In this document: one piece after another, positions 1 to 64,000 of the stretch | Position numbering within the stretch: position 1 is the first letter of the stretch | Layout of the letters: each line of letters opens with the position of its first letter | Position numbers and translations under genes: made by a program | The notes under the pieces: generated by a model | Database searches by the model: none | The model's input: the letters and a program-made list of their open reading frames with translations, nothing else | Told to the model about the DNA's origin: nothing | Assembly: GCA_024641705.1 (NCBI GenBank) | Contig: JAHECO010000017.1 | Coordinates: forward strand, 16,168-80,167 | Length of the DNA stretch: 64,000 nt | Direction: 5' to 3' | DNA from: Candidatus Kryptoniota bacterium | Lineage (GTDB): Bacteria; Bacteroidota; Ignavibacteria; Kryptoniales; JAKASW01

Positions 1-1575
1 TTCATTACGAGCACCTTGCAGCAGGCAGCCTCGACGCGACTCGGCTTTTCGCCGAAACGGACGATGATGCTTGCCCAACAGCTCTACGAGGGTGTGGAAC
101 TCGGTCCCGAAGGCCGCGTCGGCCTCATCACATATATGAGGACCGACTCGACGCGCATCAGCACCGAGGCGCTCGACGCGGCAAGGAATTACATCAGGAC
201 GGAATTCGGCAACGACTTTCTCCCGAAAGAAGCCAGGCATTTCAAGAAGGCAAAGGCCTCGCAGGACGCTCACGAAGCAATTCGCCCGGCCCACATGGAG
301 TATCGGCCGGAGGACATAAAGAAACATCTTCCGAGAGAGATGTTCCTTCTATATGATCTGATATGGAAGAGGTTCATAGCTTCACAGATGAACCCTGCGG
401 TATACGACCAGATCACCGTTTCTATCGAAGGCGTTCCCGCCTCGGCGACGAACGGGGAGAGCTTCACCTTCAGGGCCACAGACTCGCATGTTAAGTTCGC
501 CGGATTCCTGCAGATTTACGACATCACGGCCGAAGACGCGGACATGTCGAAACCCGACGAGGACGAGGACGAACTTCAGAAATTCAAACTACCCGCGACG
601 TTGAAGGAGGGGGAGCCGGTCAACCTCAACGACCTCCTGACCCGTCAGCATTTTACCAAGCCGCCTGCACGTTTCACCGAGAGCAGCCTCGTCAAAGAGC
701 TGGAATCGCTGGGTATCGGACGTCCGTCGACCTATTCCTCAATCGTGTCCACGATCGAGGACAGGGGATACGTGGAGCTGAGGGAAAGAAGGTTGTTCGC
801 GACCGACCTCGGGATGAACGTAAACAAGATTCTGTCGGCTAACCTCCCCGAGTTCTTCGACGTGAAGTTCACGGCGGAGATGGAGTCTGAGCTGGATGAG
901 ATTGCCAGCGGAGGGAAGAAGTACCTCGATGTCATGAAGGACTTCTACCACCCGTTCGACACGGCGGTAAAGAAAGTCGAAGGGAAGATCGAAGAGATCA
1001 AATCGACGGTCGACGGGCAGCAGGTCGCCTGTGACGTGTGCGGCTCGCCGATGGTCATCAAGTGGAGCCGGCGCGGAAGGTTCCTGGCGTGCAGCAAGTA
1101 CCCGGAGTGCAAGAACACGAAACCGATCGACGCGCACGACGACAACAACCGTCCAACCGGCGACAAGTGCCCGGAGTGCGGGAACGATCTTATATACAAG
1201 AACAGCAGGTTCGGCAAGTTCATAGGATGTTCTAACTATCCGAACTGCAAATACACGAAGAGCATCACTACGGGCGTCAAGTGCCCGGAATGCGGAAAGG
1301 GCGAGCTCGCGCAGCGTTTCACGCGTAAAAAGAGGATCTTTTATGGCTGCACGAACTACCCGAAGTGTCATTATGCAACATGGGACAAGCCGGTGAACAT
1401 TCCCTGTCCTCTCGGAGATTCGCCGTTCATTCTCTCGAAATACACGAAGACGAAGGGCAATTACTACAAGTGCCCGAAGTGCGAGAGCGAATTCTCCCCG
1501 GAAGAGGCCCAGGCGGAAGCCAAATCGGATGCCACTGAAAACACAGGTGGAAAGGTCGAAGTTGCAGCGAAGTGA
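1..1575 (+). CDS. topA: DNA topoisomerase I (5'-truncated by window)
   Basis: LITYMRTDS active-site motif, AHEAIRP, GIGRPSTY, C-terminal C4 zinc ribbons. Confidence 0.97.
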   Translation, partial: FITSTLQQAASTRLGFSPKRTMMLAQQLYEGVELGPEGRVGLITYMRTDSTRISTEALDAARNYIRTEFGNDFLPKEARHFKKAKASQDAHEAIRPAHMEYRPEDIKKHLPREMFLLYDLIWKRFIASQMNPAVYDQITVSIEGVPASATNGESFTFRATDSHVKFAGFLQIYDITAEDADMSKPDEDEDELQKFKLPATLKEGEPVNLNDLLTRQHFTKPPARFTESSLVKELESLGIGRPSTYSSIVSTIEDRGYVELRERRLFATDLGMNVNKILSANLPEFFDVKFTAEMESELDEIASGGKKYLDVMKDFYHPFDTAVKKVEGKIEEIKSTVDGQQVACDVCGSPMVIKWSRRGRFLACSKYPECKNTKPIDAHDDNNRPTGDKCPECGNDLIYKNSRFGKFIGCSNYPNCKYTKSITTGVKCPECGKGELAQRFTRKKRIFYGCTNYPKCHYATWDKPVNIPCPLGDSPFILSKYTKTKGNYYKCPKCESEFSPEEAQAEAKSDATENTGGKVEVAAK

Positions 1576-2501
1576 GTCAAACCGTCCGTGAGTTTGTAGA
1601 TTCTTTCCTCGATTACCTGAGGAAGGAAAAAAACGCATCGGAGAAGACTCTCGTTACCTACGAGCAGTCTCTCAGGGAATTCAATAACTTCTTGTTTGAA
1701 CACTCCGGAGGGAAGGAGCTGTCGCTCGCTGCCCTCTCGGAGGGAGAAAGCGTGCGAGCTTTCCTCGTCGAGCTCGACAAGCGCGGGAACGACAGGCGGA
1801 CGGTGCGAAAGAAACTTTCCAGCATAAGGTCGTTCGCGAGGTACCTGGTGAAATTCGAGTATCTCGACCGCGATTTCACCGCCTTCATCAGCACACCCAA
1901 AGCTCAGAAGCCGATCCCTGTCTTCGTCGAGGAGGAAGGCATTGAGCGGATCCTTAGGATGCCGCTGAATTCGCCGGCGGATTTCCGCGACAAGGCGATC
2001 CTCGAGCTACTTTACGGAACCGGCATGCGCGTCAGCGAGCTGTGCGGTCTCGACTTCGGAGACATAGATTTCGATGGTCGCGTCGTAACAGTCCTCGGCA
2101 AGAGAAGGAAGCAGAGGATGATACCGGTGATCGACAGGGCTGTCGAGGCGGTGCGCGGCTATCTTAAAGTGAGGGACAATATCTCCGCACGCAGGGCGGA
2201 CGAACATGCCCTGTTCATTTCTTCGAACGGGAAGAGGATTATCCGCGCCTCGGTCTACCGTGTCGTCGCGAGGCGGATCGGCCAGGTATCGGGTGTCGAG
2301 AGGAAAGGGCCGCATACTCTGCGGCATTCCTTCGCGACGCATCTCCTCAACCACGGCGCCGACCTGGAGGCCGTGAGGCAGCTCCTCGGGCACGAGAGCC
2401 TTTCAACGACGCAGGTCTACACGCATCTGTCGATCGAACAACTGAAGAAGGTTTACAGGAATGCACATCCACGGGCAGGCACACAGAAGTCAGGGCGCTG
2501 A
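1572..2501 (+). CDS. xerC: Tyrosine recombinase XerC-like
   Basis: TGMRVSE, HTLRHSFATH, LGH, TTQVY; follows topA. Confidence 0.88.
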   Translation: MSQTVREFVDSFLDYLRKEKNASEKTLVTYEQSLREFNNFLFEHSGGKELSLAALSEGESVRAFLVELDKRGNDRRTVRKKLSSIRSFARYLVKFEYLDRDFTAFISTPKAQKPIPVFVEEEGIERILRMPLNSPADFRDKAILELLYGTGMRVSELCGLDFGDIDFDGRVVTVLGKRRKQRMIPVIDRAVEAVRGYLKVRDNISARRADEHALFISSNGKRIIRASVYRVVARRIGQVSGVERKGPHTLRHSFATHLLNHGADLEAVRQLLGHESLSTTQVYTHLSIEQLKKVYRNAHPRAGTQKSGR

Positions 2502-2673
2502 GAGTATTTCGGCGCGCAGCGTACGCCCTGGCCACGGGACCCTTAGGAAAGGTTCAGGCAACGGCGTAGAGAAGACTTCGGCAATCCGTGTTGGATTCGC
2601 ATGCGGTCCGCGGATACACAAGATAAATTCCGACAATGTCGGAGCGCACAAAAAAACAAAATGGAGGAATCTT

Positions 2674-3018
2674 ATGAACATCAGCATCACTTCCAGACAT
2701 TTCAAGGCCGAATCGGCTCTGAAGTCATACGCTGAGAACAAAGTCTCGAAGCTGAACAGATTCTTCGACGGAGTCGTCCATTGCGACGTGGTTTTCCTCA
2801 ATGAACACTCCAAACCTAACGGCACGGATAAAATGGTGGAAATAAAACTTTCGGTTCACGACAAGATTCTTAAGGCCGCCGAGACGACGGACGATTACTT
2901 CAAGGCAGTCGACAAGGCGATAGACAAGCTGGAAGCTCAGCTGGTGAAGTTCAAACAGAAGATCAAGCACGAAGGCAGGACCCCGCCGAGTGCCATGCGC
3001 ACAAAGCAGAGGCGATAG
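2674..3018 (+). CDS. hpf: Ribosome hibernation promoting factor (HPF/RaiA)
   Basis: MNISITSRHF...AVDKAIDKLEAQLVKFK; GGAGG RBS before ATG 2674. Confidence 0.92.
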   Translation: MNISITSRHFKAESALKSYAENKVSKLNRFFDGVVHCDVVFLNEHSKPNGTDKMVEIKLSVHDKILKAAETTDDYFKAVDKAIDKLEAQLVKFKQKIKHEGRTPPSAMRTKQRR

Positions 3019-3025
3019 AGTAGGC

Positions 3026-3052
3026 AAAGCCCCGCGATACCGCGGGGCTTTT
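3026..3052. terminator. Bidirectional intrinsic terminator
   Basis: AAAGCCCCGCG-ATAC-CGCGGGGCTTTT between convergent genes. Confidence 0.85.
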
Positions 3053-3081
3053 CTTGAAGGGGTTTTATGAAATACAGGGGT

Positions 3082-6000
3082 TCATTTGAGCATCAGCATT
3101 TTCTTCACGACGTTTTTGCCGGCTACACTCAGGCGAATGAAGTAGACGCCGCTCGCTGCATTGCCCGCGTTCCAGGTGATACTGTGCACTCCCGGCTGTC
3201 TCATCTCATTGAGAAGCGTGGCGACCTCCCGCCCGAGGACGTCGTATACCTTCAGTGTCACGAAGTCGGCCTTCTTGAGAGTGAACTCGATCCTTGTAGA
3301 CGGGTTGAACGGGTTGGGATAGCCGATCAGGCCCTGGTCTTCTGCTTCTCCGGCAACGAGGTCCGCCTTGCTGTCATTGGAAGAGACTCCCAGTGCTGCG
3401 AGAAAGGCTTCGTCTTCGGAAGAGGTATATTTCTGCCTCATCTCGGCAATTGCAGACTGCGACGCCGCTCTCTCACTTTCCGAAAATCCTTCCAACATCG
3501 CAAGTTGCATAAGCGCGAACTTCTCATCGTCAGCATCCTTCATCCTCAGATTCTGCGCCATATCCCTGGCTTCAGCATACCGACCGGACGCGGCATACAT
3601 CATCGTGAGGAGTCTCGACGCGGTCTTCTCAAGGTCCTCGAAATTCTTTGCCTGGAACGCTGTCAATCTCGACTCCATCAGGCTTATGAGCGACGCATCC
3701 TTAGAATCCCTGTACACGTCAAATATGCTGGCTAGTGCCTTCTCCTTGAAGTCACTTGTGTAATTTCCGTCGAGCACTGACTCGTAGATCTTGATCGACT
3801 CCGAGTATAAACCGTTGAACCGGGCGTCAAGAGCCTTTTCTATGAGAACCTCCTCATCTGTTGGTTGAGACTCCTAACCTTTGGCAATAAGAGGGCCTCC
3901 GTCGATACAATCATCTTCAAGCGATGCCGACCAGGGAATGTATTGTATTGTGGAGCCGCTTGCATAGAATTTTGATGTGTTCGGTGGATCCGAACCCCAC
4001 CAGTTCCTTTTCACACCCACCACGCATGAAAGTGTCGTGTAAACGTTGTAAAGGGAATTGTCATAGATTTGATTGCAGGCGCCGTCATAGTATGTAAGCT
4101 GTCCTGCCGTGCGGATCCTTGTGATGCCGATTATAGGATTGCTTGTCCTGTAAGCGATGAGGCCGTAGTCATTATCGGTCACGATATTGTCCCCGGAGCC
4201 CGTTGTCCCGGATGTGGGGGATGAGCTGTAGTCACACAATATTCCGAAAAGGGAGTTGGTGATGTAGTTAGCTTTTATGGTTGCGGTCGAGGAGGTGAGG
4301 TAGATGCCGCCGTAGTATCGGTGGCCGCCGTAGGTCCCACAGGACAGGAGGTTGTTCAGATAGATATACGGGCATGCGGTTCCGTTGCCGTTGAGGATAA
4401 TGCCGTAATAGTGAACGTCCTGAATCGTATTCCCGCTGATGGTGGGGGATGAATTCCCCTGGATTATGATGCCGTGTCCTGCGCCAAGGTTCTGGATTGT
4501 GCATCCGTTCAGGGAGCCGGTAGATCCCTGCGCGAATCGGATACCACTCCATGAATTGGATTGCCCTGTTATAGTGCAGGATGAAATGTGTGGAGAAGAA
4601 TTGTAGAACCTAAGTGCTGCAGCATCTGTGCCGCTGAAATCGGAGTTCTGGAAAGTGCAGTGCTCTATGACTAGGTTGCTACAGTTTGTGGCGCAGATCG
4701 GCTCATGGGCGTAATAAAAATCACAATACTGAAGTGATGAATTAGTGGAGTTATTAATCACGAAGCCCTGCCAGTACGATCCGGCTGAACCGGTGAAGGT
4801 GACATGCTGTGAAGAGCTGCCCGTAACGCTGAGGGGACCGTTGACTGTCAAGGACACGGAGGGCGAGAAGCATAAGGTTTTACCACCTTCTATCGCAAGG
4901 GTCTTTCCGGAAGATAGAGTGACATTTCCCGTAACATTGATATTATTCAGATTGGCGGAGAACACGACACTGTGAGTACAGTTGCCAGACACCGACGAAG
5001 CAGTGTGCTGGTAGACTCTTCCCGCTAGATCACCGTCCGTCTCACCTCGGATGGGACACGTTTTGTCCATATAGACGGGGTACATCATAGAATTGCTATT
5101 GCTCACGTGCTGCAACCCTATCCCGTGTCCCAGTTCATGTGCGAGTACTTCTACGAAATCTATTTGGCTGAGCGTACGAGATGACGGCGGTGTCTGATTA
5201 AAATACCAAGCAGAAGTGCCAATATCGTAATTGAACCACACATCGACGCCCGTGTTGCTATTTGGCCCATAAAAAACGCCATTCACCAAATCATTAGGAT
5301 ACGTGTGAGTTTCGGCGAGTCTGTTCGTGTTGCCGGGGTTGTACCACGATATGACACTGAAATCATCATCAACTCGCCCAGCAGTTGTAGTGAACGGCGA
5401 AGCATTTTGTAGCGTCAAGAAAGAATACTGATCTAACCAGAGTGAATACGCCGTAGTAGCCAGACCTGCGATCCCGTTTGTATCCGGCGCGCCTGACGGG
5501 GCGTTGGAAGGATTATAATGTACTTGCACCGGGACATAAGACGTATTCCATGTAAAGTTCCATGTGATAAATTCACCATTCAGATGCGAACCGGCGGACA
5601 TTACGGTGTTTTCTCTCCCTTGCTTTCTTAATGAGTAGCTTACGCCATTTGCAGTTTGCCGAGGTAGTTCATTGGGGAAGACGGTTCTTTGCCCATCATG
5701 GATTTCTTTGATTTGCTGTTTAAATTCGTCGATGCCGATCTGTGTCCCTTTGATAATCCCACCCTCTGCGGTGAACTTTCCGTTATAAAGCCCCATCGTG
5801 CTGTATCCATCGGCAGTCGGGAACAAACAGATTATGAAATGCTCATCGACAGTGTATGGCGGATCCCATTCTGTTTCAAAGAAGCGAAGATCGGAATTCA
5901 CGTGCCCCCTTCGGATGACAATCTCTGCCGGACAGTCTCCTGCAATCTTGTCGACAACCGAAAGAGTTATCCAAGCTTCGCCTGTCGAGATATTGGAGAT

Positions 6001-6156
6001 CGCCTTGAACGTGATATCCTTGACAACTACTTCCACGATTAGAGGAGCTTCTTTCACAACGACTTCTGGTTGCTGAATGAGGATGGAAGTTCCCAGCACA
6101 GGCAATGCCGTCATTGCGGTGAACAAAGCAAATATGAAAACGCACAAGGTTTTCAT
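3082..6156 (-). pseudogene. Secreted matrixin-like metzincin + beta-helix + TPR-like + T9SS CTD protein, split by one in-frame TAG at 3874-3876
   Basis: Signal peptide, HELGHGIGLQH plus Met-turn SMMYP, parallel beta-helix repeats; ORFs 3874..6156 and 3082..3777 are in the same frame and the 32 codons between them are open; ends in GYPNPFNP...KKMLMLK. Confidence 0.8.
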
Positions 6157-6187
6157 TTTAAGCCTCCTTTCATAAGTTGCGGTTTTG

Positions 6188-6751
6188 TTACCTACACGGG
6201 TACAGCGGATACTCAGGCATAGGAATGAAGTATCCTATGGAACAGGCCGTAACGATGCTATCCTCATAATGGATCTGAAACATATGCTGATTAATACAAT
6301 AGGCCTCGTCGATCCAGTTCTGCTGTGGGAAGTTGAGACTTCTATCAGGCGAACCGTACGCTTGATGGACTTGGCTAAGCAGTGATCCTACGCCAATGCC
6401 CTCCTTCGTTCTTCCTTTGTATGCTGGCCCAATGGAGATCTCATCAAGAGGTCCGTAGTCTACTCCACTGTCGATGAAGCAAAAGTGAATTTTCATAATT
6501 GGATTGACTCGTGAGCCCTCATCATAAAAGTAAGCTCGCCACGACCGGTAAATTCCATCAGCCCAACCGACACTTGTGGGATTTCCAAGTTTTGCCACTA
6601 CCGTCTCTTTCAGATCTCCAAGTTTTATGCCTTCCACTCCCTCTCCTGGCACAATAATGCCTTGGCCTCCGTTGTCTGGCTGAGTTGCCTGCTTACAGGT
6701 CGACAACAAAATGCTGAGCATAGCAACTGAGAGCGTCACAATTGTTCGCAT
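6188..6751 (-). CDS. Hypothetical lipoprotein
   Basis: MRTIVTLSVAMLSILLSTC lipobox-like N-terminus; two internal EG(V/I)x(L/V)G repeats. Confidence 0.7.
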   Translation of the reverse strand: MRTIVTLSVAMLSILLSTCKQATQPDNGGQGIIVPGEGVEGIKLGDLKETVVAKLGNPTSVGWADGIYRSWRAYFYDEGSRVNPIMKIHFCFIDSGVDYGPLDEISIGPAYKGRTKEGIGVGSLLSQVHQAYGSPDRSLNFPQQNWIDEAYCINQHMFQIHYEDSIVTACSIGYFIPMPEYPLYPCR

Positions 6752-6979
6752 ATTAAATGTCCTTAACTGTTCCTCGTGCATGTTATCTGCACTGAAAAAT
6801 TGAAAGATTCCCGCGTCAAAATCACTCTGCGGCCTTCCGAGTCCTTTCTATCCGCACTCCGAGGAACTGATCCTGCCCTGACAGCCCTAACTTACTCACT
6901 ACAGCAGCACCGCGCAATCAGTGGATCACCTGATTTTTACTTCCGGCGTTCTTTGCCCTTTTGAAGCTCGATATCCATG

Positions 6980-7240
6980 TTAACACAACACGTTGGGCGA
7001 GAGCGACGGGAGCCGGCGACTCAATATCCTTGCAATAGCTTCAGCTTCATTCCTTGCCCCAAGTTTCCTGTAGGCAGACGCCAGATGCGTGTCCACCGTG
7101 TGAACGCTGACGTGCAGATTATCTCCAATTTCCTTGCGAGTGAAGCCTTTTGCTAGAAACCCCAGAATCTTCACCTCAGTTGCGGTAAGTGCAAACTCTT
7201 CCCTGAGGATATTTGCGAGCTCATCCTGTCCTGATTTCAT
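6980..7240 (-). CDS. Stand-alone LuxR-family HTH regulator
   Basis: LTATEVKILGFLAKGFTRKEIGDNLHVSVHTVDTHLASAYRKLG. Confidence 0.88.
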   Translation of the reverse strand: MKSGQDELANILREEFALTATEVKILGFLAKGFTRKEIGDNLHVSVHTVDTHLASAYRKLGARNEAEAIARILSRRLPSLSPNVLC

Positions 7241-7389
7241 ATGCTCTCCGGTTTCTTGCGGACAAACATGCTCCCTGTGAGAAGAACGAGTTATCTCTTC
7301 CTTCTCATGAGTCTTGCGCTAGTATCCCGGCGAGGAGCTCCCGAATCTCTATCCTGTTCAGCTATCGCGATTTATTCGCAACTCTTATG

Positions 7390-7419
7390 AGTATAATAGA
7401 CGGGGGGGGGGTAAGTCAA
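7390..7419 (-). promoter_or_regulatory. sigma70 promoter with C10 homopolymer in spacer
   Basis: Minus strand TTGACT-N18(TA C10 GTCTAT)-TATACT upstream of luxR. Confidence 0.6.
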
Positions 7420-7526
7420 GTATCATGCACTTCAGGTGCGGTCGTACCGGCGCAATTGGTCGTGGGTTCGCTTATCCTCCCTTTTAGGGTGCATTTCCGC
7501 GCTTTTGTTCATATATTTTTAGCGTT

Positions 7527-8543
7527 ATGGCATCACGTGTTTGGGATACCAAGGAAATAAGGCGGAAAAGCGTCAGCGTCGGCGAGCTGTACAAGACGAT
7601 GCATGAAAAGACGAAGCTCCAGCCGATTAACGGCGATATCGGGCATGCCAAACTTATCACCGATAAGAACATTCACCGACCCGGGTTGGCCCTTGCGGGT
7701 TATGTCGAGCTGTTCACTTTCAATCGGGTACAGATCTTCGGAAACACCGAGGTCCGTTACCTGAGCTCGCTCAAACTCGAGGACAGGCGGCGGGCGCTCC
7801 AGACGATCATGCAGTTCGATATCCCGTGCATCATCATCGCCGACAGCAACGAACTCGAAGAGGAGCTGATCGATCTCATCACGGAACACGGCGTCTCTGT
7901 ATTCAGGAGCACTCTCGAGACGACCCGGCTGATCTATTTTCTCGGCGAGTTTCTCGACGAAGTCTTCGCCCCCAGCACCGTCATACACGGCTCGCTCGTC
8001 GACGTGTACGGGATCGGGCTGCTGTTCGTCGGTAAGAGCGGGATAGGGAAGAGCGAGATTGCGCTCGACCTCGTGGAGCGCGGCCACAGGCTGGTGGCCG
8101 ACGACGCAGTCGGAGTCTACCGCCAGGGCGAGGACATCCTCATGGGCAGAAGCTCCGGCATCGCGCAGCACTTCATGGAAGTCAGGGGACTCGGAGTGAT
8201 AGACGTGCGGAGCGTGTTCGGCATACGCGCGGTCAGGAAACGCAAGAGGATCGAAGTTGTAGTCGAGCTCGAGGAATGGGATTCGAGTCAGGAATATACG
8301 CGCACGGGGCTGGACCACGAGTTCATATCCATGCTGGGCGTGGAGACTCCGTTCATAAAGCTCCCCATCCTCCCAGGCAAGAACATCACCGTCATCGCGG
8401 AAGTCATCGCGCTGAGCCATCTGCTGCGCTCCTACGATTACGACGCGGCGGAAGTCTTCAACCAAAAGATCCAGGAAGCGATCAGGAAAAAGAAGAAAGA
8501 AGGCACCGGAGCAAGCCGGTACTTCGAAAGGGATTTTGAGTAG
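7527..8543 (+). CDS. hprK: HPr kinase/phosphorylase
   Basis: IHRPGLALAGY, GKSGIGKSE, LVADD, MEVRGLGVID. Confidence 0.97.
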   Translation: MASRVWDTKEIRRKSVSVGELYKTMHEKTKLQPINGDIGHAKLITDKNIHRPGLALAGYVELFTFNRVQIFGNTEVRYLSSLKLEDRRRALQTIMQFDIPCIIIADSNELEEELIDLITEHGVSVFRSTLETTRLIYFLGEFLDEVFAPSTVIHGSLVDVYGIGLLFVGKSGIGKSEIALDLVERGHRLVADDAVGVYRQGEDILMGRSSGIAQHFMEVRGLGVIDVRSVFGIRAVRKRKRIEVVVELEEWDSSQEYTRTGLDHEFISMLGVETPFIKLPILPGKNITVIAEVIALSHLLRSYDYDAAEVFNQKIQEAIRKKKKEGTGASRYFERDFE

Positions 8544-8544
8544 A

Positions 8545-9318
8545 ATGTCGAAAAGCAGAACTTCGAAGAAACAGAAAGAGTCAAAGTCGCTCCCGACACC
8601 GGCCGGAAGTCTCGCCGGCAAGGTCGCAATTGTAACGGGCGGGTCGAGAGGGATCGGCAAGTTCATCGCGAGGCGGCTTGCGCAGGATGGCGCATCGGTT
8701 GTGATAGCCGGCCGGACTATGGCGGACCTCAGGGTCACCGCCGAAGAGATCGCGGCCGATGGCGGACGCATCATAGCGGTGCAGACCGACGTGTCGAACG
8801 AGAAGAGCGTCCACAGGCTCCTCTCGAAGACGTTGACCGAGTTCGGCACGATCGATATCCTGATCAACAATGCCGGCCAATATATGGAAAAGGCGGTCAC
8901 CGATATGTCGGTCGGAGACTGGAACAACGTAATCGGTACAAACCTCACCGGCCCGTTCCTGCTGTCGCGGGCTGTCCTGCCGGAGATGATTGAGAAGCTG
9001 GACGGGACGATAGTGATGATCTCTTCGACTTCCGGCAAGAGGGCGAAGGCGAATTCCGCCGCGTACTCCGCTTCCAAGTTCGCGATCGAAGGCTTTTCCG
9101 AGGCGCTCCTCCGTGAAGTGAGGGACTACAACGTCCGCGTCATCGTGGTGACCCCGAGCTCGGTAGACTCGAGCGACAGGGAAAGCAGGCAGATCCTCAA
9201 GGGCGGAAAAGGGGCCCGCCTCCGTGCGGAGGACGTCGCCGAGACCGTCATTGCCGCGATCAAGCTCCCCCCGCGCGCGCTCGTGAGGGAAGTGGAGCTC
9301 TGGGCGACAAATCCGTAG
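8545..9318 (+). CDS. Short-chain dehydrogenase/reductase
   Basis: TGGSRGIG, NNAG, YSASK. Confidence 0.92.
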   Translation: MSKSRTSKKQKESKSLPTPAGSLAGKVAIVTGGSRGIGKFIARRLAQDGASVVIAGRTMADLRVTAEEIAADGGRIIAVQTDVSNEKSVHRLLSKTLTEFGTIDILINNAGQYMEKAVTDMSVGDWNNVIGTNLTGPFLLSRAVLPEMIEKLDGTIVMISSTSGKRAKANSAAYSASKFAIEGFSEALLREVRDYNVRVIVVTPSSVDSSDRESRQILKGGKGARLRAEDVAETVIAAIKLPPRALVREVELWATNP

Positions 9319-9451
9319 CAAAGCGGATTCAGAATTCCCGACCTATCGTCAGGACAGGTTTAGATTTTGAGTTTTGAATTGGCCTTGGGATGTTCTCAAT
9401 GGAGAGGCCCAGGGCCTTTGAGTTTCTACCGTTGACACTTTACCGTACATT

Positions 9452-10441
9452 ATGTCTACCTTTGAGCCTTCTTATATAAAGCTTTACGAATCCGGGGAGC
9501 TCCAACGGCGAGTAGAGGTACTCGACGGGATGCTTGCCTCGTGCGATATCTGCCCCCTCGATTGCAAAGTCGACAGGAAGAAGGGTGAAATTGCGAGGTG
9601 TTATTCGCGTTACCTTCCCATAGTGAGTTCCTACTGTCCTCACTTCGGCGAAGAACCGCCGCTCGTTGGCACAAACGGGGCGGGGAATATCTTCTTCGGC
9701 AATTGTAACCTGCGTTGTGTCTACTGCCAGAACTTCCAGATCAGCCAGAACTACAAAGCCGAGTTGAAGAACGAGGTGGGCTTCGAACGGCTGGCGCATA
9801 TCATGCTGGAGCTCCAGGCTAAAGGCTGTCACAATATCGGACTAGTCTCGCCTACGCACTTCGTCCCGCAGATCGTCAGGGCGCTCGCGATAGCGGTCCA
9901 AAAAGGATTGCGGCTTCCCATCATCTATAATACCAACGCTTACGATTCCGTGGATGTGCTGCGGCTCCTGGACGGGATCGTCGACATATACCTGCCGGAC
10001 CTCAAGTATGCGGAAGAGTCGGACGGCTATTCGTATTCGAAGGTGAAGGAGTATCCGAAGTTCGCGCGGCTGGCGCTGAAGGAGATGCACAGACAGGTGG
10101 ACAGCGAGCTGGTATTTGGAGACGACGATGTTTTGAAGCGCGGACTTCTGATAAGGCACCTCGTGCTCCCGAACGACCTGGCGGGAAGTGAGAAGACGCT
10201 CGGATGGATCGCAGATGAATTGGGGAACGATGTAGCGCTCTCCGTCATGTCGCAATACTATCCGACGAATAAGGCCGAGTCGATCACACTCCTGAGCAGA
10301 CACATCCGCGAGTCGGAATACAATAGAGTGCTCGAGCTACTCGACAGGTTCGGCTTCGAGAACGGATGGATGCAGAATTTCGAGAGCAAAGACTATTATA
10401 AGCCGGACTTTACAGATCGGGTAGAGCCGTTTAAGAGATAA
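9452..10441 (+). CDS. Radical SAM protein (PflX-like)
   Basis: CDICPLDC, HFGEEPPL, CNLRCVYCQN, DIYLPDLKY, RHLVLP. Confidence 0.9.
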   Translation: MSTFEPSYIKLYESGELQRRVEVLDGMLASCDICPLDCKVDRKKGEIARCYSRYLPIVSSYCPHFGEEPPLVGTNGAGNIFFGNCNLRCVYCQNFQISQNYKAELKNEVGFERLAHIMLELQAKGCHNIGLVSPTHFVPQIVRALAIAVQKGLRLPIIYNTNAYDSVDVLRLLDGIVDIYLPDLKYAEESDGYSYSKVKEYPKFARLALKEMHRQVDSELVFGDDDVLKRGLLIRHLVLPNDLAGSEKTLGWIADELGNDVALSVMSQYYPTNKAESITLLSRHIRESEYNRVLELLDRFGFENGWMQNFESKDYYKPDFTDRVEPFKR

Positions 10442-10583
10442 ACAGGGAAGAACGGAGCAGGGAAAACGGCGAATGGAGAACGGAGCGCCACGATACAGAT
10501 TCCAGATTCGTCTGATCGGTGATAAACTGCCCTGTTCTTCGGGATCGGTGTGTTTTCGTTTCCATCAGCTTTTCTGCGGGTCG

Positions 10584-10844
10584 TCACTCATCCGGGTAGC
10601 CCGGTGGTTTGTCGTCATCTTCCTCGAACGGAAAGAAAATCTCGCGCGCTTCGGGATTCCCCTTTTCCTTTATTGAAATCCCCTTCGGGTATATTTCAAG
10701 GTCCACTTTATCCTTCAAATACCCCGCGATGATCGCTGCAAAAAGTTCCTCTTCCTCCCTTCGCGTCATGCGCCGCGAAGGCACACCACTCTTTTCGTCA
10801 TCCATGACGTTCTCTCTTTCAGTTAGAATTGCGCCTATTTTCAC
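10584..10844 (-). CDS. Small acidic hypothetical protein
   Basis: Intergenic ORF with plausible composition; no motif. Confidence 0.5.
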   Translation of the reverse strand: MKIGAILTERENVMDDEKSGVPSRRMTRREEEELFAAIIAGYLKDKVDLEIYPKGISIKEKGNPEAREIFFPFEEDDDKPPGYPDE

Positions 10845-10957
10845 TCTTCCTGAGTGTTCTACTAGTTCTTATCGGTAGAGGGTGGTGTAAACTTTACCGG
10901 CAAAATGCGCACTGCTACTCAATCAGATCATGAAACCCGCGAGGAAGTGAGTCGAAG

Positions 10958-11644
10958 TTATCGCCGGTGGAGTCGCAACTTAGCGGCTTTGAACACCGAT
11001 TCGAACATCGGCCTCGTCAGCCTCCCCGTGAATGTGTTCTGCTGACTGGGATGATACGACGCGAGGAGGGTAAGCCGGTCGTTTACTTTGACGACCCCGC
11101 CGTGGGCGAACCGGGGCGTCTTCCTGAAATGCACCTTTCCCGTCTCTTTGAGCGCGCCGATCGTGCGGTCGAACGCCAGCTTGCCGAGCGCAATGACGAT
11201 GCGAATTTCCGAGAGGATCGAAAGTTCTTCCAAAAGGTAAGGGCGGCAATTTGCGATCTCCTCCGCCAGGAGTTTGTTCTGCGGAGGCGCACACCTTGCG
11301 ACTGCGGTGATGTAGCAATCTGTAAGCGTGAGGCCGTCGTCGGCGGAAAGGGAATTCTCGACGTTTGAAAATCCAAATTTGTGAAGTGCCCTGTAGAGCC
11401 ACTCTCCGCTCCTGTCGCCGGTGAACATGCGTCCGGTTCTGTTGGCGCCGTGAGCGGCAGGGGCCAATCCTACTATCAGCAGCCTGGCTTTCGGGTCGCC
11501 GAATCCCGGGACCGGTTTGCCCCAGTAGGTCTGATCCGAGAACCGTTTCACCTTCTCTCTCGCGACTTGCTCCCGCCACTCGACGAGCCGCGGACACTTC
11601 CGGCAAGCCGCGATTGAGGCATTGAGACTCGTGATTGGATCCAT
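10958..11644 (-). CDS. udgB: Uracil-DNA glycosylase family 5 (4Fe-4S)
   Basis: CRKCPRL, GLAPAAHGANRTGRMFTGD, YHPSQQN. Confidence 0.92.
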   Translation of the reverse strand: MDPITSLNASIAACRKCPRLVEWREQVAREKVKRFSDQTYWGKPVPGFGDPKARLLIVGLAPAAHGANRTGRMFTGDRSGEWLYRALHKFGFSNVENSLSADDGLTLTDCYITAVARCAPPQNKLLAEEIANCRPYLLEELSILSEIRIVIALGKLAFDRTIGALKETGKVHFRKTPRFAHGGVVKVNDRLTLLASYHPSQQNTFTGRLTRPMFESVFKAAKLRLHRR

Positions 11645-12024
11645 TTTTTGTTCCAGAGTTTTCGATCAAATAATCACCCACGCCCCGCATTGAAGCACTG
11701 TGGGGAAGGCTCAAACCTCTCCTAATAGAAGAGGACCCTCATTCTATTGCTGGACAGGTGTGTGAAAGGCATGGACTCATTGAGGTGAGGTCGGTTTCTT
11801 TCGTCGCCTATCCGCCACAGACTGACGAACTGAAAATCCCTGTCAATGTCTTCTCGGATCTCCCTTTGTTCCGTAAGTGATGCGGTCAGTTTTACAGACC
11901 TCACCCTAACCCTCTCCTTTGAGGAAAGAGGGCTGAAGGAGATAAATTGTTTCTGAATTCTCGGAGACATGGCAGTAAGTCGTTCTATCGACGATAGTGG
12001 AAGACATTTGTGCTCGATGCAGGT

Positions 12025-13122
12025 TTACACGCTGAATCTTACGACGACTATGTCGCCGTCGCGGACGAGGTAGTCTTTTCCTTCGACGTGGAGAAGCCCC
12101 GCATCTTTCACCGCCTGTTCGGATCCGAGCTTGATCAGGTCGTCGTACTTGATAACCTCCATCCGTATGAACCCTTTTTCGAAGTCGGTGTGGATCCTGG
12201 CGGAGGCGCGCGGAGCCGGGGTGTTGGCCTGGACGGTCCAGGCGTGTACTTCCTTCGGGCCGGCGGTGAAGAACGTCACCAGGTCGAGAAGGGCATATCC
12301 TTCATGTATCACCCGCTCGAGCCCGGATTCCGACAAACCCAAATCCGAGAGGAACACGGCCCTTTCATCGCTTGCGAGCTGCGAGAGCTCGGCTTCTATC
12401 TTTCCCGAAACCACGACGACTCTCGCTCCCTCTCGCGAGGCGATTTTCTTGACGGCTTCGACATACTTGTTCCCGGTTTTGACGTTAGCTTCGTCGACAT
12501 TTGCGATGTACATGACGGGCTTGTCGGTAAGGAGATGGAGCTGTCGGACGTATTCGTGGTGGAGCTCGTCCTCGTATGTCATGTACTTGGCGAGTCTTCC
12601 GGAATTGAGATGCTCGTTCAGCCGGACGTAGACATCGTACTCTTCCTTGAGCTTCTTATCGCCGGACCGGGCCCTGCCTTCGGTCTCTCTGATCTTCCTC
12701 TGAAGGGTGTCGAGGTCTTTGATTATGAGCTCTGTCTCGACGATTTCGATGTCGCTCTTGGGGTCTACCGCACCGTCGACATGGACGACGTTGGGATCGT
12801 CGAAACACCTGACAACATGTGCGACGGCATCCACCTCGCGGATATGTCCCAGGAACTGGTTGCCGAGTCCTTCGCCCTTGCTTGCGCCTTTCACGAGGCC
12901 GGCAATGTCGACAAACTCGATCGTTGTTGGGATGATTTTCTGTGTCTCGTACAGCGCCGCAAGTTTGTCGAGCCGTCCGTCGGGGACCGGCACTATACCC
13001 ACGTTCGGTTCTATTGTGCAGAAAGGATAATTCTCAGCCGCGATGCCGGCCGCCGTGAGCGCGTTGAATATCGTCGATTTTCCTACGTTCGGTAACCCTA
13101 TGATGCCGCAGTTGAAACCCAT
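12025..13122 (-). CDS. ychF: Ribosome-binding ATPase YchF
   Basis: GLPNVGKST, NYPFCTIEPN, DIAGLVKGASKGEGLGNQFL. Confidence 0.98.
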   Translation of the reverse strand: MGFNCGIIGLPNVGKSTIFNALTAAGIAAENYPFCTIEPNVGIVPVPDGRLDKLAALYETQKIIPTTIEFVDIAGLVKGASKGEGLGNQFLGHIREVDAVAHVVRCFDDPNVVHVDGAVDPKSDIEIVETELIIKDLDTLQRKIRETEGRARSGDKKLKEEYDVYVRLNEHLNSGRLAKYMTYEDELHHEYVRQLHLLTDKPVMYIANVDEANVKTGNKYVEAVKKIASREGARVVVVSGKIEAELSQLASDERAVFLSDLGLSESGLERVIHEGYALLDLVTFFTAGPKEVHAWTVQANTPAPRASARIHTDFEKGFIRMEVIKYDDLIKLGSEQAVKDAGLLHVEGKDYLVRDGDIVVVRFSV

Positions 13123-13167
13123 TATCTAGTCCACAAGTATATTTTTGTCGATTGTAAGATCACAATG

Positions 13168-13301
13168 AAATTCTAAATCCGAATATCCAAACCCTAAACA
13201 AATGCCAATCATCGAAAACCCGAATTACGCCAAACATGCAACACGTGCCTTTTGAACATTTGAATTTTGACATTGTTTAGAGTTTAGGGTTTAGAATTTT
13301 C
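13168..13301. repeat. Degenerate ~7-nt periodic arrays in inverted orientation
   Basis: aaattctaaatccgaatatccaaaccctaaac ... gtttagagtttagggtttagaattt. Confidence 0.6.
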
Positions 13302-13379
13302 CCCTCAAAGGGGATTGTATTTGAAAAATTGGTCGCCAAATTGAACGAACAGAACAAAATGGAGGGAGGGATCCGTGCT

Positions 13380-13991
13380 TCAATACGTGGGACGAAAAGT
13401 GTCCAGGTCGAGGTCGTCGTCTTCGTCGAGGCCGAGGTCGTCCAGGTTCTCTATGTCTTCAAGCCTGATCGTTTCGCCGTCCACGTCCGTGTCAGTCAGG
13501 AACTCTGACTTGAACCCGATTTCTTTGAGGCGTTTTGCAAGCGGATCCAGGTAGGCGCGCGGCGACTTATGCGAGCTTGCTCTTTTCACCTGTGCCAGAA
13601 CCTGTTTCACAATTTCTATCAACTCTCCGTCGCTCAGTTCAAGCTCCAGTTCCTCGACCGCGCCGGTGATCCTGTTGACTATGTTTATGTGCATCATGTC
13701 CGATTCGTTGTCCGAGCCTTCTTTCAGTTTCTCAGCGTAGACGCCGAACGTGTTTTCCTTGATCACCTTCACAAAGCTCGAGAGCGAATCGATAACGTAT
13801 GAATCCTTCAGCTTATCGCCCTGCCCCTCGAAAATCTTGTCGACCTCGTATATGCCGACTTCAATTTCGAATGCCAGCTGTCGCCTGTCGACTCCCTTGT
13901 GGCTCTCTTTCTCGTGCGGGTGTTTCCGCGGCGCGTGCTGGGTCGCCTTCTCCTTAGTATGCTTCGGCGGATGCTTCTTGTTCTGCTTCAT
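13380..13991 (-). CDS. Hypothetical protein
   Basis: 203-aa ORF with basic N-terminus and acidic C-terminus; co-oriented with neighbours. Confidence 0.7.
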   Translation of the reverse strand: MKQNKKHPPKHTKEKATQHAPRKHPHEKESHKGVDRRQLAFEIEVGIYEVDKIFEGQGDKLKDSYVIDSLSSFVKVIKENTFGVYAEKLKEGSDNESDMMHINIVNRITGAVEELELELSDGELIEIVKQVLAQVKRASSHKSPRAYLDPLAKRLKEIGFKSEFLTDTDVDGETIRLEDIENLDDLGLDEDDDLDLDTFRPTY

Positions 13992-14028
13992 ACGCCTAAA
14001 AATTCAAAAAGAAACAACAAAAAGCAAA

Positions 14029-15231
14029 CTATTCGGACGCCACCAGATCCCCGGGTGGATTCTCCTTGACGGGTCTGGGGACTCTGTACGCCAGCACGAG
14101 GGCGACAAGAAGCATAAGACTTCCCGTATAGAACGGCCAGGATATTCCGATCGCGCCGATGATGAACCCGCCCCAGAAAGGTCCTATGACACGCGCGAGA
14201 CTCGTGAATGAAGACGAGACTCCAAGCACACTCCCGTGTCGTCCCTCACCGGCAAACTTCGAAATCAAGCTAGTCAGTGAAGGAGTGACCAGCGCGCTGC
14301 CGACTGCGAGGAGAGTGATCAGCGCTATTAGCGGAGCGAGCGTATGAGTCGCAGGTACAAACGTGAGTCCCAGGAGAAGTAGAGTCACGCCCGCGACCAT
14401 CAGCTTTCTCTCGCCGAATCTTTTCACGAGCCTGCCTGTGGCTCCTCCCTGTATCAGGATCCCGATAAGGCCTATGTACGCGAAGAGGTAGCCGTTCGCC
14501 TCCGCGCCGTAGTTGAAGACGTCGCCTGTGAAGAGCGGGAAAGCCACGTACAGGTTTGAGAAGGCGACGGTGTAGAAGAAGAAGACCATGACGAGGTTTG
14601 CTATTGCCGGGCGCCTGAACGCCTCCCGTATCACTGAGATGTTGAGGAAACTGACCCTGCGCACGTGCTGGGATTTTTCTTTCAGGGATTCCGGGAGCAT
14701 GTAGTAAGCCAGGATTACGTTGGTGAGCGAGAGGCCAGATGCCAGGAAGCCGGGGGCTCCGTAACTGATCCTGCTCATCACACCTCCGATAAACGGTCCG
14801 AGCATGAAGCCTACTCCGAAAGCCGCGCCGATCAGGCCCATGTACTTCGCGCGTTCCTCTAATGGCGTGGAGTCGGCGATGTATGCGTTCGCGGTGGAGA
14901 TGTTCGCTCCCATGAAGCCGGCAAGCATCCGCGAAACGAAGAGGACGGCAAGCGAACCTGCCAGGCCGAATATGAAATAAGAGATGAAGGAGCCGAACAC
15001 GCTCATGAGTATTATGGGGCGTCTGCCGATCCTGTCGGACAGCCGTCCCCAGAATGGAACGAAGAGGAACTGCATGAACGAATATGAAGCGGTGAGCAAT
15101 CCGATAACGGTCGGGGTCGCCCCGAAATACTGGGCGTAAAACGGCAAGAGCGGAATAATTATGCCGAATCCCAAGAGATCTATGAATACCGTGAGCAGTA
15201 CAATGTATACGGGAGTGCGTTTCATCATCAA
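14029..15231 (-). CDS. MFS transporter (TetA/DHA1-like)
   Basis: [26 protein letters not shown], about 12 TM segments. Confidence 0.92.
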
Positions 15232-15972
15232 TTAACCTAAGACTTCTCCTGGCTTGAGGGCCACAATTTTTGTTTTGACTGATTTCGGAAGGAGTTTCTT
15301 CAGCGCTTCCGGGCTGCCGCTGAGCGCGGGAAATGTACCGTAGTGCATGGGGATAACCATCTTCGGCTTCATGAGCTTCACGGCTTCTGCCGCCTCACGG
15401 GGGCTCATGGTATAGAATCCGCCGATGCACATCATTATGACCTGAGGCTTGTAGAGCCGGGCAATTGTTTTCATATCGGTGAAAAGGCCGGTGTCGCCGG
15501 TGTGGTAGATCGTATAGCCGTCCTCGAGCTTGATCACGAACCCGGCAGCCGTGCCCCCGTCGACGATCTTTTCTCCGTCGGAGATGCCGCTGCTGTGGAT
15601 GGCTTGGACCATCGTGAAGGTTAGCCCGTAAATTTCGAATGATCCCGAGGTGTTCATTCCGATGGCGTTGTCGTCGGGGAGGCCCTTGCCTTTCAGGTAT
15701 ACCGAGATCTCGAAATTGCTTATGACCTTCGAATTGAGGGTGGAGGCCATCTCGAGGGTGCTGCCCATATGGTCGAAGTGGCCGTGCGTCAGGACGATGA
15801 TATCGGCCCTTTCAGTCAGTTTGGCGTCGGGCGGGGCGACCGGGTTATCGAGCCAGGGGTCGATGTAGACGATCTTTCCCCCGGGTGTTTTTATCCTGAA
15901 GGCGGCGTGTCCAAGCCACCTGATCTCGAGGCCGTTTTTGAATACGTGCGTTTTGCCGGAACGTGTTTCCAT
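15232..15972 (-). CDS. Metallo-beta-lactamase-fold hydrolase
   Basis: WLGHAAF, THGHFDH, HTGDT, PMHYGTF. Confidence 0.9.
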   Translation of the reverse strand: METRSGKTHVFKNGLEIRWLGHAAFRIKTPGGKIVYIDPWLDNPVAPPDAKLTERADIIVLTHGHFDHMGSTLEMASTLNSKVISNFEISVYLKGKGLPDDNAIGMNTSGSFEIYGLTFTMVQAIHSSGISDGEKIVDGGTAAGFVIKLEDGYTIYHTGDTGLFTDMKTIARLYKPQVIMMCIGGFYTMSPREAAEAVKLMKPKMVIPMHYGTFPALSGSPEALKKLLPKSVKTKIVALKPGEVLG

Positions 15973-16023
15973 AATATCCTCCGTTTTTGTGGACGTCCGT
16001 GGGATGGACGGAGCCTGGTTCTC

Positions 16024-17034
16024 TTAGAGTTTCTCTATTATGGCGTCGGCCATTTCGTCGGTGCTGACGCAATGGTCCGGGTTGAGGTCTTTGGTTACCT
16101 TCCTGCCATCTTTTATAACGGCGGCGACGGCGTTTTCGATCCTGCGCGCGGCGTCGGACTCGCCGAGATGCTCCAGCATCATGGCCGACGCGAGGATGAT
16201 AGCCGCGGGGTTGGCGATTTTCTTGCCTGCGATGTCGGGAGCGCTTCCGTGCACGGCCTCGAATATCGCCGTGTCGTAGCCGAGGTTCGCTCCGGGGGCG
16301 ATTCCCAGCCCGCCGACCAGACCGGAAGCGAGGTCGGACAGAATATCACCGAACAAATTCGTGGTCACTATGACGTCGAACTGGTGTGGGTTGATCACCA
16401 TTTGCATGGCCATATTGTCGATGATCTTGTCGTTCATCTCGATTTCCGGATATTCCTTTGCCATGCTGCGTGCCGTGTCGAGGAAGAGACCGCTCGTGTA
16501 TTTCAGTATGTTGGCCTTGTGGACCACGGTGACCTTCTTCCTCCCGTGGCTCCTCGCGTAGTCGAAGGCGAACCGGATGATTCTCTCCGATCCTGTGCGC
16601 GTGACTATCCCTATGGTCTCGGCCGCACTCCTCTTGGCGTCGACGTAATGCTCGATGCCGCTGTAAAATTCTTCGGTGTTCTCCCGGACTATGACCAGGT
16701 CGACGTTCTGGTAGCGCGACCTCACGCCGTCGAAAGATTTCGCCGGACGAAGGTTGGAGTACAGCTCGAATTCTTTTCTTAGAGCGACATTGACGCTGCG
16801 AAAACCTGTGCCGATGGGAGTCGTCAGCGGTCCTTTGAGTGCGACTTTGTTCCTGGCAATTGAATCGATGACCGCTTGCGGAAGCGGGTCTTTGTATTTC
16901 TCGATCGCGCTCATGCCGGCTTCGTGGATGTCCCAGTCTATCTTGAGGCCTGTGGCCTCGATGACGCGCGTCGCCGCGCTGCTGATTTCCTTGCCGATTC
17001 CGTCCCCGGGGATGAGAGTGATGGTGTAGGGCAT
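16024..17034 (-). CDS. Isocitrate/isopropylmalate dehydrogenase family (NAD-IDH-like)
   Basis: IPGDGIG, VRENTE, HKANILK, NLFGDILSD, FEAVHGSAPDIAG. Confidence 0.92.
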   Translation of the reverse strand: MPYTITLIPGDGIGKEISSAATRVIEATGLKIDWDIHEAGMSAIEKYKDPLPQAVIDSIARNKVALKGPLTTPIGTGFRSVNVALRKEFELYSNLRPAKSFDGVRSRYQNVDLVIVRENTEEFYSGIEHYVDAKRSAAETIGIVTRTGSERIIRFAFDYARSHGRKKVTVVHKANILKYTSGLFLDTARSMAKEYPEIEMNDKIIDNMAMQMVINPHQFDVIVTTNLFGDILSDLASGLVGGLGIAPGANLGYDTAIFEAVHGSAPDIAGKKIANPAAIILASAMMLEHLGESDAARRIENAVAAVIKDGRKVTKDLNPDHCVSTDEMADAIIEKL

Positions 17035-17247
17035 GTTCTCCTGTAGAAATTTGTCTTAAAAAAATATACTGCGGTGCTCTGAAAAACAAACCATGGCGGT
17101 ACACACCGGGTACCACCTCTTCCATACAAAAGCCGAAGTAGGATAAAAGTTTCACGATTTCGCGCAGGCCAAAAGGCGCCGGTTGACACGACTGTCGCCG
17201 GCGGTATCCTCCGCATGGTTGGAATTCTCGCGGATAGCAGCGAGAGT

Positions 17248-18834
17248 CTACATGATCCTGAACACAAGTACTTCGCGACGGGACCCAGGATTGATATCTC
17301 CGATCAGGCGCAACGTGGAGGCGTAAAGTTTCCGGTCGGCCGGATTGAACAACGCGAGGAGTTGGGGACGGAGAACATTTATGACAGGCTTGTCGAGCAC
17401 GAGATAGCTGGCATGAGTTCTCTTTGCGTACTCGATAACGCCCGGAATGGATCTGAAGGGAATTTCCTCGTAGTTGTTCGGCCCAAGTCCGGCGAAGAAC
17501 GTCGAATAAGGCTTCTTGTCGAGTATTATGGTCGTGTCTGTCACGAGCGGCTTCAGGAATTCGCCGGCGGGTTTTTGCTCCGGGAACGGATTGGTTGGTG
17601 TTAACAGGAAGGGGAGCCCCGTCAACGACCCTGCCAGCATCAGCAGCACGGCCAACCATTTTATCTGCCTTGGGGCAAAGTTCGAGATCGCCGCCGCAGC
17701 CATTATTCCAATGAAGGGGATGTACGGGTAGACGAGTCTTTCAGGCAATGCCAGCCCCGTGAATATAGGAAGGACGAAGAATTCGGCAAGCCCCGCGATA
17801 AGGAACGTTCTCTTTTTCGATATGTACCATAAACAGAGAAGGATAGCGAGCGGGCCTATATATGTTATCAGGTTCGAGGACTCATCCAGCAGATTCGTCC
17901 CGTAATTGGAAAAGGTGGATTGGACAATGTCGGTGAACGTAGGAGGTTTTACCGGCCCTCCCTTCTTCATCTGTTCGTTGACGATCCAGTCGGTGCTGAT
18001 AACGCGGAAATTGCTCGTCTTGTTGGTGATTATCAGCTTTCCCGTTGTTAAGTACACAAGCGACACGAGCATGATGAAGACTACGGCAAATCCTCCGGTC
18101 ATCATGGCGAGCCGTCTGAGACTCTTTCTCCCTATCGCATCGATCAGGAGAAGCACCAGGAAGAAAACTGCCGCCTCCGGTCTCGTGAAATAGGCGGCGG
18201 CGGATGCGACTCCGCTGCCGATGAGTTCCCACTTGTGCGGTTCCTCCCTGAAGGTTCTGACATACAGGTATGCCGAAAGCATGATGAAGAAAAGATAAGT
18301 AGCTTCGGAGAGCGTCGCGGTTCCCAGCCGAAGTGATAACGGTGCGAAAGCAGTGAACGCGGATGCGAGCAGTGCCCACAACGTCGATGCGAAATGTTCA
18401 GCGATGAAAAAGACCAATATCACCGTGCCGAGTAGGAAGACCATCGAGACGACACGCGCCGCAAGAACCTCCGGAGAAACGATAGACCGGGCGATGATTA
18501 TGAAAAACGGGTAGACCGGGGGAAAGACGGAATCGAGGCTGTACCTCATGTAGTAGACGCCGTCCCAGGCGGGCAATACCTGTATGTCCTTGCATGCCCA
18601 CAGGACGGCGAGCATGGCCACCGATATTAGCGCAAGAGCCGAGAGCTTGTTTTCCTCCAGGAAGGAGCCGCCGTTCTTGACCTTGATGCCGCCTTTTTTC
18701 CCTTTTGCTTTATCCGATTCCGATCGTCTTTTCCTTGTCCCCACGATACGCCTTGTGCTGAAACGAATCGAGCATTTCTGTCCGATTTGATTGATAAGAT
18801 AATCCGCCCCACTACCAGGGGCTTCTGGATTCAA
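17248..18834 (-). CDS. Polytopic GT-C (ArnT/PMT-like) glycosyltransferase; start uncertain
   Basis: WDGVYY, PPVYP, LSEATY, TRPE motifs; many TM segments. Confidence 0.7.
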   Translation of the reverse strand: MNPEAPGSGADYLINQIGQKCSIRFSTRRIVGTRKRRSESDKAKGKKGGIKVKNGGSFLEENKLSALALISVAMLAVLWACKDIQVLPAWDGVYYMRYSLDSVFPPVYPFFIIIARSIVSPEVLAARVVSMVFLLGTVILVFFIAEHFASTLWALLASAFTAFAPLSLRLGTATLSEATYLFFIMLSAYLYVRTFREEPHKWELIGSGVASAAAYFTRPEAAVFFLVLLLIDAIGRKSLRRLAMMTGGFAVVFIMLVSLVYLTTGKLIITNKTSNFRVISTDWIVNEQMKKGGPVKPPTFTDIVQSTFSNYGTNLLDESSNLITYIGPLAILLCLWYISKKRTFLIAGLAEFFVLPIFTGLALPERLVYPYIPFIGIMAAAAISNFAPRQIKWLAVLLMLAGSLTGLPFLLTPTNPFPEQKPAGEFLKPLVTDTTIILDKKPYSTFFAGLGPNNYEEIPFRSIPGVIEYAKRTHASYLVLDKPVINVLRPQLLALFNPADRKLYASTLRLIGDINPGSRREVLVFRIM

Positions 18835-19075
18835 ATTACATTTGTTTGTCCCAGTGCCTAGCCGTTGTAACTAATTCTTGCTGTGAAGATAAGGTGTAAG
18901 CGATTTATTTTCACGTGGGGAAATCTCCGTGCTGCGGCTGCGCCGGTCTTGCTTCCCGGTCGGACCCTGTTTGCCCCATTCGTTCCCGAGGCACCGCCGC
19001 AGGCCCTTTTCATGACTTTGCTATTTCTTCTGATTCTCGTTAAATTTTGCAGTATTTTCTCGAAAGAAATCCCTA

Positions 19076-20392
19076 TTGGATTACGCTAATTACTACCACA
19101 TAATGCCTGACGGCACGACGAAGCAGGTGAGTCCGTTCACCGGGACCGAAGTCTGGGCTGTGCCCGGCAGGAGCAGCAAGCCTGTCTCGACGAGCAAGAC
19201 CATCCATCCGAAGAAGATCGAACAGAAGGAGAAGGAAGATTACTGCAGCTTCTGCGAGACTCGTTTTCTCGAGACTCCACCCGAGAAAGCCCGATTGATC
19301 AGACAGGGGAACACTTACCAGAAGACGGAATACCTGGCTCCGGAGAAGTACACGGAGACAACGCCGGTTTTCAGGCGTGTCCCCAACCTTTTCGAGATCG
19401 TCACGCTCGACTATTGGAGAAAGAATTACGGCTACAAGCTGACGCAGAAGCAGATGGAGTGGAGGGAGAGTTATCTCAGCAACCCCGTCGGGCTGCGGCA
19501 CATAATCGATATCATCAATTTCAAGATGAACCGTTTAGGCCGCTCATTCGAAGAAGTGGAGAGGGCGCCCCTCGAAGAGAAGCTCCACATGGCTGACTCA
19601 TTCTTCGGGGGAAGCCATGAGATAATAATAGCCCATAAGCATTACCGCCCCGATGCGAAATACGATAACGATTTGAGATCTTCCGGCGACCTGAGTCCCG
19701 ACGAGCATTACCAGTACATGCGTTTCACGATAGATTCGATGGTCGATATTTTCCGGACGAACAGGTACGCTCGGTATATAAGCATTTTCCAGAACTGGCT
19801 GAGTCCTGCGGGCGCTTCAGTCGACCACCTTCACAAACAGCTCGTGGCGCTGGACGAGTGGGGTGCGTCGATCAACGATCAGACCCGGATGGTGAGAGAA
19901 GACCCGAACTTCTTCAACGAGTACGGCCCGAACTTCGCGGGTCATCATAACCTCGTCTTTGCCGAGAACGAGTACGCGATTGCTTTCGTGGGCATCGGTC
20001 ACCGTTTTCCGACGATAGAGATCTTCTCGAAGTCCCAGGCCGCGCGTCCGCAGGAACACACCGAAGAAGAGATACGCGGCATGAGCGACCTACTGCACGC
20101 GGTTCACTCCGCGACGGGCCCGCTGATCTCCTGCAACGAGGAGTGGTATTACACTCCGATCGACTCCGTATACAAGATGCCGTGGCGCATTCTGATAAAG
20201 TGGCGGATCAACGTGCCCGCCGGATTCGAGGGCGGAACGAGCATTTACATTAATCCTATGACGCCGGTGGAGTTGCGCGACAAACTCGTACCGATCCTCT
20301 ATAAGCTGAGAGACGAGAAGAGAATAGAGTATATAAGGGTGGCGGAAGAGTGCAAACTTCAGCCGAACCCGTTGAAGTATTATTTAAAATGA
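19076..20392 (+). CDS. DUF4921-like / GalT-HIT superfamily protein
   Basis: MPDGTTKQVSPFTGTEVW, FQNWLSPAGASVDHLHKQ. Confidence 0.8.
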   Translation: MDYANYYHIMPDGTTKQVSPFTGTEVWAVPGRSSKPVSTSKTIHPKKIEQKEKEDYCSFCETRFLETPPEKARLIRQGNTYQKTEYLAPEKYTETTPVFRRVPNLFEIVTLDYWRKNYGYKLTQKQMEWRESYLSNPVGLRHIIDIINFKMNRLGRSFEEVERAPLEEKLHMADSFFGGSHEIIIAHKHYRPDAKYDNDLRSSGDLSPDEHYQYMRFTIDSMVDIFRTNRYARYISIFQNWLSPAGASVDHLHKQLVALDEWGASINDQTRMVREDPNFFNEYGPNFAGHHNLVFAENEYAIAFVGIGHRFPTIEIFSKSQAARPQEHTEEEIRGMSDLLHAVHSATGPLISCNEEWYYTPIDSVYKMPWRILIKWRINVPAGFEGGTSIYINPMTPVELRDKLVPILYKLRDEKRIEYIRVAEECKLQPNPLKYYLK

Positions 20393-20407
20393 ACGAAAGG
20401 AAAATCA

Positions 20408-20683
20408 ATGGCACAACATAAGTCTGCCGAGAAAAGAGCGCGTCAGAGCGCAGGCCGACGTACGGTGAACAAGGAACTGAAATCGAAGATGAAGACGGTC
20501 GTGAAGAATGCGCGCACGGAGAAGGATAAGGAGAAAGCACAGGCCGCTTTGAAGGAAGCGGTGGCGACGCTGGACAAGCTTTCGGCCAAGGGCATTATTC
20601 ACAAGAACAGGGCAGCTAACCAGAAGTCGAAGCTGACCAAGCTTGTGAACAAGCTCGCCAACCCGCCCGCCAAGGCGGCATAA
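20408..20683 (+). CDS. rpsT: 30S ribosomal protein S20
   Basis: MAQHKSAEKRARQ...KGIIHKNRAANQKSKL. Confidence 0.97.
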   Translation: MAQHKSAEKRARQSAGRRTVNKELKSKMKTVVKNARTEKDKEKAQAALKEAVATLDKLSAKGIIHKNRAANQKSKLTKLVNKLANPPAKAA

Positions 20684-20700
20684 AGCAGCGCGAAGGTAAC

Positions 20701-20724
20701 CGGGGGTATTCGCACCCCCGCTTG
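20701..20724 (+). terminator. Terminator-like hairpin after rpsT
   Basis: CGGGGGT-ATTCGC-ACCCCCG; weak U-tract. Confidence 0.5.
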
Positions 20725-20830
20725 TCGCGCGACGGATAGCGACAGTCTACACCCGCCCGAACGCAACGAATCAGTCCCCGAATTTGTTCTGTCAAAGGAA
20801 CCGGTATCTCAATTTTTAAGGAGTGAATCG

Positions 20831-21325
20831 ATGACGAAAGGTGATGTCTCCGAACTCTTTGAGTATAACCAATGGGCTAAAGAGAGGCTCCTGAAGTCTC
20901 TCGATGCGATGAAAGCCGAAGACCTGGCGAAAGACCTGCGTTCAAGTCACGGCGGCATTCACGGGACTCTGTTGCATATGGTGAACGCCGAAGGAATCTG
21001 GACGAGCAGGCTCGCGGGCGAACCTATCGCGCCGCTCAAGGGGGAAGAGATGAAGAGCCTGGACGACCTGCGGGCTAAATGGGATGAGTTTGACCGCAAG
21101 ACTGCCGATCTGATCTCGGGCTTTTCGGAAGAAGACCTTCAGTCGGAATTTGAGTACCAGAATTCAAAAGGGAACGGGTATCATCAACCGAGGGTATGGG
21201 CGTTCGTTCAGCTATTCAACCATTTCACCTATCATCGCGGTCAGATAGTGGCGATGCAGCGGCAGCTGGGGTATAAACCTGCCAATACGGATATCATAGG
21301 GTTCTACAGGGAAAAGAAAGGTTAG
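20831..21325 (+). CDS. DinB/YfiT family protein
   Basis: YNQWA, TLLHMVNAE, FNHFTYHRGQ. Confidence 0.9.
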   Translation: MTKGDVSELFEYNQWAKERLLKSLDAMKAEDLAKDLRSSHGGIHGTLLHMVNAEGIWTSRLAGEPIAPLKGEEMKSLDDLRAKWDEFDRKTADLISGFSEEDLQSEFEYQNSKGNGYHQPRVWAFVQLFNHFTYHRGQIVAMQRQLGYKPANTDIIGFYREKKG

Positions 21326-21380
21326 GAGACCACAGGATTTCGCAATTCGGATTTCGAAATTGAGTCAGGTGAAATGGTGT

Positions 21381-21827
21381 CTATTTTGGAAGACTGTCTC
21401 TCGGAACAAGAAGCCTTCCGGCGAACTCCCTGGCCTGTCACTCGGCCTTTCCCCAAAACCAACTCGGCATGGCTGCCTGCATATTCTTCCACTCCTCAAA
21501 GGTAACTGCGCGCAGTTTGGATATCACTGCCTTATGCAGGAGAAAGTGTCCGGCTTCGTGAGCGATTGAAAACCTTATATGTACATCAGGGGCCGAAGGG
21601 TCATAGTCGATTTCTTTCAGGTCTGCTGTTAGAAACGCCTCTGTACCAGCGAACTGTTTCAGGTCGGCTACCGGAACCATTCCAATCCCCAGTCCGCGCT
21701 CGACGATTAAATCCACGTCGACCGGTATTTTGTCTCCCCGGTGGTTTTGTCTCAGTTTGTCGGCCTCCTTCCAGATAGATTCCTTTGGCAGCCTCGGAAG
21801 GGGTAACTTAGAGAAATCGACTCCCAC
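21381..21827 (-). pseudogene. ImmA/IrrE metallopeptidase with in-frame TGA, truncated
   Basis: RFSIAHEAGH; after TGA 21438-21440 the frame continues QAREFAGRLLVP, matching the family ExQAxxFAxxLLxP motif. Confidence 0.8.
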
Positions 21828-21829
21828 AG

Positions 21830-22192
21830 TTATCTCTGCTTGAGCAGCTTTATTAGCTCGTCCAGTTCCTCTTGGGTGTGCTGTTTCCCGCTTATAGTGC
21901 GGAAGAAAACGGGGAGTTTCGAGACAATTTCCTCGTCTTCGTAAACGCTTTCGGGAATCCTGCCCTGGGCCACGGAAGCAAGGTTGAAAAACTCCAACCA
22001 GTCATCGGAGCCTTTCTTGAGGCCGACGATCTTAGCCACACGCTCCAAAACGTCCCTCTTGGAAGGCGGAGCGAGTTTTCCACGCTCGATCTTGCTCCAA
22101 TTGCTCGCGTCCATCTGCGCCAGCTTGCAAAACTCCCTGAGGCCAAGTCCCTTCTTCAGACGCTTTGCTTTGACAAACTCTCCAAACGTCAT
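21830..22192 (-). CDS. XRE-family HTH repressor
   Basis: MTFGEFVKAKR...LREFCKLAQMDASNWSKIERG; homologous to 30966..31331. Confidence 0.88.
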   Translation of the reverse strand: MTFGEFVKAKRLKKGLGLREFCKLAQMDASNWSKIERGKLAPPSKRDVLERVAKIVGLKKGSDDWLEFFNLASVAQGRIPESVYEDEEIVSKLPVFFRTISGKQHTQEELDELIKLLKQR

Positions 22193-22247
22193 TGGCTTGT
22201 CTCCTGTCTTATGTTTAACCGTATATGTCTCTGTGGTATTTCTTTTA

Positions 22248-22278
22248 CCGTTTGTGGTAATAAATATACCACAAACGG
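22248..22278. promoter_or_regulatory. Palindromic operator upstream of XRE
   Basis: CCGTTTGTGGTA-N7-TACCACAAACGG perfect inverted repeat; degenerate second copy at 22233-22251. Confidence 0.7.
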
Positions 22279-22400
22279 CATTGGCTTCAAGTGACAAATT
22301 GCACACAAGTGAATGATGGGGATCGCAAGGCCGGCAGAGGCATCAAGGCTTAAGAGCACTAATTGAGGCGCACTAAATATGGAGGTGCAGAAGAAGTAGA

Positions 22401-22523
22401 TTAAAGGGCCGCTGGTGGCGCCCTTATCCTGATTGTGCCAAGCAGCTTTTCGCCTTGCTTGGATCGAAAGTAAACGCGAAACCCCTCGTGGTTACGCTGC
22501 GGGATGATTTGATTCTGTTGCAT
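22401..22523 (-). pseudogene. Truncated homologue of gene 28216..28647
   Basis: MQQNQIIPQRNHEGFRVYFRSKQGEKLLGTI vs ...LQPNHDGLRLFLHSKEGQRLLGII. Confidence 0.75.
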
Positions 22524-22546
22524 TGTCCTTTCTCCGTGTTAAATGC

Positions 22547-22602
22547 AGAGGGCAGCGGGACAATGCAAAGCCGAACGTGGGGACGGAGACCGCTGCTTCT
22601 CT
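22547..22602 (-). ncRNA. Candidate antisense leader hairpin (relic copy)
   Basis: Stem GCAGCGG/CCGCTGC; loop boxes complementary to RBS region (ACGGAGA) and start region (GGACAATGCAA) of the downstream ORF. Confidence 0.55.
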
Positions 22603-22743
22603 CAAAATCTTGGACTTAGTGGAAATATTTTTGTCCGGCTTTATCATTGCCGTAGTAAACTAACATGGGGGGTGTTCGAGTGACGAGCCGTTCACCGGAT
22701 CGGTGAGGAGCTGTTCACCAAATGGTTGGCTGTGACTTAAGAC

Positions 22744-23289
22744 TTAGGTAAGGCTGAAATCGAGCAAAACAAGCTCGACCGTCGCTCTCGAAAGGTCTTC
22801 GGGGTTTTTGTGGAACCCATTATTGGTCAACCACTTCTTGAAACGGTTGGATGCTTGCTTTGCTTTGAGACCAGGGAATCTGCCCTCTCTTGCAATCCTC
22901 TCTCCTGCCTGCGAATACGATAGTTCTGGATTTTCCGAAAGCACCCCACAGAATTCCAAGTATAGACCAATTGGAATATTAGCGGTTCTTGTATTCTTTG
23001 CAATCGGTTGCAATATCCTTTTTGCCTGTTCAACAAGGTGAAGCTTATCGCGCATCTTTAGGTCGACCATTGAGTCAAGAAGGTAGAGTTTGCGGCCTAT
23101 CGGGGCCAACAGGAGATGAGAAAAGAGGTTGAAACCTTTACCGTCTGTCATTTCTGACAACCGGTCAAATAAACCGCTCATGACACTTTTGTCCTGAATA
23201 CTGGAGTAGCAGTCGTACAGATACATTAGCTTCTGGTCATCGCGCCATGAAAGTTGATATTGCGAAAGAAAGCCCTCTAACTCGCCCAT
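22744..23289 (-). CDS. Hypothetical protein, possibly N-terminally damaged
   Basis: Frame stays open about 33 codons upstream of the ATG to a TAA; possible C-terminal HTH. Confidence 0.55.
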   Translation of the reverse strand: MGELEGFLSQYQLSWRDDQKLMYLYDCYSSIQDKSVMSGLFDRLSEMTDGKGFNLFSHLLLAPIGRKLYLLDSMVDLKMRDKLHLVEQAKRILQPIAKNTRTANIPIGLYLEFCGVLSENPELSYSQAGERIAREGRFPGLKAKQASNRFKKWLTNNGFHKNPEDLSRATVELVLLDFSLT

Positions 23290-23445
23290 CGCAGTTTCAT
23301 AGATTTTTGCTATCCACTCGTTCTGGGAATCCTTGAACAGCTCTAAGATTCGTGCCGCAGTTAATTTGCAAGTTGTCTGTACTAAAGCTTAGAATTCTTT
23401 TCAGTTATCCACGGAGCCTCCGGGAACGCGCACACGACACATGAA

Positions 23446-24042
23446 TCACAGGCTCCGGTAATAAGCTATCGTTTCCCGGATAGCATCAATCACATCCCTG
23501 TCTATGGTGTAGGTCGTGGTGCCAAGTTCAACAGTACACTCGTGACTCGCGGCGCAAATCGTACTGAGGGAATCAATTTCAATCCTGGAGAGTGAAACTG
23601 TTGCGTGTTCGAATCGCATCCCGAAGTCACCTATCGTATCTACTTTGGTCCAGCGAGACAAATCCCAAAATAGCGTTCCACCGCTGTCACTAATAAGGGC
23701 ACTCTTGAAATGTATCCAATCTGCCCCGACGTAAGAGAATTCCAATGAGAAATCATTCGTCGATTGTTGGCGGGTAATAAACGCCGCGAGGGGCAGAGCA
23801 CTGTATCGCCTCCGAATGAGGTAACCGCTTTCAATAAATGCACCACCCTTAACGACATTGTAGGACACATATAATCCAGTGTGGTCTATTGGTTTGAAGT
23901 CTCCCCGGATAGGAATTAAGTAATTCGCGCAAGATGCGGCGGCAAACGTTGCACAAGCAAACAGCAAAAGCCTCAGCAACTTCACGATGGTTCCCCTTTT
24001 CTTCTGCTGCTTAATCGTACTCCATAGTCTTCTAAAATACAA
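23446..24042 (-). CDS. Hypothetical lipoprotein (cargo); start uncertain
   Basis: LLLFACATFAAASC lipobox. Confidence 0.6.
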   Translation of the reverse strand: MYFRRLWSTIKQQKKRGTIVKLLRLLLFACATFAAASCANYLIPIRGDFKPIDHTGLYVSYNVVKGGAFIESGYLIRRRYSALPLAAFITRQQSTNDFSLEFSYVGADWIHFKSALISDSGGTLFWDLSRWTKVDTIGDFGMRFEHATVSLSRIEIDSLSTICAASHECTVELGTTTYTIDRDVIDAIRETIAYYRSL

Positions 24043-24063
24043 ATAGCTGACAATACGGCTGTG

Positions 24064-24220
24064 TCAATGCCCCTCCAGCATCTTCACAGCCTTTGCCAAA
24101 TTCTCGCGCCGGACATGGCTGCAAACCACTGTTGTCTTTGATCCGCTGTAACTCTCAGCGAACCTATGGAGGGAAATGAATTGGGGCGTTTAGGGATTAC
24201 TCAGCTTGTTTTTGAATCCG
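24064..24220 (-). pseudogene. Internally deleted integrase relic
   Basis: Reads FKNKLSNP*TPQFISLHRFAESYS fused to KTTVVCSHVRRENLAKAVKMLEGH, matching N- and C-terminal pieces of integrase 31366..32454; catalytic Tyr changed to Cys. Confidence 0.85.
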
Positions 24221-24328
24221 GGATGGTACAACAGATTGTAGAGTAAACTCTACAGTCCAAGATGAAAAGGGATTGAAGGAAGGCCTTGGAAATCCGAAAT
24301 TCGCAATTCGAATTCCGAAATCTTATGA

Positions 24329-24378
24329 GTGGAGCTGAGGGGAATCGAACCCCTGACCTCGTGAATGCCATTCACGCG
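24329..24378 (-). repeat. att site: duplicated 3' part of tRNA-Ala
   Basis: 50-bp direct repeat of 32569..32618 with one mismatch (24343 A vs 32583 G). Confidence 0.95.
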
Positions 24379-24420
24379 ATATAACGCAATTCCGTTTTGT
24401 CTTGAGCCTGTTTTGGGGTT

Positions 24421-24442
24421 TTGTACAGTGGATTGTACAGTG
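24421..24442. promoter_or_regulatory. Putative integrase arm-type sites
   Basis: TTGTACAGTG twice at 12-bp period; matching TGTACA pair at 32501/32513. Confidence 0.6.
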
Positions 24443-24786
24443 ACTAACTCAATCCGGGGGGATAAAAGAGAAAAGCCGCTGAAGCGAAACTCCGGCTCTG
24501 CGTTGCCAAAGGCTCCAACAGCTTTCTCAGAGTAAACTTGTCTCGACGCAGATTCGAGTTTCATGGTACACTAAAGTTAATTCATGCCTCCCTGCGAAGT
24601 CAATAGCCTAAACATTGCAAATTCAGCGTCATGGTACAATGAAGCTTTAGGGGGGATTCTTCTACCTTCTACTTGTGTTATCTCGTCTAATGCGAAGATA
24701 GACGGCAAAGAATTGATTCTGAAGGCATGACCTCGACAAGAATTCCTTTTTTCCAAGAAGTCGATTGGTCAACGCAGCAAGCATGC

Positions 24787-24990
24787 TTATTCCGGCTTTA
24801 CTCTCATATCGCGCTTACGGTCAGAAAGCTCTGATTTGGACCGAGGTATGCAAACAAAGACCTTCAAACCCTTTTTCTCTGCCTCTTCAATAGAAGAAGC
24901 AACCGGGAACGGTTCCGGCTCTTTGTTGATTAGCCGAATTGCCTTTTCGAGTTTATCGATGCGGTTCTCGATGCTTTTGCTCACAGTCAT
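24787..24990 (-). CDS. Small hypothetical protein
   Basis: SIENRIDKLEKAI coiled-coil start; last gene of the element operon. Confidence 0.6.
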   Translation of the reverse strand: MTVSKSIENRIDKLEKAIRLINKEPEPFPVASSIEEAEKKGLKVFVCIPRSKSELSDRKRDMRVKPE

Positions 24991-25076
24991 TCCCTTGCTT
25001 TCTTTAAGAATTCTTTTTGCCGGAGAGTCCGCAGCCCGACCCCATGGCGGGATATGGAGTTCCTTGACGATGACTC

Positions 25077-25277
25077 CTAATGTGTCTTTCTCCCGGCATC
25101 TCCTTCTTCGCTAGAGTGCGAGATAAGTTCCTGTTTGCCTTTTCGGTAAACATATTCCAAACGTTCCATTTCGCCTTTGCCGATATGACTTATCTGGAGA
25201 ATTATCCTAATCGGCTTTCCCGGTGTAGGGGAAAGGGTCTCTTCGATTTTCTTGATTCGTGATTCCACCCTGTTCAT
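25077..25277 (-). CDS. Small hypothetical protein
   Basis: ATGA-coupled to the upstream ORF; VESRIKKIEETL. Confidence 0.65.
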   Translation of the reverse strand: MNRVESRIKKIEETLSPTPGKPIRIILQISHIGKGEMERLEYVYRKGKQELISHSSEEGDAGRKTH

Positions 25278-25585
25278 TCCGGTTCACTGTTGACTTTGGT
25301 CTCTAATTCGTCCAATCGTTCCTCGATGTCGGAACCCTGAGCAATCGTGACATAAGTGCTTAACAAATAGCTCAACGTCTTTGCATCGTTCCCGCTGACT
25401 TCGCCCCTGATGAAGGAACGAATAAGTCTCGAACATAGCCGTTTAACGTCCTTCAAATTGCTCAATCTACCGGGCTTTAAACCTATCGTTTCTGCAAGTT
25501 CCGCCCGTGTAAGTTTTTGAGTATTGATAACCTCAAGGCTACTCCCCGGAGGGTCTGCGGCGTGTTTATGTGGTTCCTTGCTCAT
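25274..25585 (-). CDS. Hypothetical protein
   Basis: GGAG RBS; ends SDIEERLDELE. Confidence 0.7.
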   Translation of the reverse strand: MSKEPHKHAADPPGSSLEVINTQKLTRAELAETIGLKPGRLSNLKDVKRLCSRLIRSFIRGEVSGNDAKTLSYLLSTYVTIAQGSDIEERLDELETKVNSEPE

Positions 25586-25601
25586 TGGTTATTCTCCGAG
25601 A

Positions 25602-27065
25602 TTAAAATGGCAAGTTATCTTTTTCGACCTCGACCGCGCCGAAGTCCTCAAGCGTGCATGCGGCTTGATTGTGATTCTCTGGCTTGCTTTGTTTTTGGTC
25701 GGCCTGACATAGGGCCGGACCGTCTCCGAAGTATGCCCCGCGATCACCATGGAAGGGCAGCTCAACCAAAATGCCGCTCTCACCGTCACCTTGCTTAGCA
25801 ATCTGAAGCATTGCTTTCCGTTCCTCGACTGGTCCGAAGGTGGAATCCGGCATCGGATTACTAAGCAGAAGGACTGTCCTGGCATCATACGATAACATGC
25901 CGGAATCCCTCATGTGCCCGAGTCCGGGCTGTGTAAAGTTTTCAGCCTCTTTGTTCAAAGGAGAGACGGTCAGAACGACTATTTCAAATTTAATGGCAAG
26001 CTGCGTGAGCTTCCATGAGAAATGAGCGACTTCGCGCTCCCGGTTTTGGAATCTCTCTTTGGGATCCGATGCGAGTTTCCCTATGTGATCCACCACAACG
26101 AATTTGACTCCACGGTCCCGGACAAGTTTCTCGATTCTCAAACAAAGCTCGTTCACGGTCAAATCCGGTGTGCAGTCAAGAAAAAGCCTTCCCTGTCTCC
26201 GGCGATAATCCTGCACCGCGTTAGTATAACGCTTCGCGTCTTCTTTGGAATCGAAAAACGAATTAGGATTGCTCGCTTTGTGGATCGGCACTCTGCCAAG
26301 CTGAGCAATCGCCCGCGTCACCATTCGTGGCTTTGACATTTCGAGGCTGAAGTATCCCGTTGGAACGATTCGAGAAATACTCAGGAGTATTTGCAGGGCA
26401 AAGCTGCTCTTTCCGGTTCCGGTGTTTCCTGCAAGGACGACTGAATCCCCGAATTGGAATCCACCACCGAGTCTTGAATCAAGCTCAGCGAATCCGGTTC
26501 CAAGGAGACCAACTTCACCACGGTTGAAGCGTTCAACGTGCTCAAGATACACCTTCAGGCTTTCTTCGGTGTCCGTCACCGCCTTGGATTGCTTGCGGAA
26601 GGAGAGGAGCTTGTCAAGTTGTTCTCTCTGTGAATCTGCTAACGCAAACGGGTCACCCCCGCCATTGTAACACTGCTGAATGTTGTCCGTGTTGCTTTCA
26701 ATGATACTTCTGAGCATAAATTTTTCGGCTACTATTTGGCAGTGTGCTTCAATATTGACAGTAGAAACGACAGAGTTCACAACCTCATTTAGGTATGCCG
26801 AACCCCCGACGTTTTCAAGTTTGCCCCGCTTCCTCAGCGCCTCTCGCACTGTGATAACGTCAACGGCTGTGCCTGCGTTCTGAAGTTCAAGCATTGCTTG
26901 GAAAGCTGTCCCGTTAGCTGTAGAGTAGAAAGATTCAGGCTGCAAGAGTTCTCGCGCCACGGTTAAAGCATCTGTGGGGCTTAGAAGAATGGCTCCGAGC
27001 ACCGCTCTTTCAGCCTCGATGTCTTGCGGTGGAATGTGTCCACCTTGTTCAAATTCTGCGCTCAT
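25602..27065 (-). CDS. DnaB-like replicative helicase (element-borne)
   Basis: PPQDIEAERAVLGAIL, Walker A GNTGTGKS, FSLEMS, RDSGMLSYDA; ATGA overlap with rep stop. Confidence 0.93.
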   Translation of the reverse strand: MSAEFEQGGHIPPQDIEAERAVLGAILLSPTDALTVARELLQPESFYSTANGTAFQAMLELQNAGTAVDVITVREALRKRGKLENVGGSAYLNEVVNSVVSTVNIEAHCQIVAEKFMLRSIIESNTDNIQQCYNGGGDPFALADSQREQLDKLLSFRKQSKAVTDTEESLKVYLEHVERFNRGEVGLLGTGFAELDSRLGGGFQFGDSVVLAGNTGTGKSSFALQILLSISRIVPTGYFSLEMSKPRMVTRAIAQLGRVPIHKASNPNSFFDSKEDAKRYTNAVQDYRRRQGRLFLDCTPDLTVNELCLRIEKLVRDRGVKFVVVDHIGKLASDPKERFQNREREVAHFSWKLTQLAIKFEIVVLTVSPLNKEAENFTQPGLGHMRDSGMLSYDARTVLLLSNPMPDSTFGPVEERKAMLQIAKQGDGESGILVELPFHGDRGAYFGDGPALCQADQKQSKPENHNQAACTLEDFGAVEVEKDNLPF

Positions 27066-27948
27066 GCCTGCACTCCCTTCCTTGTCAATCCTAACCTTTG
27101 GCATTCTGCCAGGGGGTTCTTGTAGCCCCGGTAATGCACCAACTCGGTCCCCGGAATCCATTTGAAGGCATCCTTTGAGTCGAAGCATCTTCTCACAAGC
27201 TCCACGGCTAATAGTTGCGGAACATCTTGCTCGATCAATTCCTTCGGTTCTTCTTTGCCCGGAAGATAGTCCTTGAATCGCTCAGCCCTGCCAAAGAAGT
27301 TTTGCGGCTGAATCCTGTATTGTCTGTCTTGACTCATGCCGTTTTGTGAGTAGCGGTCAATGCAAGCGATAAGTTGTTCCTTCGTGAATCCAGAGTTCAA
27401 CCGCTTTTTGATGCTGTTCTTTGCATCTGTAGCAGCTCCCGGCCTAACCGTCTTCTTGTAGTGCTCATAGATTTCCTCCGAAACGGTAATATCTTTTCTG
27501 TATTCTATAGTCTCTATCTGTGTCACTTTGTTGTCACTTTGTTGTTCCTTTGCTGTCACTTCCGCTGTTATTTTTGTTGTCACCTTTGTTGTTACTTCGT
27601 TAATATCGCCTGTTCCATTTCCTTGATAGAGAGCCCAATTTTTCACGATTATCGTGGAATACTTGTTGTTACTTTTGGTGTCAATGTTGCCTGTCCTTTT
27701 CAGTGTCACGATTGCTTTCCAAAACGTACTCGGTTTTAATCCGCACTCGGCACTTCCGGTGAACCGCCCGGATACAAAGGAACCCGGCTGTGAAGCTCGA
27801 CCTCCTTTCCGTCAATCAGTGCCTTCGCCGGGAAATGGTTCGCCCGTAACAAGGCCCACGACCAAACGCGCCACAGCGTCTTGTTCTGCCAGACGGCACT
27901 GTCCAGGCTCTTAACATACAACTTGAGCCATGCTCGTTTATTGCTCAT
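27062..27948 (-). pseudogene. Phage replisome-organiser-like initiator with a 2-bp frameshift at ~27791-27792
   Basis: MSNKRAWLKLY...LLRANH...EL continues in another frame as QPGSFVSGRF...NNKYSTIIVKNWALYQ; removing one CA gives 294 aa. Confidence 0.75.
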
Positions 27949-28219
27949 TGTCGGCCCCCGGTTCATCGTTGAGTGATTCCAGTAACTCGGAGAGGTCGAT
28001 TCCTTCGGCTTCAAGCTGGATCGCATCGGAACAAAGGAAATAAGCTTCAGTCAGGCTGTCTAATCCGGTCGAAACACTGTCAAGCAGTTTTTTCTTGAGC
28101 CTGTTTTCCGGTGACTCGCTGACAGTTGCTTTGCTCAATTCCCGATACTCGCTTTCGATTGAGCGAATGAGATTCGACAGGGTGATTTGCAGGTCGGGTA
28201 GCTTTTCCTGGAGTGTCAT
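27938..28219 (-). CDS. Hypothetical protein
   Basis: Overlaps both neighbours (ATGA coupling with the upstream gene). Confidence 0.65.
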   Translation of the reverse strand: MTLQEKLPDLQITLSNLIRSIESEYRELSKATVSESPENRLKKKLLDSVSTGLDSLTEAYFLCSDAIQLEAEGIDLSELLESLNDEPGADNEQ

Positions 28220-28647
28220 GGCATGACCTCCGAGAAAAGGGAGGGCTGAACCACTTGAAGGGGCTGAACTGACCGGCCTTCGCCGCGAATGATTGTCAGA
28301 GGTAAAATGACCTGAGACTCACAAGCGTTCTGAAAGTGCATCCACCGTGTGCCCTGAATGAGCCAGGTGTCCCGTGCGATACGGTGATGCTCTTTCCGTC
28401 CGTCTGCATGTTGAATTGTTAGCTCAATCCATCGAAACGGAAAGTGTCTCTGGTCTCGAAGCAATTCGGAATTGACTCCATAGCCGCCGATAGCTCGGAA
28501 GAAATGCCTCCTTTCATCTCGGAAGACTCGGAGCGTATCCCGAACAATAATGCCAAGAAGCCTTTGACCTTCCTTGCTGTGGAGAAAAAGCCGTAAACCG
28601 TCGTGGTTAGGTTGAAGCGTAATTTCTGAGGGCGTTGTTGTCTGCAT
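28216..28647 (-). CDS. Hypothetical protein 'gene X', first gene of the replication operon
   Basis: GGGAG RBS then ATG CAG ACA; homologous fragment in the relic element. Confidence 0.75.
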   Translation of the reverse strand: MQTTTPSEITLQPNHDGLRLFLHSKEGQRLLGIIVRDTLRVFRDERRHFFRAIGGYGVNSELLRDQRHFPFRWIELTIQHADGRKEHHRIARDTWLIQGTRWMHFQNACESQVILPLTIIRGEGRSVQPLQVVQPSLFSEVMP

Positions 28648-28678
28648 GGTTTTTACTCCCAAGAAAAGATTGAGTTAG

Positions 28679-28734
28679 AAAAAAATAGACGGCAGGAGAG
28701 TTTATGCAGACTTCACCTTGGAAACCCGCCGTCT
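28679..28734 (-). ncRNA. Candidate antisense leader hairpin/attenuator
   Basis: Stem AGACGGCGGG/CCTGCCGTCT followed by U7; loop boxes TTCCAAG and GTCTGCAT complementary to CTTGGGA (RBS) and ATGCAGAC (start). Confidence 0.6.
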
Positions 28735-28845
28735 GAAAATTGTTTGTTGGATTATATGGTAAAGTCTTTATCACAAACTCTACCAGTAAGTTATGGCGAT
28801 TTTTAGACGTGACAGTCTTGGGAGATTTGTCACGCTTTCTTTTGT

Positions 28846-29583
28846 CTATCTGATTATGAGACCATCCCGATATTCGAGCATATTTTTTTCTGCCATCTTC
28901 TCAATTAGAGCCTTTATCTCTGTCCACGGTTTGCCGATTGCGTCAACAAGTTGCTGCTCGGTCTTAAAGTCCGTGTCCCCGGCACGCACTGCGTCCAGAA
29001 TCTGTTTTTCTTCTTCGGTTCTTGTTTCCTCTCGCTTGTCTCCAGTCTTGTCGATGTATCTTTGTTTCAGCTTTCTTAAAGTGACATCCGAAGCATCAAG
29101 GAATCTTTTGGCGTACGGGAGTAACTCCCTAAACGTGTTTCTTGATCGGCACAGTATTTCTTTTATATCATTGTCCATTCCTTTTGTCACCGGGAGTTTT
29201 CCAAAATATGGGTCGCTTAATTCCTCTGCCATGGCGTCCTCAGGTGCCTTATAAGGGTGGCTCTCCATAATGCGGTTAAATTGATTCTGAATATAGTCGG
29301 CACGTTCCGCCTTGGCCCTGATGCTCTCAAAATATTCATTCTCGCATTTCTCCATGCCTGACTTTAATCGCCATTGAAGAATTTCATTACCTTCTGGGAA
29401 TAACTTGGAGATTCCATCAAGAAGAGCTTCACGTTCGCGTCCAAAGGGTGTCATGGTGGGAGCATCGCCAAACTTCTGCCGATGTTGCTCAATCAATTTA
29501 GCAATCGTTTGAAGTGTGAAATCTATCCGAGCATTTATTTCCATCTCAGTAAGTCCGTTAGAATTATTCGCTTGTTCCATCAT
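28846..29583 (-). CDS. Hypothetical protein with possible C-terminal winged helix
   Basis: 245-aa ORF with GAGG RBS; EQQLVDAIGKPWTEIKALIEKMAEKNMLEY. Confidence 0.7.
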   Translation of the reverse strand: MMEQANNSNGLTEMEINARIDFTLQTIAKLIEQHRQKFGDAPTMTPFGREREALLDGISKLFPEGNEILQWRLKSGMEKCENEYFESIRAKAERADYIQNQFNRIMESHPYKAPEDAMAEELSDPYFGKLPVTKGMDNDIKEILCRSRNTFRELLPYAKRFLDASDVTLRKLKQRYIDKTGDKREETRTEEEKQILDAVRAGDTDFKTEQQLVDAIGKPWTEIKALIEKMAEKNMLEYRDGLIIR

Positions 29584-29676
29584 TCACCCTCAATTGTAAA
29601 TGTTCCATGGTGTTTATCGGTAGGCTCATTCTAAAAGGCTTCAGCCCTGGACCGAGGAATGCCAAATTTAAAACTT

Positions 29677-30111
29677 CTACTTGAAGAGTGGTCTATATGG
29701 TGAAAGCACCCGGTCGGCTTGTGCGACGATAGATTCTGCCGCAGAGTTAACCGCATCTTCAGGAAAGTTGCCGAGAATAGAATTTAGGTAACTTTTAGTC
29801 ACAGAGTTGAGAGAATCTTCATTAGGCCATACGTCGATGAAGATTGCGCAGTATATGCTACCCAGACTTTGGCCTGTATTGGCCGTTAGCGGACGCGTTC
29901 CGATATGCATCTCAATATAGCTTCCACCTTCGGGAGCAACATCGAGAAGTCGCATTGAGTGTGATGCGCGAATTTCCTCTTTCACCTCATAAACAAGATT
30001 GCCTCCGAGCATATCGTTTTCAGTATTAGCCACTACTAGGACAGGTATCTTTGTCTGTGCGAACGCGTGAGAAGATAGGAAAAGCATTACGATTGTAAAT
30101 AGCCGCCTCAT
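29677..30111 (-). CDS. Secreted hypothetical protein (cargo)
   Basis: GGAGG RBS; signal peptide MRRLFTIVMLFLSSHAFA. Confidence 0.7.
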   Translation of the reverse strand: MRRLFTIVMLFLSSHAFAQTKIPVLVVANTENDMLGGNLVYEVKEEIRASHSMRLLDVAPEGGSYIEMHIGTRPLTANTGQSLGSIYCAIFIDVWPNEDSLNSVTKSYLNSILGNFPEDAVNSAAESIVAQADRVLSPYRPLFK

Positions 30112-30312
30112 GTCCGCAGCCTCCTTCTCTGCTACCAATTAGGGCCATGCTGCATCGTGCAGCCGAATGTCTTCAAGTTGAATATTCTCCCAAGTAAAAA
30201 CCCCTACTGTTTGCGAACCGTGCTGTCGGTCTCCCGTGTGAACGGGAACGGTAGGGGTGAAAGAAAACTCTCCGCATTACTCGCAAGTTCTTACCTTTCT
30301 TCTATTTCATTT

Positions 30313-30966
30313 TCACTTAATCAGTCCTTGTCCGAAAACAGAAATCACTCTGTCAATAGCTGAATCCGGTGGTCGCTTGAGTGAAGTCCTGATCACATCC
30401 CTTGACAGTTTAAGGGATTTGTACATCCTCTCGGCAATGAAGTCCGCGAGTTCATTCGGACTGAAGAACTGTGCCTTTTGAATTTCTTCCAGATGTTCCC
30501 TTACCCAATCAATCACAAATTGGTCGAAGATTTGGCTCGGCAATAGTAGCTGCGAAGCCATGGTACGAGCTTGCTGCTCAATCCGTTTGTATTCTTCGTC
30601 GCTGAACGAAGCGTGATACGACTGCACTTCATCAAGCGTGGTGATTCCAGCAATCAGTTTTTCATGGAGCAAGATATGTGCTAATTCTTCTGCAAGTGTG
30701 AATCTGAAATAGAATTCTTGCGATTCGGATTCGTAATGGTTTTCATCAATGGCTAAGGCGTAACCACCGATAGTTTTCAGAACCGCACCTTTGACTCCAA
30801 AATCTTCATACATGCGATTCACCGGGTGAATTTCAATTCCTGCTTTGTCAAGAAGAACTTCGATGTCGATCGGCAGCGAGTTATCTTTTGGAAAGCCATG
30901 GCGTTTGAGGAATTGAGCTGCACGAGTTTTGTAATCGGAGAAGCTGTAATATGGAACGCTTGCCAT
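30313..30966 (-). CDS. ImmA/IrrE-family protein with variant EExxH motif
   Basis: LPIDIE, RFTLAEELAHILLH, IEQQARTMASQLLLP. Confidence 0.85.
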   Translation of the reverse strand: MASVPYYSFSDYKTRAAQFLKRHGFPKDNSLPIDIEVLLDKAGIEIHPVNRMYEDFGVKGAVLKTIGGYALAIDENHYESESQEFYFRFTLAEELAHILLHEKLIAGITTLDEVQSYHASFSDEEYKRIEQQARTMASQLLLPSQIFDQFVIDWVREHLEEIQKAQFFSPNELADFIAERMYKSLKLSRDVIRTSLKRPPDSAIDRVISVFGQGLIK

Positions 30967-31331
30967 CAGAATTCTTTGTTGATTCTTTCTGTCAGTTCCT
31001 TGAGTTGTTCATCCGTCAGTTGCTTGCTCGCAATTGTCCTGAGCAGTACAGGCAGGTATTCGTATTCCTGCACGCTCTCGGCAATATCCTCCGGCAATTT
31101 CCCGACAGCGAGATTTCCAAGGTCGATGAGCTTTTTCTTTTCTTCGGCGTCGAGCTTTAATCCCTTGGCGATTCTTTCTAAAACTTCAGGCTTTTGCGGT
31201 GGCTTAGTTATGCCGCGTTCGAGCTTGGAATAGTTGCCAACATCCATGGCGATTTTGTGAGCAAATTCCCTCATCCCGATTTCTCTGGATTGCCTGAGTA
31301 TCCGCAAGAATTCGTGGAATAACATTTTCAT
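30966..31331 (-). CDS. XRE-family HTH repressor
   Basis: IGMREFAHKIAMDVGNYSKLERG; TGATG coupled to immA. Confidence 0.9.
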   Translation of the reverse strand: MKMLFHEFLRILRQSREIGMREFAHKIAMDVGNYSKLERGITKPPQKPEVLERIAKGLKLDAEEKKKLIDLGNLAVGKLPEDIAESVQEYEYLPVLLRTIASKQLTDEQLKELTERINKEF

Positions 31332-31345
31332 AACCTCCTATTAGT

Positions 31346-31364
31346 GTTGTAAGAAAAATACAAC
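31346..31364. promoter_or_regulatory. Palindromic operator upstream of XRE
   Basis: GTTGTA-N7-TACAAC, same format as relic GTGGTA-N7-TACCAC. Confidence 0.6.
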
Positions 31365-31365
31365 G

Positions 31366-32454
31366 TCAGAAAGCGTTTGTCAAGTCAATTTGTCGGCTCT
31401 GTCGATGTCCCTCCAGCATCTTGACAGCATTAGCCAAGTCCTCACGTCGAACGTGACTGTAAATCATGGTTGTGGATATGTCGCTATGGCCTAAGACTTC
31501 TTTCACGACTGCAATCGGGACACCACGACGAACCATGTTTGAGGCTGTACTATGCCGGAGGCTGTGGAAATGCAGAGCTTCGCTGAGTCCTGAGGCCCGG
31601 ACGGCTTTCTTGAACTCTTTGCTTACAAAGTCCCGCTCATACCTCAAACCGGAATGCCTCTGAAAAACATAGTTCCTTGTTTCTCCGCCAAAGGCGGATG
31701 CGCCTCCGGTGCAGAGGTTGAAAACCTTCGGCTGTCTTCTGGTCAGCATTTCAAGCGCTGTTTGGTTTAGAGGAACCATGCGCTCTTTTTTGCTCTTCGT
31801 GGTGAATGTCTCGGTGTTAGAGACTTTGATTGTCCGTTCCGCAAGGTTGACGGCTTGCCATTCGAGATTAAGAAGCTCGGATAGCCTCAGGCCGGTGTGA
31901 AATGCTAAAGTGAAGAAGTCCTTCATGTCCGGCTTCGCTGTATGCTCAAGGATTGAATCCAGTTCGGTTTCCGTAATGAACACAGGGAGTTTCTTCGGAA
32001 TCTTTGACAGTTTGATTTTCTTTAGCGGATTATCGGAGAGACAATTCCATTCAATGGCTTTGCTGAACGCGGCTGCAAGCGTCCGGTGATACAGGTTGGC
32101 CGTGTTTTTGCTCTTCTCTGAAACGGAATCGAAGAAGGCTTCCAGCAATCTCCGGTCAGCATCTTTAAGGGGAATGTCCCCGGCGAAGCTCTCTAATGCT
32201 CCGAGACTTCGCTCGACGGTCAGGAAATAGTTTTCGGAATGTCGGTTCCTGACGTATTCGCTGTAACTGTCAGCGAACTTGTGAAGGGAAATGAATTGTG
32301 GCTTTTGGGACTGGCTCAGCTTGTCCTTGAATTCGGAAAGGAATCTTAGGGCCTCGTCTTTTCGTGTGGCATGGGTAGAGATTCGTTTCCTGCGGTTTTC
32401 AGTCTCGTCGAAATAATCGACGTAGAATTTGCCGCATCGTTTGAATAGAAACAT
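31366..32454 (-). CDS. Tyrosine integrase
   Basis: TGLRLSE, KSKK, HSLRH, LGH, MIY; GGAGG RBS; adjacent to the tRNA. Confidence 0.95.
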   Translation of the reverse strand: MFLFKRCGKFYVDYFDETENRRKRISTHATRKDEALRFLSEFKDKLSQSQKPQFISLHKFADSYSEYVRNRHSENYFLTVERSLGALESFAGDIPLKDADRRLLEAFFDSVSEKSKNTANLYHRTLAAAFSKAIEWNCLSDNPLKKIKLSKIPKKLPVFITETELDSILEHTAKPDMKDFFTLAFHTGLRLSELLNLEWQAVNLAERTIKVSNTETFTTKSKKERMVPLNQTALEMLTRRQPKVFNLCTGGASAFGGETRNYVFQRHSGLRYERDFVSKEFKKAVRASGLSEALHFHSLRHSTASNMVRRGVPIAVVKEVLGHSDISTTMIYSHVRREDLANAVKMLEGHRQSRQIDLTNAF

Positions 32455-32569
32455 GGTTTCCTCCAGTTCCCCCGGAAGGAACAGAAAAGCCACAAAGGAC
32501 TGTACACAAAATTGTACAGTTCAAATACGAACGGAATAGGGGGATGGGATTTGGGAAGATTGGAATTTG

Positions 32570-32642
32570 TGGAGCTGAGGGGGATCGAACCCCTGACCTC
32601 GTGAATGCCATTCACGCGCTCTCCCAGCTGAGCTACAGCCCC
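32570..32642 (-). tRNA. tRNA-Ala(GGC)
   Basis: GGGGCTGTAGCTCAGCTGGGAGAGCGCGTGAATGGCATTCACGAGGTCAGGGGTTCGATCCCCCTCAGCTCCA; CCA not encoded. Confidence 0.97.
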
Positions 32643-32678
32643 AGATTATCAAAGAAATTCCTCGAAAGGAACGTCAAT

Positions 32679-32707
32679 AATATAGATTCCACGCCCTTCA
32701 TCTGCAA
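32679..32707 (-). promoter_or_regulatory. sigma70 promoter of the tRNA
   Basis: TTGCAG-N17-TATATT. Confidence 0.55.
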
Positions 32708-32809
32708 GGAGCCGAAAACTAGCGGGACAATGTAACTGCACGATGCGCAGAATTTGTATGTAAAGGCGGCTGTTTTTAACTTTAATGACTTGGAGAAAAT
32801 TTCTACCCT

Positions 32810-34447
32810 ATGAGTCTAGAAGTAAAAAATAGCGGTCTCATAGTCTCCGAAGAGCTCCTTCGGCTGTTTGAGGGGATCGGCGAGGGTATGATAGTCACCA
32901 ACCGCTTCGGGGAAATTGTCGGGATAAACAAGGCAGCCGAAAAGATATTCGGCGTCAGCAAGGACGTCAACCTTCACAAGAATTCCGCCGCCCTTTTGAA
33001 GGGGCTCTGTGATCCCAACACGAAGAAGCAGGTTCTCCAGCCGCACCTTCCGTTTAACCAGACTATCGCCACCGAACGCCCGGTGGAATCGCGCGAATTT
33101 CTCCTTAAAAGGCCCGACGGCAAACAGTTATATGTCCAGATATCGACCTCACCCTTCTTCGGGGATGACAGAGTTTTGGCGGGAACGCTCGGGATCCTCA
33201 TCGACGTAACGAACCGCCGCAAGCTTGAAGAGACTCTGACACAGAGGAACCTGCAGCTGAGCGCGATCAACCGGATCGCGACCCTTCTGAACCGGACGAT
33301 AGATTTCAGAGAGGTGCTTGAGTATTCGGTCAGACAGACGATGGAGATCTTTACCGGCGATGCCGGCGCGGTGCTGCTGCCGGACAAGGCGGGCCGCAGG
33401 ATCTTCGTTGCAGCCAGCGCTAACCTGAGCGAGGATTTCCTTTCCGAAGTCCACGGTTCGGAGATCGCCTCAACGGTTTTCGGAAGGGTACTGACGTCGG
33501 ATACCGTCGAATCCATCAGCCGGACCGAAAACTTCGAGCTCATGCCGCGGTCGATGAAGAGGTCCCCATTCGCCTCTGTTGTGGTCTTTCCCCTCAAAGC
33601 CAAGGGGAAGGCGGTAGGGGTGGGGGCTCTTTTCAGCGAGGCCGAGAGAGTGCTCGAAGACTCTCAGCGGGAGATCATCGAAGGCATCGGGACGGTCATC
33701 GGCGCAGCCATTGAGAACTCCCGGCTTCACGAGGAAACTATACAGAAAACCCGCCTCCTCGAGAGTAAGAACCGTGAGCTGCAGCAGTTCACGTATGCAA
33801 TCACGCACGACCTGAAATCGCCTATCCTTGTTATCGAAGGTTTCGCCCGCGAACTGAAGAGGAGCGGAAGCCTCGAGGTCGAACAGGACGTTCTAATAGA
33901 AGCAATCATGTCGTCTTCTGCGCGCCTGCACTCGCTGGTGAACGACCTTCTCGACCTGGCCCGCGTCGGCAGTGTGGAAGCGGTAGTGGAGGAAACGGAT
34001 CTGGCGGAACTTGTCAACCGCGTACTCAACGACCTCTCAATCAGGCTGACCGAAAAGAGGGTGAAAGTCTCGCTGGAGGGCACGTTCCCCAAGCTGGATA
34101 TCGTCGCACGATACGTTGAACGTGTCTTCATGAACCTTATAGACAACGCGATCAAGTACACCGGTGAGCAGCCGAATCCTCAGCTGACGATCGGTGCCCA
34201 GGACAAGGGTGACCACTACCTGTTCTTCGTGCGCGACAACGGGATCGGTATACCGCAGGAATTTCACGAAAGGATCTTTGCAATCTTTCAGAGGGTAAAG
34301 ACGAGCGACACTGAGAAGGTCGAAGGGAGCGGCCTCGGGCTTTCGTTCGTCAAGAAGATAGTCGAACTGAGCGGCGGGAGTGTTTGGGTTGAGTCGGCTG
34401 GCAAGGGAAAGGGCGCTACTTTCTACTTTACTCTGCCGAAGCAATGA
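32810..34447 (+). CDS. PAS-GAF sensor histidine kinase
   Basis: H-box THDLKSP, NLIDNAIKY, DNGIGI, GSGLGL. Confidence 0.94.
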   Translation: MSLEVKNSGLIVSEELLRLFEGIGEGMIVTNRFGEIVGINKAAEKIFGVSKDVNLHKNSAALLKGLCDPNTKKQVLQPHLPFNQTIATERPVESREFLLKRPDGKQLYVQISTSPFFGDDRVLAGTLGILIDVTNRRKLEETLTQRNLQLSAINRIATLLNRTIDFREVLEYSVRQTMEIFTGDAGAVLLPDKAGRRIFVAASANLSEDFLSEVHGSEIASTVFGRVLTSDTVESISRTENFELMPRSMKRSPFASVVVFPLKAKGKAVGVGALFSEAERVLEDSQREIIEGIGTVIGAAIENSRLHEETIQKTRLLESKNRELQQFTYAITHDLKSPILVIEGFARELKRSGSLEVEQDVLIEAIMSSSARLHSLVNDLLDLARVGSVEAVVEETDLAELVNRVLNDLSIRLTEKRVKVSLEGTFPKLDIVARYVERVFMNLIDNAIKYTGEQPNPQLTIGAQDKGDHYLFFVRDNGIGIPQEFHERIFAIFQRVKTSDTEKVEGSGLGLSFVKKIVELSGGSVWVESAGKGKGATFYFTLPKQ

Positions 34448-34520
34448 TCGAAAGTGCAAGCCGGATTTTCACGAACGATGCTTCTGTCGTACCATCCAGT
34501 AATTTTCATACCAAGCCGAC

Positions 34521-37500
34521 ATGATTAATCTGAAGAAAAGAACCACAGCCGTGCCGGCCCAGCCGGTCAACTCCTCCGCAAGATTCCAGGAGGCCTTCTT
34601 CTCCGCCCTCTCCGATGTGATCTTCACGGACGGGCTGGAAAAATCGATCACTTCAATTGTCTCGGGCATCCGTCGCGCATTCGACGGCGACACATTTCTC
34701 TTCAGGAGGTCGGGTGAGACTGCAAGTCTCGTTGGATACTCCTCGGATAGGGCCGACGAAATCACCGGACTTCTTCGGAAGGCGGGCGTAAGGCTTTCGG
34801 CGGACAGGGTACCACTGTCGGGCGGCAGGGGGAAGCTTTTCGCCGCCCCATTTGCCGAGTATGATGATCTTTTCGCCCTTGCAGGTGACCTGACAACCGC
34901 GGCCGCATGCAGGAAAATGCAGCACGAACTCCAGTTCGGCCAGGTCGCAACCGCGTCCGTTAAGATAGAGGCCGAAGAATTTGGCGTCGTGATTCTCCTC
35001 CATGATAAACTGGCATCGTTGCGGCAGGATCTAAGCCGCTTCACGTTACTCCTAAAGGCCGCGCATTGCATCTCCGCGTTGAAGACAAAGCTTCACGGAC
35101 TTGAAACAAAATTCGATGAACAGTTCATCAAACTGAGGAACGAGCTGCGCGAGAAGGAAAGCACACACCTTTTCCTTTTCAATGATATGCCGGTGGCGGC
35201 GGCGGTACTGGACGAACGGGGAGTAATAACCGAAGCGAACGACTGGCTGAAGCACCTCGCGGGCGAAGGGACGAATCCGGTCGGCCAGTCGTTCTCGTCT
35301 TTGATACCGGAGGGTTCGCGGAGAGATTTCATAGAATTTGTCATGAACGTTGCACCCGGCGAGGAGGACACTGGTCCGGTTCGCATAGCCGGCAGGGACT
35401 TCAAGGCTTTTGTCGTCGCTCGGAAGAAAGAGGACGGCACGCGCGGAATTACGGCTGTCTATCTTGCAGACACTTCCGCCGAGATGGAGCTTCAGCAGGA
35501 GCTTGGACGCACGATAGATGCGCTTCGTGCGGACAGCGAGGCCGCGGAAAAAATTGCCGAAGAGGCCAGAAAATACTCCGGAGACGTCGTGAAGGGGGCG
35601 GGGACACCGCTGGTTGTGATATCCGGCGGGGTCGTAAAACTTGTAAGCGAAAGCGCAGGTCGGTTCCTCCAGGTGCAGGAAGGCCAGCTCTACCGGGAGT
35701 TCCTCCAACAGAACGGGATATCTTCCCTTGCCGAGGACGAAGCGGTTTCAGAAACAACGGACTCGAGGCACCGGTTGCTTTCGGTAGAACGATGGAAGGT
35801 CGGGGAAGATCTTTTTCTCGCGTTCTGTGACAGTACCCAATCGAAGAAGGTGGAAGACGAACTCCACCGGACGTCCGCGGAAGCCGACAAGCTTTTCAAT
35901 GGTTTTCTTCCCACCGCAGCCGTAAAGGGAGAGACAATCTCAAAGTGGAACGACATGTTCTCGAGCCTCTTCAGCGAGTTCATTTCGTCTGACAGAAGCT
36001 TCGACGGGTTTCTCCGTTATCTCGGGGAATCGCCGGAGGCTTTCAGGTCGGAACTGCACGCGGGCGGGCCGGTCATGCGGATGAGTCGTACCACAGACAG
36101 GAAGTATCTGAACGTCAACGCCACACCTGCAGGCGAGACGGTCTTCCTCTTCATCGAGGACATTACGGAACAGGAGATCCTCAAGCAGCAGCTTCGCAAC
36201 GCGCAGAGCCTTTTGAGCAACTCTATAGAGTCTTTTGTGAAGGAGCCGGTGTTCGTATTAGAAAACGGTGTCGCACGGGCGGCAAACGTTGCCGCGAGAA
36301 ACATGCTCTCGATCAGGCTCGATGAGCCGGTCGATGCCGCGAAGATACTTGCGGGGATGGGGGTTACTAACCGTGATGAGACCGGCGAACTGAACGGCGA
36401 TTTCTACAGGGTCGAGAGCGTCACGATGGGCGGCTCGACCGTCTATCGGTTCAGGCTCGTCAACCTTGAAGTAGAACAGCGGGGTGAAATAGAGAAGCTT
36501 AAAAGAAGGCAGGAGATCCTGCGAGCGCTCTCCTCGGCAGATAGGTTCGAGGCAATACTGCAGAGTCTGAACGACCTCATCAGGAACGATGGTTACGTTG
36601 AGACGAAGGTTGTCGGGACCGGGACAGTGCAGTCTGCGAAGGAGATCGGGGACGTCTTTCTCCTGACGACCGCTACCGAGAAAATCGAGCCGTCCCTCTC
36701 ACTCAGTATCGGTGAGAGTGACACGTCGGCAGTCAAACGGGGCGGCCTACTTTCGAAGGTGGAGATGCCCGATACCACTTTCATGAATGTGATATCGGCG
36801 GGCGATTCTGCGCTTCTGCTGCAGAGCACGCTGGTCGGTGACACTTACGGTTTCGCGTCCGTTGCGCTCCCGGATACGTCGGTGTCCGCGCAATACCTCG
36901 ACGATCTCGGTAAGGTATTGAAGGCGGCCTCTTCCGTCGCTGCCGGACTCCAGTCGCGAAGATCGGTCGAGAGGAAGTTTGAAGACAGCGGAAAAGTAAC
37001 CAGGGCCATAGTGGGGTTGACCGGCATGGGTGCGGGTTCGTTCGAAGAGACTGCGCGCAGGTCGATCGATCTGCTAAGGCAGGTATTCTCGGCGGAGTCC
37101 GTGGGAGTTTATTCGCTGGAAGGTGCGTCCATGGCGTTGATGTCGTCCAACGGGACTCTTCCCGCAGTGTTGTCCGTCCCTGCTACCAGGTTCTCTTCGA
37201 TGTCGCCGGTCAACCAGCTTGAGTCGGCTGAAATGCAGGGCGCCGAAGGCTTCTTTTTTGCGGTTAAGTCGAGGTCCCAGAAGCTTGCAGTCATGTTCAG
37301 GTTTGTCGGGGTTCCCCCGGCTCCCTCCGAGTTGAATGCCGTATCCTCCCTGTCGCTCGATATTCTCGAGTCGAAGAGAACGGTTGAAGGGCAGGAAAAG
37401 GTGACGGCCGACCTCCTGGAGAGTTCGAAGATGATGAGCGAGTTCATGAGCAGGCTCACGAAAGCCGCGACTCCGGACGAAGTGGTGAAGGTTCTGGGAG

Positions 37501-38750
37501 ATTCGCTCGCCGTCAGGAGCAAGGAGTCCGGTGTCGTCCTGAAGCCCGAGGAGGAGTCGTCGAGAACCGGGAGGCTGATGGAGGTAGTCGAGCAGGAAGG
37601 CGCCGACCCGGCAGTTTACTTTGCAAACTTCATGAGCGTCGGCCTCGGTGTAATAACCGTCCGGTGCTCGCGCGACCCGATGTCACGGATGATGGTCGAA
37701 CTGGCAGTGGACAAGCTGCGAAGCATCTTCGCGCTCAAGCTTCCGGCCGCGCAGAGCGAGATTGCGGCACTGCGTTCCAGGCTGGACAGGGCGAAAGAAG
37801 ATTCCGCAAGGCTAAGGGAGTCTGTAGACAGGATCCCCGCCTCTCTGAGAAACGCGCGCATAGAGATCGACAATGTTCTCTCGAGGCTTTCATACGTCGT
37901 TGGCGACGACAAGGTGATGCAGGAGATAAGGCTTCACCTGGCTTCTGCAGCAAAGGAGATGTCGATAGACCTCGATTATTCATCGCGGAACCAGGACGAG
38001 CTCTTCGAGAGCGTCAGGGCTGCGATTGCAGAATCCGGTGGAGTTGGGAGAAAGATCGGGAAGTTCGATACCTCCGCGCTTACCGAGTTCAGGGCAGACC
38101 AGGCAGCATTCGACCTGCTCAAGGATTTGTTCGTCAATTTCGTCGCGATGTCCGGTTCTGGCAGCTGCGACATTCTGATGATGACGGCGCAGCCCAGCCC
38201 GAACGAAGCCTCGGAGGGAAAGGGAAAACATGTCAGCATCAGGGTCACCGGAGGGGAGGATGAAATCCTGCACGACAACGACATCAAGGGGAGCGTGAGC
38301 ATTCAGACCCTGATCGGCAAGCTTGAAAAACTCGGATTCGCGGTGGATACGCGAGCCCTCGGCAATGAAGTGACGATGGATATATGCGAGGTGAAGCCCG
38401 CCGCCGCGCCCGGTGCGGAAGTCCTGAGCGCCCTCCTCGTCGAAGACGACAAGAAGCTCCTGGAAGAGGAATCTCAGAACCTTCTCCAGGTGTTCTCGCG
38501 CCTCAGGGTAGCCGGGGACGCGGTGGAGGCCGCCAGAGTTTTTGAAGCTGAGAAATTTAGCGCCGCCTTTGTCGACCTGAGCCTGCCGTCGATCAATGGC
38601 AGGGAACTGTGCAGGCAGATAAAAAGCGCACAACCCGGGTGCGTAACGGTACTTCTCACGAACCGTGAAGGAGAGGAGAGATCGGAGGGGGTGGACCATA
38701 TCGCCCTCAGGCCCCTTGAAGAGGAGACGGCCAGGAGTTACATACAGTAG
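34521..38750 (+). CDS. Large multi-sensor protein with degenerate kinase core and C-terminal receiver domain
   Basis: PAS-like segments, coiled coils, LLVEDD...FVDLSLPSINGRELC...LLT...LRP. Confidence 0.75.
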   Translation: MINLKKRTTAVPAQPVNSSARFQEAFFSALSDVIFTDGLEKSITSIVSGIRRAFDGDTFLFRRSGETASLVGYSSDRADEITGLLRKAGVRLSADRVPLSGGRGKLFAAPFAEYDDLFALAGDLTTAAACRKMQHELQFGQVATASVKIEAEEFGVVILLHDKLASLRQDLSRFTLLLKAAHCISALKTKLHGLETKFDEQFIKLRNELREKESTHLFLFNDMPVAAAVLDERGVITEANDWLKHLAGEGTNPVGQSFSSLIPEGSRRDFIEFVMNVAPGEEDTGPVRIAGRDFKAFVVARKKEDGTRGITAVYLADTSAEMELQQELGRTIDALRADSEAAEKIAEEARKYSGDVVKGAGTPLVVISGGVVKLVSESAGRFLQVQEGQLYREFLQQNGISSLAEDEAVSETTDSRHRLLSVERWKVGEDLFLAFCDSTQSKKVEDELHRTSAEADKLFNGFLPTAAVKGETISKWNDMFSSLFSEFISSDRSFDGFLRYLGESPEAFRSELHAGGPVMRMSRTTDRKYLNVNATPAGETVFLFIEDITEQEILKQQLRNAQSLLSNSIESFVKEPVFVLENGVARAANVAARNMLSIRLDEPVDAAKILAGMGVTNRDETGELNGDFYRVESVTMGGSTVYRFRLVNLEVEQRGEIEKLKRRQEILRALSSADRFEAILQSLNDLIRNDGYVETKVVGTGTVQSAKEIGDVFLLTTATEKIEPSLSLSIGESDTSAVKRGGLLSKVEMPDTTFMNVISAGDSALLLQSTLVGDTYGFASVALPDTSVSAQYLDDLGKVLKAASSVAAGLQSRRSVERKFEDSGKVTRAIVGLTGMGAGSFEETARRSIDLLRQVFSAESVGVYSLEGASMALMSSNGTLPAVLSVPATRFSSMSPVNQLESAEMQGAEGFFFAVKSRSQKLAVMFRFVGVPPAPSELNAVSSLSLDILESKRTVEGQEKVTADLLESSKMMSEFMSRLTKAATPDEVVKVLGDSLAVRSKESGVVLKPEEESSRTGRLMEVVEQEGADPAVYFANFMSVGLGVITVRCSRDPMSRMMVELAVDKLRSIFALKLPAAQSEIAALRSRLDRAKEDSARLRESVDRIPASLRNARIEIDNVLSRLSYVVGDDKVMQEIRLHLASAAKEMSIDLDYSSRNQDELFESVRAAIAESGGVGRKIGKFDTSALTEFRADQAAFDLLKDLFVNFVAMSGSGSCDILMMTAQPSPNEASEGKGKHVSIRVTGGEDEILHDNDIKGSVSIQTLIGKLEKLGFAVDTRALGNEVTMDICEVKPAAAPGAEVLSALLVEDDKKLLEEESQNLLQVFSRLRVAGDAVEAARVFEAEKFSAAFVDLSLPSINGRELCRQIKSAQPGCVTVLLTNREGEERSEGVDHIALRPLEEETARSYIQ

Positions 38751-38799
38751 GAGTCCGGAAAACGGGAGTGATCGCCGGACAGATCGGAGATAAGCGTCT

Positions 38800-39789
38800 A
38801 TGGAACCTAGAATTTCTTTGTGCATGATCGTCAGGAACGAGGAGGCATTCCTCGACAGGTGTCTCGAGAGTGTGAGGGGATTGGTGCATGAGATAATCGT
38901 CGCCGATACGGGTTCGACCGACTTCAGCAAGGAGATCGCCGCACGCCACAAGGCGAAAATCCTGGACTTCCCATGGCAGAACGACTTTTCCATGGCGCGC
39001 AATTTCGCGCTGGATGCGGCTTCGGGAGAATGGATACTGGTGCTCGATGCCGATGAAGAAGTGCCGAAAGAATCCAGGGAAGCGATCCGGACCGCGGTAA
39101 GCAAGTCGGACACCGACGGTGTCGAACTGATCGTGAGAAGCTCGATGCCGGAGACGGACATTCTAAAGTTCGAGGATACAAGGATCGTCAGACTCTTCAG
39201 AAACAGGAAAGAATTCAGATACGTCATGCCGATTCACGAACAGATCAGGCCGTCCATCGAAAAGAACGGCGGCGACATATCCCGTTCCGACATCGTCGTG
39301 CTTCATTACGGATATTCTCAGGGAATTGTTCAGGGAAAGGGGAGCAGAGGACAAAGGAATCTTCCTCTTCTCAACGAGGCCGTAGCCGCACGCCCCAAGG
39401 ATCCGTACCTGCACTACCAGATCGGAGCGACTCTCATGAGCCAAGGCAGGAGGGACGAAGCCTACGCGGAACTCAAAACGGTTCTCAGCCTCAAACATGC
39501 GGATATGGGACCGGCAATTCTCGATAAGCTTTACATGAAGCTCTCTCAGCTGGCGCTGGAGAAGAATGAGAACGAAGAGGCGATCCGGTATGCCAGGAAG
39601 AGCATCGAGTACGGCGCCGGCAACGGTATATCGATGTACGTCGTTGCCATCGCCCTGCTGTCGTTGAACAGGATTTCCGAAGGATACGAGCAGCTCCTTA
39701 AGATCAAAGAGAAGAAGGACACCAACCTGAGACTAGACCTTCAACTCGATCATCTTTTGAAGGCCTGCAAGGAACTCCTGAAGATCTAG
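38800..39789 (+). CDS. GT2 glycosyltransferase with TPR region
   Basis: ISLCMIVRNEE, DTGSTD, LDADE, HEQI, HYGY. Confidence 0.92.
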   Translation: MEPRISLCMIVRNEEAFLDRCLESVRGLVHEIIVADTGSTDFSKEIAARHKAKILDFPWQNDFSMARNFALDAASGEWILVLDADEEVPKESREAIRTAVSKSDTDGVELIVRSSMPETDILKFEDTRIVRLFRNRKEFRYVMPIHEQIRPSIEKNGGDISRSDIVVLHYGYSQGIVQGKGSRGQRNLPLLNEAVAARPKDPYLHYQIGATLMSQGRRDEAYAELKTVLSLKHADMGPAILDKLYMKLSQLALEKNENEEAIRYARKSIEYGAGNGISMYVVAIALLSLNRISEGYEQLLKIKEKKDTNLRLDLQLDHLLKACKELLKI

Positions 39790-39824
39790 CTCTCAAAACG
39801 GCGTTTTCCGGGGAGAAAAACGCC

Positions 39825-39851
39825 TAAAGTTCCGTAACCGTGATCCGATAC
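39825..39851 (+). promoter_or_regulatory. sigma28 (FliA) promoter
   Basis: TAAA-N15-TCCGATAC vs consensus TAAA-N15-GCCGATAA. Confidence 0.75.
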
Positions 39852-39985
39852 TAATGCTAAGACACGTCTGTGCTCATGCCGGTGCCGGAGCAGTGTTTCA
39901 GCTTCGTGCAGGCAGGGACTAATACGGCGTCTGGGCACGGTGGTGAGAGGAGCACCGCCGCAGGCCGGAACGAAGGGCTCCTCTT

Positions 39986-40020
39986 GCGGCATGGACGCCG
40001 CGCGAAAAACAACATGGAGG
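39986..40020 (+). promoter_or_regulatory. Putative CsrA binding sites in the flagellin leader
   Basis: GCGGC-ATGGAC-GCCGC hexaloop hairpin and a second ATGGA overlapping the SD. Confidence 0.6.
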
Positions 40021-40027
40021 TAATACC

Positions 40028-40861
40028 ATGGCAGGTACATCGGATGGCTTCCGCATAGCGACGAACATCGGCGCTATGAACGCGTACAACGCGTTGAACA
40101 GCATCAACCAACAGCTCCAAACCGCACAGCTTCAGCTCGCGACCGGCAAGCGTATCAACAGCGCAGGGGACGACCCGGCCGGATACACAATCGGAACGAA
40201 GCTGCAAGCCCGTTCGGCCGGCCTCAGCCAGGCTCTCACGAACGTCGGTGACGCACAGAGCGTTCTTTCTACCGCAGAAGGCGGACTGCAGGCGATCAAC
40301 AACATACTGATCAACGTGAAGACGCTGGTCACTCAGGCTGGAAACGCCGGATTAGGCTCCGACGAACTTCAGGCGATCGTTACCCAGGTTAACGATTACA
40401 TGAGTGAAGTCCAGCAGACGATCTCCCAGACCAAGTTCAACGGTCAGTCTCTGCTCGACACCACATTCACAGGAAAGACGTTCCAGGTCGGTGCTGACAG
40501 CGGGGATACCCTGGCGGTCAGTATATCGACTGCCGTCGACTCTACCGCTCTGGGTCTCAATTCCTTGAGCACGACGAACATAGGCGCCGGCACAACGCTT
40601 ACCAGCGTCGATTCCGCGATCAACACCGTTTCACAGGTGTTGCAGTACGTCGGATCTCTTGAGTCTCGCCTGAGCTTCAAGGAGCAGGTGCTGAACACGT
40701 CGATCACGAACGTTGACGCGGCGACCAGCAGGATCATGGATGCCGATATTGCGAAAACGCAAGTGAACGCGACGAAGCTACAGATCCTGGAGCAAACCGC
40801 CACTGTGCAATTGGCACAGGCGAATTCCACCCCCGGCGGAATTCTGAGGCTGTTTCAGTAA
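40028..40861 (+). CDS. fliC: Flagellin (short, D0/D1 only)
   Basis: RIATNIGA, LATGKRINSAGDDPAG, FQVGA, SRIMDADIA, LAQAN. Confidence 0.96.
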   Translation: MAGTSDGFRIATNIGAMNAYNALNSINQQLQTAQLQLATGKRINSAGDDPAGYTIGTKLQARSAGLSQALTNVGDAQSVLSTAEGGLQAINNILINVKTLVTQAGNAGLGSDELQAIVTQVNDYMSEVQQTISQTKFNGQSLLDTTFTGKTFQVGADSGDTLAVSISTAVDSTALGLNSLSTTNIGAGTTLTSVDSAINTVSQVLQYVGSLESRLSFKEQVLNTSITNVDAATSRIMDADIAKTQVNATKLQILEQTATVQLAQANSTPGGILRLFQ

Positions 40862-40869
40862 TCAGTCTG

Positions 40870-40910
40870 AGAGAAGCACTCCGTCAAACAGGCGGAGTGC
40901 CCTCTCTCTC
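40870..40910 (+). terminator. Hairpin/terminator after flagellin
   Basis: GCACTCCGTC-AAACA-GGCGGAGTGC. Confidence 0.6.
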
Positions 40911-40931
40911 CTGTTAAACTGAGGTGAGCTA

Positions 40932-41255
40932 ATGGAAGCAATCGCATATAGACCCAAGAACGCGCTCGAAGGATACAAGAGCAACGAGATCATGAGCCTG
41001 ACCCCCGTGCAGGTGATCCTGAAGCTCTACGACTATGTCCTTGTGAACTGCAAGCGCCGCGATGCGGAGAAGGTCAACGCGGGCCTTACTCAGCTCATCG
41101 CAGCTCTGAATTTCGACCACAAGGAAATCGCCCTCGGGTTCTTCCGCCTGTACAGGTACTGCCAGGACAAGGCACGGAAGAACGACTTTGACGAAATCGC
41201 GGCGGTGATCGGGGAACTCCGTACCGCATGGGCACAGGCTTTCAAACTGTCTTAA
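40932..41255 (+). CDS. fliS: Flagellin chaperone FliS
   Basis: TPVQVILKLYD, LIAALNFD, LYRYC, ELRTAW. Confidence 0.88.
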   Translation: MEAIAYRPKNALEGYKSNEIMSLTPVQVILKLYDYVLVNCKRRDAEKVNAGLTQLIAALNFDHKEIALGFFRLYRYCQDKARKNDFDEIAAVIGELRTAWAQAFKLS

Positions 41256-41273
41256 TTGGAATAGGCCAAGAAA

Positions 41274-42749
41274 ATGTCATCTTCCGTCTCTTCTTTGTCC
41301 TCGGGCTCGTCCTCGTCGAGCGCCGTCGACGTGCTGGTCCAGCAGTACATCCAGTCTATCAGCACGCCCGTATACCAGATGCAGGCGCAGCAATCCACCC
41401 TCAACACGCAGGTGACATTTTACCAGGATTTTCAGAAGAAGCTGTCGGCCCTCCAGACACAGGCGAATAGTCTCGGACAGGTCGGTTCGCTGACCCCGCT
41501 CGCTGCGAAGACAGTTACTTCCTCGGACTCGACGATCGCGGGCGGAACGGCGGACAATACGGCGGTCTCGGGCACGCACACCCTCCTCGTCACGCAGCTG
41601 GCGAAGTACGACACGCTGGTTTCGAGTCAACTCTCGCAGAGCGGAACGGATATTTCGACCGCAAGCGGAGCGGGGACATTCACTTTCTCCGTTACCGTTG
41701 CCGGGACCACGACGAACCTCAATGTGGATGTCGGCGCCACCGACACAAACGCCACAGTCCTCGCGAACATGGCGGCGGCGGTGAATAATGCGGGACTCGG
41801 TGTCACTGCCTCCGTGGTGAATGACACGACTTCCACCGCCAGGCTCGTATTCACCAGCAAGGACAGCGGCTCGGCAAACGCCATAAGCGTTGCGGACGTA
41901 ACGGGCAATCTTGCGCAGGACGTCGGATGGACAAGCGGCCTGATCAGCGGAAGAACCGCCTCGTCGGGCACGACTGCCGGGTACGTCAACAGTTCCACCA
42001 GCTCGCTCGATGCAAATTTCACGCTGGACGGGATCCCGATCACCCGCGGATCGAATTCCATTACCGATGTTCTTACCGGCGTCACGCTGAATCTGACCGG
42101 CGCTCAGCAATCGGGCGCAAACCCTATAACGTTATCGATCGCCTCGGACACTAGTGCCGTCCAGAAGTCGATTCAGGGTTTCATAGATTCCTACAACACC
42201 GTAATCACCACACTCTCGAATAACCTGAAGACGGATTCGCAAACACAGGTGCGAGGACCGTTCGCCGGCGACGTCAGCTTTATGAACCTGCAGCTCTCTC
42301 TGCAAAACGTACTCATGGGAGAAGTGACGTCCGTTCAGAGCGGAAACCCGTCGGATCTTTACTCGATCGGGATAAAACTCAATACCGACGGGACTCTTTC
42401 CATCAGCAACCAGTCAAAGCTTACAAGCATACTCAGCTCCAACCCGACTGCCGTCGCCGACCTGTTCAATTCCTCGGACGGCGTTGCGGTGCAGCTAAAC
42501 ACGCTCGTGAGCCAGTACTCGAAGGCCGGCGGCGTGATGGATCAGAAAATCAGCGGGACCCAGGACCAGATAAGCTCGATGAACGACCAGATAACGACCA
42601 TGCAGTTGAGCATCAATATCCAGGCAGACGCAATGAGGCAGCAGTTCACGGCATACGAGTCGCTTCTCATTCAACTCACGCAGACGCAGTCCACGCTCAG
42701 CAGTATTTGGAGCGCCATGTACTCGTCGAGCTCAAGCACGGGCGGGTGA
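41274..42749 (+). CDS. fliD: Flagellar cap protein FliD
   Basis: VTQLAK, DANFTLDGIPITRGSNSITDVLTGVTLNL, FIDSYN, QFTAYE. Confidence 0.92.
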   Translation: MSSSVSSLSSGSSSSSAVDVLVQQYIQSISTPVYQMQAQQSTLNTQVTFYQDFQKKLSALQTQANSLGQVGSLTPLAAKTVTSSDSTIAGGTADNTAVSGTHTLLVTQLAKYDTLVSSQLSQSGTDISTASGAGTFTFSVTVAGTTTNLNVDVGATDTNATVLANMAAAVNNAGLGVTASVVNDTTSTARLVFTSKDSGSANAISVADVTGNLAQDVGWTSGLISGRTASSGTTAGYVNSSTSSLDANFTLDGIPITRGSNSITDVLTGVTLNLTGAQQSGANPITLSIASDTSAVQKSIQGFIDSYNTVITTLSNNLKTDSQTQVRGPFAGDVSFMNLQLSLQNVLMGEVTSVQSGNPSDLYSIGIKLNTDGTLSISNQSKLTSILSSNPTAVADLFNSSDGVAVQLNTLVSQYSKAGGVMDQKISGTQDQISSMNDQITTMQLSINIQADAMRQQFTAYESLLIQLTQTQSTLSSIWSAMYSSSSSTGG

Positions 42750-43222
42750 TGCACAAAATGTCGCTGCCCTCAGACAAAAATCCGGAGAAAGTTAACACGA
42801 CTGCCGAGCAGAGGGTACGCAAAATCTTCGGAGACCTTGAGCAGAACGCCTCCCTCCTCAAGACAGGTGTGAAAGAAGGAAATCTGGCGGAATTGGTGAA
42901 ACTTACGTCCGACAGGGTAGCTATTATCGAATCCTTGCGAGAATTTGCGGAAGCTAAAGTTTTCCCCGGAAATTCCGAGGTAAGAGAAGAAATGTATATT
43001 GTATTGAAAAACATCGAAAACGACGTTAATGAAGCGGCCGGCGGTATAAGAACCCGTCTGTCAGCATTGATGAAGGAATTGGGCAACATAAAAGGCGCGA
43101 GAAGAATTGCGGCCTATGCTGCCATGTCGCAGACACTGCGCCACGCGGTGCGGCATCCAGCTCATCCCATTTCTATGATTAGTGAGCGGGACAAGATACG
43201 GGGAGGAAACGATGGCTATTAA
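42749..43222 (+). CDS. FliT-like helical protein
   Basis: TGATG-coupled to fliD; helical; ...IAAY motif; position only, no strong motif. Confidence 0.55.
   Translation: MHKMSLPSDKNPEKVNTTAEQRVRKIFGDLEQNASLLKTGVKEGNLAELVKLTSDRVAIIESLREFAEAKVFPGNSEVREEMYIVLKNIENDVNEAAGGIRTRLSALMKELGNIKGARRIAAYAAMSQTLRHAVRHPAHPISMISERDKIRGGNDGY
43116..43191 (+). repeat. Repeat homologous to 52783..52855, inside the coding 3' end
   Basis: Shared GCGCCACGCGGTGCGGCATCC core, ending GAGCGGGA. Confidence 0.8.
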
Positions 43223-43496
43223 CCCTATTGATCCAGGTCTCAGCCTTGAAAATATGAAGGAAGTCAAGAAGAAAGTGAACAATTCATTAGACGGGACTTC
43301 TCCGGGAGAAGAAATTTCTGCAGGGAGTGTCAGCGATAAGGTTGAACTTTCGCCTGAGGCAAAGAGGCTGCATGACGCGCAGATCCAGGGGAAACTGGCC
43401 GAGATACGCGGCAGGATAGACAGTGGTTTCTACAACTCCGACGAAGTCCTAAATGCCGTAGCCGGTTCACTTGTCAAAGTAATCCTGACGAAGTAA
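43212..43496 (+). CDS. flgM: Anti-sigma28 factor FlgM-like
   Basis: DKVELSPEAK...KLAEIRGRIDSGFY. Confidence 0.78.
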   Translation: MAINPIDPGLSLENMKEVKKKVNNSLDGTSPGEEISAGSVSDKVELSPEAKRLHDAQIQGKLAEIRGRIDSGFYNSDEVLNAVAGSLVKVILTK

Positions 43497-43630
43497 GCCG
43501 CAGACCTTCTCTCCAATCGACCTACTTTGACCGAATAGGGGACGGGAGTTCCATGCCCGTCCGTTCTCAGTTTTGCCATCTCCGCGTTGACCCCTAGCCT
43601 GACTGCGCGACTATTTCGGGCCGGGAACCC

Positions 43631-43659
43631 TTGATTTTGGCTCCTTTCGTTGATAAAAT
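43631..43659 (+). promoter_or_regulatory. sigma70 promoter
   Basis: TTGATT-N17-TAAAAT with extended TG. Confidence 0.6.
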
Positions 43660-43680
43660 GTTTTGATTAAGTAGGAGAGA

Positions 43681-44673
43681 ATGAGGAGTCCGATAGGCGT
43701 TGTCTTGATATTGGGGAGTCTTGCGTTCATTCTGACAGGATGTGCTCCTGATCCACCGCATGACAACCCTCTTGATCCTAGTTCTCCGAATTACAGGAAC
43801 GAGGGAAGAGTCGCGGGAAAAGTCCTCGGTCTCAGCCTACCCTACGCCGGAGTCCCGGATGTACTCGTGACGATCCTGCAAAACGGCTCCGGCCAGCTGA
43901 CCGCCTCGGACGGGAGCTTCAGTTTTCCGGACGCACCTTCAGGGACCATCGCTCTCGTAGTCTCCAAATCGAATTACCTCGCCGATACACTCCGTTTGAA
44001 CCTGCCGGTTGGAGGGAACGTGGATACCGTCCTCCACATTGATGCCCTTCCACAGGTAAGCGGAGCACAGGTTGTCACTTCCAAAGTAGATCATTGGTAT
44101 CCTGGTGCCATTTATTCGGCGACCGTCACCGCCTCGGTGACAGACCCTGACGGAGAGCTCGACATAATAGACTCAACCGTGCAGGTTACCGTCGACTCGC
44201 TTTCTTTCCAGATGACCCGGACGACGGGGAGCAAATATCAGGTCATCATTGACGGTTCTCTGCTTCCAAACCAGGATCTGCAATGGCTGGTTGGAAAACA
44301 ATTTACGATCTCGGCGTCGGACCATGAGAAAGGGACGGGTACCAGTGAGCCGTTCTTTGTTTCGAGAATCATAGAACCTGAAGCGACTCCCACATCACCG
44401 ATCAATCTGCAGTTGACGGGTCCGTCGCCGGTGCTTGACTGGAATCCACCCGGCGTCAGTTATGACTACACCTACCAGCTGCAGATCGTCCACATAGATA
44501 CGAGCACCGGTATTCAAACCCTCGCGTGGTCGCAATCGGGGCTGAGTTCATCGTCCGGGTCGTTCGTTTATCCCGGATCACTCAGACCGGGCACTTATTT
44601 CTGGACGGTCACTGTAATCGACGATTACGGTAACAGCTCGACGTCGTGGGAAGCGTCATTCAAGGTACCATAG
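43681..44673 (+). CDS. Lipoprotein with carboxypeptidase-regulatory-like/Ig domains
   Basis: ILTGC lipobox, HDNPLDP, beta-rich domains. Confidence 0.8.
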   Translation: MRSPIGVVLILGSLAFILTGCAPDPPHDNPLDPSSPNYRNEGRVAGKVLGLSLPYAGVPDVLVTILQNGSGQLTASDGSFSFPDAPSGTIALVVSKSNYLADTLRLNLPVGGNVDTVLHIDALPQVSGAQVVTSKVDHWYPGAIYSATVTASVTDPDGELDIIDSTVQVTVDSLSFQMTRTTGSKYQVIIDGSLLPNQDLQWLVGKQFTISASDHEKGTGTSEPFFVSRIIEPEATPTSPINLQLTGPSPVLDWNPPGVSYDYTYQLQIVHIDTSTGIQTLAWSQSGLSSSSGSFVYPGSLRPGTYFWTVTVIDDYGNSSTSWEASFKVP

Positions 44674-44683
44674 AAAGAAGAAA

Positions 44684-46168
44684 ATGCCGGAACAACATAG
44701 AGATAATTTTACCGTTCTGTACGAGATCGCCCAGCGTATCAACTCGATCCTTGACGAACAGGAATTGCTGGAAGAGGTGCTCGAGACCGCCATGGCCCAT
44801 CTTGACGCCGAGAGGGGATATATCGTAATGGTGGACCCCGAAGACGAGCGGGGTTTCAATGTCGTCGTCTCGAAGAACTTCAGCACGCCGAAAGCGGCCG
44901 ACGAATCGGCGGCCTCATCATCGGTTATGAACAAAGTATTTAAATCGGGGGAGCCTGTCCTGACGTTCGATGCACTGAGCGACGAACGTTTCGAAGCGTC
45001 GCGCAGCATCGTGTCGCAGCGGATACTTTCCATCATCTGTGTGCCGCTCCGTCTTCAGGAAGAAACGATCGGCGCCATCTACCTCGACAGCACCAAATCG
45101 AGGGGGAAGTTTAACGAAGAGACTCTCAAATTCCTGGCGGTGTTCGGGAACCTCGCAGCCGTCGCGGTTGAGAACGCCAAGCGGTACAACCGTTTGAAGA
45201 ATGAGAATGCCAGGCTCCAGAGCGAGGTCAGCAGCACGAACCTTTTCCCCGGCATCATAGGAAAAAGCAAACAATGGAAAGCAGCTCTGGACCTGGTGCA
45301 GCGCGTCATCGATACCGACGTGTCGGTTTTGATAACCGGTGAGAGCGGGACCGGGAAGGAACTCATCGCCCGTGCGATACACAACCAGGGCAAGCGCAGG
45401 GATATGTCGTTCATGGCCATCAATTGCTCCGCCATCCCCGAGCCGCTTCTCGAGAGCGAGCTTTTCGGCTACAGAAAGGGCGCCTTCACGGGAGCCAATG
45501 CCGACAAGAAGGGCCTGATAGAATACACCGACGGCGGAACGCTCTTTCTCGACGAGATAGGCGACCTGCCGCAGTCACTGCAGGCGAAGCTGCTCAGAGT
45601 CTTGCAGGAAAGGGAAATCAGGAGGCTGGGTGATACGGAGAGCAGAAAGGTAAACGTAAGACTGATTTCCGCCACGAACAGGAACCTCCGCGAAGAGATA
45701 AATAACGGGAAGTTCAGGGAAGACTTGTACTTCCGGCTTAACATCGTGGAGATCCACCTCCCGGCCCTCCGCGAGCGCACGGACGATATACCGGTCCTGG
45801 CCAACCATTTCCTGAAGAAGGCATCCGAAACCCACGGCAGAAACGTGGGGAAGATATCCTCCGCTGCAATGTCCAGGCTTTTGAGACACTCCTGGTACGG
45901 AAACGTCAGGGAGCTCCAGAACGTCGTCGAGCGGGCAGTCGTGTTGTCGCGCGGAGAAGAACTTGCGGAGGAAGATCTGAAACTCGAACAGTATTCGGAG
46001 GAGGAGCTGGTGCAGACGGGACTCACCCTGGAAGAGTTCGAGAGGAAATTGGTCGAGAAGACTCTCGGCGAAACCGGAGGCAACAGGACCAGGACTGCCG
46101 AAAAGCTCGGCGTGTCGCTGCGATGGCTGCAATACAGGTTGAAGGAATGGGGCGGTGACTCAAGATAG
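44684..46168 (+). CDS. GAF-domain sigma54-dependent activator (Fis-type HTH)
   Basis: GESGTGKE, GAFTGA, LFLDEIG, FREDLYFRL, GNVRELQN. Confidence 0.95.
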   Translation: MPEQHRDNFTVLYEIAQRINSILDEQELLEEVLETAMAHLDAERGYIVMVDPEDERGFNVVVSKNFSTPKAADESAASSSVMNKVFKSGEPVLTFDALSDERFEASRSIVSQRILSIICVPLRLQEETIGAIYLDSTKSRGKFNEETLKFLAVFGNLAAVAVENAKRYNRLKNENARLQSEVSSTNLFPGIIGKSKQWKAALDLVQRVIDTDVSVLITGESGTGKELIARAIHNQGKRRDMSFMAINCSAIPEPLLESELFGYRKGAFTGANADKKGLIEYTDGGTLFLDEIGDLPQSLQAKLLRVLQEREIRRLGDTESRKVNVRLISATNRNLREEINNGKFREDLYFRLNIVEIHLPALRERTDDIPVLANHFLKKASETHGRNVGKISSAAMSRLLRHSWYGNVRELQNVVERAVVLSRGEELAEEDLKLEQYSEEELVQTGLTLEEFERKLVEKTLGETGGNRTRTAEKLGVSLRWLQYRLKEWGGDSR

Positions 46169-47750
46169 CTTCACGATACTGGAACTGATCAGCCAGAGCC
46201 CGACGACGAGCGTCTACAAGGCTCACCAGAATGTGCTGGGTAGGACCATACTTCTGAAGGTGCTGCACAAGCATTTGCTGCGCGACAAGGAACTCGTTGC
46301 TAGGTTCTCCCGGGAAGCTAAAGCCTGCGCCATCCTGAAATCCGAGAACATCGTTCAGGTATACGATCTTACGGAAGTGGACGGCGCCCCCGCTATCGTC
46401 ATGGAATATGTCGAAGGTAAATCTCTCGAAGACCTTCTTGAAGACCCGTCAGTGCGTTCCGAAGCGCTGCTTCGCAAAGTCGCTTCCTCCGTACTGAAGG
46501 CGCTGTCGTATGCTCACGACAGGGGCGTCACACACCGCGATATCAAACCGGGCAATATCCTGGTCTCAGAGGACGGGACTGTAAAGGTGACCGACTTCGG
46601 TCTCGCCGCGGTAACGGACGCGCCGTCGCTCACGATGGAGGGAAGTCTGATCGGAACTCCGGCTTATATGTCTCCGGAACAGGCGCGCGGAGAACCGGTC
46701 GACCAGAGGACTGACCTGTTCTCTCTCGGGGTGACGCTTGTGGAAGTCCTGACGGGCGACAAGATACTGGTAGGAAGGTCGTATGCGGAATGTCTGAACA
46801 AAATTCAGACTTTCAGTCTCGCCTCGATCGGTTATCTAGCTCCGCAGTGCTCTCCCCACGTGTTCGAGTTCATGAAGAAGATGCTTGCGCCGGACAAACA
46901 CGACAGGTTCGCCTTCGCCAGCGAAGCGTTGGCATTTCTGGAATCGGTCCCGTTCGTAGAGAAGCAAGAGACCCCGACAAATGGAGGGAGTGCCCGGAAG
47001 CGCGCGAGCCGGCTGCTCGCCGGCGCAGTTGGAGCCGTACTCCTTGTCGTGGTAGGACTCTCGTTCGTGTTCAGGCATCCTGCCCTGAAGACGGGAGGAG
47101 CAGCCACGGACTCGACGCTGGTGTCGAAGTCTCATCCGACGGAAGAGATAAAGAGCTCGTTGCCGCCGGAGCAGCAGGATCTGAAGCGGGGGGAACCCGG
47201 CAGAGAGAAAACGGCCGCGGCGAAATTGCCGGATACATCCCCGGTTCAGCAGCGAGACTCAACGGGGCCCGGTGCCGCGGGAGACAAAACGCTGGCGGTT
47301 GCATCCGCCGAATCCGACTCCGGCTACATTTCGGTCCAATGCACGCCGTGGGCAAAAATCTTCATCGATAACGAGTATGCCGGCACGACTCCGATCTCGG
47401 GATCTATCAAGATGCCGGCCGGGGAGCATACGGTGACATTCAACAATCCGAATTTCGCTCCCATCGTGAGACAGGTTACTGTCCAGCCGAAACTTCTTGC
47501 GAGCGTCTCGGCAAACTTTCTCGAGAGTTCCGGTTACGTTATCGTCAGCGTTGAACCGTGGGGGAATGTCTACGTCGACGACCAGTTCCGCGAGACCACC
47601 CCCTCCGTGCAACCGATCGTCGTCTCCGCGGGTACGCGAAAAATCAGGATACATAACCCGAACTTCCAGGATATCGTCAAGACGGTGACGGTGAATCCAG
47701 GCGATACATTGCGGCTGAATTTCAGCTTTTTAGATCAGGGCCGTAAGTGA
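46155..47750 (+). CDS. Membrane Hanks-type Ser/Thr kinase with PEGA-like domains
   Basis: HRDIKPGN, DFG, GTPAYMSPE, TM segment, two PW...G/ETTP repeats. Confidence 0.93.
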   Translation: MTQDSFTILELISQSPTTSVYKAHQNVLGRTILLKVLHKHLLRDKELVARFSREAKACAILKSENIVQVYDLTEVDGAPAIVMEYVEGKSLEDLLEDPSVRSEALLRKVASSVLKALSYAHDRGVTHRDIKPGNILVSEDGTVKVTDFGLAAVTDAPSLTMEGSLIGTPAYMSPEQARGEPVDQRTDLFSLGVTLVEVLTGDKILVGRSYAECLNKIQTFSLASIGYLAPQCSPHVFEFMKKMLAPDKHDRFAFASEALAFLESVPFVEKQETPTNGGSARKRASRLLAGAVGAVLLVVVGLSFVFRHPALKTGGAATDSTLVSKSHPTEEIKSSLPPEQQDLKRGEPGREKTAAAKLPDTSPVQQRDSTGPGAAGDKTLAVASAESDSGYISVQCTPWAKIFIDNEYAGTTPISGSIKMPAGEHTVTFNNPNFAPIVRQVTVQPKLLASVSANFLESSGYVIVSVEPWGNVYVDDQFRETTPSVQPIVVSAGTRKIRIHNPNFQDIVKTVTVNPGDTLRLNFSFLDQGRK

Positions 47751-47766
47751 CGGCATGATGATTGCA
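47751..47766 (+). promoter_or_regulatory. sigma54 -24/-12 promoter
   Basis: CGGCATG-ATGA-TTGCA (GG-N10-GC). Confidence 0.65.
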
Positions 47767-47785
47767 GAATATACTACAAGTGGCT

Positions 47786-49081
47786 ATGGTCTGGCATAAA
47801 AAGAAATATCGACTCAATCTGCTTATTGCGGCAATCCTATCCTCGGCTGCCATGCAAGCAACGGCAACTGCGGAGGTTACGGGTGTCCCGCCGATGCCTT
47901 ACCCGAGGGTAGGTATGTGTTCGGTCAAGATCGAAAGCAGAATATATTTCATAGGGGGTGCGCAGGGTCTGCGCGGTGGAAATATCGAGAATATGAGAGG
48001 GACGTCCACGGTTCAATCGTTCGACTTCGAATCGATGACCTGGGACACGAACATCGCCCCATTGGAGACCCCCCGTGTTTTCGCGTGCGCCGTGGTTCTC
48101 GACGATTCCATTTATGTCATGGGCGGTGTGGACAGTCTTGGGAATGTTCTGAACACGGTGGAAGTCTACGACCCCTCCTCGAATTCCTGGCATTACACAA
48201 CTCCTATGAAGCTTGCCCGGAAAGGTGCGGCGGCAACTGCGTTCGACGACTACATATTGGTATTCGGCGGAGGTGGCCAGACCGGTAGTCCGTATCATGA
48301 GGTGGAAGCCTACTCTGTAGAGAATGGGACGTGGAAGGTCACCTACCCGATGGCGCTTGCCAGAGCCTTTCACAGAGTCTTTAGAGTCAATAATTCCATC
48401 TATATCTTCGGCGGCAACAGCGGTACGCTTGGCCTGGTCAACATAATAGAGCGATATGTACCCACAATCGGTACGATCGAGATTGCGGTTACACTGAAAG
48501 CGCCGAGAATGCTTTTCGCCGTCGTCGAAAGAGAAGATTCCGTGTTCGTGATTTCAGGATTGGGTGGGACTGGAAGCCCGGACAGCCACATCGAGGTTCT
48601 CAATTTTAAGCAGGAGGGCGGGGAACAGGACACCGTCCTGCCGCAGATGTTGAGCTCGCCGAGAATTGGTTTCATAGCCGCGCTCGGCAATGACGGCCAT
48701 ATTTATCTGTTCGGAGGACTCTCGCCTGATTACAAGAACGGGCAGGTGGCCGTCCCTGACGTTGTCCCGCTGGATGGAGTCACTGCTGTCAGACAAATGT
48801 CGAATGGGATGCCGAGCGGATTCAAACTTGATCAGAATTATCCGAACCCGTTTAACCCTACTACGACAATACAATTCGATGTTCCGCCCCCCGGCGGTAA
48901 CGTAAGCCTGGTTGTCTACAACATGCTTGGCCAGAAGGTCAAGACGTTAACCAACGGGTACTTGAGTGCGGGGAGCTATTCGGTCTCTTTCGATGGTGTG
49001 AATATGCCGAGCGGAACTTATATTTACAGGTTGGAAACAGAAAACGGTAGTTCTTACAGGAAAATGGTCCTAATCAAGTAA
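47786..49081 (+). CDS. Kelch-repeat protein with T9SS CTD
   Basis: Repeated IYVMGG...VEVYD...W; QNYPNPFNP...KMVLIK. Confidence 0.9.
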   Translation: MVWHKKKYRLNLLIAAILSSAAMQATATAEVTGVPPMPYPRVGMCSVKIESRIYFIGGAQGLRGGNIENMRGTSTVQSFDFESMTWDTNIAPLETPRVFACAVVLDDSIYVMGGVDSLGNVLNTVEVYDPSSNSWHYTTPMKLARKGAAATAFDDYILVFGGGGQTGSPYHEVEAYSVENGTWKVTYPMALARAFHRVFRVNNSIYIFGGNSGTLGLVNIIERYVPTIGTIEIAVTLKAPRMLFAVVEREDSVFVISGLGGTGSPDSHIEVLNFKQEGGEQDTVLPQMLSSPRIGFIAALGNDGHIYLFGGLSPDYKNGQVAVPDVVPLDGVTAVRQMSNGMPSGFKLDQNYPNPFNPTTTIQFDVPPPGGNVSLVVYNMLGQKVKTLTNGYLSAGSYSVSFDGVNMPSGTYIYRLETENGSSYRKMVLIK

Positions 49082-49974
49082 TGTCGAATAGCGCTCGGCT
49101 ATCCCGCTGTGGTTCGTGTGCGAAATCGCGGATCGCTGCTACAGGACGTCCGTCAGGCCTATCCGTGTCCGATGAACATGTTGTGAATCGGGCAATCCCT
49201 CTACTACTCTTTACCCTGGTCGTTTTTTCCGCCCCTAATCTGTTTGCGCAGAGTGCTTCCGCGGCAGACTCGACTCTCGCGGCGATAAAGGGGATGTACG
49301 ACAGCGGTTCCTACATTTCCGCTGAGCTTCAGACAAGGCGCGTCCTTGAAGACAAGCGAGTGAACGATACGATGAGGGTCCAGCTTGAGAAGTATCTCGG
49401 TTTCGCACTCGTCGCGCAGGGCAAGAATGAATCGGCGGAAGAGCATTTCATAAATGCACTGCGGCTTGATTCAAGCCTGACGCTGGATCCTGTCTTGACT
49501 TCTCCGAAGATTCTAAGCGTTTTCGAAGCTGCAAAGGCGCAATATCAAGCTGAATTGTCGGCCGGGCAGTCGAAGACGCACGGAAGGCCGAAGGGACTCT
49601 CGACCGTTTCACGCGGCCCCAGTTTCAGGTCGGTCCTGTTTCCAGGCTGGGAACAACTCTACCGGGGAAAGAGGACGAAAGGATACATCCTCCTGGGTGT
49701 GGGAGCTGCCGCTGCGGTCACGGCGATTGTCTCCGATTTTCTTCGGCGGGATGCGAGGACAAACTATCTTAACGCCTCCACTCCAGCCCTGGCAGAAAGC
49801 CGTTACCACACTTACGACCTCTATTACAAAACCGAAGTCTACTCAATCTCCGCCTTCGTGCTTATCTACGCCTATTCGGAGCTGGATGCGTTTCTGGATC
49901 TCCCGCCTAATCTGGATGCCGCATATTCGCCGTCCACGCGTTCCCTGAGCCTCGGCCTCCATCTGAACTTCTAA
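49081..49974 (+). CDS. Hypothetical exported TPR-like/outer-membrane protein; start uncertain
   Basis: Signal peptide, SPKI, RSVLFPGWEQLY, C-terminal Phe. Confidence 0.7.
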   Translation: MSNSARLSRCGSCAKSRIAATGRPSGLSVSDEHVVNRAIPLLLFTLVVFSAPNLFAQSASAADSTLAAIKGMYDSGSYISAELQTRRVLEDKRVNDTMRVQLEKYLGFALVAQGKNESAEEHFINALRLDSSLTLDPVLTSPKILSVFEAAKAQYQAELSAGQSKTHGRPKGLSTVSRGPSFRSVLFPGWEQLYRGKRTKGYILLGVGAAAAVTAIVSDFLRRDARTNYLNASTPALAESRYHTYDLYYKTEVYSISAFVLIYAYSELDAFLDLPPNLDAAYSPSTRSLSLGLHLNF

Positions 49975-50005
49975 CCCTCCCGTTGTCAATGCTTCCTGCA
50001 TGCTC

Positions 50006-50107
50006 TGCATCAGGGATGCATTTCTTGCGCGCGTCGATATGACATCACGCAAAAGAAGTCCCCGTATCATCGTCAAACCGCAGATCTGTATTTGGCACAC
50101 CTGTTGA
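50006..50107 (+). promoter_or_regulatory. Variant sigma54 promoter with upstream palindrome
   Basis: TGGCAC-ACCTG-TTGA at 50093-50107 (GG-N10-GA); TGCATC-N3-GATGCA at 50006-50020. Confidence 0.45.
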
Positions 50108-50136
50108 ACCTCTCGGAGTAAAAACTGGAGGAAACT

Positions 50137-52452
50137 ATGATCAGAAAGGCTTACACACTCTCCTTCCTCGCGATGGCGGGGCTGATCCTGACTTTCTCCT
50201 CTGCATTTGCGCAGATGATGGGAGGCAGTTTTTCGCTCGAAGCATCGATAGAAGAAGGAAAAGTTTCACTCTCCTGGGAACAGCCGGAGAGTTTCGCGGC
50301 ATCTTACTACCTGGTATACCGCGGTGAAATGAGCATCAGTGATACGAGTTTGAATATATCATACAATCAAATCGACTCCACCACGGCGACTTCTTATCAG
50401 GACACGACCATGCCCACGACCAATTCGGTTCTGGTTTACCAGGTCAGGGCGTTCAATGGTTCGGGACAAATGAAAGTGAGCAATTTTGCCAAAGTGTTTG
50501 TCGATTCAATGGATCTCAACCGCGACCACGTCACGATAACATCGACCCCCTCGATGAACGGCAGCGTCGACTCGCTTTACACTTACCAGGTACAGGCGGT
50601 CTCTTCCGATTCGACGTCGGTCCTGTCTTACAGGCTCGGCGAGGATCATCCGCCGCTGATGGCGATGGATTCGACGGGATTGATAAGCTGGACACCGGTC
50701 GTAAGAGGATGGTACGACGTTGATGCGGTCGTCATCTCCAGCAACGGCGGCCGCGCGAGACAGGAGTTCGCGATAAGAGTCTCCAGTGTCAACGGCACCA
50801 TCGCCGGAACGGTCACCGACACGCTCGGCAACCCGCTTCCGAACGTTCTCGTGAAACTCTACCAGCGAGACATGGAATGGCATTTTGACTACCATGCCGT
50901 CACCGATTCAGACGGGAATTACAAGATTATGCACGTCGACGCCGGCAAGTATCTCGTGCACGCTACACCTTCCAACCCTAACTTCGCGGCGCAGTGGTAC
51001 GACGGCGTTTACAGCATGATCAACGCGACGCCGGTGGTTGTCACCGATACCACGACACAGGTCGCCAACTTCAAGCTGCCGAGCCGCTACGCAGCCCTTC
51101 CCAAATATACCGTCACCGGCGCCGTGACCGACACGAACGGCACCGCCTTGAAGGGTGCGCTCGTCGTGTTCGCAAGGGCCGGCTTCGTGTTCAATTCTGC
51201 AAAGGAAAGCCAGAACGAATGGCAGGAAGGCGACGACTACAGAGCCATCTTCCAGAACATGTACCAGGAGAGGCATACAGTCCGGCACTTCAGTCTGGAC
51301 GGCGATTCTCCATTCGTCTTCAAGACGCGCACCGACAGCAACGGAGTATATTCCGACACGCTGCCGCAGGGATTCTACGTTGCCTTCGCGCAGGCGGCCG
51401 GTTACCAGAGAATCTTCTTCAACAACGAATCCAATCTTCTCTCCGCAGACATCATTGCAGTCAACAGTGATACGACGAACATCAACTTCGCGCTTCCCCC
51501 GCTTCCGCCTGTCGTACTCGGCCAGATCAGCGGGACGATTATGGATTCGACCAGCGGCGCGGGCGTCGCGGCCAGGATTATTGCCTTCCGCGATGTGTGG
51601 AACTACCGAGACACTCTCAAGATGCACGTGGCTGGCGCGTACTTCGCGGACGCCGACAGCACCGGAGCCTACACTCTCGCGAGCCTGCCTCCGGGTTATT
51701 ACAAGATTCTCGCCATACCGCTCGGCAGCTACGTGCCGTCGTTCTACAGCATCACCGGTCCGACGATAAAGTGGAAAGAAGCCTCCGCGGTGCCGGTTGA
51801 CGGCAACTCGACAAGCGGAGTGAACATATACGTGATGCCGACTCCTTCCTCGGCGGCAGGCTATACGTGGATCAACGGTCAGGTAATCTCGGGCACCACG
51901 TCGGCCGGAGTGAGCGGAGCGCTCGTCTACGCGTTCGACTCCAACGGGAATCTCGCAGGTTTCGGAATCACGAACCGGGACGGCGCGTACACCATCTCCG
52001 GTATAGCTCCCGGAACATATACGGTGTCCACTGACGTAGTCGGTTTCACCTCGACATCCACCGAAACGTCTTCCCCGACGTACGACGCGAGCGGGAACCC
52101 GGTGCCTTCGACGTCGAATATGATCGTCACGCCGGATGTACCGACTGCGGTGTACCAGAAAGCCGTACAGCCGGTGAACTACGCGCTCGATCAGAACTAC
52201 CCGAACCCGTTCAACCCGACGACGCAGATTGCGTTCAGCATCCCGCAGTCGATGCATGTCACGGTCACGATCTTCAACATACTCGGCCAGCGGATCGCGA
52301 CGCTTGTGGACGGGAACATGAGCGCCGGCTCGCATGTGGTGACATGGAACGCGCGCAACGAGCACGGTGAGATCATGCCGACCGGAGTGTACTTCTACAG
52401 GCTCTCCACTCCGAGCTTCACGGCGGTAAAGAAGATGCTTTTGCTGAAGTAA
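50137..52452 (+). CDS. T9SS-secreted protein with repeated carboxypeptidase-regulatory-like domains
   Basis: Signal peptide, repeated I/VxGxVTD...TDSxGxY, QNYPNPFNP CTD. Confidence 0.88.
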   Translation: MIRKAYTLSFLAMAGLILTFSSAFAQMMGGSFSLEASIEEGKVSLSWEQPESFAASYYLVYRGEMSISDTSLNISYNQIDSTTATSYQDTTMPTTNSVLVYQVRAFNGSGQMKVSNFAKVFVDSMDLNRDHVTITSTPSMNGSVDSLYTYQVQAVSSDSTSVLSYRLGEDHPPLMAMDSTGLISWTPVVRGWYDVDAVVISSNGGRARQEFAIRVSSVNGTIAGTVTDTLGNPLPNVLVKLYQRDMEWHFDYHAVTDSDGNYKIMHVDAGKYLVHATPSNPNFAAQWYDGVYSMINATPVVVTDTTTQVANFKLPSRYAALPKYTVTGAVTDTNGTALKGALVVFARAGFVFNSAKESQNEWQEGDDYRAIFQNMYQERHTVRHFSLDGDSPFVFKTRTDSNGVYSDTLPQGFYVAFAQAAGYQRIFFNNESNLLSADIIAVNSDTTNINFALPPLPPVVLGQISGTIMDSTSGAGVAARIIAFRDVWNYRDTLKMHVAGAYFADADSTGAYTLASLPPGYYKILAIPLGSYVPSFYSITGPTIKWKEASAVPVDGNSTSGVNIYVMPTPSSAAGYTWINGQVISGTTSAGVSGALVYAFDSNGNLAGFGITNRDGAYTISGIAPGTYTVSTDVVGFTSTSTETSSPTYDASGNPVPSTSNMIVTPDVPTAVYQKAVQPVNYALDQNYPNPFNPTTQIAFSIPQSMHVTVTIFNILGQRIATLVDGNMSAGSHVVTWNARNEHGEIMPTGVYFYRLSTPSFTAVKKMLLLK

Positions 52453-52480
52453 GGTCGTCCCTATCGACCCTTCTACCCAA

Positions 52481-52528
52481 AGGGCGGGCGGATCCCGACG
52501 ACTGTCGGGACGTCCACCCTCTTTTTTT
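52481..52528 (+). terminator. Intrinsic terminator with embedded palindrome
   Basis: AGGGCGGGCG...CGTCCACCCT plus T-tract; inner TCCCGAC-GACT-GTCGGGA. Confidence 0.65.
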
Positions 52529-52569
52529 ACTCAACTGAATTGCGGTGCGTGCCACAACAACCACCGATC

Positions 52570-53190
52570 TGTAGAATCCCCTTGCAAACACGACTTTCGA
52601 CGAAAGAGAAAGCCGTGTTTGTGGGGCACCCTATTTCCCGCTCCCGAGCTCCTCTGTATTTGCCCACGGATTTTGGAAGGCAGGACTTTTGGGTGAGAAA
52701 GAGAAAGTGAACAAGGAAGCTTTCAGGAGTCTTGATGGCTGTGTTGTTCTTTCTTTTGTCTTGACACAAAAGAAAGAACCAAATGCCGCCTTGTCGCGGA
52801 TACCGCGCCACGCGGTGCGGCATCCCGCATACTTATATTCAATAATTGAGCGGGAGAAAAAGTCAAGGCCGCGGAAAAAATGGCTGAAAATTTCCCGCGA
52901 CGCTAAAACAAATGAAATACGGCAGGACTTGCGGTTCCAGAGTGACCCCACATTTGTTTCTAAATGCGTGGCTCCAAATTTTCTCGCCGCCGTTTCTTCC
53001 TAATGTCTAACGGTATGATAGATGTCATGTACTGTGCCGTTGAGAAACTCTGTGTCGTCGGGGGCGGAATTAACCAGAGAACTGCGAAACCCCTTTCAAA
53101 ACCGGTTCCGACACAGTCGGAATCCGGTTTTGTGGGGCGCCCTTTTCTTTTCCATCATTTTCTTTTGGGCGAGCAAAAGAAAATGATGAA
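52570..53190. repeat. Palindrome-rich intergenic region (REPIN/MITE-like)
   Basis: Two related hairpins at 52578-52626 and 53090-53137, plus TTCTTTTG...CAAAAGAA hairpins. Confidence 0.55.
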
Positions 53191-53286
53191 GGGAGAACTC
53201 AAGAACTTGTCGTCTCCGCAATTCTTTAGTTTGCGCCGCAAGACTTGTTTTGAACACCCCTCAGCCCTAACTTTTAAAAGAGGAAA

Positions 53287-53871
53287 ATGAGGATCAACAG
53301 TTCAGTGGAGTCGGCTTTGGAGAGACGAATTTCATTTCTATTAACAGCCATTTTGTCGTTCATTTGTTTCCCCCTGATTTTGTTCTCCGCTTCGAGCGCT
53401 GCCGGCCAGACCGCGTCGGGCGATACCACTTCGGCCAAACAGTCGGCGTCGGCGAGTGCAAGCATCATTGTCAAAATCGTCAGCGATTCAACGACAGTCA
53501 GGAACGACTCTCTCACGGGCAGCCAGGACACGGCCCGGGAGAAGAAAGACACGGTGGCGGCGAAGAAGGACACACTGGAAATCATCACCAGCAGCGGCAG
53601 CTACAACACGGTGCCGGGCTTCCGGATCCAGCTCCTTACCACGCAGAATCTATCCGAAGCTATCGGCATGAAAGCGAAGGCCGATTCGCTTCTGGCCAAT
53701 TACAATATCTATATCGTCTACGATTCGCCCTACTACAAGGTGCGCGTGGGCGACTTCCGTGCCCGCTACGAGGCGAACCAGGCTATCGGCTACATCGCTG
53801 ACCACGGCTTCCCGAACGCCTGGTCGGTCCCGGACAACGTCTTCAGGAACCCGCAGCGGAAAACCAACTGA
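53287..53871 (+). CDS. SPOR-domain protein
   Basis: GFRIQL...YYKVRVGDF...GFPNAW. Confidence 0.85.
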   Translation: MRINSSVESALERRISFLLTAILSFICFPLILFSASSAAGQTASGDTTSAKQSASASASIIVKIVSDSTTVRNDSLTGSQDTAREKKDTVAAKKDTLEIITSSGSYNTVPGFRIQLLTTQNLSEAIGMKAKADSLLANYNIYIVYDSPYYKVRVGDFRARYEANQAIGYIADHGFPNAWSVPDNVFRNPQRKTN

Positions 53872-53881
53872 CCCCATCTCA

Positions 53882-54011
53882 AGAGGTTGTCCCAAAACAA
53901 GGAAAATGTCATTCTGAAGGAGCGGAGCGACTGAAGAATCCACTTATTCGTTCTGAAAAATGGATGCTTCACTTCGTTCAGCATGACAGACAAGACTTTC
54001 TAGACAGCCTC
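53882..54011. repeat. 130-bp MITE/REPIN-like element, copy 1
   Basis: 128/130 identical to 61021..61150; TIR GAGGTTGTC/GACAGCCTC. Confidence 0.9.
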
Positions 54012-54314
54012 TTTGGGTGAGGTAAGTATAATAAACCGCCTCGCTCACGGAACAATGGCAAATCGAGAGAAGACATTGACCGAGGTGTCAAGAGTGCCAA
54101 TTCATGAAACACATCAGGTGACTAAGGCTCACTCCACCCTGATCCTCCCTTACGAGGGGAGGAGGCGATCGGTCATGATTTCGAAGTCACCGTGGGCTTT
54201 CCTTCTTTCCGGAAATTCTCTCACGGATCCCGGGTTTATTTCTATGGAGATGCGTGCCGCGACCCAAGAGCCGGAGCAGTCTAACGTCCTGATAAATCAT
54301 CTCATCAAGCGAGT

Positions 54315-55721
54315 ATGAAAGGAGGTACACTGAGAGCAGGCCTCATACTGATAGCGGTTCTGACGGCCATCAGCCTCGCCGCGTCCAATCGGGATCCCAG
54401 GCTCGCGCACTCCTACCGCACCGAAAAGAACGGGTGGATCTACGTCCACCTTCAAGGAAACCCAAACCAGATCGGCTACCAGGACGGATATCTCCTCGCC
54501 CCGGAGATAGACGACGCTATCCGCACGGTCAGCTTCTACATCGGACGCACCACCCATAAAGACTGGAATTTCTACAGGGAAGCGGCCGAGAGGATGTACT
54601 GGCCGAGACTCAACGACGAGTACCGGCAAGAGATCGAAGGCATCGCCGAAGGACTTCGCGCACGCGGCAAGAAGTACGACGCGATCGACATAACCGCGCT
54701 CAACGGGTGGATGGAGCTTGCCTATTATTATCTCCCCCAGCTGAGACGGCTATTGCGGGAGGGGAAAAGTAACAACAGCGCTCCGGGGAATTGCAGCGCC
54801 GTCATCGCGACGGGGAGCTGCACTTCCGACGGCAAGATCGTAATGGCACATAACTGCTGGACCGATTACATAATCGGCGAGAGGTGGAACATAATCGAAG
54901 ATATAGTCCCCGAGAAAGGTAACAGGATACTCATGGACGCGTTCCCCGGCTTCATAGACAGCGGCGATGACTTCGCGGAGAACAGCGCGGGTATTCTTGT
55001 CACGGAGACCACTATCGCGCAGTTCAGAGGATTCGACACGACCGGAGTCCCGGAATTCATGCGCGCGAGGGAAGCGGTTCAATACTCAAACAGCATCGAC
55101 GATTTCGTCCGCATAATGACAAAGGGAAATAACGGCGCCTATGCCAACGACTGGCTCATAGGCGACACGAAGACTGACGAGATTGCCCGCCTGGAACTCG
55201 GGCTGAAGAATCACAAATTGTGGCGGACGAAAGACGGTTACTACGCCGGCTCGAATTTCCCAAGCGACAGAAAGCTCATCAGGGAAGAGACGAGGTTCAA
55301 TCCGGGCGACAAGTACAGCTCCATGAACGACCGCAAGGCCCGCTGGGAACGCCTGATGGCGGAGTACAAAGGACGCATCGACGCGGCTCTGGCCGAGAAA
55401 TTTCTCGGCGATCATTACGACGATGTGCGCGGCAAGGAGGGACCTAGTGCGTATGTTTTATGCGGGCACAACGACGAAGACCCCCGCGGCGTGAGGCAGT
55501 GGGGCTGGTCGCCGTTCAACCCGGCAGGAGCAGTGCAGGGAAAGGTTACGACGACGGAGCTCGCGAAGAAGATGGAATTCCGGGCCCGCATGGGACATCC
55601 CTGCGGGGAGAACTTCATTGTCTCACAATTTTTCAAGAAGCATCCGGGATACAGATGGGAAGGCAAATTTCTACATGACATGCTTTCATATCCATGGGCA
55701 CTTTTCACAATAAAAAAGTAA
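54315..55721 (+). CDS. Ntn-hydrolase, C45/phospholipase B-like
   Basis: NCSAVIA nucleophile Cys, MAHN, SGDDF, ETTI, YANDW. Confidence 0.82.
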   Translation: MKGGTLRAGLILIAVLTAISLAASNRDPRLAHSYRTEKNGWIYVHLQGNPNQIGYQDGYLLAPEIDDAIRTVSFYIGRTTHKDWNFYREAAERMYWPRLNDEYRQEIEGIAEGLRARGKKYDAIDITALNGWMELAYYYLPQLRRLLREGKSNNSAPGNCSAVIATGSCTSDGKIVMAHNCWTDYIIGERWNIIEDIVPEKGNRILMDAFPGFIDSGDDFAENSAGILVTETTIAQFRGFDTTGVPEFMRAREAVQYSNSIDDFVRIMTKGNNGAYANDWLIGDTKTDEIARLELGLKNHKLWRTKDGYYAGSNFPSDRKLIREETRFNPGDKYSSMNDRKARWERLMAEYKGRIDAALAEKFLGDHYDDVRGKEGPSAYVLCGHNDEDPRGVRQWGWSPFNPAGAVQGKVTTTELAKKMEFRARMGHPCGENFIVSQFFKKHPGYRWEGKFLHDMLSYPWALFTIKK

Positions 55722-55845
55722 GTATGAGTGACTATACCAACAGGTTCATAACAGTCGGAACAATTCGTATCCGCGTGCCTTTCAGTGAGAGCGGAAGCAA
55801 TTACGCAGAGGTCCACGGAGAAGACACTGAGAGACACGGAGAGGA

Positions 55846-56520
55846 ATGAATACTTTCCGGGTGGAGGAAATTCACAACTGCGAAGCCAAAACACATCTCT
55901 GTGGATCTCTGTGTATCCTCTGTGGAACTCTGTGTAACCTGAAGAGCCATCGCAAGGGAAGCCTTCAAGAAAATCATCGTCAGAAAAGAGGGGCAATTTT
56001 CGGCGCCCTATTGGTTTTGAGTCTTTTGATGCTAGCGGGATGCAACCGGGGTCTGGCGCCGCTGCAAACATCTCCCGCTGTCCAACCGGGTTTCGGCGGA
56101 ACGATCCACTTTGTCTCAGTCTGGCCTCAGGCCGACAGCGTCCAGGATCTTCGAGTCGTGGCATTCTACGATTATCCCCCCGGTAACATCTTCACCGAAG
56201 TCACATCCGGAAAAGCCAAAGTTTATCCACCGATAGGTTCGAGCGGGCTTTCCAAATTTGTCGACTCGCTCTCGTATAAATTTACTCTGGACTCGGCGGG
56301 GACGTTCCAGTATGTGGTTGTGGCGATGCAGTACGGCTCCAACGTATTGAAGGACTGGAAGGTCGTCGGAGCATACGGCTACTCACACGGCGCGGGATAT
56401 CCGGAGCCCGTAACAGTCCCGCCCGATTCATTTGTAAACGGAATTGATCTTGAAGTCGATTTCAAAAATACACCTCCTACTCCTCTCGGCGGCGTCGCTC
56501 ATCCTGCTTCCCGGAACTAG
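55846..56520 (+). CDS. Hypothetical lipoprotein; true start likely downstream
   Basis: LLMLAGC lipobox; precedes a TonB-dependent receptor. Confidence 0.65.
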   Translation: MNTFRVEEIHNCEAKTHLCGSLCILCGTLCNLKSHRKGSLQENHRQKRGAIFGALLVLSLLMLAGCNRGLAPLQTSPAVQPGFGGTIHFVSVWPQADSVQDLRVVAFYDYPPGNIFTEVTSGKAKVYPPIGSSGLSKFVDSLSYKFTLDSAGTFQYVVVAMQYGSNVLKDWKVVGAYGYSHGAGYPEPVTVPPDSFVNGIDLEVDFKNTPPTPLGGVAHPASRN

Positions 56521-58672
56521 CCGTTCCCAGGCAAGGATCTGGGGCGTCGTCCGCTCAGCCGAGGACTCAAGCGCGATCGCAGGAGCGACTGTACAGGTAC
56601 AGTCCATCGGGCTCGAAAAGGCTGTCAAGACAGGTGTGTTGTCCCAAGTGGACGGAAGCTTCTCGATCGAGAAGATCCCGCCGGGTGAATACCGCACGAC
56701 GGTTTCGATGATTGGGTACAGGAGATTTGTCGACACGGTCGCCGCCGTACCGGGCGGAGGCCGCGGCCTGGAGGTCTTTCTTCGCCCGTCGCCCATCCAG
56801 GCAGGCCAGGTGGTGGTCACGGCGAGCAAGCGAAGGCAGCTGCTGACGGAAGTGCCTGTCAGCGTCAGCCTTGTCAGCTCGGCCTCGATGGAGAGAAGGA
56901 ACATTATATCGCTGGACGACGCGCTGCGCTACGTCCCGGGAGTAAACTTCGTTCAGGATCAGGCGAACATCCGCGGATCGAGCGGTTACGCCCGCGGCAT
57001 CGGGAGCCGCGTGCTTCTACTTGTCGACGGGATCCCGCTCCTCACCGGCGATACGGGACAGGCCGTCTGGGAGTCGATACCCGTCTCCGAGATCGATCAT
57101 GTGGAAGTAGTGAAAGGCGCCGGCTCTTCACTGTACGGTTCGAGCGCGCTCGGCGGGGTCATCGACGTCATTACGAAAAATAATGTCGACACGAAATCTA
57201 CCAGCGTGAAGGTGTACGGCGGGTTCTACCAGCAGCCGACTTACAACGATTGGCGCTGGTCGGGGAAGGACAGGTTCTTCCAGGGCGCTTCGATCACCCA
57301 CTCGCAGCCGATCGGACTGGGTGATTTCGGATTGACGGCCTCCTTGAGTTACAAGAAAGACGACGGCTATATCGAGAACGATTTCTTCCGTCGCCTGAAT
57401 TTCTTTTTCAAGACGGCGGGAAACATTTCGGGGAACAAGAGCCTGAAGGTATTCGGCGATGTTTTCAACCAGTATTCCGGAAATTTCCTGTACTGGCAGG
57501 ACGTTAACCATGCGCTTCAGCCGGCGAGTACTTCGCTCGGCCAATGGGTGAACTCGACGCGGGCCAACCTGTCAGGAATCTATACGAACGTCGTCTCCGG
57601 CAATTTCCTGTACATCGTCCGTGGGAGCTACTACTTCAGCCACTGGTATGACAATCTTGGCCAGACGCCGACCGGGGTAGGAGATACGTCGACTTCGAAC
57701 ACGGGTTATCTTGAACTCCAGGGGACATTGAATCTCGACCCGTCGACCATTCTGACATTCGGTGCGGACGGCCAGGTCGACTACATCAACTCCAATTCGT
57801 TCTCGGACAAGACGAGCAATTCCGGCGCTGTCTACTTGCAGGGCGAGAGGAAATTCGGTCGTCTCCACGCTACGGTCGGTGCAAGGTATGATTACGAGAA
57901 AATTGTCGGTAAAGCGGCATTCAACCAGTTCAATCCGAAGGCCGGTCTGGTTTACGATCTCGGAAGGGGAGCGACGCTTCGGGCTTCGGTCGGCACCGGG
58001 TTCCGCGCGCCGAGCATCGGTGAGACTTACGCGTCGATACAATCGGGCGGCGTTTCGATTATTCCCAACCCGGCGCTGCTTCCCGAGAGGAGTCTTTCGG
58101 AGGAGATCGGCGGAAGGATGCCGCTATGGTATTTCGGGCTGATCGACGCTGCGGTGTTCCAGAGCGATTACTGGAACATGATAGAGCCGCAATTCAACAA
58201 CAGCGGGCAGGTAACTTTTCAGAACGTGACGCGCGCTAGGGTGCAGGGATGCGAAATCGATGCGTCGAGCGATGCGGGGACCGACTTCCTGACCCTGAGG
58301 GCGAGCTACACATACGTCTATCCTCTCGATCTGACGACGCACGAAGTGCTGAAGTACAGATCGCGCGAGCTGTTCTACCTATCCGCAGATTTCAGCAAGT
58401 CCATCTACCGCGCGTCTCTCGATTTCAGGTTCATCAGCGCTTTCGAGAACTACGACAAGCAACTGGTACAACTAGGCATTGTCAGAAGCGGTGACCAGAG
58501 AGTGCCGGCATACGTAACGGATGTTCGGGCGGGGGTTGATTTAACGTCAGCCGGTATCCCGCTCGAAGCGACGTTCATAGTGAACAATCTCTTCAATTAT
58601 TATTACGTCGAGATGATAGGGAACATAGCCCCGCTGAGAAATTACTCGCTGGTGCTGTCGTGGAAGTTTTAA
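56444..58672 (+). CDS. TonB-dependent receptor
   Basis: VVVTAS, LRYVPGV, VEVVKGAGSSLYGSSALGGVI, GFRAPS, NNLFN, terminal Phe. Confidence 0.94.
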   Translation: MILKSISKIHLLLLSAASLILLPGTSRSQARIWGVVRSAEDSSAIAGATVQVQSIGLEKAVKTGVLSQVDGSFSIEKIPPGEYRTTVSMIGYRRFVDTVAAVPGGGRGLEVFLRPSPIQAGQVVVTASKRRQLLTEVPVSVSLVSSASMERRNIISLDDALRYVPGVNFVQDQANIRGSSGYARGIGSRVLLLVDGIPLLTGDTGQAVWESIPVSEIDHVEVVKGAGSSLYGSSALGGVIDVITKNNVDTKSTSVKVYGGFYQQPTYNDWRWSGKDRFFQGASITHSQPIGLGDFGLTASLSYKKDDGYIENDFFRRLNFFFKTAGNISGNKSLKVFGDVFNQYSGNFLYWQDVNHALQPASTSLGQWVNSTRANLSGIYTNVVSGNFLYIVRGSYYFSHWYDNLGQTPTGVGDTSTSNTGYLELQGTLNLDPSTILTFGADGQVDYINSNSFSDKTSNSGAVYLQGERKFGRLHATVGARYDYEKIVGKAAFNQFNPKAGLVYDLGRGATLRASVGTGFRAPSIGETYASIQSGGVSIIPNPALLPERSLSEEIGGRMPLWYFGLIDAAVFQSDYWNMIEPQFNNSGQVTFQNVTRARVQGCEIDASSDAGTDFLTLRASYTYVYPLDLTTHEVLKYRSRELFYLSADFSKSIYRASLDFRFISAFENYDKQLVQLGIVRSGDQRVPAYVTDVRAGVDLTSAGIPLEATFIVNNLFNYYYVEMIGNIAPLRNYSLVLSWKF

Positions 58673-58759
58673 AGGGTTCGTGGTTCAGAGTTCTTGGTTC
58701 GTGGTTCTCGGTTGCCGGATCGTCAATCGTAAATCGCAGCTCTTAAATCCTCTTCCTCT

Positions 58760-59188
58760 TCAAACCCTGTCCGTTATCATCCTTCTTCCGATCCGCTCGA
58801 ACATCGGGGTGAGCCCGACAAGCAGCAGCAGCGTCTCCACCAGCGGCACCAGGTTCGGCGCGATGAACATAACCGCGAGCCAGACAAACACCGCCGGTAC
58901 CGATAGCTTCAGGACCTTCGGCACGATTGCCGGTATCATGCCTTTTGCGGATTCCCGCCCGGTCGAGCGGGCCATCCCGATGAGGCTCTCTCTCAACTCG
59001 TCGGACACGCTCTCGCGGTCCATCTTCATCAACAGGCGGTGAACCGCGCCCATCTCCTCATAATAACCGGCGCACTTCCCGCACTCCTCCATGTGCCTGA
59101 CCATGTTTTCCGGCAAGTTCTCTTTCGCGGGTGTATCTCCCCCGTCCATCTTCCGGTCGAGCAAGTCCATGAATTCTTCGCAGTTCAT
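58760..59188 (-). CDS. Zinc-finger (ZAS) anti-sigma factor
   Basis: MNC...HMEECGKC plus TM helices; coupled to the ECF sigma. Confidence 0.85.
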   Translation of the reverse strand: MNCEEFMDLLDRKMDGGDTPAKENLPENMVRHMEECGKCAGYYEEMGAVHRLLMKMDRESVSDELRESLIGMARSTGRESAKGMIPAIVPKVLKLSVPAVFVWLAVMFIAPNLVPLVETLLLLVGLTPMFERIGRRMITDRV

Positions 59189-59724
59189 AATTCTTCTCTT
59201 CCGCCTCTCATGATTTCCCGCAGCTTCCTCCTCCCGCGGTGTATCTCCACGGAGACGGTCCCGATCGGGATTTCGAGCGCTTGCGATATCTCATTGTAGG
59301 ATAACCCTTCCATATAAAAGAGCGTGAGCGCTGCCGACTCGACAGGCGGCAGGAGCGCCAGGTATTTCTCTATCGCGATGCGCCGCTCCGTTTTGAAGAA
59401 CGCTTTCTCCTGTCGGGATATGTGTCCGATCCTGTCGTCCGGCGGGTCGATCTCGCTTTCATCGAGACTCACCGCTGCGTGTCTCTTCCTGCTCAACCGG
59501 CTCATGCACACGTTCGACGTGATCCGCCAGATCCACGTCGACATCGCGGAGTCGCCCCTGAAGCTGTCGAGCGATTTGAAGACTCTCATGAAAACGTCCT
59601 GTGTCGCCTCCTCGGCGTCTTCGCGGTTCCCGAGCATCCGGGAGGCCAGATTGAAAACCCGCCCCGAGTAGAGGTCGACGATGTCCAGGTATTTGTCTGT
59701 CTTCTTCTGTCCTTCGGTTCCCAT
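59185..59724 (-). CDS. ECF sigma factor
   Basis: DAEEATQDVF, STWIWRI, GLSYNEIS...IPIGTV. Confidence 0.93.
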   Translation of the reverse strand: MGTEGQKKTDKYLDIVDLYSGRVFNLASRMLGNREDAEEATQDVFMRVFKSLDSFRGDSAMSTWIWRITSNVCMSRLSRKRHAAVSLDESEIDPPDDRIGHISRQEKAFFKTERRIAIEKYLALLPPVESAALTLFYMEGLSYNEISQALEIPIGTVSVEIHRGRRKLREIMRGGREEL

Positions 59725-59856
59725 TTGCCGGAGTGCCCGAAATGCGGGCGGTATTTAGGACCTCAATCTGTTAGACCCGATGCAAAGTAAGATTCTTTCA
59801 ATGAAAGAAAAAAACCGCGCGTGAAGTCTAAAGGGATAAAGAAGGAAATGTGAAAG

Positions 59857-60237
59857 ATGAATGGTCTTCTGGATACTGCCGATTATGTGCTCTTCGAAAG
59901 CGCTGTCTTCCTGTTCCTGATTGCGGTCTGGGGGTTCTGGAAATACCGGGAAAGGGAATTGCTGCACAAGGAGGCTGTCCTGAACGTGGGAGAGAATCTG
60001 CCGCAGGGGACCCGCGCGCGGGCAGGCTGGATGAGGATAGTCACAACAGTGGCCGTCTTCGCCATCCTCCTTCTCGCCGTGATCAGGGGGTATGTGCTGG
60101 TGCTCAAGATGGTGAGTTTTTTCGACAACCCGTTGGCATACCTGGCTTATCCGGTGCTTGTCGAGCTCTCTCTGGTCGCCGTTCTCTTCTTGGCGATGAT
60201 CGTGAGAGATATCAGGTCACTAGTAATGAAGGGCTGA
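59857..60237 (+). CDS. Membrane protein
   Basis: About three hydrophobic segments; divergent from the ECF sigma. Confidence 0.65.
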   Translation: MNGLLDTADYVLFESAVFLFLIAVWGFWKYRERELLHKEAVLNVGENLPQGTRARAGWMRIVTTVAVFAILLLAVIRGYVLVLKMVSFFDNPLAYLAYPVLVELSLVAVLFLAMIVRDIRSLVMKG

Positions 60238-60240
60238 GAA

Positions 60241-60639
60241 ATGTTTGTCGCGATTTTCATTGAAGCAGTGATAATCTCCGCTTTCTTCGACCAGCAGGAG
60301 AGACGACACAAGCTGGAACTCCAGCTCGAATATGAAAAGATCGGGAAGGAGATGCCTCCCGAGCCTCCGAAGCTTCCGAAACTCGAATCGGTCGCTAATA
60401 TATTTATCGGATTGGTGCTGGCAGAAATCGGCGGGTTCGGACTGTGGGCCTTCGTCGCGCTTCTGATGCAGAACGGGGCATCGATTTTTACGAATCAGAA
60501 GCTGAGAGGGGATTACTTCACGGGTCAAACCGATTTCATCGCGGCATTCATCGCCGGAGGGATAGCGCTCATATTGCTCGGTGTCAAATCACTCAGAGCT
60601 CACGCCCGCTATCGCGAATTGATGAAAGGGAAGAGCTGA
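60241..60639 (+). CDS. Membrane protein
   Basis: About three hydrophobic segments; co-transcribed with the previous gene. Confidence 0.65.
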   Translation: MFVAIFIEAVIISAFFDQQERRHKLELQLEYEKIGKEMPPEPPKLPKLESVANIFIGLVLAEIGGFGLWAFVALLMQNGASIFTNQKLRGDYFTGQTDFIAAFIAGGIALILLGVKSLRAHARYRELMKGKS

Positions 60640-61020
60640 TGTCCGGCGTTCGGGTTCTTGGTCCCAAGTTCTTGGTTCACGGTTCTAAGTTCGTCGATGT
60701 TGGGTTTCGGATCGTCAATCAAAATCTTAAATCTGAGATCTATTTCTTACTCTTTTTCTCGGTCGGAACAATTACACAGAGAGTCACAGAGCAATTTCTC
60801 TCTGTGGAACGCTTTCTTATCTCCGTAGTATTCTGTGTGATTTTTTTGAAGGCCCGCCCCTCGCGTTTGCCGGATCGTAAATCGGAGATTGAATACCTTC
60901 TCTCCGCCAAACCCCCGGTATAGTTCCTGCCCGGCTGCCTTACCGGTTTCAGCTCCCGCCGCTCGCCTTGTTCAGCTTATCCTGCACTTCCTTCAGTAGA
61001 ATGGCAGAAATAACAAACGC

Positions 61021-61150
61021 AGAGGTTGTCCCAAAACAAGGAAAATGTCATTCTGAAGGAGCGGAGCGACTGAAGAATCCACTTATTCGTTCTGAAAAAT
61101 GGATGCTTCACTTCGTTCAGCATAACAGACAAGACTTTCTGGACAGCCTC
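61021..61150. repeat. 130-bp MITE/REPIN-like element, copy 2
   Basis: Near-identical to 53882..54011. Confidence 0.9.
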
Positions 61151-61154
61151 GATA

Positions 61155-62228
61155 TTATTTCCCTTGAGCCTTCTCGATCTTCTGCTGAATTTCCTTCAGC
61201 CTCTTCTCCATCTCGTCGAGCTGCTCGCTTCTCTGCTGTATCTGTGCCTCCAGCTGTTTCAGCTCGTTCTCTTTCCTGGTGTACTCATCCTCCGCCTTGC
61301 CCGCGAAGTAGCTGCTGAACAGCCAGTTGTGCCGGAGCGCCTCCATGTTGCCCGCGAACTTCTCGAGCCCTAACTGCGCCTCTTTCACTGCCGCCAGTGT
61401 GGTTGAAACCACCTGCAAAGTAGTATCATAAACGGACCGGTCGTGCAGGAGCGAAGAGACGAGTCCCTTTCCGGTATCCAGCTGTGAAACTATCAGCCTC
61501 ACGTTCGACGCCGTCGTGTCGAAATTCTTCACGACGAGATTGACATTGTATAGGACGGAATCGGCTCTCTCCGCCACCCGGTTGAAAGACACGCTTAGAC
61601 CGGCGATCACATTCGCCATGTCAGTAAACTTGTCTGACACTTTCTTGAGGCTCGAGTCCGCCTCGTAAGTCGCGTGCCTCAGGGCATAATAAACGCTCTC
61701 ATCCGTGACCAGCTTTCCGAGAGTACCGCGCCCCTCGCGGACGTCGGCCAGAATGCCTGAGAACTGGTCAACCATATTCTTGACGCTCGCTATGGTCTCC
61801 CTCGTCTCAGATATGATCTGTGACAGGTTCGGCTCTTCTATCGAGTTCAGTGTATCGAGAGCCTGAACGGATTCGCTCGCTTCGGTACCTGGTGTCAGAA
61901 CGACGAACTTGTTCCCGACCAGCCCCTCGGTTTCCAGCATCGCCTTCGAATCCTTCTTAATGAACTTCCGCGAGTCGGAGAAAATCCTCAGGTCGACCAG
62001 CGCGACGTTGTTCCAGATCCGTATGCCCGATACGGTCCCCACATCTATGCCGAGGAGCCGGACGGCGGCGCCTTTCTTCAGTCCTTCCACAGAATTGAAA
62101 CGTGCGAGTACCTCGGTAGACTTGGTGAATATACCTTGCCTGCCGCCGATCAGGAAGACTCCGACGACGAGTATCAATACTCCGACTGCAACGAACAGCC
62201 CCAGAAGCGCCGCGTAAGATTTCTTCAT
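61155..62228 (-). CDS. mlaD: MlaD/MCE family protein
   Basis: VEGLKKGAAVRLLGIDVGTV, TEGLVGNKFV, GTLGKLV. Confidence 0.9.
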   Translation of the reverse strand: MKKSYAALLGLFVAVGVLILVVGVFLIGGRQGIFTKSTEVLARFNSVEGLKKGAAVRLLGIDVGTVSGIRIWNNVALVDLRIFSDSRKFIKKDSKAMLETEGLVGNKFVVLTPGTEASESVQALDTLNSIEEPNLSQIISETRETIASVKNMVDQFSGILADVREGRGTLGKLVTDESVYYALRHATYEADSSLKKVSDKFTDMANVIAGLSVSFNRVAERADSVLYNVNLVVKNFDTTASNVRLIVSQLDTGKGLVSSLLHDRSVYDTTLQVVSTTLAAVKEAQLGLEKFAGNMEALRHNWLFSSYFAGKAEDEYTRKENELKQLEAQIQQRSEQLDEMEKRLKEIQQKIEKAQGK

Positions 62229-62398
62229 TGCATAGCGTCCTTGTCCAACTTTAGAACATAACCGCAAAGATCGCGATGCAGGCGAAAGGGACGCAAAGAG
62301 ATATCTTGTGCAAAATTAATCATTTCCTTCGCGAACTTTGCGCCTCCTCTGCGTCCTTTGCGGTTAAAATCATTCGCAAGGAGTCTCATGCTGCATCC

Positions 62399-63124
62399 CT
62401 ATAGCGGATTTCTGAAGAAGCCTTTAACCTCTTCATCTTCGATTCCCGCGAGTTCATTCAGCGTTCCCGTGTATTTTAACACGCCGTCCTTCAAAACGCC
62501 AGCCCTGTCGCTGACGATCCCGGCGCAGAGTATATCGTGCGTCACGACGATCCCCGTGATGCTGAACTTCGAGTGCATCTCCCTGACAAGGTCGCTTATC
62601 TCGGCCGAGGTGATCGGGTCGAGTCCCGTCGTCGGCTCGTCGTAGAGGAGGATCTGCGGCTCTATGACGAGTGCCCTCGCGAGTGCCGCGCGCTTGCGCA
62701 TCCCGCCCGACAGCTCCGACGGCATCCTGTCGATGAAGTTTCCGAGTCCGACGAGGGTGAGGTAATGAGCGGCCTTGTCACGCGCCTCGGTATGCTTCAC
62801 GCGGTGGTGGCGCGTCAGGTTGAACACAAGGTTCTCGCGTACGCTCATCGAGTCGTAGAGCGCTCCGCTCTGAAAGAGGAACCCGATCATCTGCCTTATC
62901 CTGAAGAGCGATTTGCGGTCGCCGACATCTACGCGCATCGAATCGACTGATATATCTCCGGCGTCGGGAATAAGGAGTCCGACGATGCACTTGAGTGTCA
63001 CGCTCTTCCCGGTCCCGCTCTTGCCGAGTATCGAGAAGGTTTCCCCCTTCTTGACGTTCAGGCTCAGCCCGTTCAGGACTCGCTGCGAGCCGAAGGCTTT
63101 ATATAAATTCTCGATCTCAATCAT
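62399..63124 (-). CDS. mlaF: Mla ABC transporter ATPase
   Basis: GKSGTGKS, FQSGALYDS, LSGGMRKR, YDEPTTGLDP. Confidence 0.92.
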   Translation of the reverse strand: MIEIENLYKAFGSQRVLNGLSLNVKKGETFSILGKSGTGKSVTLKCIVGLLIPDAGDISVDSMRVDVGDRKSLFRIRQMIGFLFQSGALYDSMSVRENLVFNLTRHHRVKHTEARDKAAHYLTLVGLGNFIDRMPSELSGGMRKRAALARALVIEPQILLYDEPTTGLDPITSAEISDLVREMHSKFSITGIVVTHDILCAGIVSDRAGVLKDGVLKYTGTLNELAGIEDEEVKGFFRNPL

Positions 63125-63132
63125 TTCTTCAA

Positions 63133-63368
63133 GAGGGTAAAAAGGTAAATAGGTAAAGAGGTGAAGAGGTAAAAAGGTAAGAAGGTTAAGAGGGGAGGAG
63201 CGAAATAGGTAAGGCGGTGAGAGGGTGAATAGGCTAAACGTTGACCAATACCGGCGCCGGCGTGATGATGACTCGTTCGGCCGATCCTTTTCTTCACGAC
63301 TCTACCTCTTAACTTCATTATCATCTTGCCTCTTAGCCTCTTCACCTCTTGTCCTTTTAACCTTTTAT
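63133..63368. repeat. 8-nt periodic arrays (AGGTAAAA-like) in inverted arrangement
   Basis: aggtaaaaaggtaaataggtaaagaggtgaagagg... and complementary cctcttag/cctcttca/ccttttaa array. Confidence 0.7.
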
Positions 63369-63370
63369 TC

Positions 63371-64000
63371 CTATTCAAAAAGTAATATTCCAACTTTAAC
63401 GAGCACGAAATCTGTAATGAGAATCAGGAACGACGCGAATACAACTGCCGATGTCGCGGCCTTCCCGACTCCCTCCGTTCCGCCGGAAGCCTTGAAGCCG
63501 AAGTACGAGCCGACCATCGAGATTATGAATCCGAAGAAGAATGTCTTGGCTATTCCGGGAATTATGTCGGCGATGGAGAGGGAAGTGATGGTCGAGGTCA
63601 TGAAAAGCTGCCAGCCCATTCCACCCGACACGAACATAACGGCGAACGCTCCCATGATGCCGAGGAGGTCCGCGTACGCGGTAAGGAGTGGAAGGGCTAT
63701 TATCCCCGCGAGCACGCGCGGCACGACGAGGAAGCGATACGGATCGACCGATGAGACTTCCAGCGCATCGACCTGCTCGGTGACTCTCATCGAGCCGATC
63801 TCGGCGCCGATGCCGCTCGAGACCCTGCCCGCAACGACGAGGGCCGTGATTACGGGCCCGAGCTCGCGGATGACGGAGATAGCGACCATCGCGGGCAGGA
63901 ACGATTCCGCGCCGAAGCGGGCTAGCGTCGGCTTCGTCTGAAGTGCAAGGATAAGGCCCATCAGGAGGCCGATCACGCTGACGAGCGGGAAAGAGCGGGA
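63371..64000 (-). CDS. mlaE: Mla permease (5'-truncated by window)
   Basis: RELGPV, GAEIGSMRVTEQVDALE, GGTEGVGKA. Confidence 0.93.
   Translation of the reverse strand, partial: SRSFPLVSVIGLLMGLILALQTKPTLARFGAESFLPAMVAISVIRELGPVITALVVAGRVSSGIGAEIGSMRVTEQVDALEVSSVDPYRFLVVPRVLAGIIALPLLTAYADLLGIMGAFAVMFVSGGMGWQLFMTSTITSLSIADIIPGIAKTFFFGFIISMVGSYFGFKASGGTEGVGKAATSAVVFASFLILITDFVLVKVGILLFE

Follow-up and report, generated by a model that had tools for sequence, protein, structure and literature searches.

A candidate translated-leader RNA switch preceding the replication genes of a small integrative element from an uncultured Bacteroidota-labelled clade

The island, its gene X and the leader

The window analyzed here, a 64,000-nt stretch of DNA from a Candidatus Kryptoniota bacterium whose first letter is position 1 for all coordinates given, contains an 8.2-kb island. 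At either end of the island lies one copy of a 50-nt direct repeat that matches the 3' half of a tRNA-Ala gene (24329-24378 and 32569-32618). All genes of the island lie on the minus strand. The first three encode an integrase (31366-32493), an XRE-type HTH protein (30966-31331) and an M78/ImmA-type peptidase (30313-30966); proteins of 153 and 245 aa that belong to no family follow, and then the leader studied here. Beyond the leader are gene X, a 93-aa protein, a DnaD-like replication initiator that is present as two pieces, a DnaB helicase and a 103-aa protein. A preliminary description of this DNA had credited the element with XRE and ImmA-type control genes, and both are found in the island. 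Left of the tRNA-Ala repeat lies a second, reduced element, called the relic below, which retains an integrase remnant, two ORFs and an XRE/ImmA pair, together with a leader and a truncated gene X' of its own.

Gene X (28216..28647, minus strand) is the first gene of the replication module and encodes a protein of 143 aa with no Pfam or PHROG family. Its fold is predicted with confidence (mean pLDDT 79). The likeness of this fold to PD-(D/E)xK nucleases is weak (best Foldseek E = 0.017; VIA Z = 5.5 and 5.3), and a PD-(D/E)xK assignment was rejected, as these scores lie below the level that would mean more than a common arrangement. The disordered C-terminus carries Q134-x-x-L137-F138, which is invariant or nearly so across the family and which we take to resemble the sliding-clamp-binding motif. 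When the complex of the gene X protein with the genome's own DnaN was predicted, residues 131-138 occupied the clamp pocket with a score of 0.64, compared to 0.00 for the best of three controls; contacts agreed between runs by at least 72%, and the partner pLDDT was at least 43. The mark for this score is reached by 58 of 80 solved complexes and by 2 of 110 mismatched pairs, and since clamp-peptide complexes have already been solved, a pass for gene X and DnaN may reflect likeness only. The C-terminal tail of the gene X protein is thus predicted, from modeling, to dock on the host sliding clamp.

The leader of gene X is dominated by a hairpin, S1, on the minus strand. Its 5' arm AGACGGCGGG (28725..28734, read 28734-28725) and 3' arm CCUGCCGUCU (28687..28696) form a stem of ten pairs, seven of them G-C and one G-U, around a 28-nt "loop" designated segment L (28697..28724), and a U7 tract (28679..28685) makes up a terminator-like tail. 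This is the 10-bp stem and U7 of the preliminary description, with one A intervening between the 3' arm and the U tract. Folded alone (65 nt), S1 reaches -18.9 kcal/mol (z = -3.4), a value matched by none of 200 shuffles; for the same hairpin in a 111-nt context z is only -0.7. The GC-rich stem and U tract are those of an intrinsic terminator. A terminator scan did not list the window hairpin, the scan allowing loops of 3-8 nt as against the 28-nt loop here. Only 30 nt separate the U tract from the gene X ATG, leaving no space for a separate gene X promoter, and gene X must therefore be transcribed through the hairpin.

Within L, box 1 (UUCCAAG, 28723-28717) is complementary, with one G-U pair, to CUUGGGA (28663-28657) in the RBS of gene X, and box 2 (GUCUGCAU, 28711-28704) is the perfect complement of AUGCAGAC (28647-28640) at the gene X start; the two targets delimit the translation start region (28640..28663). 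Both pairings had been proposed previously, as had the fact that the boxes stand in the same 5'-3' order as their targets, and all of this is borne out. Two further features of the region may be recorded here. Directly after the stop codon of the 245-aa gene lies another minus-strand hairpin, CGUGACA-N13-UGUCACG (28808..28834), the loop of which (CUCCCAAGA) is perfectly complementary over 9 nt to the RBS region of gene X; this hairpin is not kept in the related leader L006. A 10-codon plus-strand ORF (MQTSPWKPAV) with AGGAG before it was considered and set aside as a by-product of the inverted box.

The preliminary description treated the system as having two parts, the loop and the gene X start, and overlooked an ORF in which the hairpin lies. 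This leader ORF (uORF; 28607..28774, minus strand) starts with GTG at 28774, runs for 55 codons through the hairpin, and ends, in frame +2 with respect to gene X, 38 nt past its ATG, so that an upstream ORF overlaps the start of the putatively regulated gene as in translational coupling. Its start codon falls in segment U (28758..28781, minus strand), in which AGAGUUU and AGACUUUACC pair with AAACUCU and GGUGAAGUCU of the loop. The loop-to-start pairing of the earlier account stands, and the system has three parts rather than two, because the loop is also the 3' strand of a U:L helix. Segment L is complementary to two flanking translation start regions, one upstream and one downstream.

Pairing segments and open frames in related leaders

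Eight close homologues of gene X (62-76% identity) were found in a large protein collection, and four homologue loci (L006-L009) were recovered with their flanks. A profile search, with a profile that took in three distant gene X homologues (A2), detected family members in 30 of the 401 genomes sampled from the class to which the window belongs, a tally that counts the unpublished genome G668, whose sequence enters no analysis and underlies no claim. The gene X protein alone as query gave only three weak matches among the 401 sampled genomes, and a scan of viral contigs returned no relatives. Related loci with flanks of sufficient length have an integrase gene upstream and p93, rep and DnaB genes downstream, and represent the same type of element. 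Up to 35 leaders were compared, including that of the relic and a few extra places, with the start codons of the homologues picked by eye from the profile match and the RBS; many of the loci are mutually related, so the counts that follow overstate independence. A MAFFT alignment of seven leaders was structurally inconsistent and was left out of the pair counts.

Complementarity between box 2 and the start was assessed by comparing the upstream sequence (-150 to -21) of each leader with its own start region (-20 to +14) and with those of other loci. Watson-Crick runs of at least 9 nt occur in 9 of 28 own pairs and 18 of 754 cross pairs, and runs of at least 11 nt in 5 of 28 own pairs and 1 of 754 cross pairs. 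A single-locus 8-mer match is weak evidence on its own, as 61 of 754 cross pairs reach 8 nt. The pairing sequences differ among loci: L006 shares that of the window plus one pair, L009 and L011 have GCGUUGUCAUC:GAUGACAACGC, L008 has GUUGCAUUGUC:GACAAUGCAAC, and the pairings of L030, L036 and L039 extend over 13, 12 and 14 nt. Box 2 lies mostly in the 3' part of a 26-45-nt loop closed by an 8-13-bp hairpin. The covariation in homologues that the earlier proposal depended on is therefore present, and across the leaders compared, complementarity between loop and start is conserved and co-varies ahead of the replication module's first gene. Of the 20 leaders with large loops, 8 have a loop-to-start duplex energy better than at least 26 of their 27-28 cross controls; in the other 12 the pairing is at most marginal, and in about half of the 20 it is no better than average. 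As regards the two-box design first described, box 2 co-varies with the start as claimed, whereas box 1, the anti-RBS box, outdoes the majority of its cross controls in just six leaders out of 13, those of the window, the relic, L037, L011, L012 and L030, and fails in the remaining seven. The sequences of the S1 stem vary among loci yet still pair, indicating that S1 is conserved as a structure.

Segment U, located 20-65 nt ahead of the hairpin, shows complementarity of 15-25 bp with two-thirds of the loop, on the 3' side. For the window, RNAduplex gives U:L an energy of -25.2 kcal/mol against a cross-locus mean of -11.5, with 0 of 13 cross controls as good. The own U:L energy is better than all 13-14 cross controls in ten of 15 leaders, the others being the relic (-25.6 kcal/mol), L006 (-22.2), L014 (-29.4), L030 (-24.5), L015 (-26.3), L017 (-20.6), L016 (-19.1), L012 (-18.1) and L032 (-18.1). 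That of L011 is beaten by 2 of 14 cross controls, and those of L035, L036, L013 and L038 are not above their cross controls. The U of L012 repeats 30 nt of the gene X start region almost exactly, which suggests that U arose as a duplicate of that region, a decoy start site. The minimum-energy fold of the full window leader contains the U:L helix and not the hairpin. On its 3' strand the U:L helix ends directly against the 3' arm of S1, and the 5' arm is enclosed by the helix, a geometry from which we infer that the two structures are mutually exclusive; their energies are similar in size after the loop penalty. On this geometry the leader has the competing upstream helix of an attenuator.

The relic was described earlier as a sibling with the same architecture and other sequences, and its stem, loop and both boxes can indeed be located. 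The relic leader (22492..22647, minus strand) consists of a uORF with its ATG at 22647, a hairpin (22596-22552) with the stem GCAGCGG/CCGCUGC (22596-22590 and 22558-22552) and a 31-nt loop, and the start of the truncated gene X' (22523-22401, minus strand). Its box 1 pairing is UCUCCGU:ACGGAGA, and its box 2 pairing, UUGCAUUGUCC:GGACAAUGCAA, spans the ATG of truncated gene X' at 22523. Among the three sequences of the relic group (relic, L037 and L008), 17 U:L pairs are 92% paired, compared to 26-42% for slid controls, and two pairs are changed on both sides, although 116 of 500 shuffles reached the observed values, a control of low power for only three sequences. No both-sided changes were found in the S1 and loop-to-start pairs of the same three sequences, among which box 2 is invariant, so that this comparison carries little information.

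Exchanging partners between the window and relic leaders weakens both pairings. L pairs with its own start region at -14.7 and -15.0 kcal/mol and with that of the other leader at -7.1 and -7.9; for L and U the own energies are -25.2 and -25.6 and the cross energies -10.7 and -11.4. The two leaders are orthogonal by this measure, in agreement with the earlier suggestion that box sequences are set element by element. Such orthogonality fits element-specific control.

Leader ORFs are a recurrent feature. They are generally about 50-60 codons long, and in 12 related leaders their starts lie 115-136 nt ahead of the ATG and their ends 26-62 nt beyond it, mostly in frame +2; the leader ORF of L014 stops 4 nt before the ATG. 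Of 11 leaders picked solely for their U:L energy, 8 have a hairpin-crossing ORF (3.0 expected from shuffles); over all leaders the count is 19 of 31 (8.2 expected). A count of 12 of 12 against 1.2 expected is circular, as that group was picked partly by the uORF itself. The leader peptides are not conserved and show no alignment beyond nucleotide similarity, and most leader ORF starts in the related leaders examined have no Shine-Dalgarno sequence before them. Judged across these leaders, what is conserved is an open frame and not a protein.

Under a strict criterion, 14 of 35 leaders carry a U-rich-tailed hairpin no more than 75 nt from the ATG. In the 13 leaders with the three-way arrangement, the tail is U-rich in eight and weak or absent in five (relic, L008, L037, L011 and L032), so termination is not a universal output. 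Between U and the hairpin of the window is a -10-like TATAAT (28751..28756, minus strand), and 9 of 13 leaders, falling into five of nine sequence groups, have [ACT]ATA[AT]T at 22-36 nt ahead of the stem; a second motif, RATTTTS, stands immediately before the stem. These motifs between U and S1 fall in different uORF frames in different loci. The TATAAT could be an internal promoter or a processing site. It has no -35 partner and is not listed by a promoter scan of the window, in which counts were not above shuffles and no site fell at the leader; searching by eye for -35 partners, Bacteroidota-type -33/-7 boxes and a leaderless start also gave no convincing promoter. A search of sequencing runs turned up no RNA run that covers the region.

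Searches of Rfam at the gathering score identified only tRNA in the whole window and in 14 related loci, and at E values up to 10 the region 28560-28900 gave three chance-level matches (E = 1.2 to 8.7). The preliminary description had presented the feature as a candidate new RNA switch to be compared with c4/CI-type models, and with these models included in the comparison no family matches. Nor do the leaders contain the conserved ligand-binding core of a riboswitch, loop and stem sequences differing completely between loci.

A possible switch and its alternatives

We tentatively propose, with a confidence slightly short of even, that a translated-leader, three-way RNA switch that includes a trans-acting short RNA gates gene X and the replication genes. 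Where U pairs with L, the hairpin would be blocked and the gene X start would be free. Where U is unavailable, the GC-rich S1 would close around L, and S1 with the U tract could act as an intrinsic terminator, while the exposed L could cover the RBS and start of gene X, whether as a pseudoknot within one molecule or on a second molecule. The uORF, which spans the terminator and extends past the start of gene X, would add a further layer, as ribosomes translating it would unwind these structures, with no untranslated stretch in between. The short RNA, a hairpin with L free, may come from termination at the U tract, or from an internal start or cut between U and S1. Such an RNA would act on other transcripts of the same element type by binding U and the gene X start region, blocking both translation starts and favoring premature termination, so that the replication operon would be held off in proportion to the amount of short RNA. 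The outcome would be immunity or copy-number control with element-specific sequences, on top of the XRE/ImmA pair, and the leader switch probably keeps replication off. Action in trans is a putative part of the scheme, and this P4-like reading is favored because the target-regulator-target layout in the leader of a replication operon matches that of P4. Since U:L formed in cis leaves gene X unmasked by default, the switch would need an outside input, and none is apparent.

The main rival is a purely cis-acting device with no trans RNA, which we consider a rather doubtful but serious candidate. It would couple the uORF and gene X translationally, as in R1 tap-repA and IncI/IncB repY-repZ: L would lock the gene X start, ribosomes on the uORF would open it, and U:L would set how frequently the uORF is started. 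The hairpin and U tract would add ribosome-dependent attenuation, a mode of control known from pyrBI. Such a device accords with a uORF that crosses the hairpin and overlaps the gene X start, with the location of L inside the uORF, and with the similar stabilities of U:L and S1; plasmid precedents exist in the leader-peptide coupling of R1 and IncI2 and the IncI1/IncB pseudoknot, as described in passages of PMC8053102. Strict coupling is less obvious, however, as U:L frees the gene X start without uORF translation, and most uORFs lack a Shine-Dalgarno sequence. No sensed signal is apparent, and the conserved motifs between U and S1 would go unexplained. The present sequence data do not separate cis coupling or attenuation from the P4-like reading.

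An antisense RNA from the plus strand, similar to CopA or Inc RNA, could instead be the true regulator, with the hairpin and U as its targets. We regard this as improbable. The hairpin region does fold well on the plus strand (-16.9 kcal/mol, z = -3.2), a U-rich stretch follows the 28808-28834 hairpin on that strand, and the plasmid precedents given in the passages of PMC8053102 all have cis-encoded antisense RNAs. However, no promoter-like plus-strand site was found in 28600-28850 by a scan that covers sigma-70-type sites only, and the terminator-like feature of the plus strand is not kept in L006. An antisense RNA would also not need L to match sites 40-60 nt away on each side, yet those sites co-vary with L.

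Less likely still, and in our estimate very unlikely, is that the repeats function at the DNA level, for example as half-sites for the XRE repressor or another protein, with the RNA pairing incidental. Each box and its target do form inverted repeats in DNA, and an XRE repressor gene is nearby. The paired segments are nevertheless entirely different between loci and are always placed over a start codon or RBS, G-U pairs are tolerated, and lengths of 15-25 bp with bulges suit RNA helices and not operators. That the hairpin is an ordinary terminator of the upstream genes with complementarity by chance can be largely dismissed, for although a single 8-mer is not rare and the fold in its 111-nt context is unremarkable, the feature recurs with co-varying sequences in many loci and its short distance to the ATG forces read-through by gene X transcripts.

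The three-way switch with a trans-acting short RNA, if real, could be part of something broader, a sense-strand "anti-start-site" RNA system for immunity and copy control that is independent of those of P4 and P1 and in which the loop masks two starts, that of gene X and that of a decoy uORF derived originally from a copy of the gene X start region. We think this extension unlikely as it stands. Were it true, the first codons of the genes themselves would carry the specificity, making co-resident elements orthogonal, and an independent origin would place the system in integrative elements of an uncultured Bacteroidota-labelled clade.

The 13 three-way leaders, each with its own set of sequences, make up a natural collection of orthogonal candidate RNA switches with directly readable pairing rules, namely those of a loop against the start codon and first codons. 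The proposed switch is also tied to the product that it would gate, a predicted sliding-clamp binder heading the replication module.

Comparison with known systems

The attenuators of trp and pyrBI combine alternative antiterminator and terminator hairpins with a leader peptide. The leader described here resembles them in that either U:L or S1 can form before a U tract, exclusively if the geometry is a guide, and in the presence of a uORF. Unlike in trp and pyrBI, no regulatory codons are evident, the uORF start lies inside the antiterminator strand, and L also matches a downstream start.

In R1, IncI1 and IncB plasmids, a leader peptide is combined with pairing of a hairpin loop near the rep start, and one RNA controls two starts, according to passages of PMC8053102; the same passages report coupling through a leader peptide for R1 and IncI2 and, for IncI1/IncB, a pseudoknot close to the repZ start. 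The likeness to R1 tap/CopA and repY-repZ consists of a uORF overlapping the start of a replication-related gene and a loop complementary to sequence near that start. The plasmids, in contrast, use an opposite-strand RNA and, for activation, a pseudoknot, whereas no opposite-strand promoter was found here and the pairing covers the start codon itself.

IsrK of Gifsy-1 offers a precedent for a short RNA and a long transcript from one promoter. According to passages of PMC4825925, transcription from one promoter either terminates early, giving a short RNA, or reads through into an mRNA on which that short RNA acts; translation of a small ORF is coupled to that of the next gene, and the leader adopts alternative structures. 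Unlike the repression expected here, IsrK activates translation; there is no homology between the two, and the present system is known from sequence alone.

The c4 RNAs of P1 and P7 are same-strand RNAs that pair through two short boxes with the mRNA of their own operon, one set covering the ribosome binding site, and the sequence of the boxes sets the specificity of immunity. In contrast to c4, the present leader has no Rfam match, box 1 is optional (6 of 13 leaders), and the dominant partner of L is the uORF start.

The layout also resembles that of P4 CI (seqA, seqB and seqC); in P4, translation of leader ORFs counteracts termination. Passages of PMC4825925 describe a CI RNA that pairs with seqA upstream and seqC downstream of itself and prevents expression of the replication genes. 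Here too, the leader of the replication operon of an integrative element carries a structured RNA, in this case with a predicted short RNA, the window L is complementary to one upstream and one downstream site, and the outcome would be that the replication genes are off. Unlike P4 CI, the RNA described here has no Rfam match and comes from an unrelated host clade, both of its targets are translation start sites, the hairpin is crossed by a uORF, and many loci have a tail like that of an intrinsic terminator. To our knowledge, the reported cases of P4/P1-type RNA immunity come from a small number of enterobacterial phages and satellites. If a system of unrelated structure, here set in small XRE/ImmA islands of an uncultured clade, shares their target-regulator-target layout, this would suggest that the layout is a recurrent solution for silencing replication modules.

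Conserved motifs and candidate regulatory hairpins around the gene X leader

The leader ORF (28607-28774, minus strand) runs through hairpin S1, the terminator-like stem-loop at 28734-28687 on the same strand, and overlaps the start of gene X, the first gene of the island's replication module. Between the start of this ORF and hairpin S1 (28736-28756, minus strand) there are two short nucleotide motifs, one ATATT-like and the other RATTTTS, that are conserved at the equivalent place in 12 loci, with a reading frame that differs from locus to locus. In the leader of the related locus L012, a stretch of 30 nt approximately 120 nt upstream repeats, almost exactly, the RBS, ATG and opening codons of the gene X homologue, and this duplicate forms the start of the leader ORF. 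On the plus strand, an AGGAG followed by an ATG opens a 10-codon ORF (MQTSPWKPAV) inside hairpin S1 (28685-28735); this small ORF is most likely a side effect of the inverted box.

A further hairpin, CGUGACA-N13-UGUCACG, is found directly 3' of the 245-aa gene (28808-28834, minus strand). Its loop, CUCCCAAGA, is perfectly complementary over 9 nt to the gene X RBS region, and the hairpin shows no conservation in L006. It could serve as an operator, or as a second anti-RBS acting on read-through transcripts.

Gene X product, replication initiator and candidate origin

A conserved Q-x-x-L-F is present at the end of gene X, on a tail of low confidence (28216-28260, minus strand). Complex prediction with the genome's own sliding clamp, DnaN (window 28216-28260 with L044:721-1869), placed gene X residues 131-138 in a pocket of this protein with a score of 0.64 (best control 0.00). 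Gene X may encode a clamp-binding protein.

The DnaD-like replication initiator (27062-28026, minus strand) is split into two ORFs that differ in frame (27736-28026 and 27062-27709); each matches phrog_2514, and the two matches fall at successive profile positions. The initiator may be frameshifted, and the element may therefore be defective. Within the initiator gene, a 14-nt, TTTGTTGTCACTTT-like repeat (family D3) occurs six times (27527-27675), with copies spaced 11-12 nt and wider; these repeats are iteron-like and may mark a replication origin.

The relic element and its relatives

At 24056-24378, an integrase remnant whose two pieces share 79-80% identity with 31394-31473 and 32256-32341 adjoins another copy of the tRNA-Ala 3' half, an arrangement that indicates a tandem insertion of two elements at one site. 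The second, reduced element (the relic) carries a truncated gene X' of 40 aa (22401-22523, minus strand) with a C-terminal RIRAPPAAL, followed by XRE and ImmA genes. The same junction recurs in L037, from a second genome of this genus (XRE 89% and ImmA 78% identical), and L039 has a similar one; the relic junction looks like a conserved arrangement rather than the outcome of random decay.
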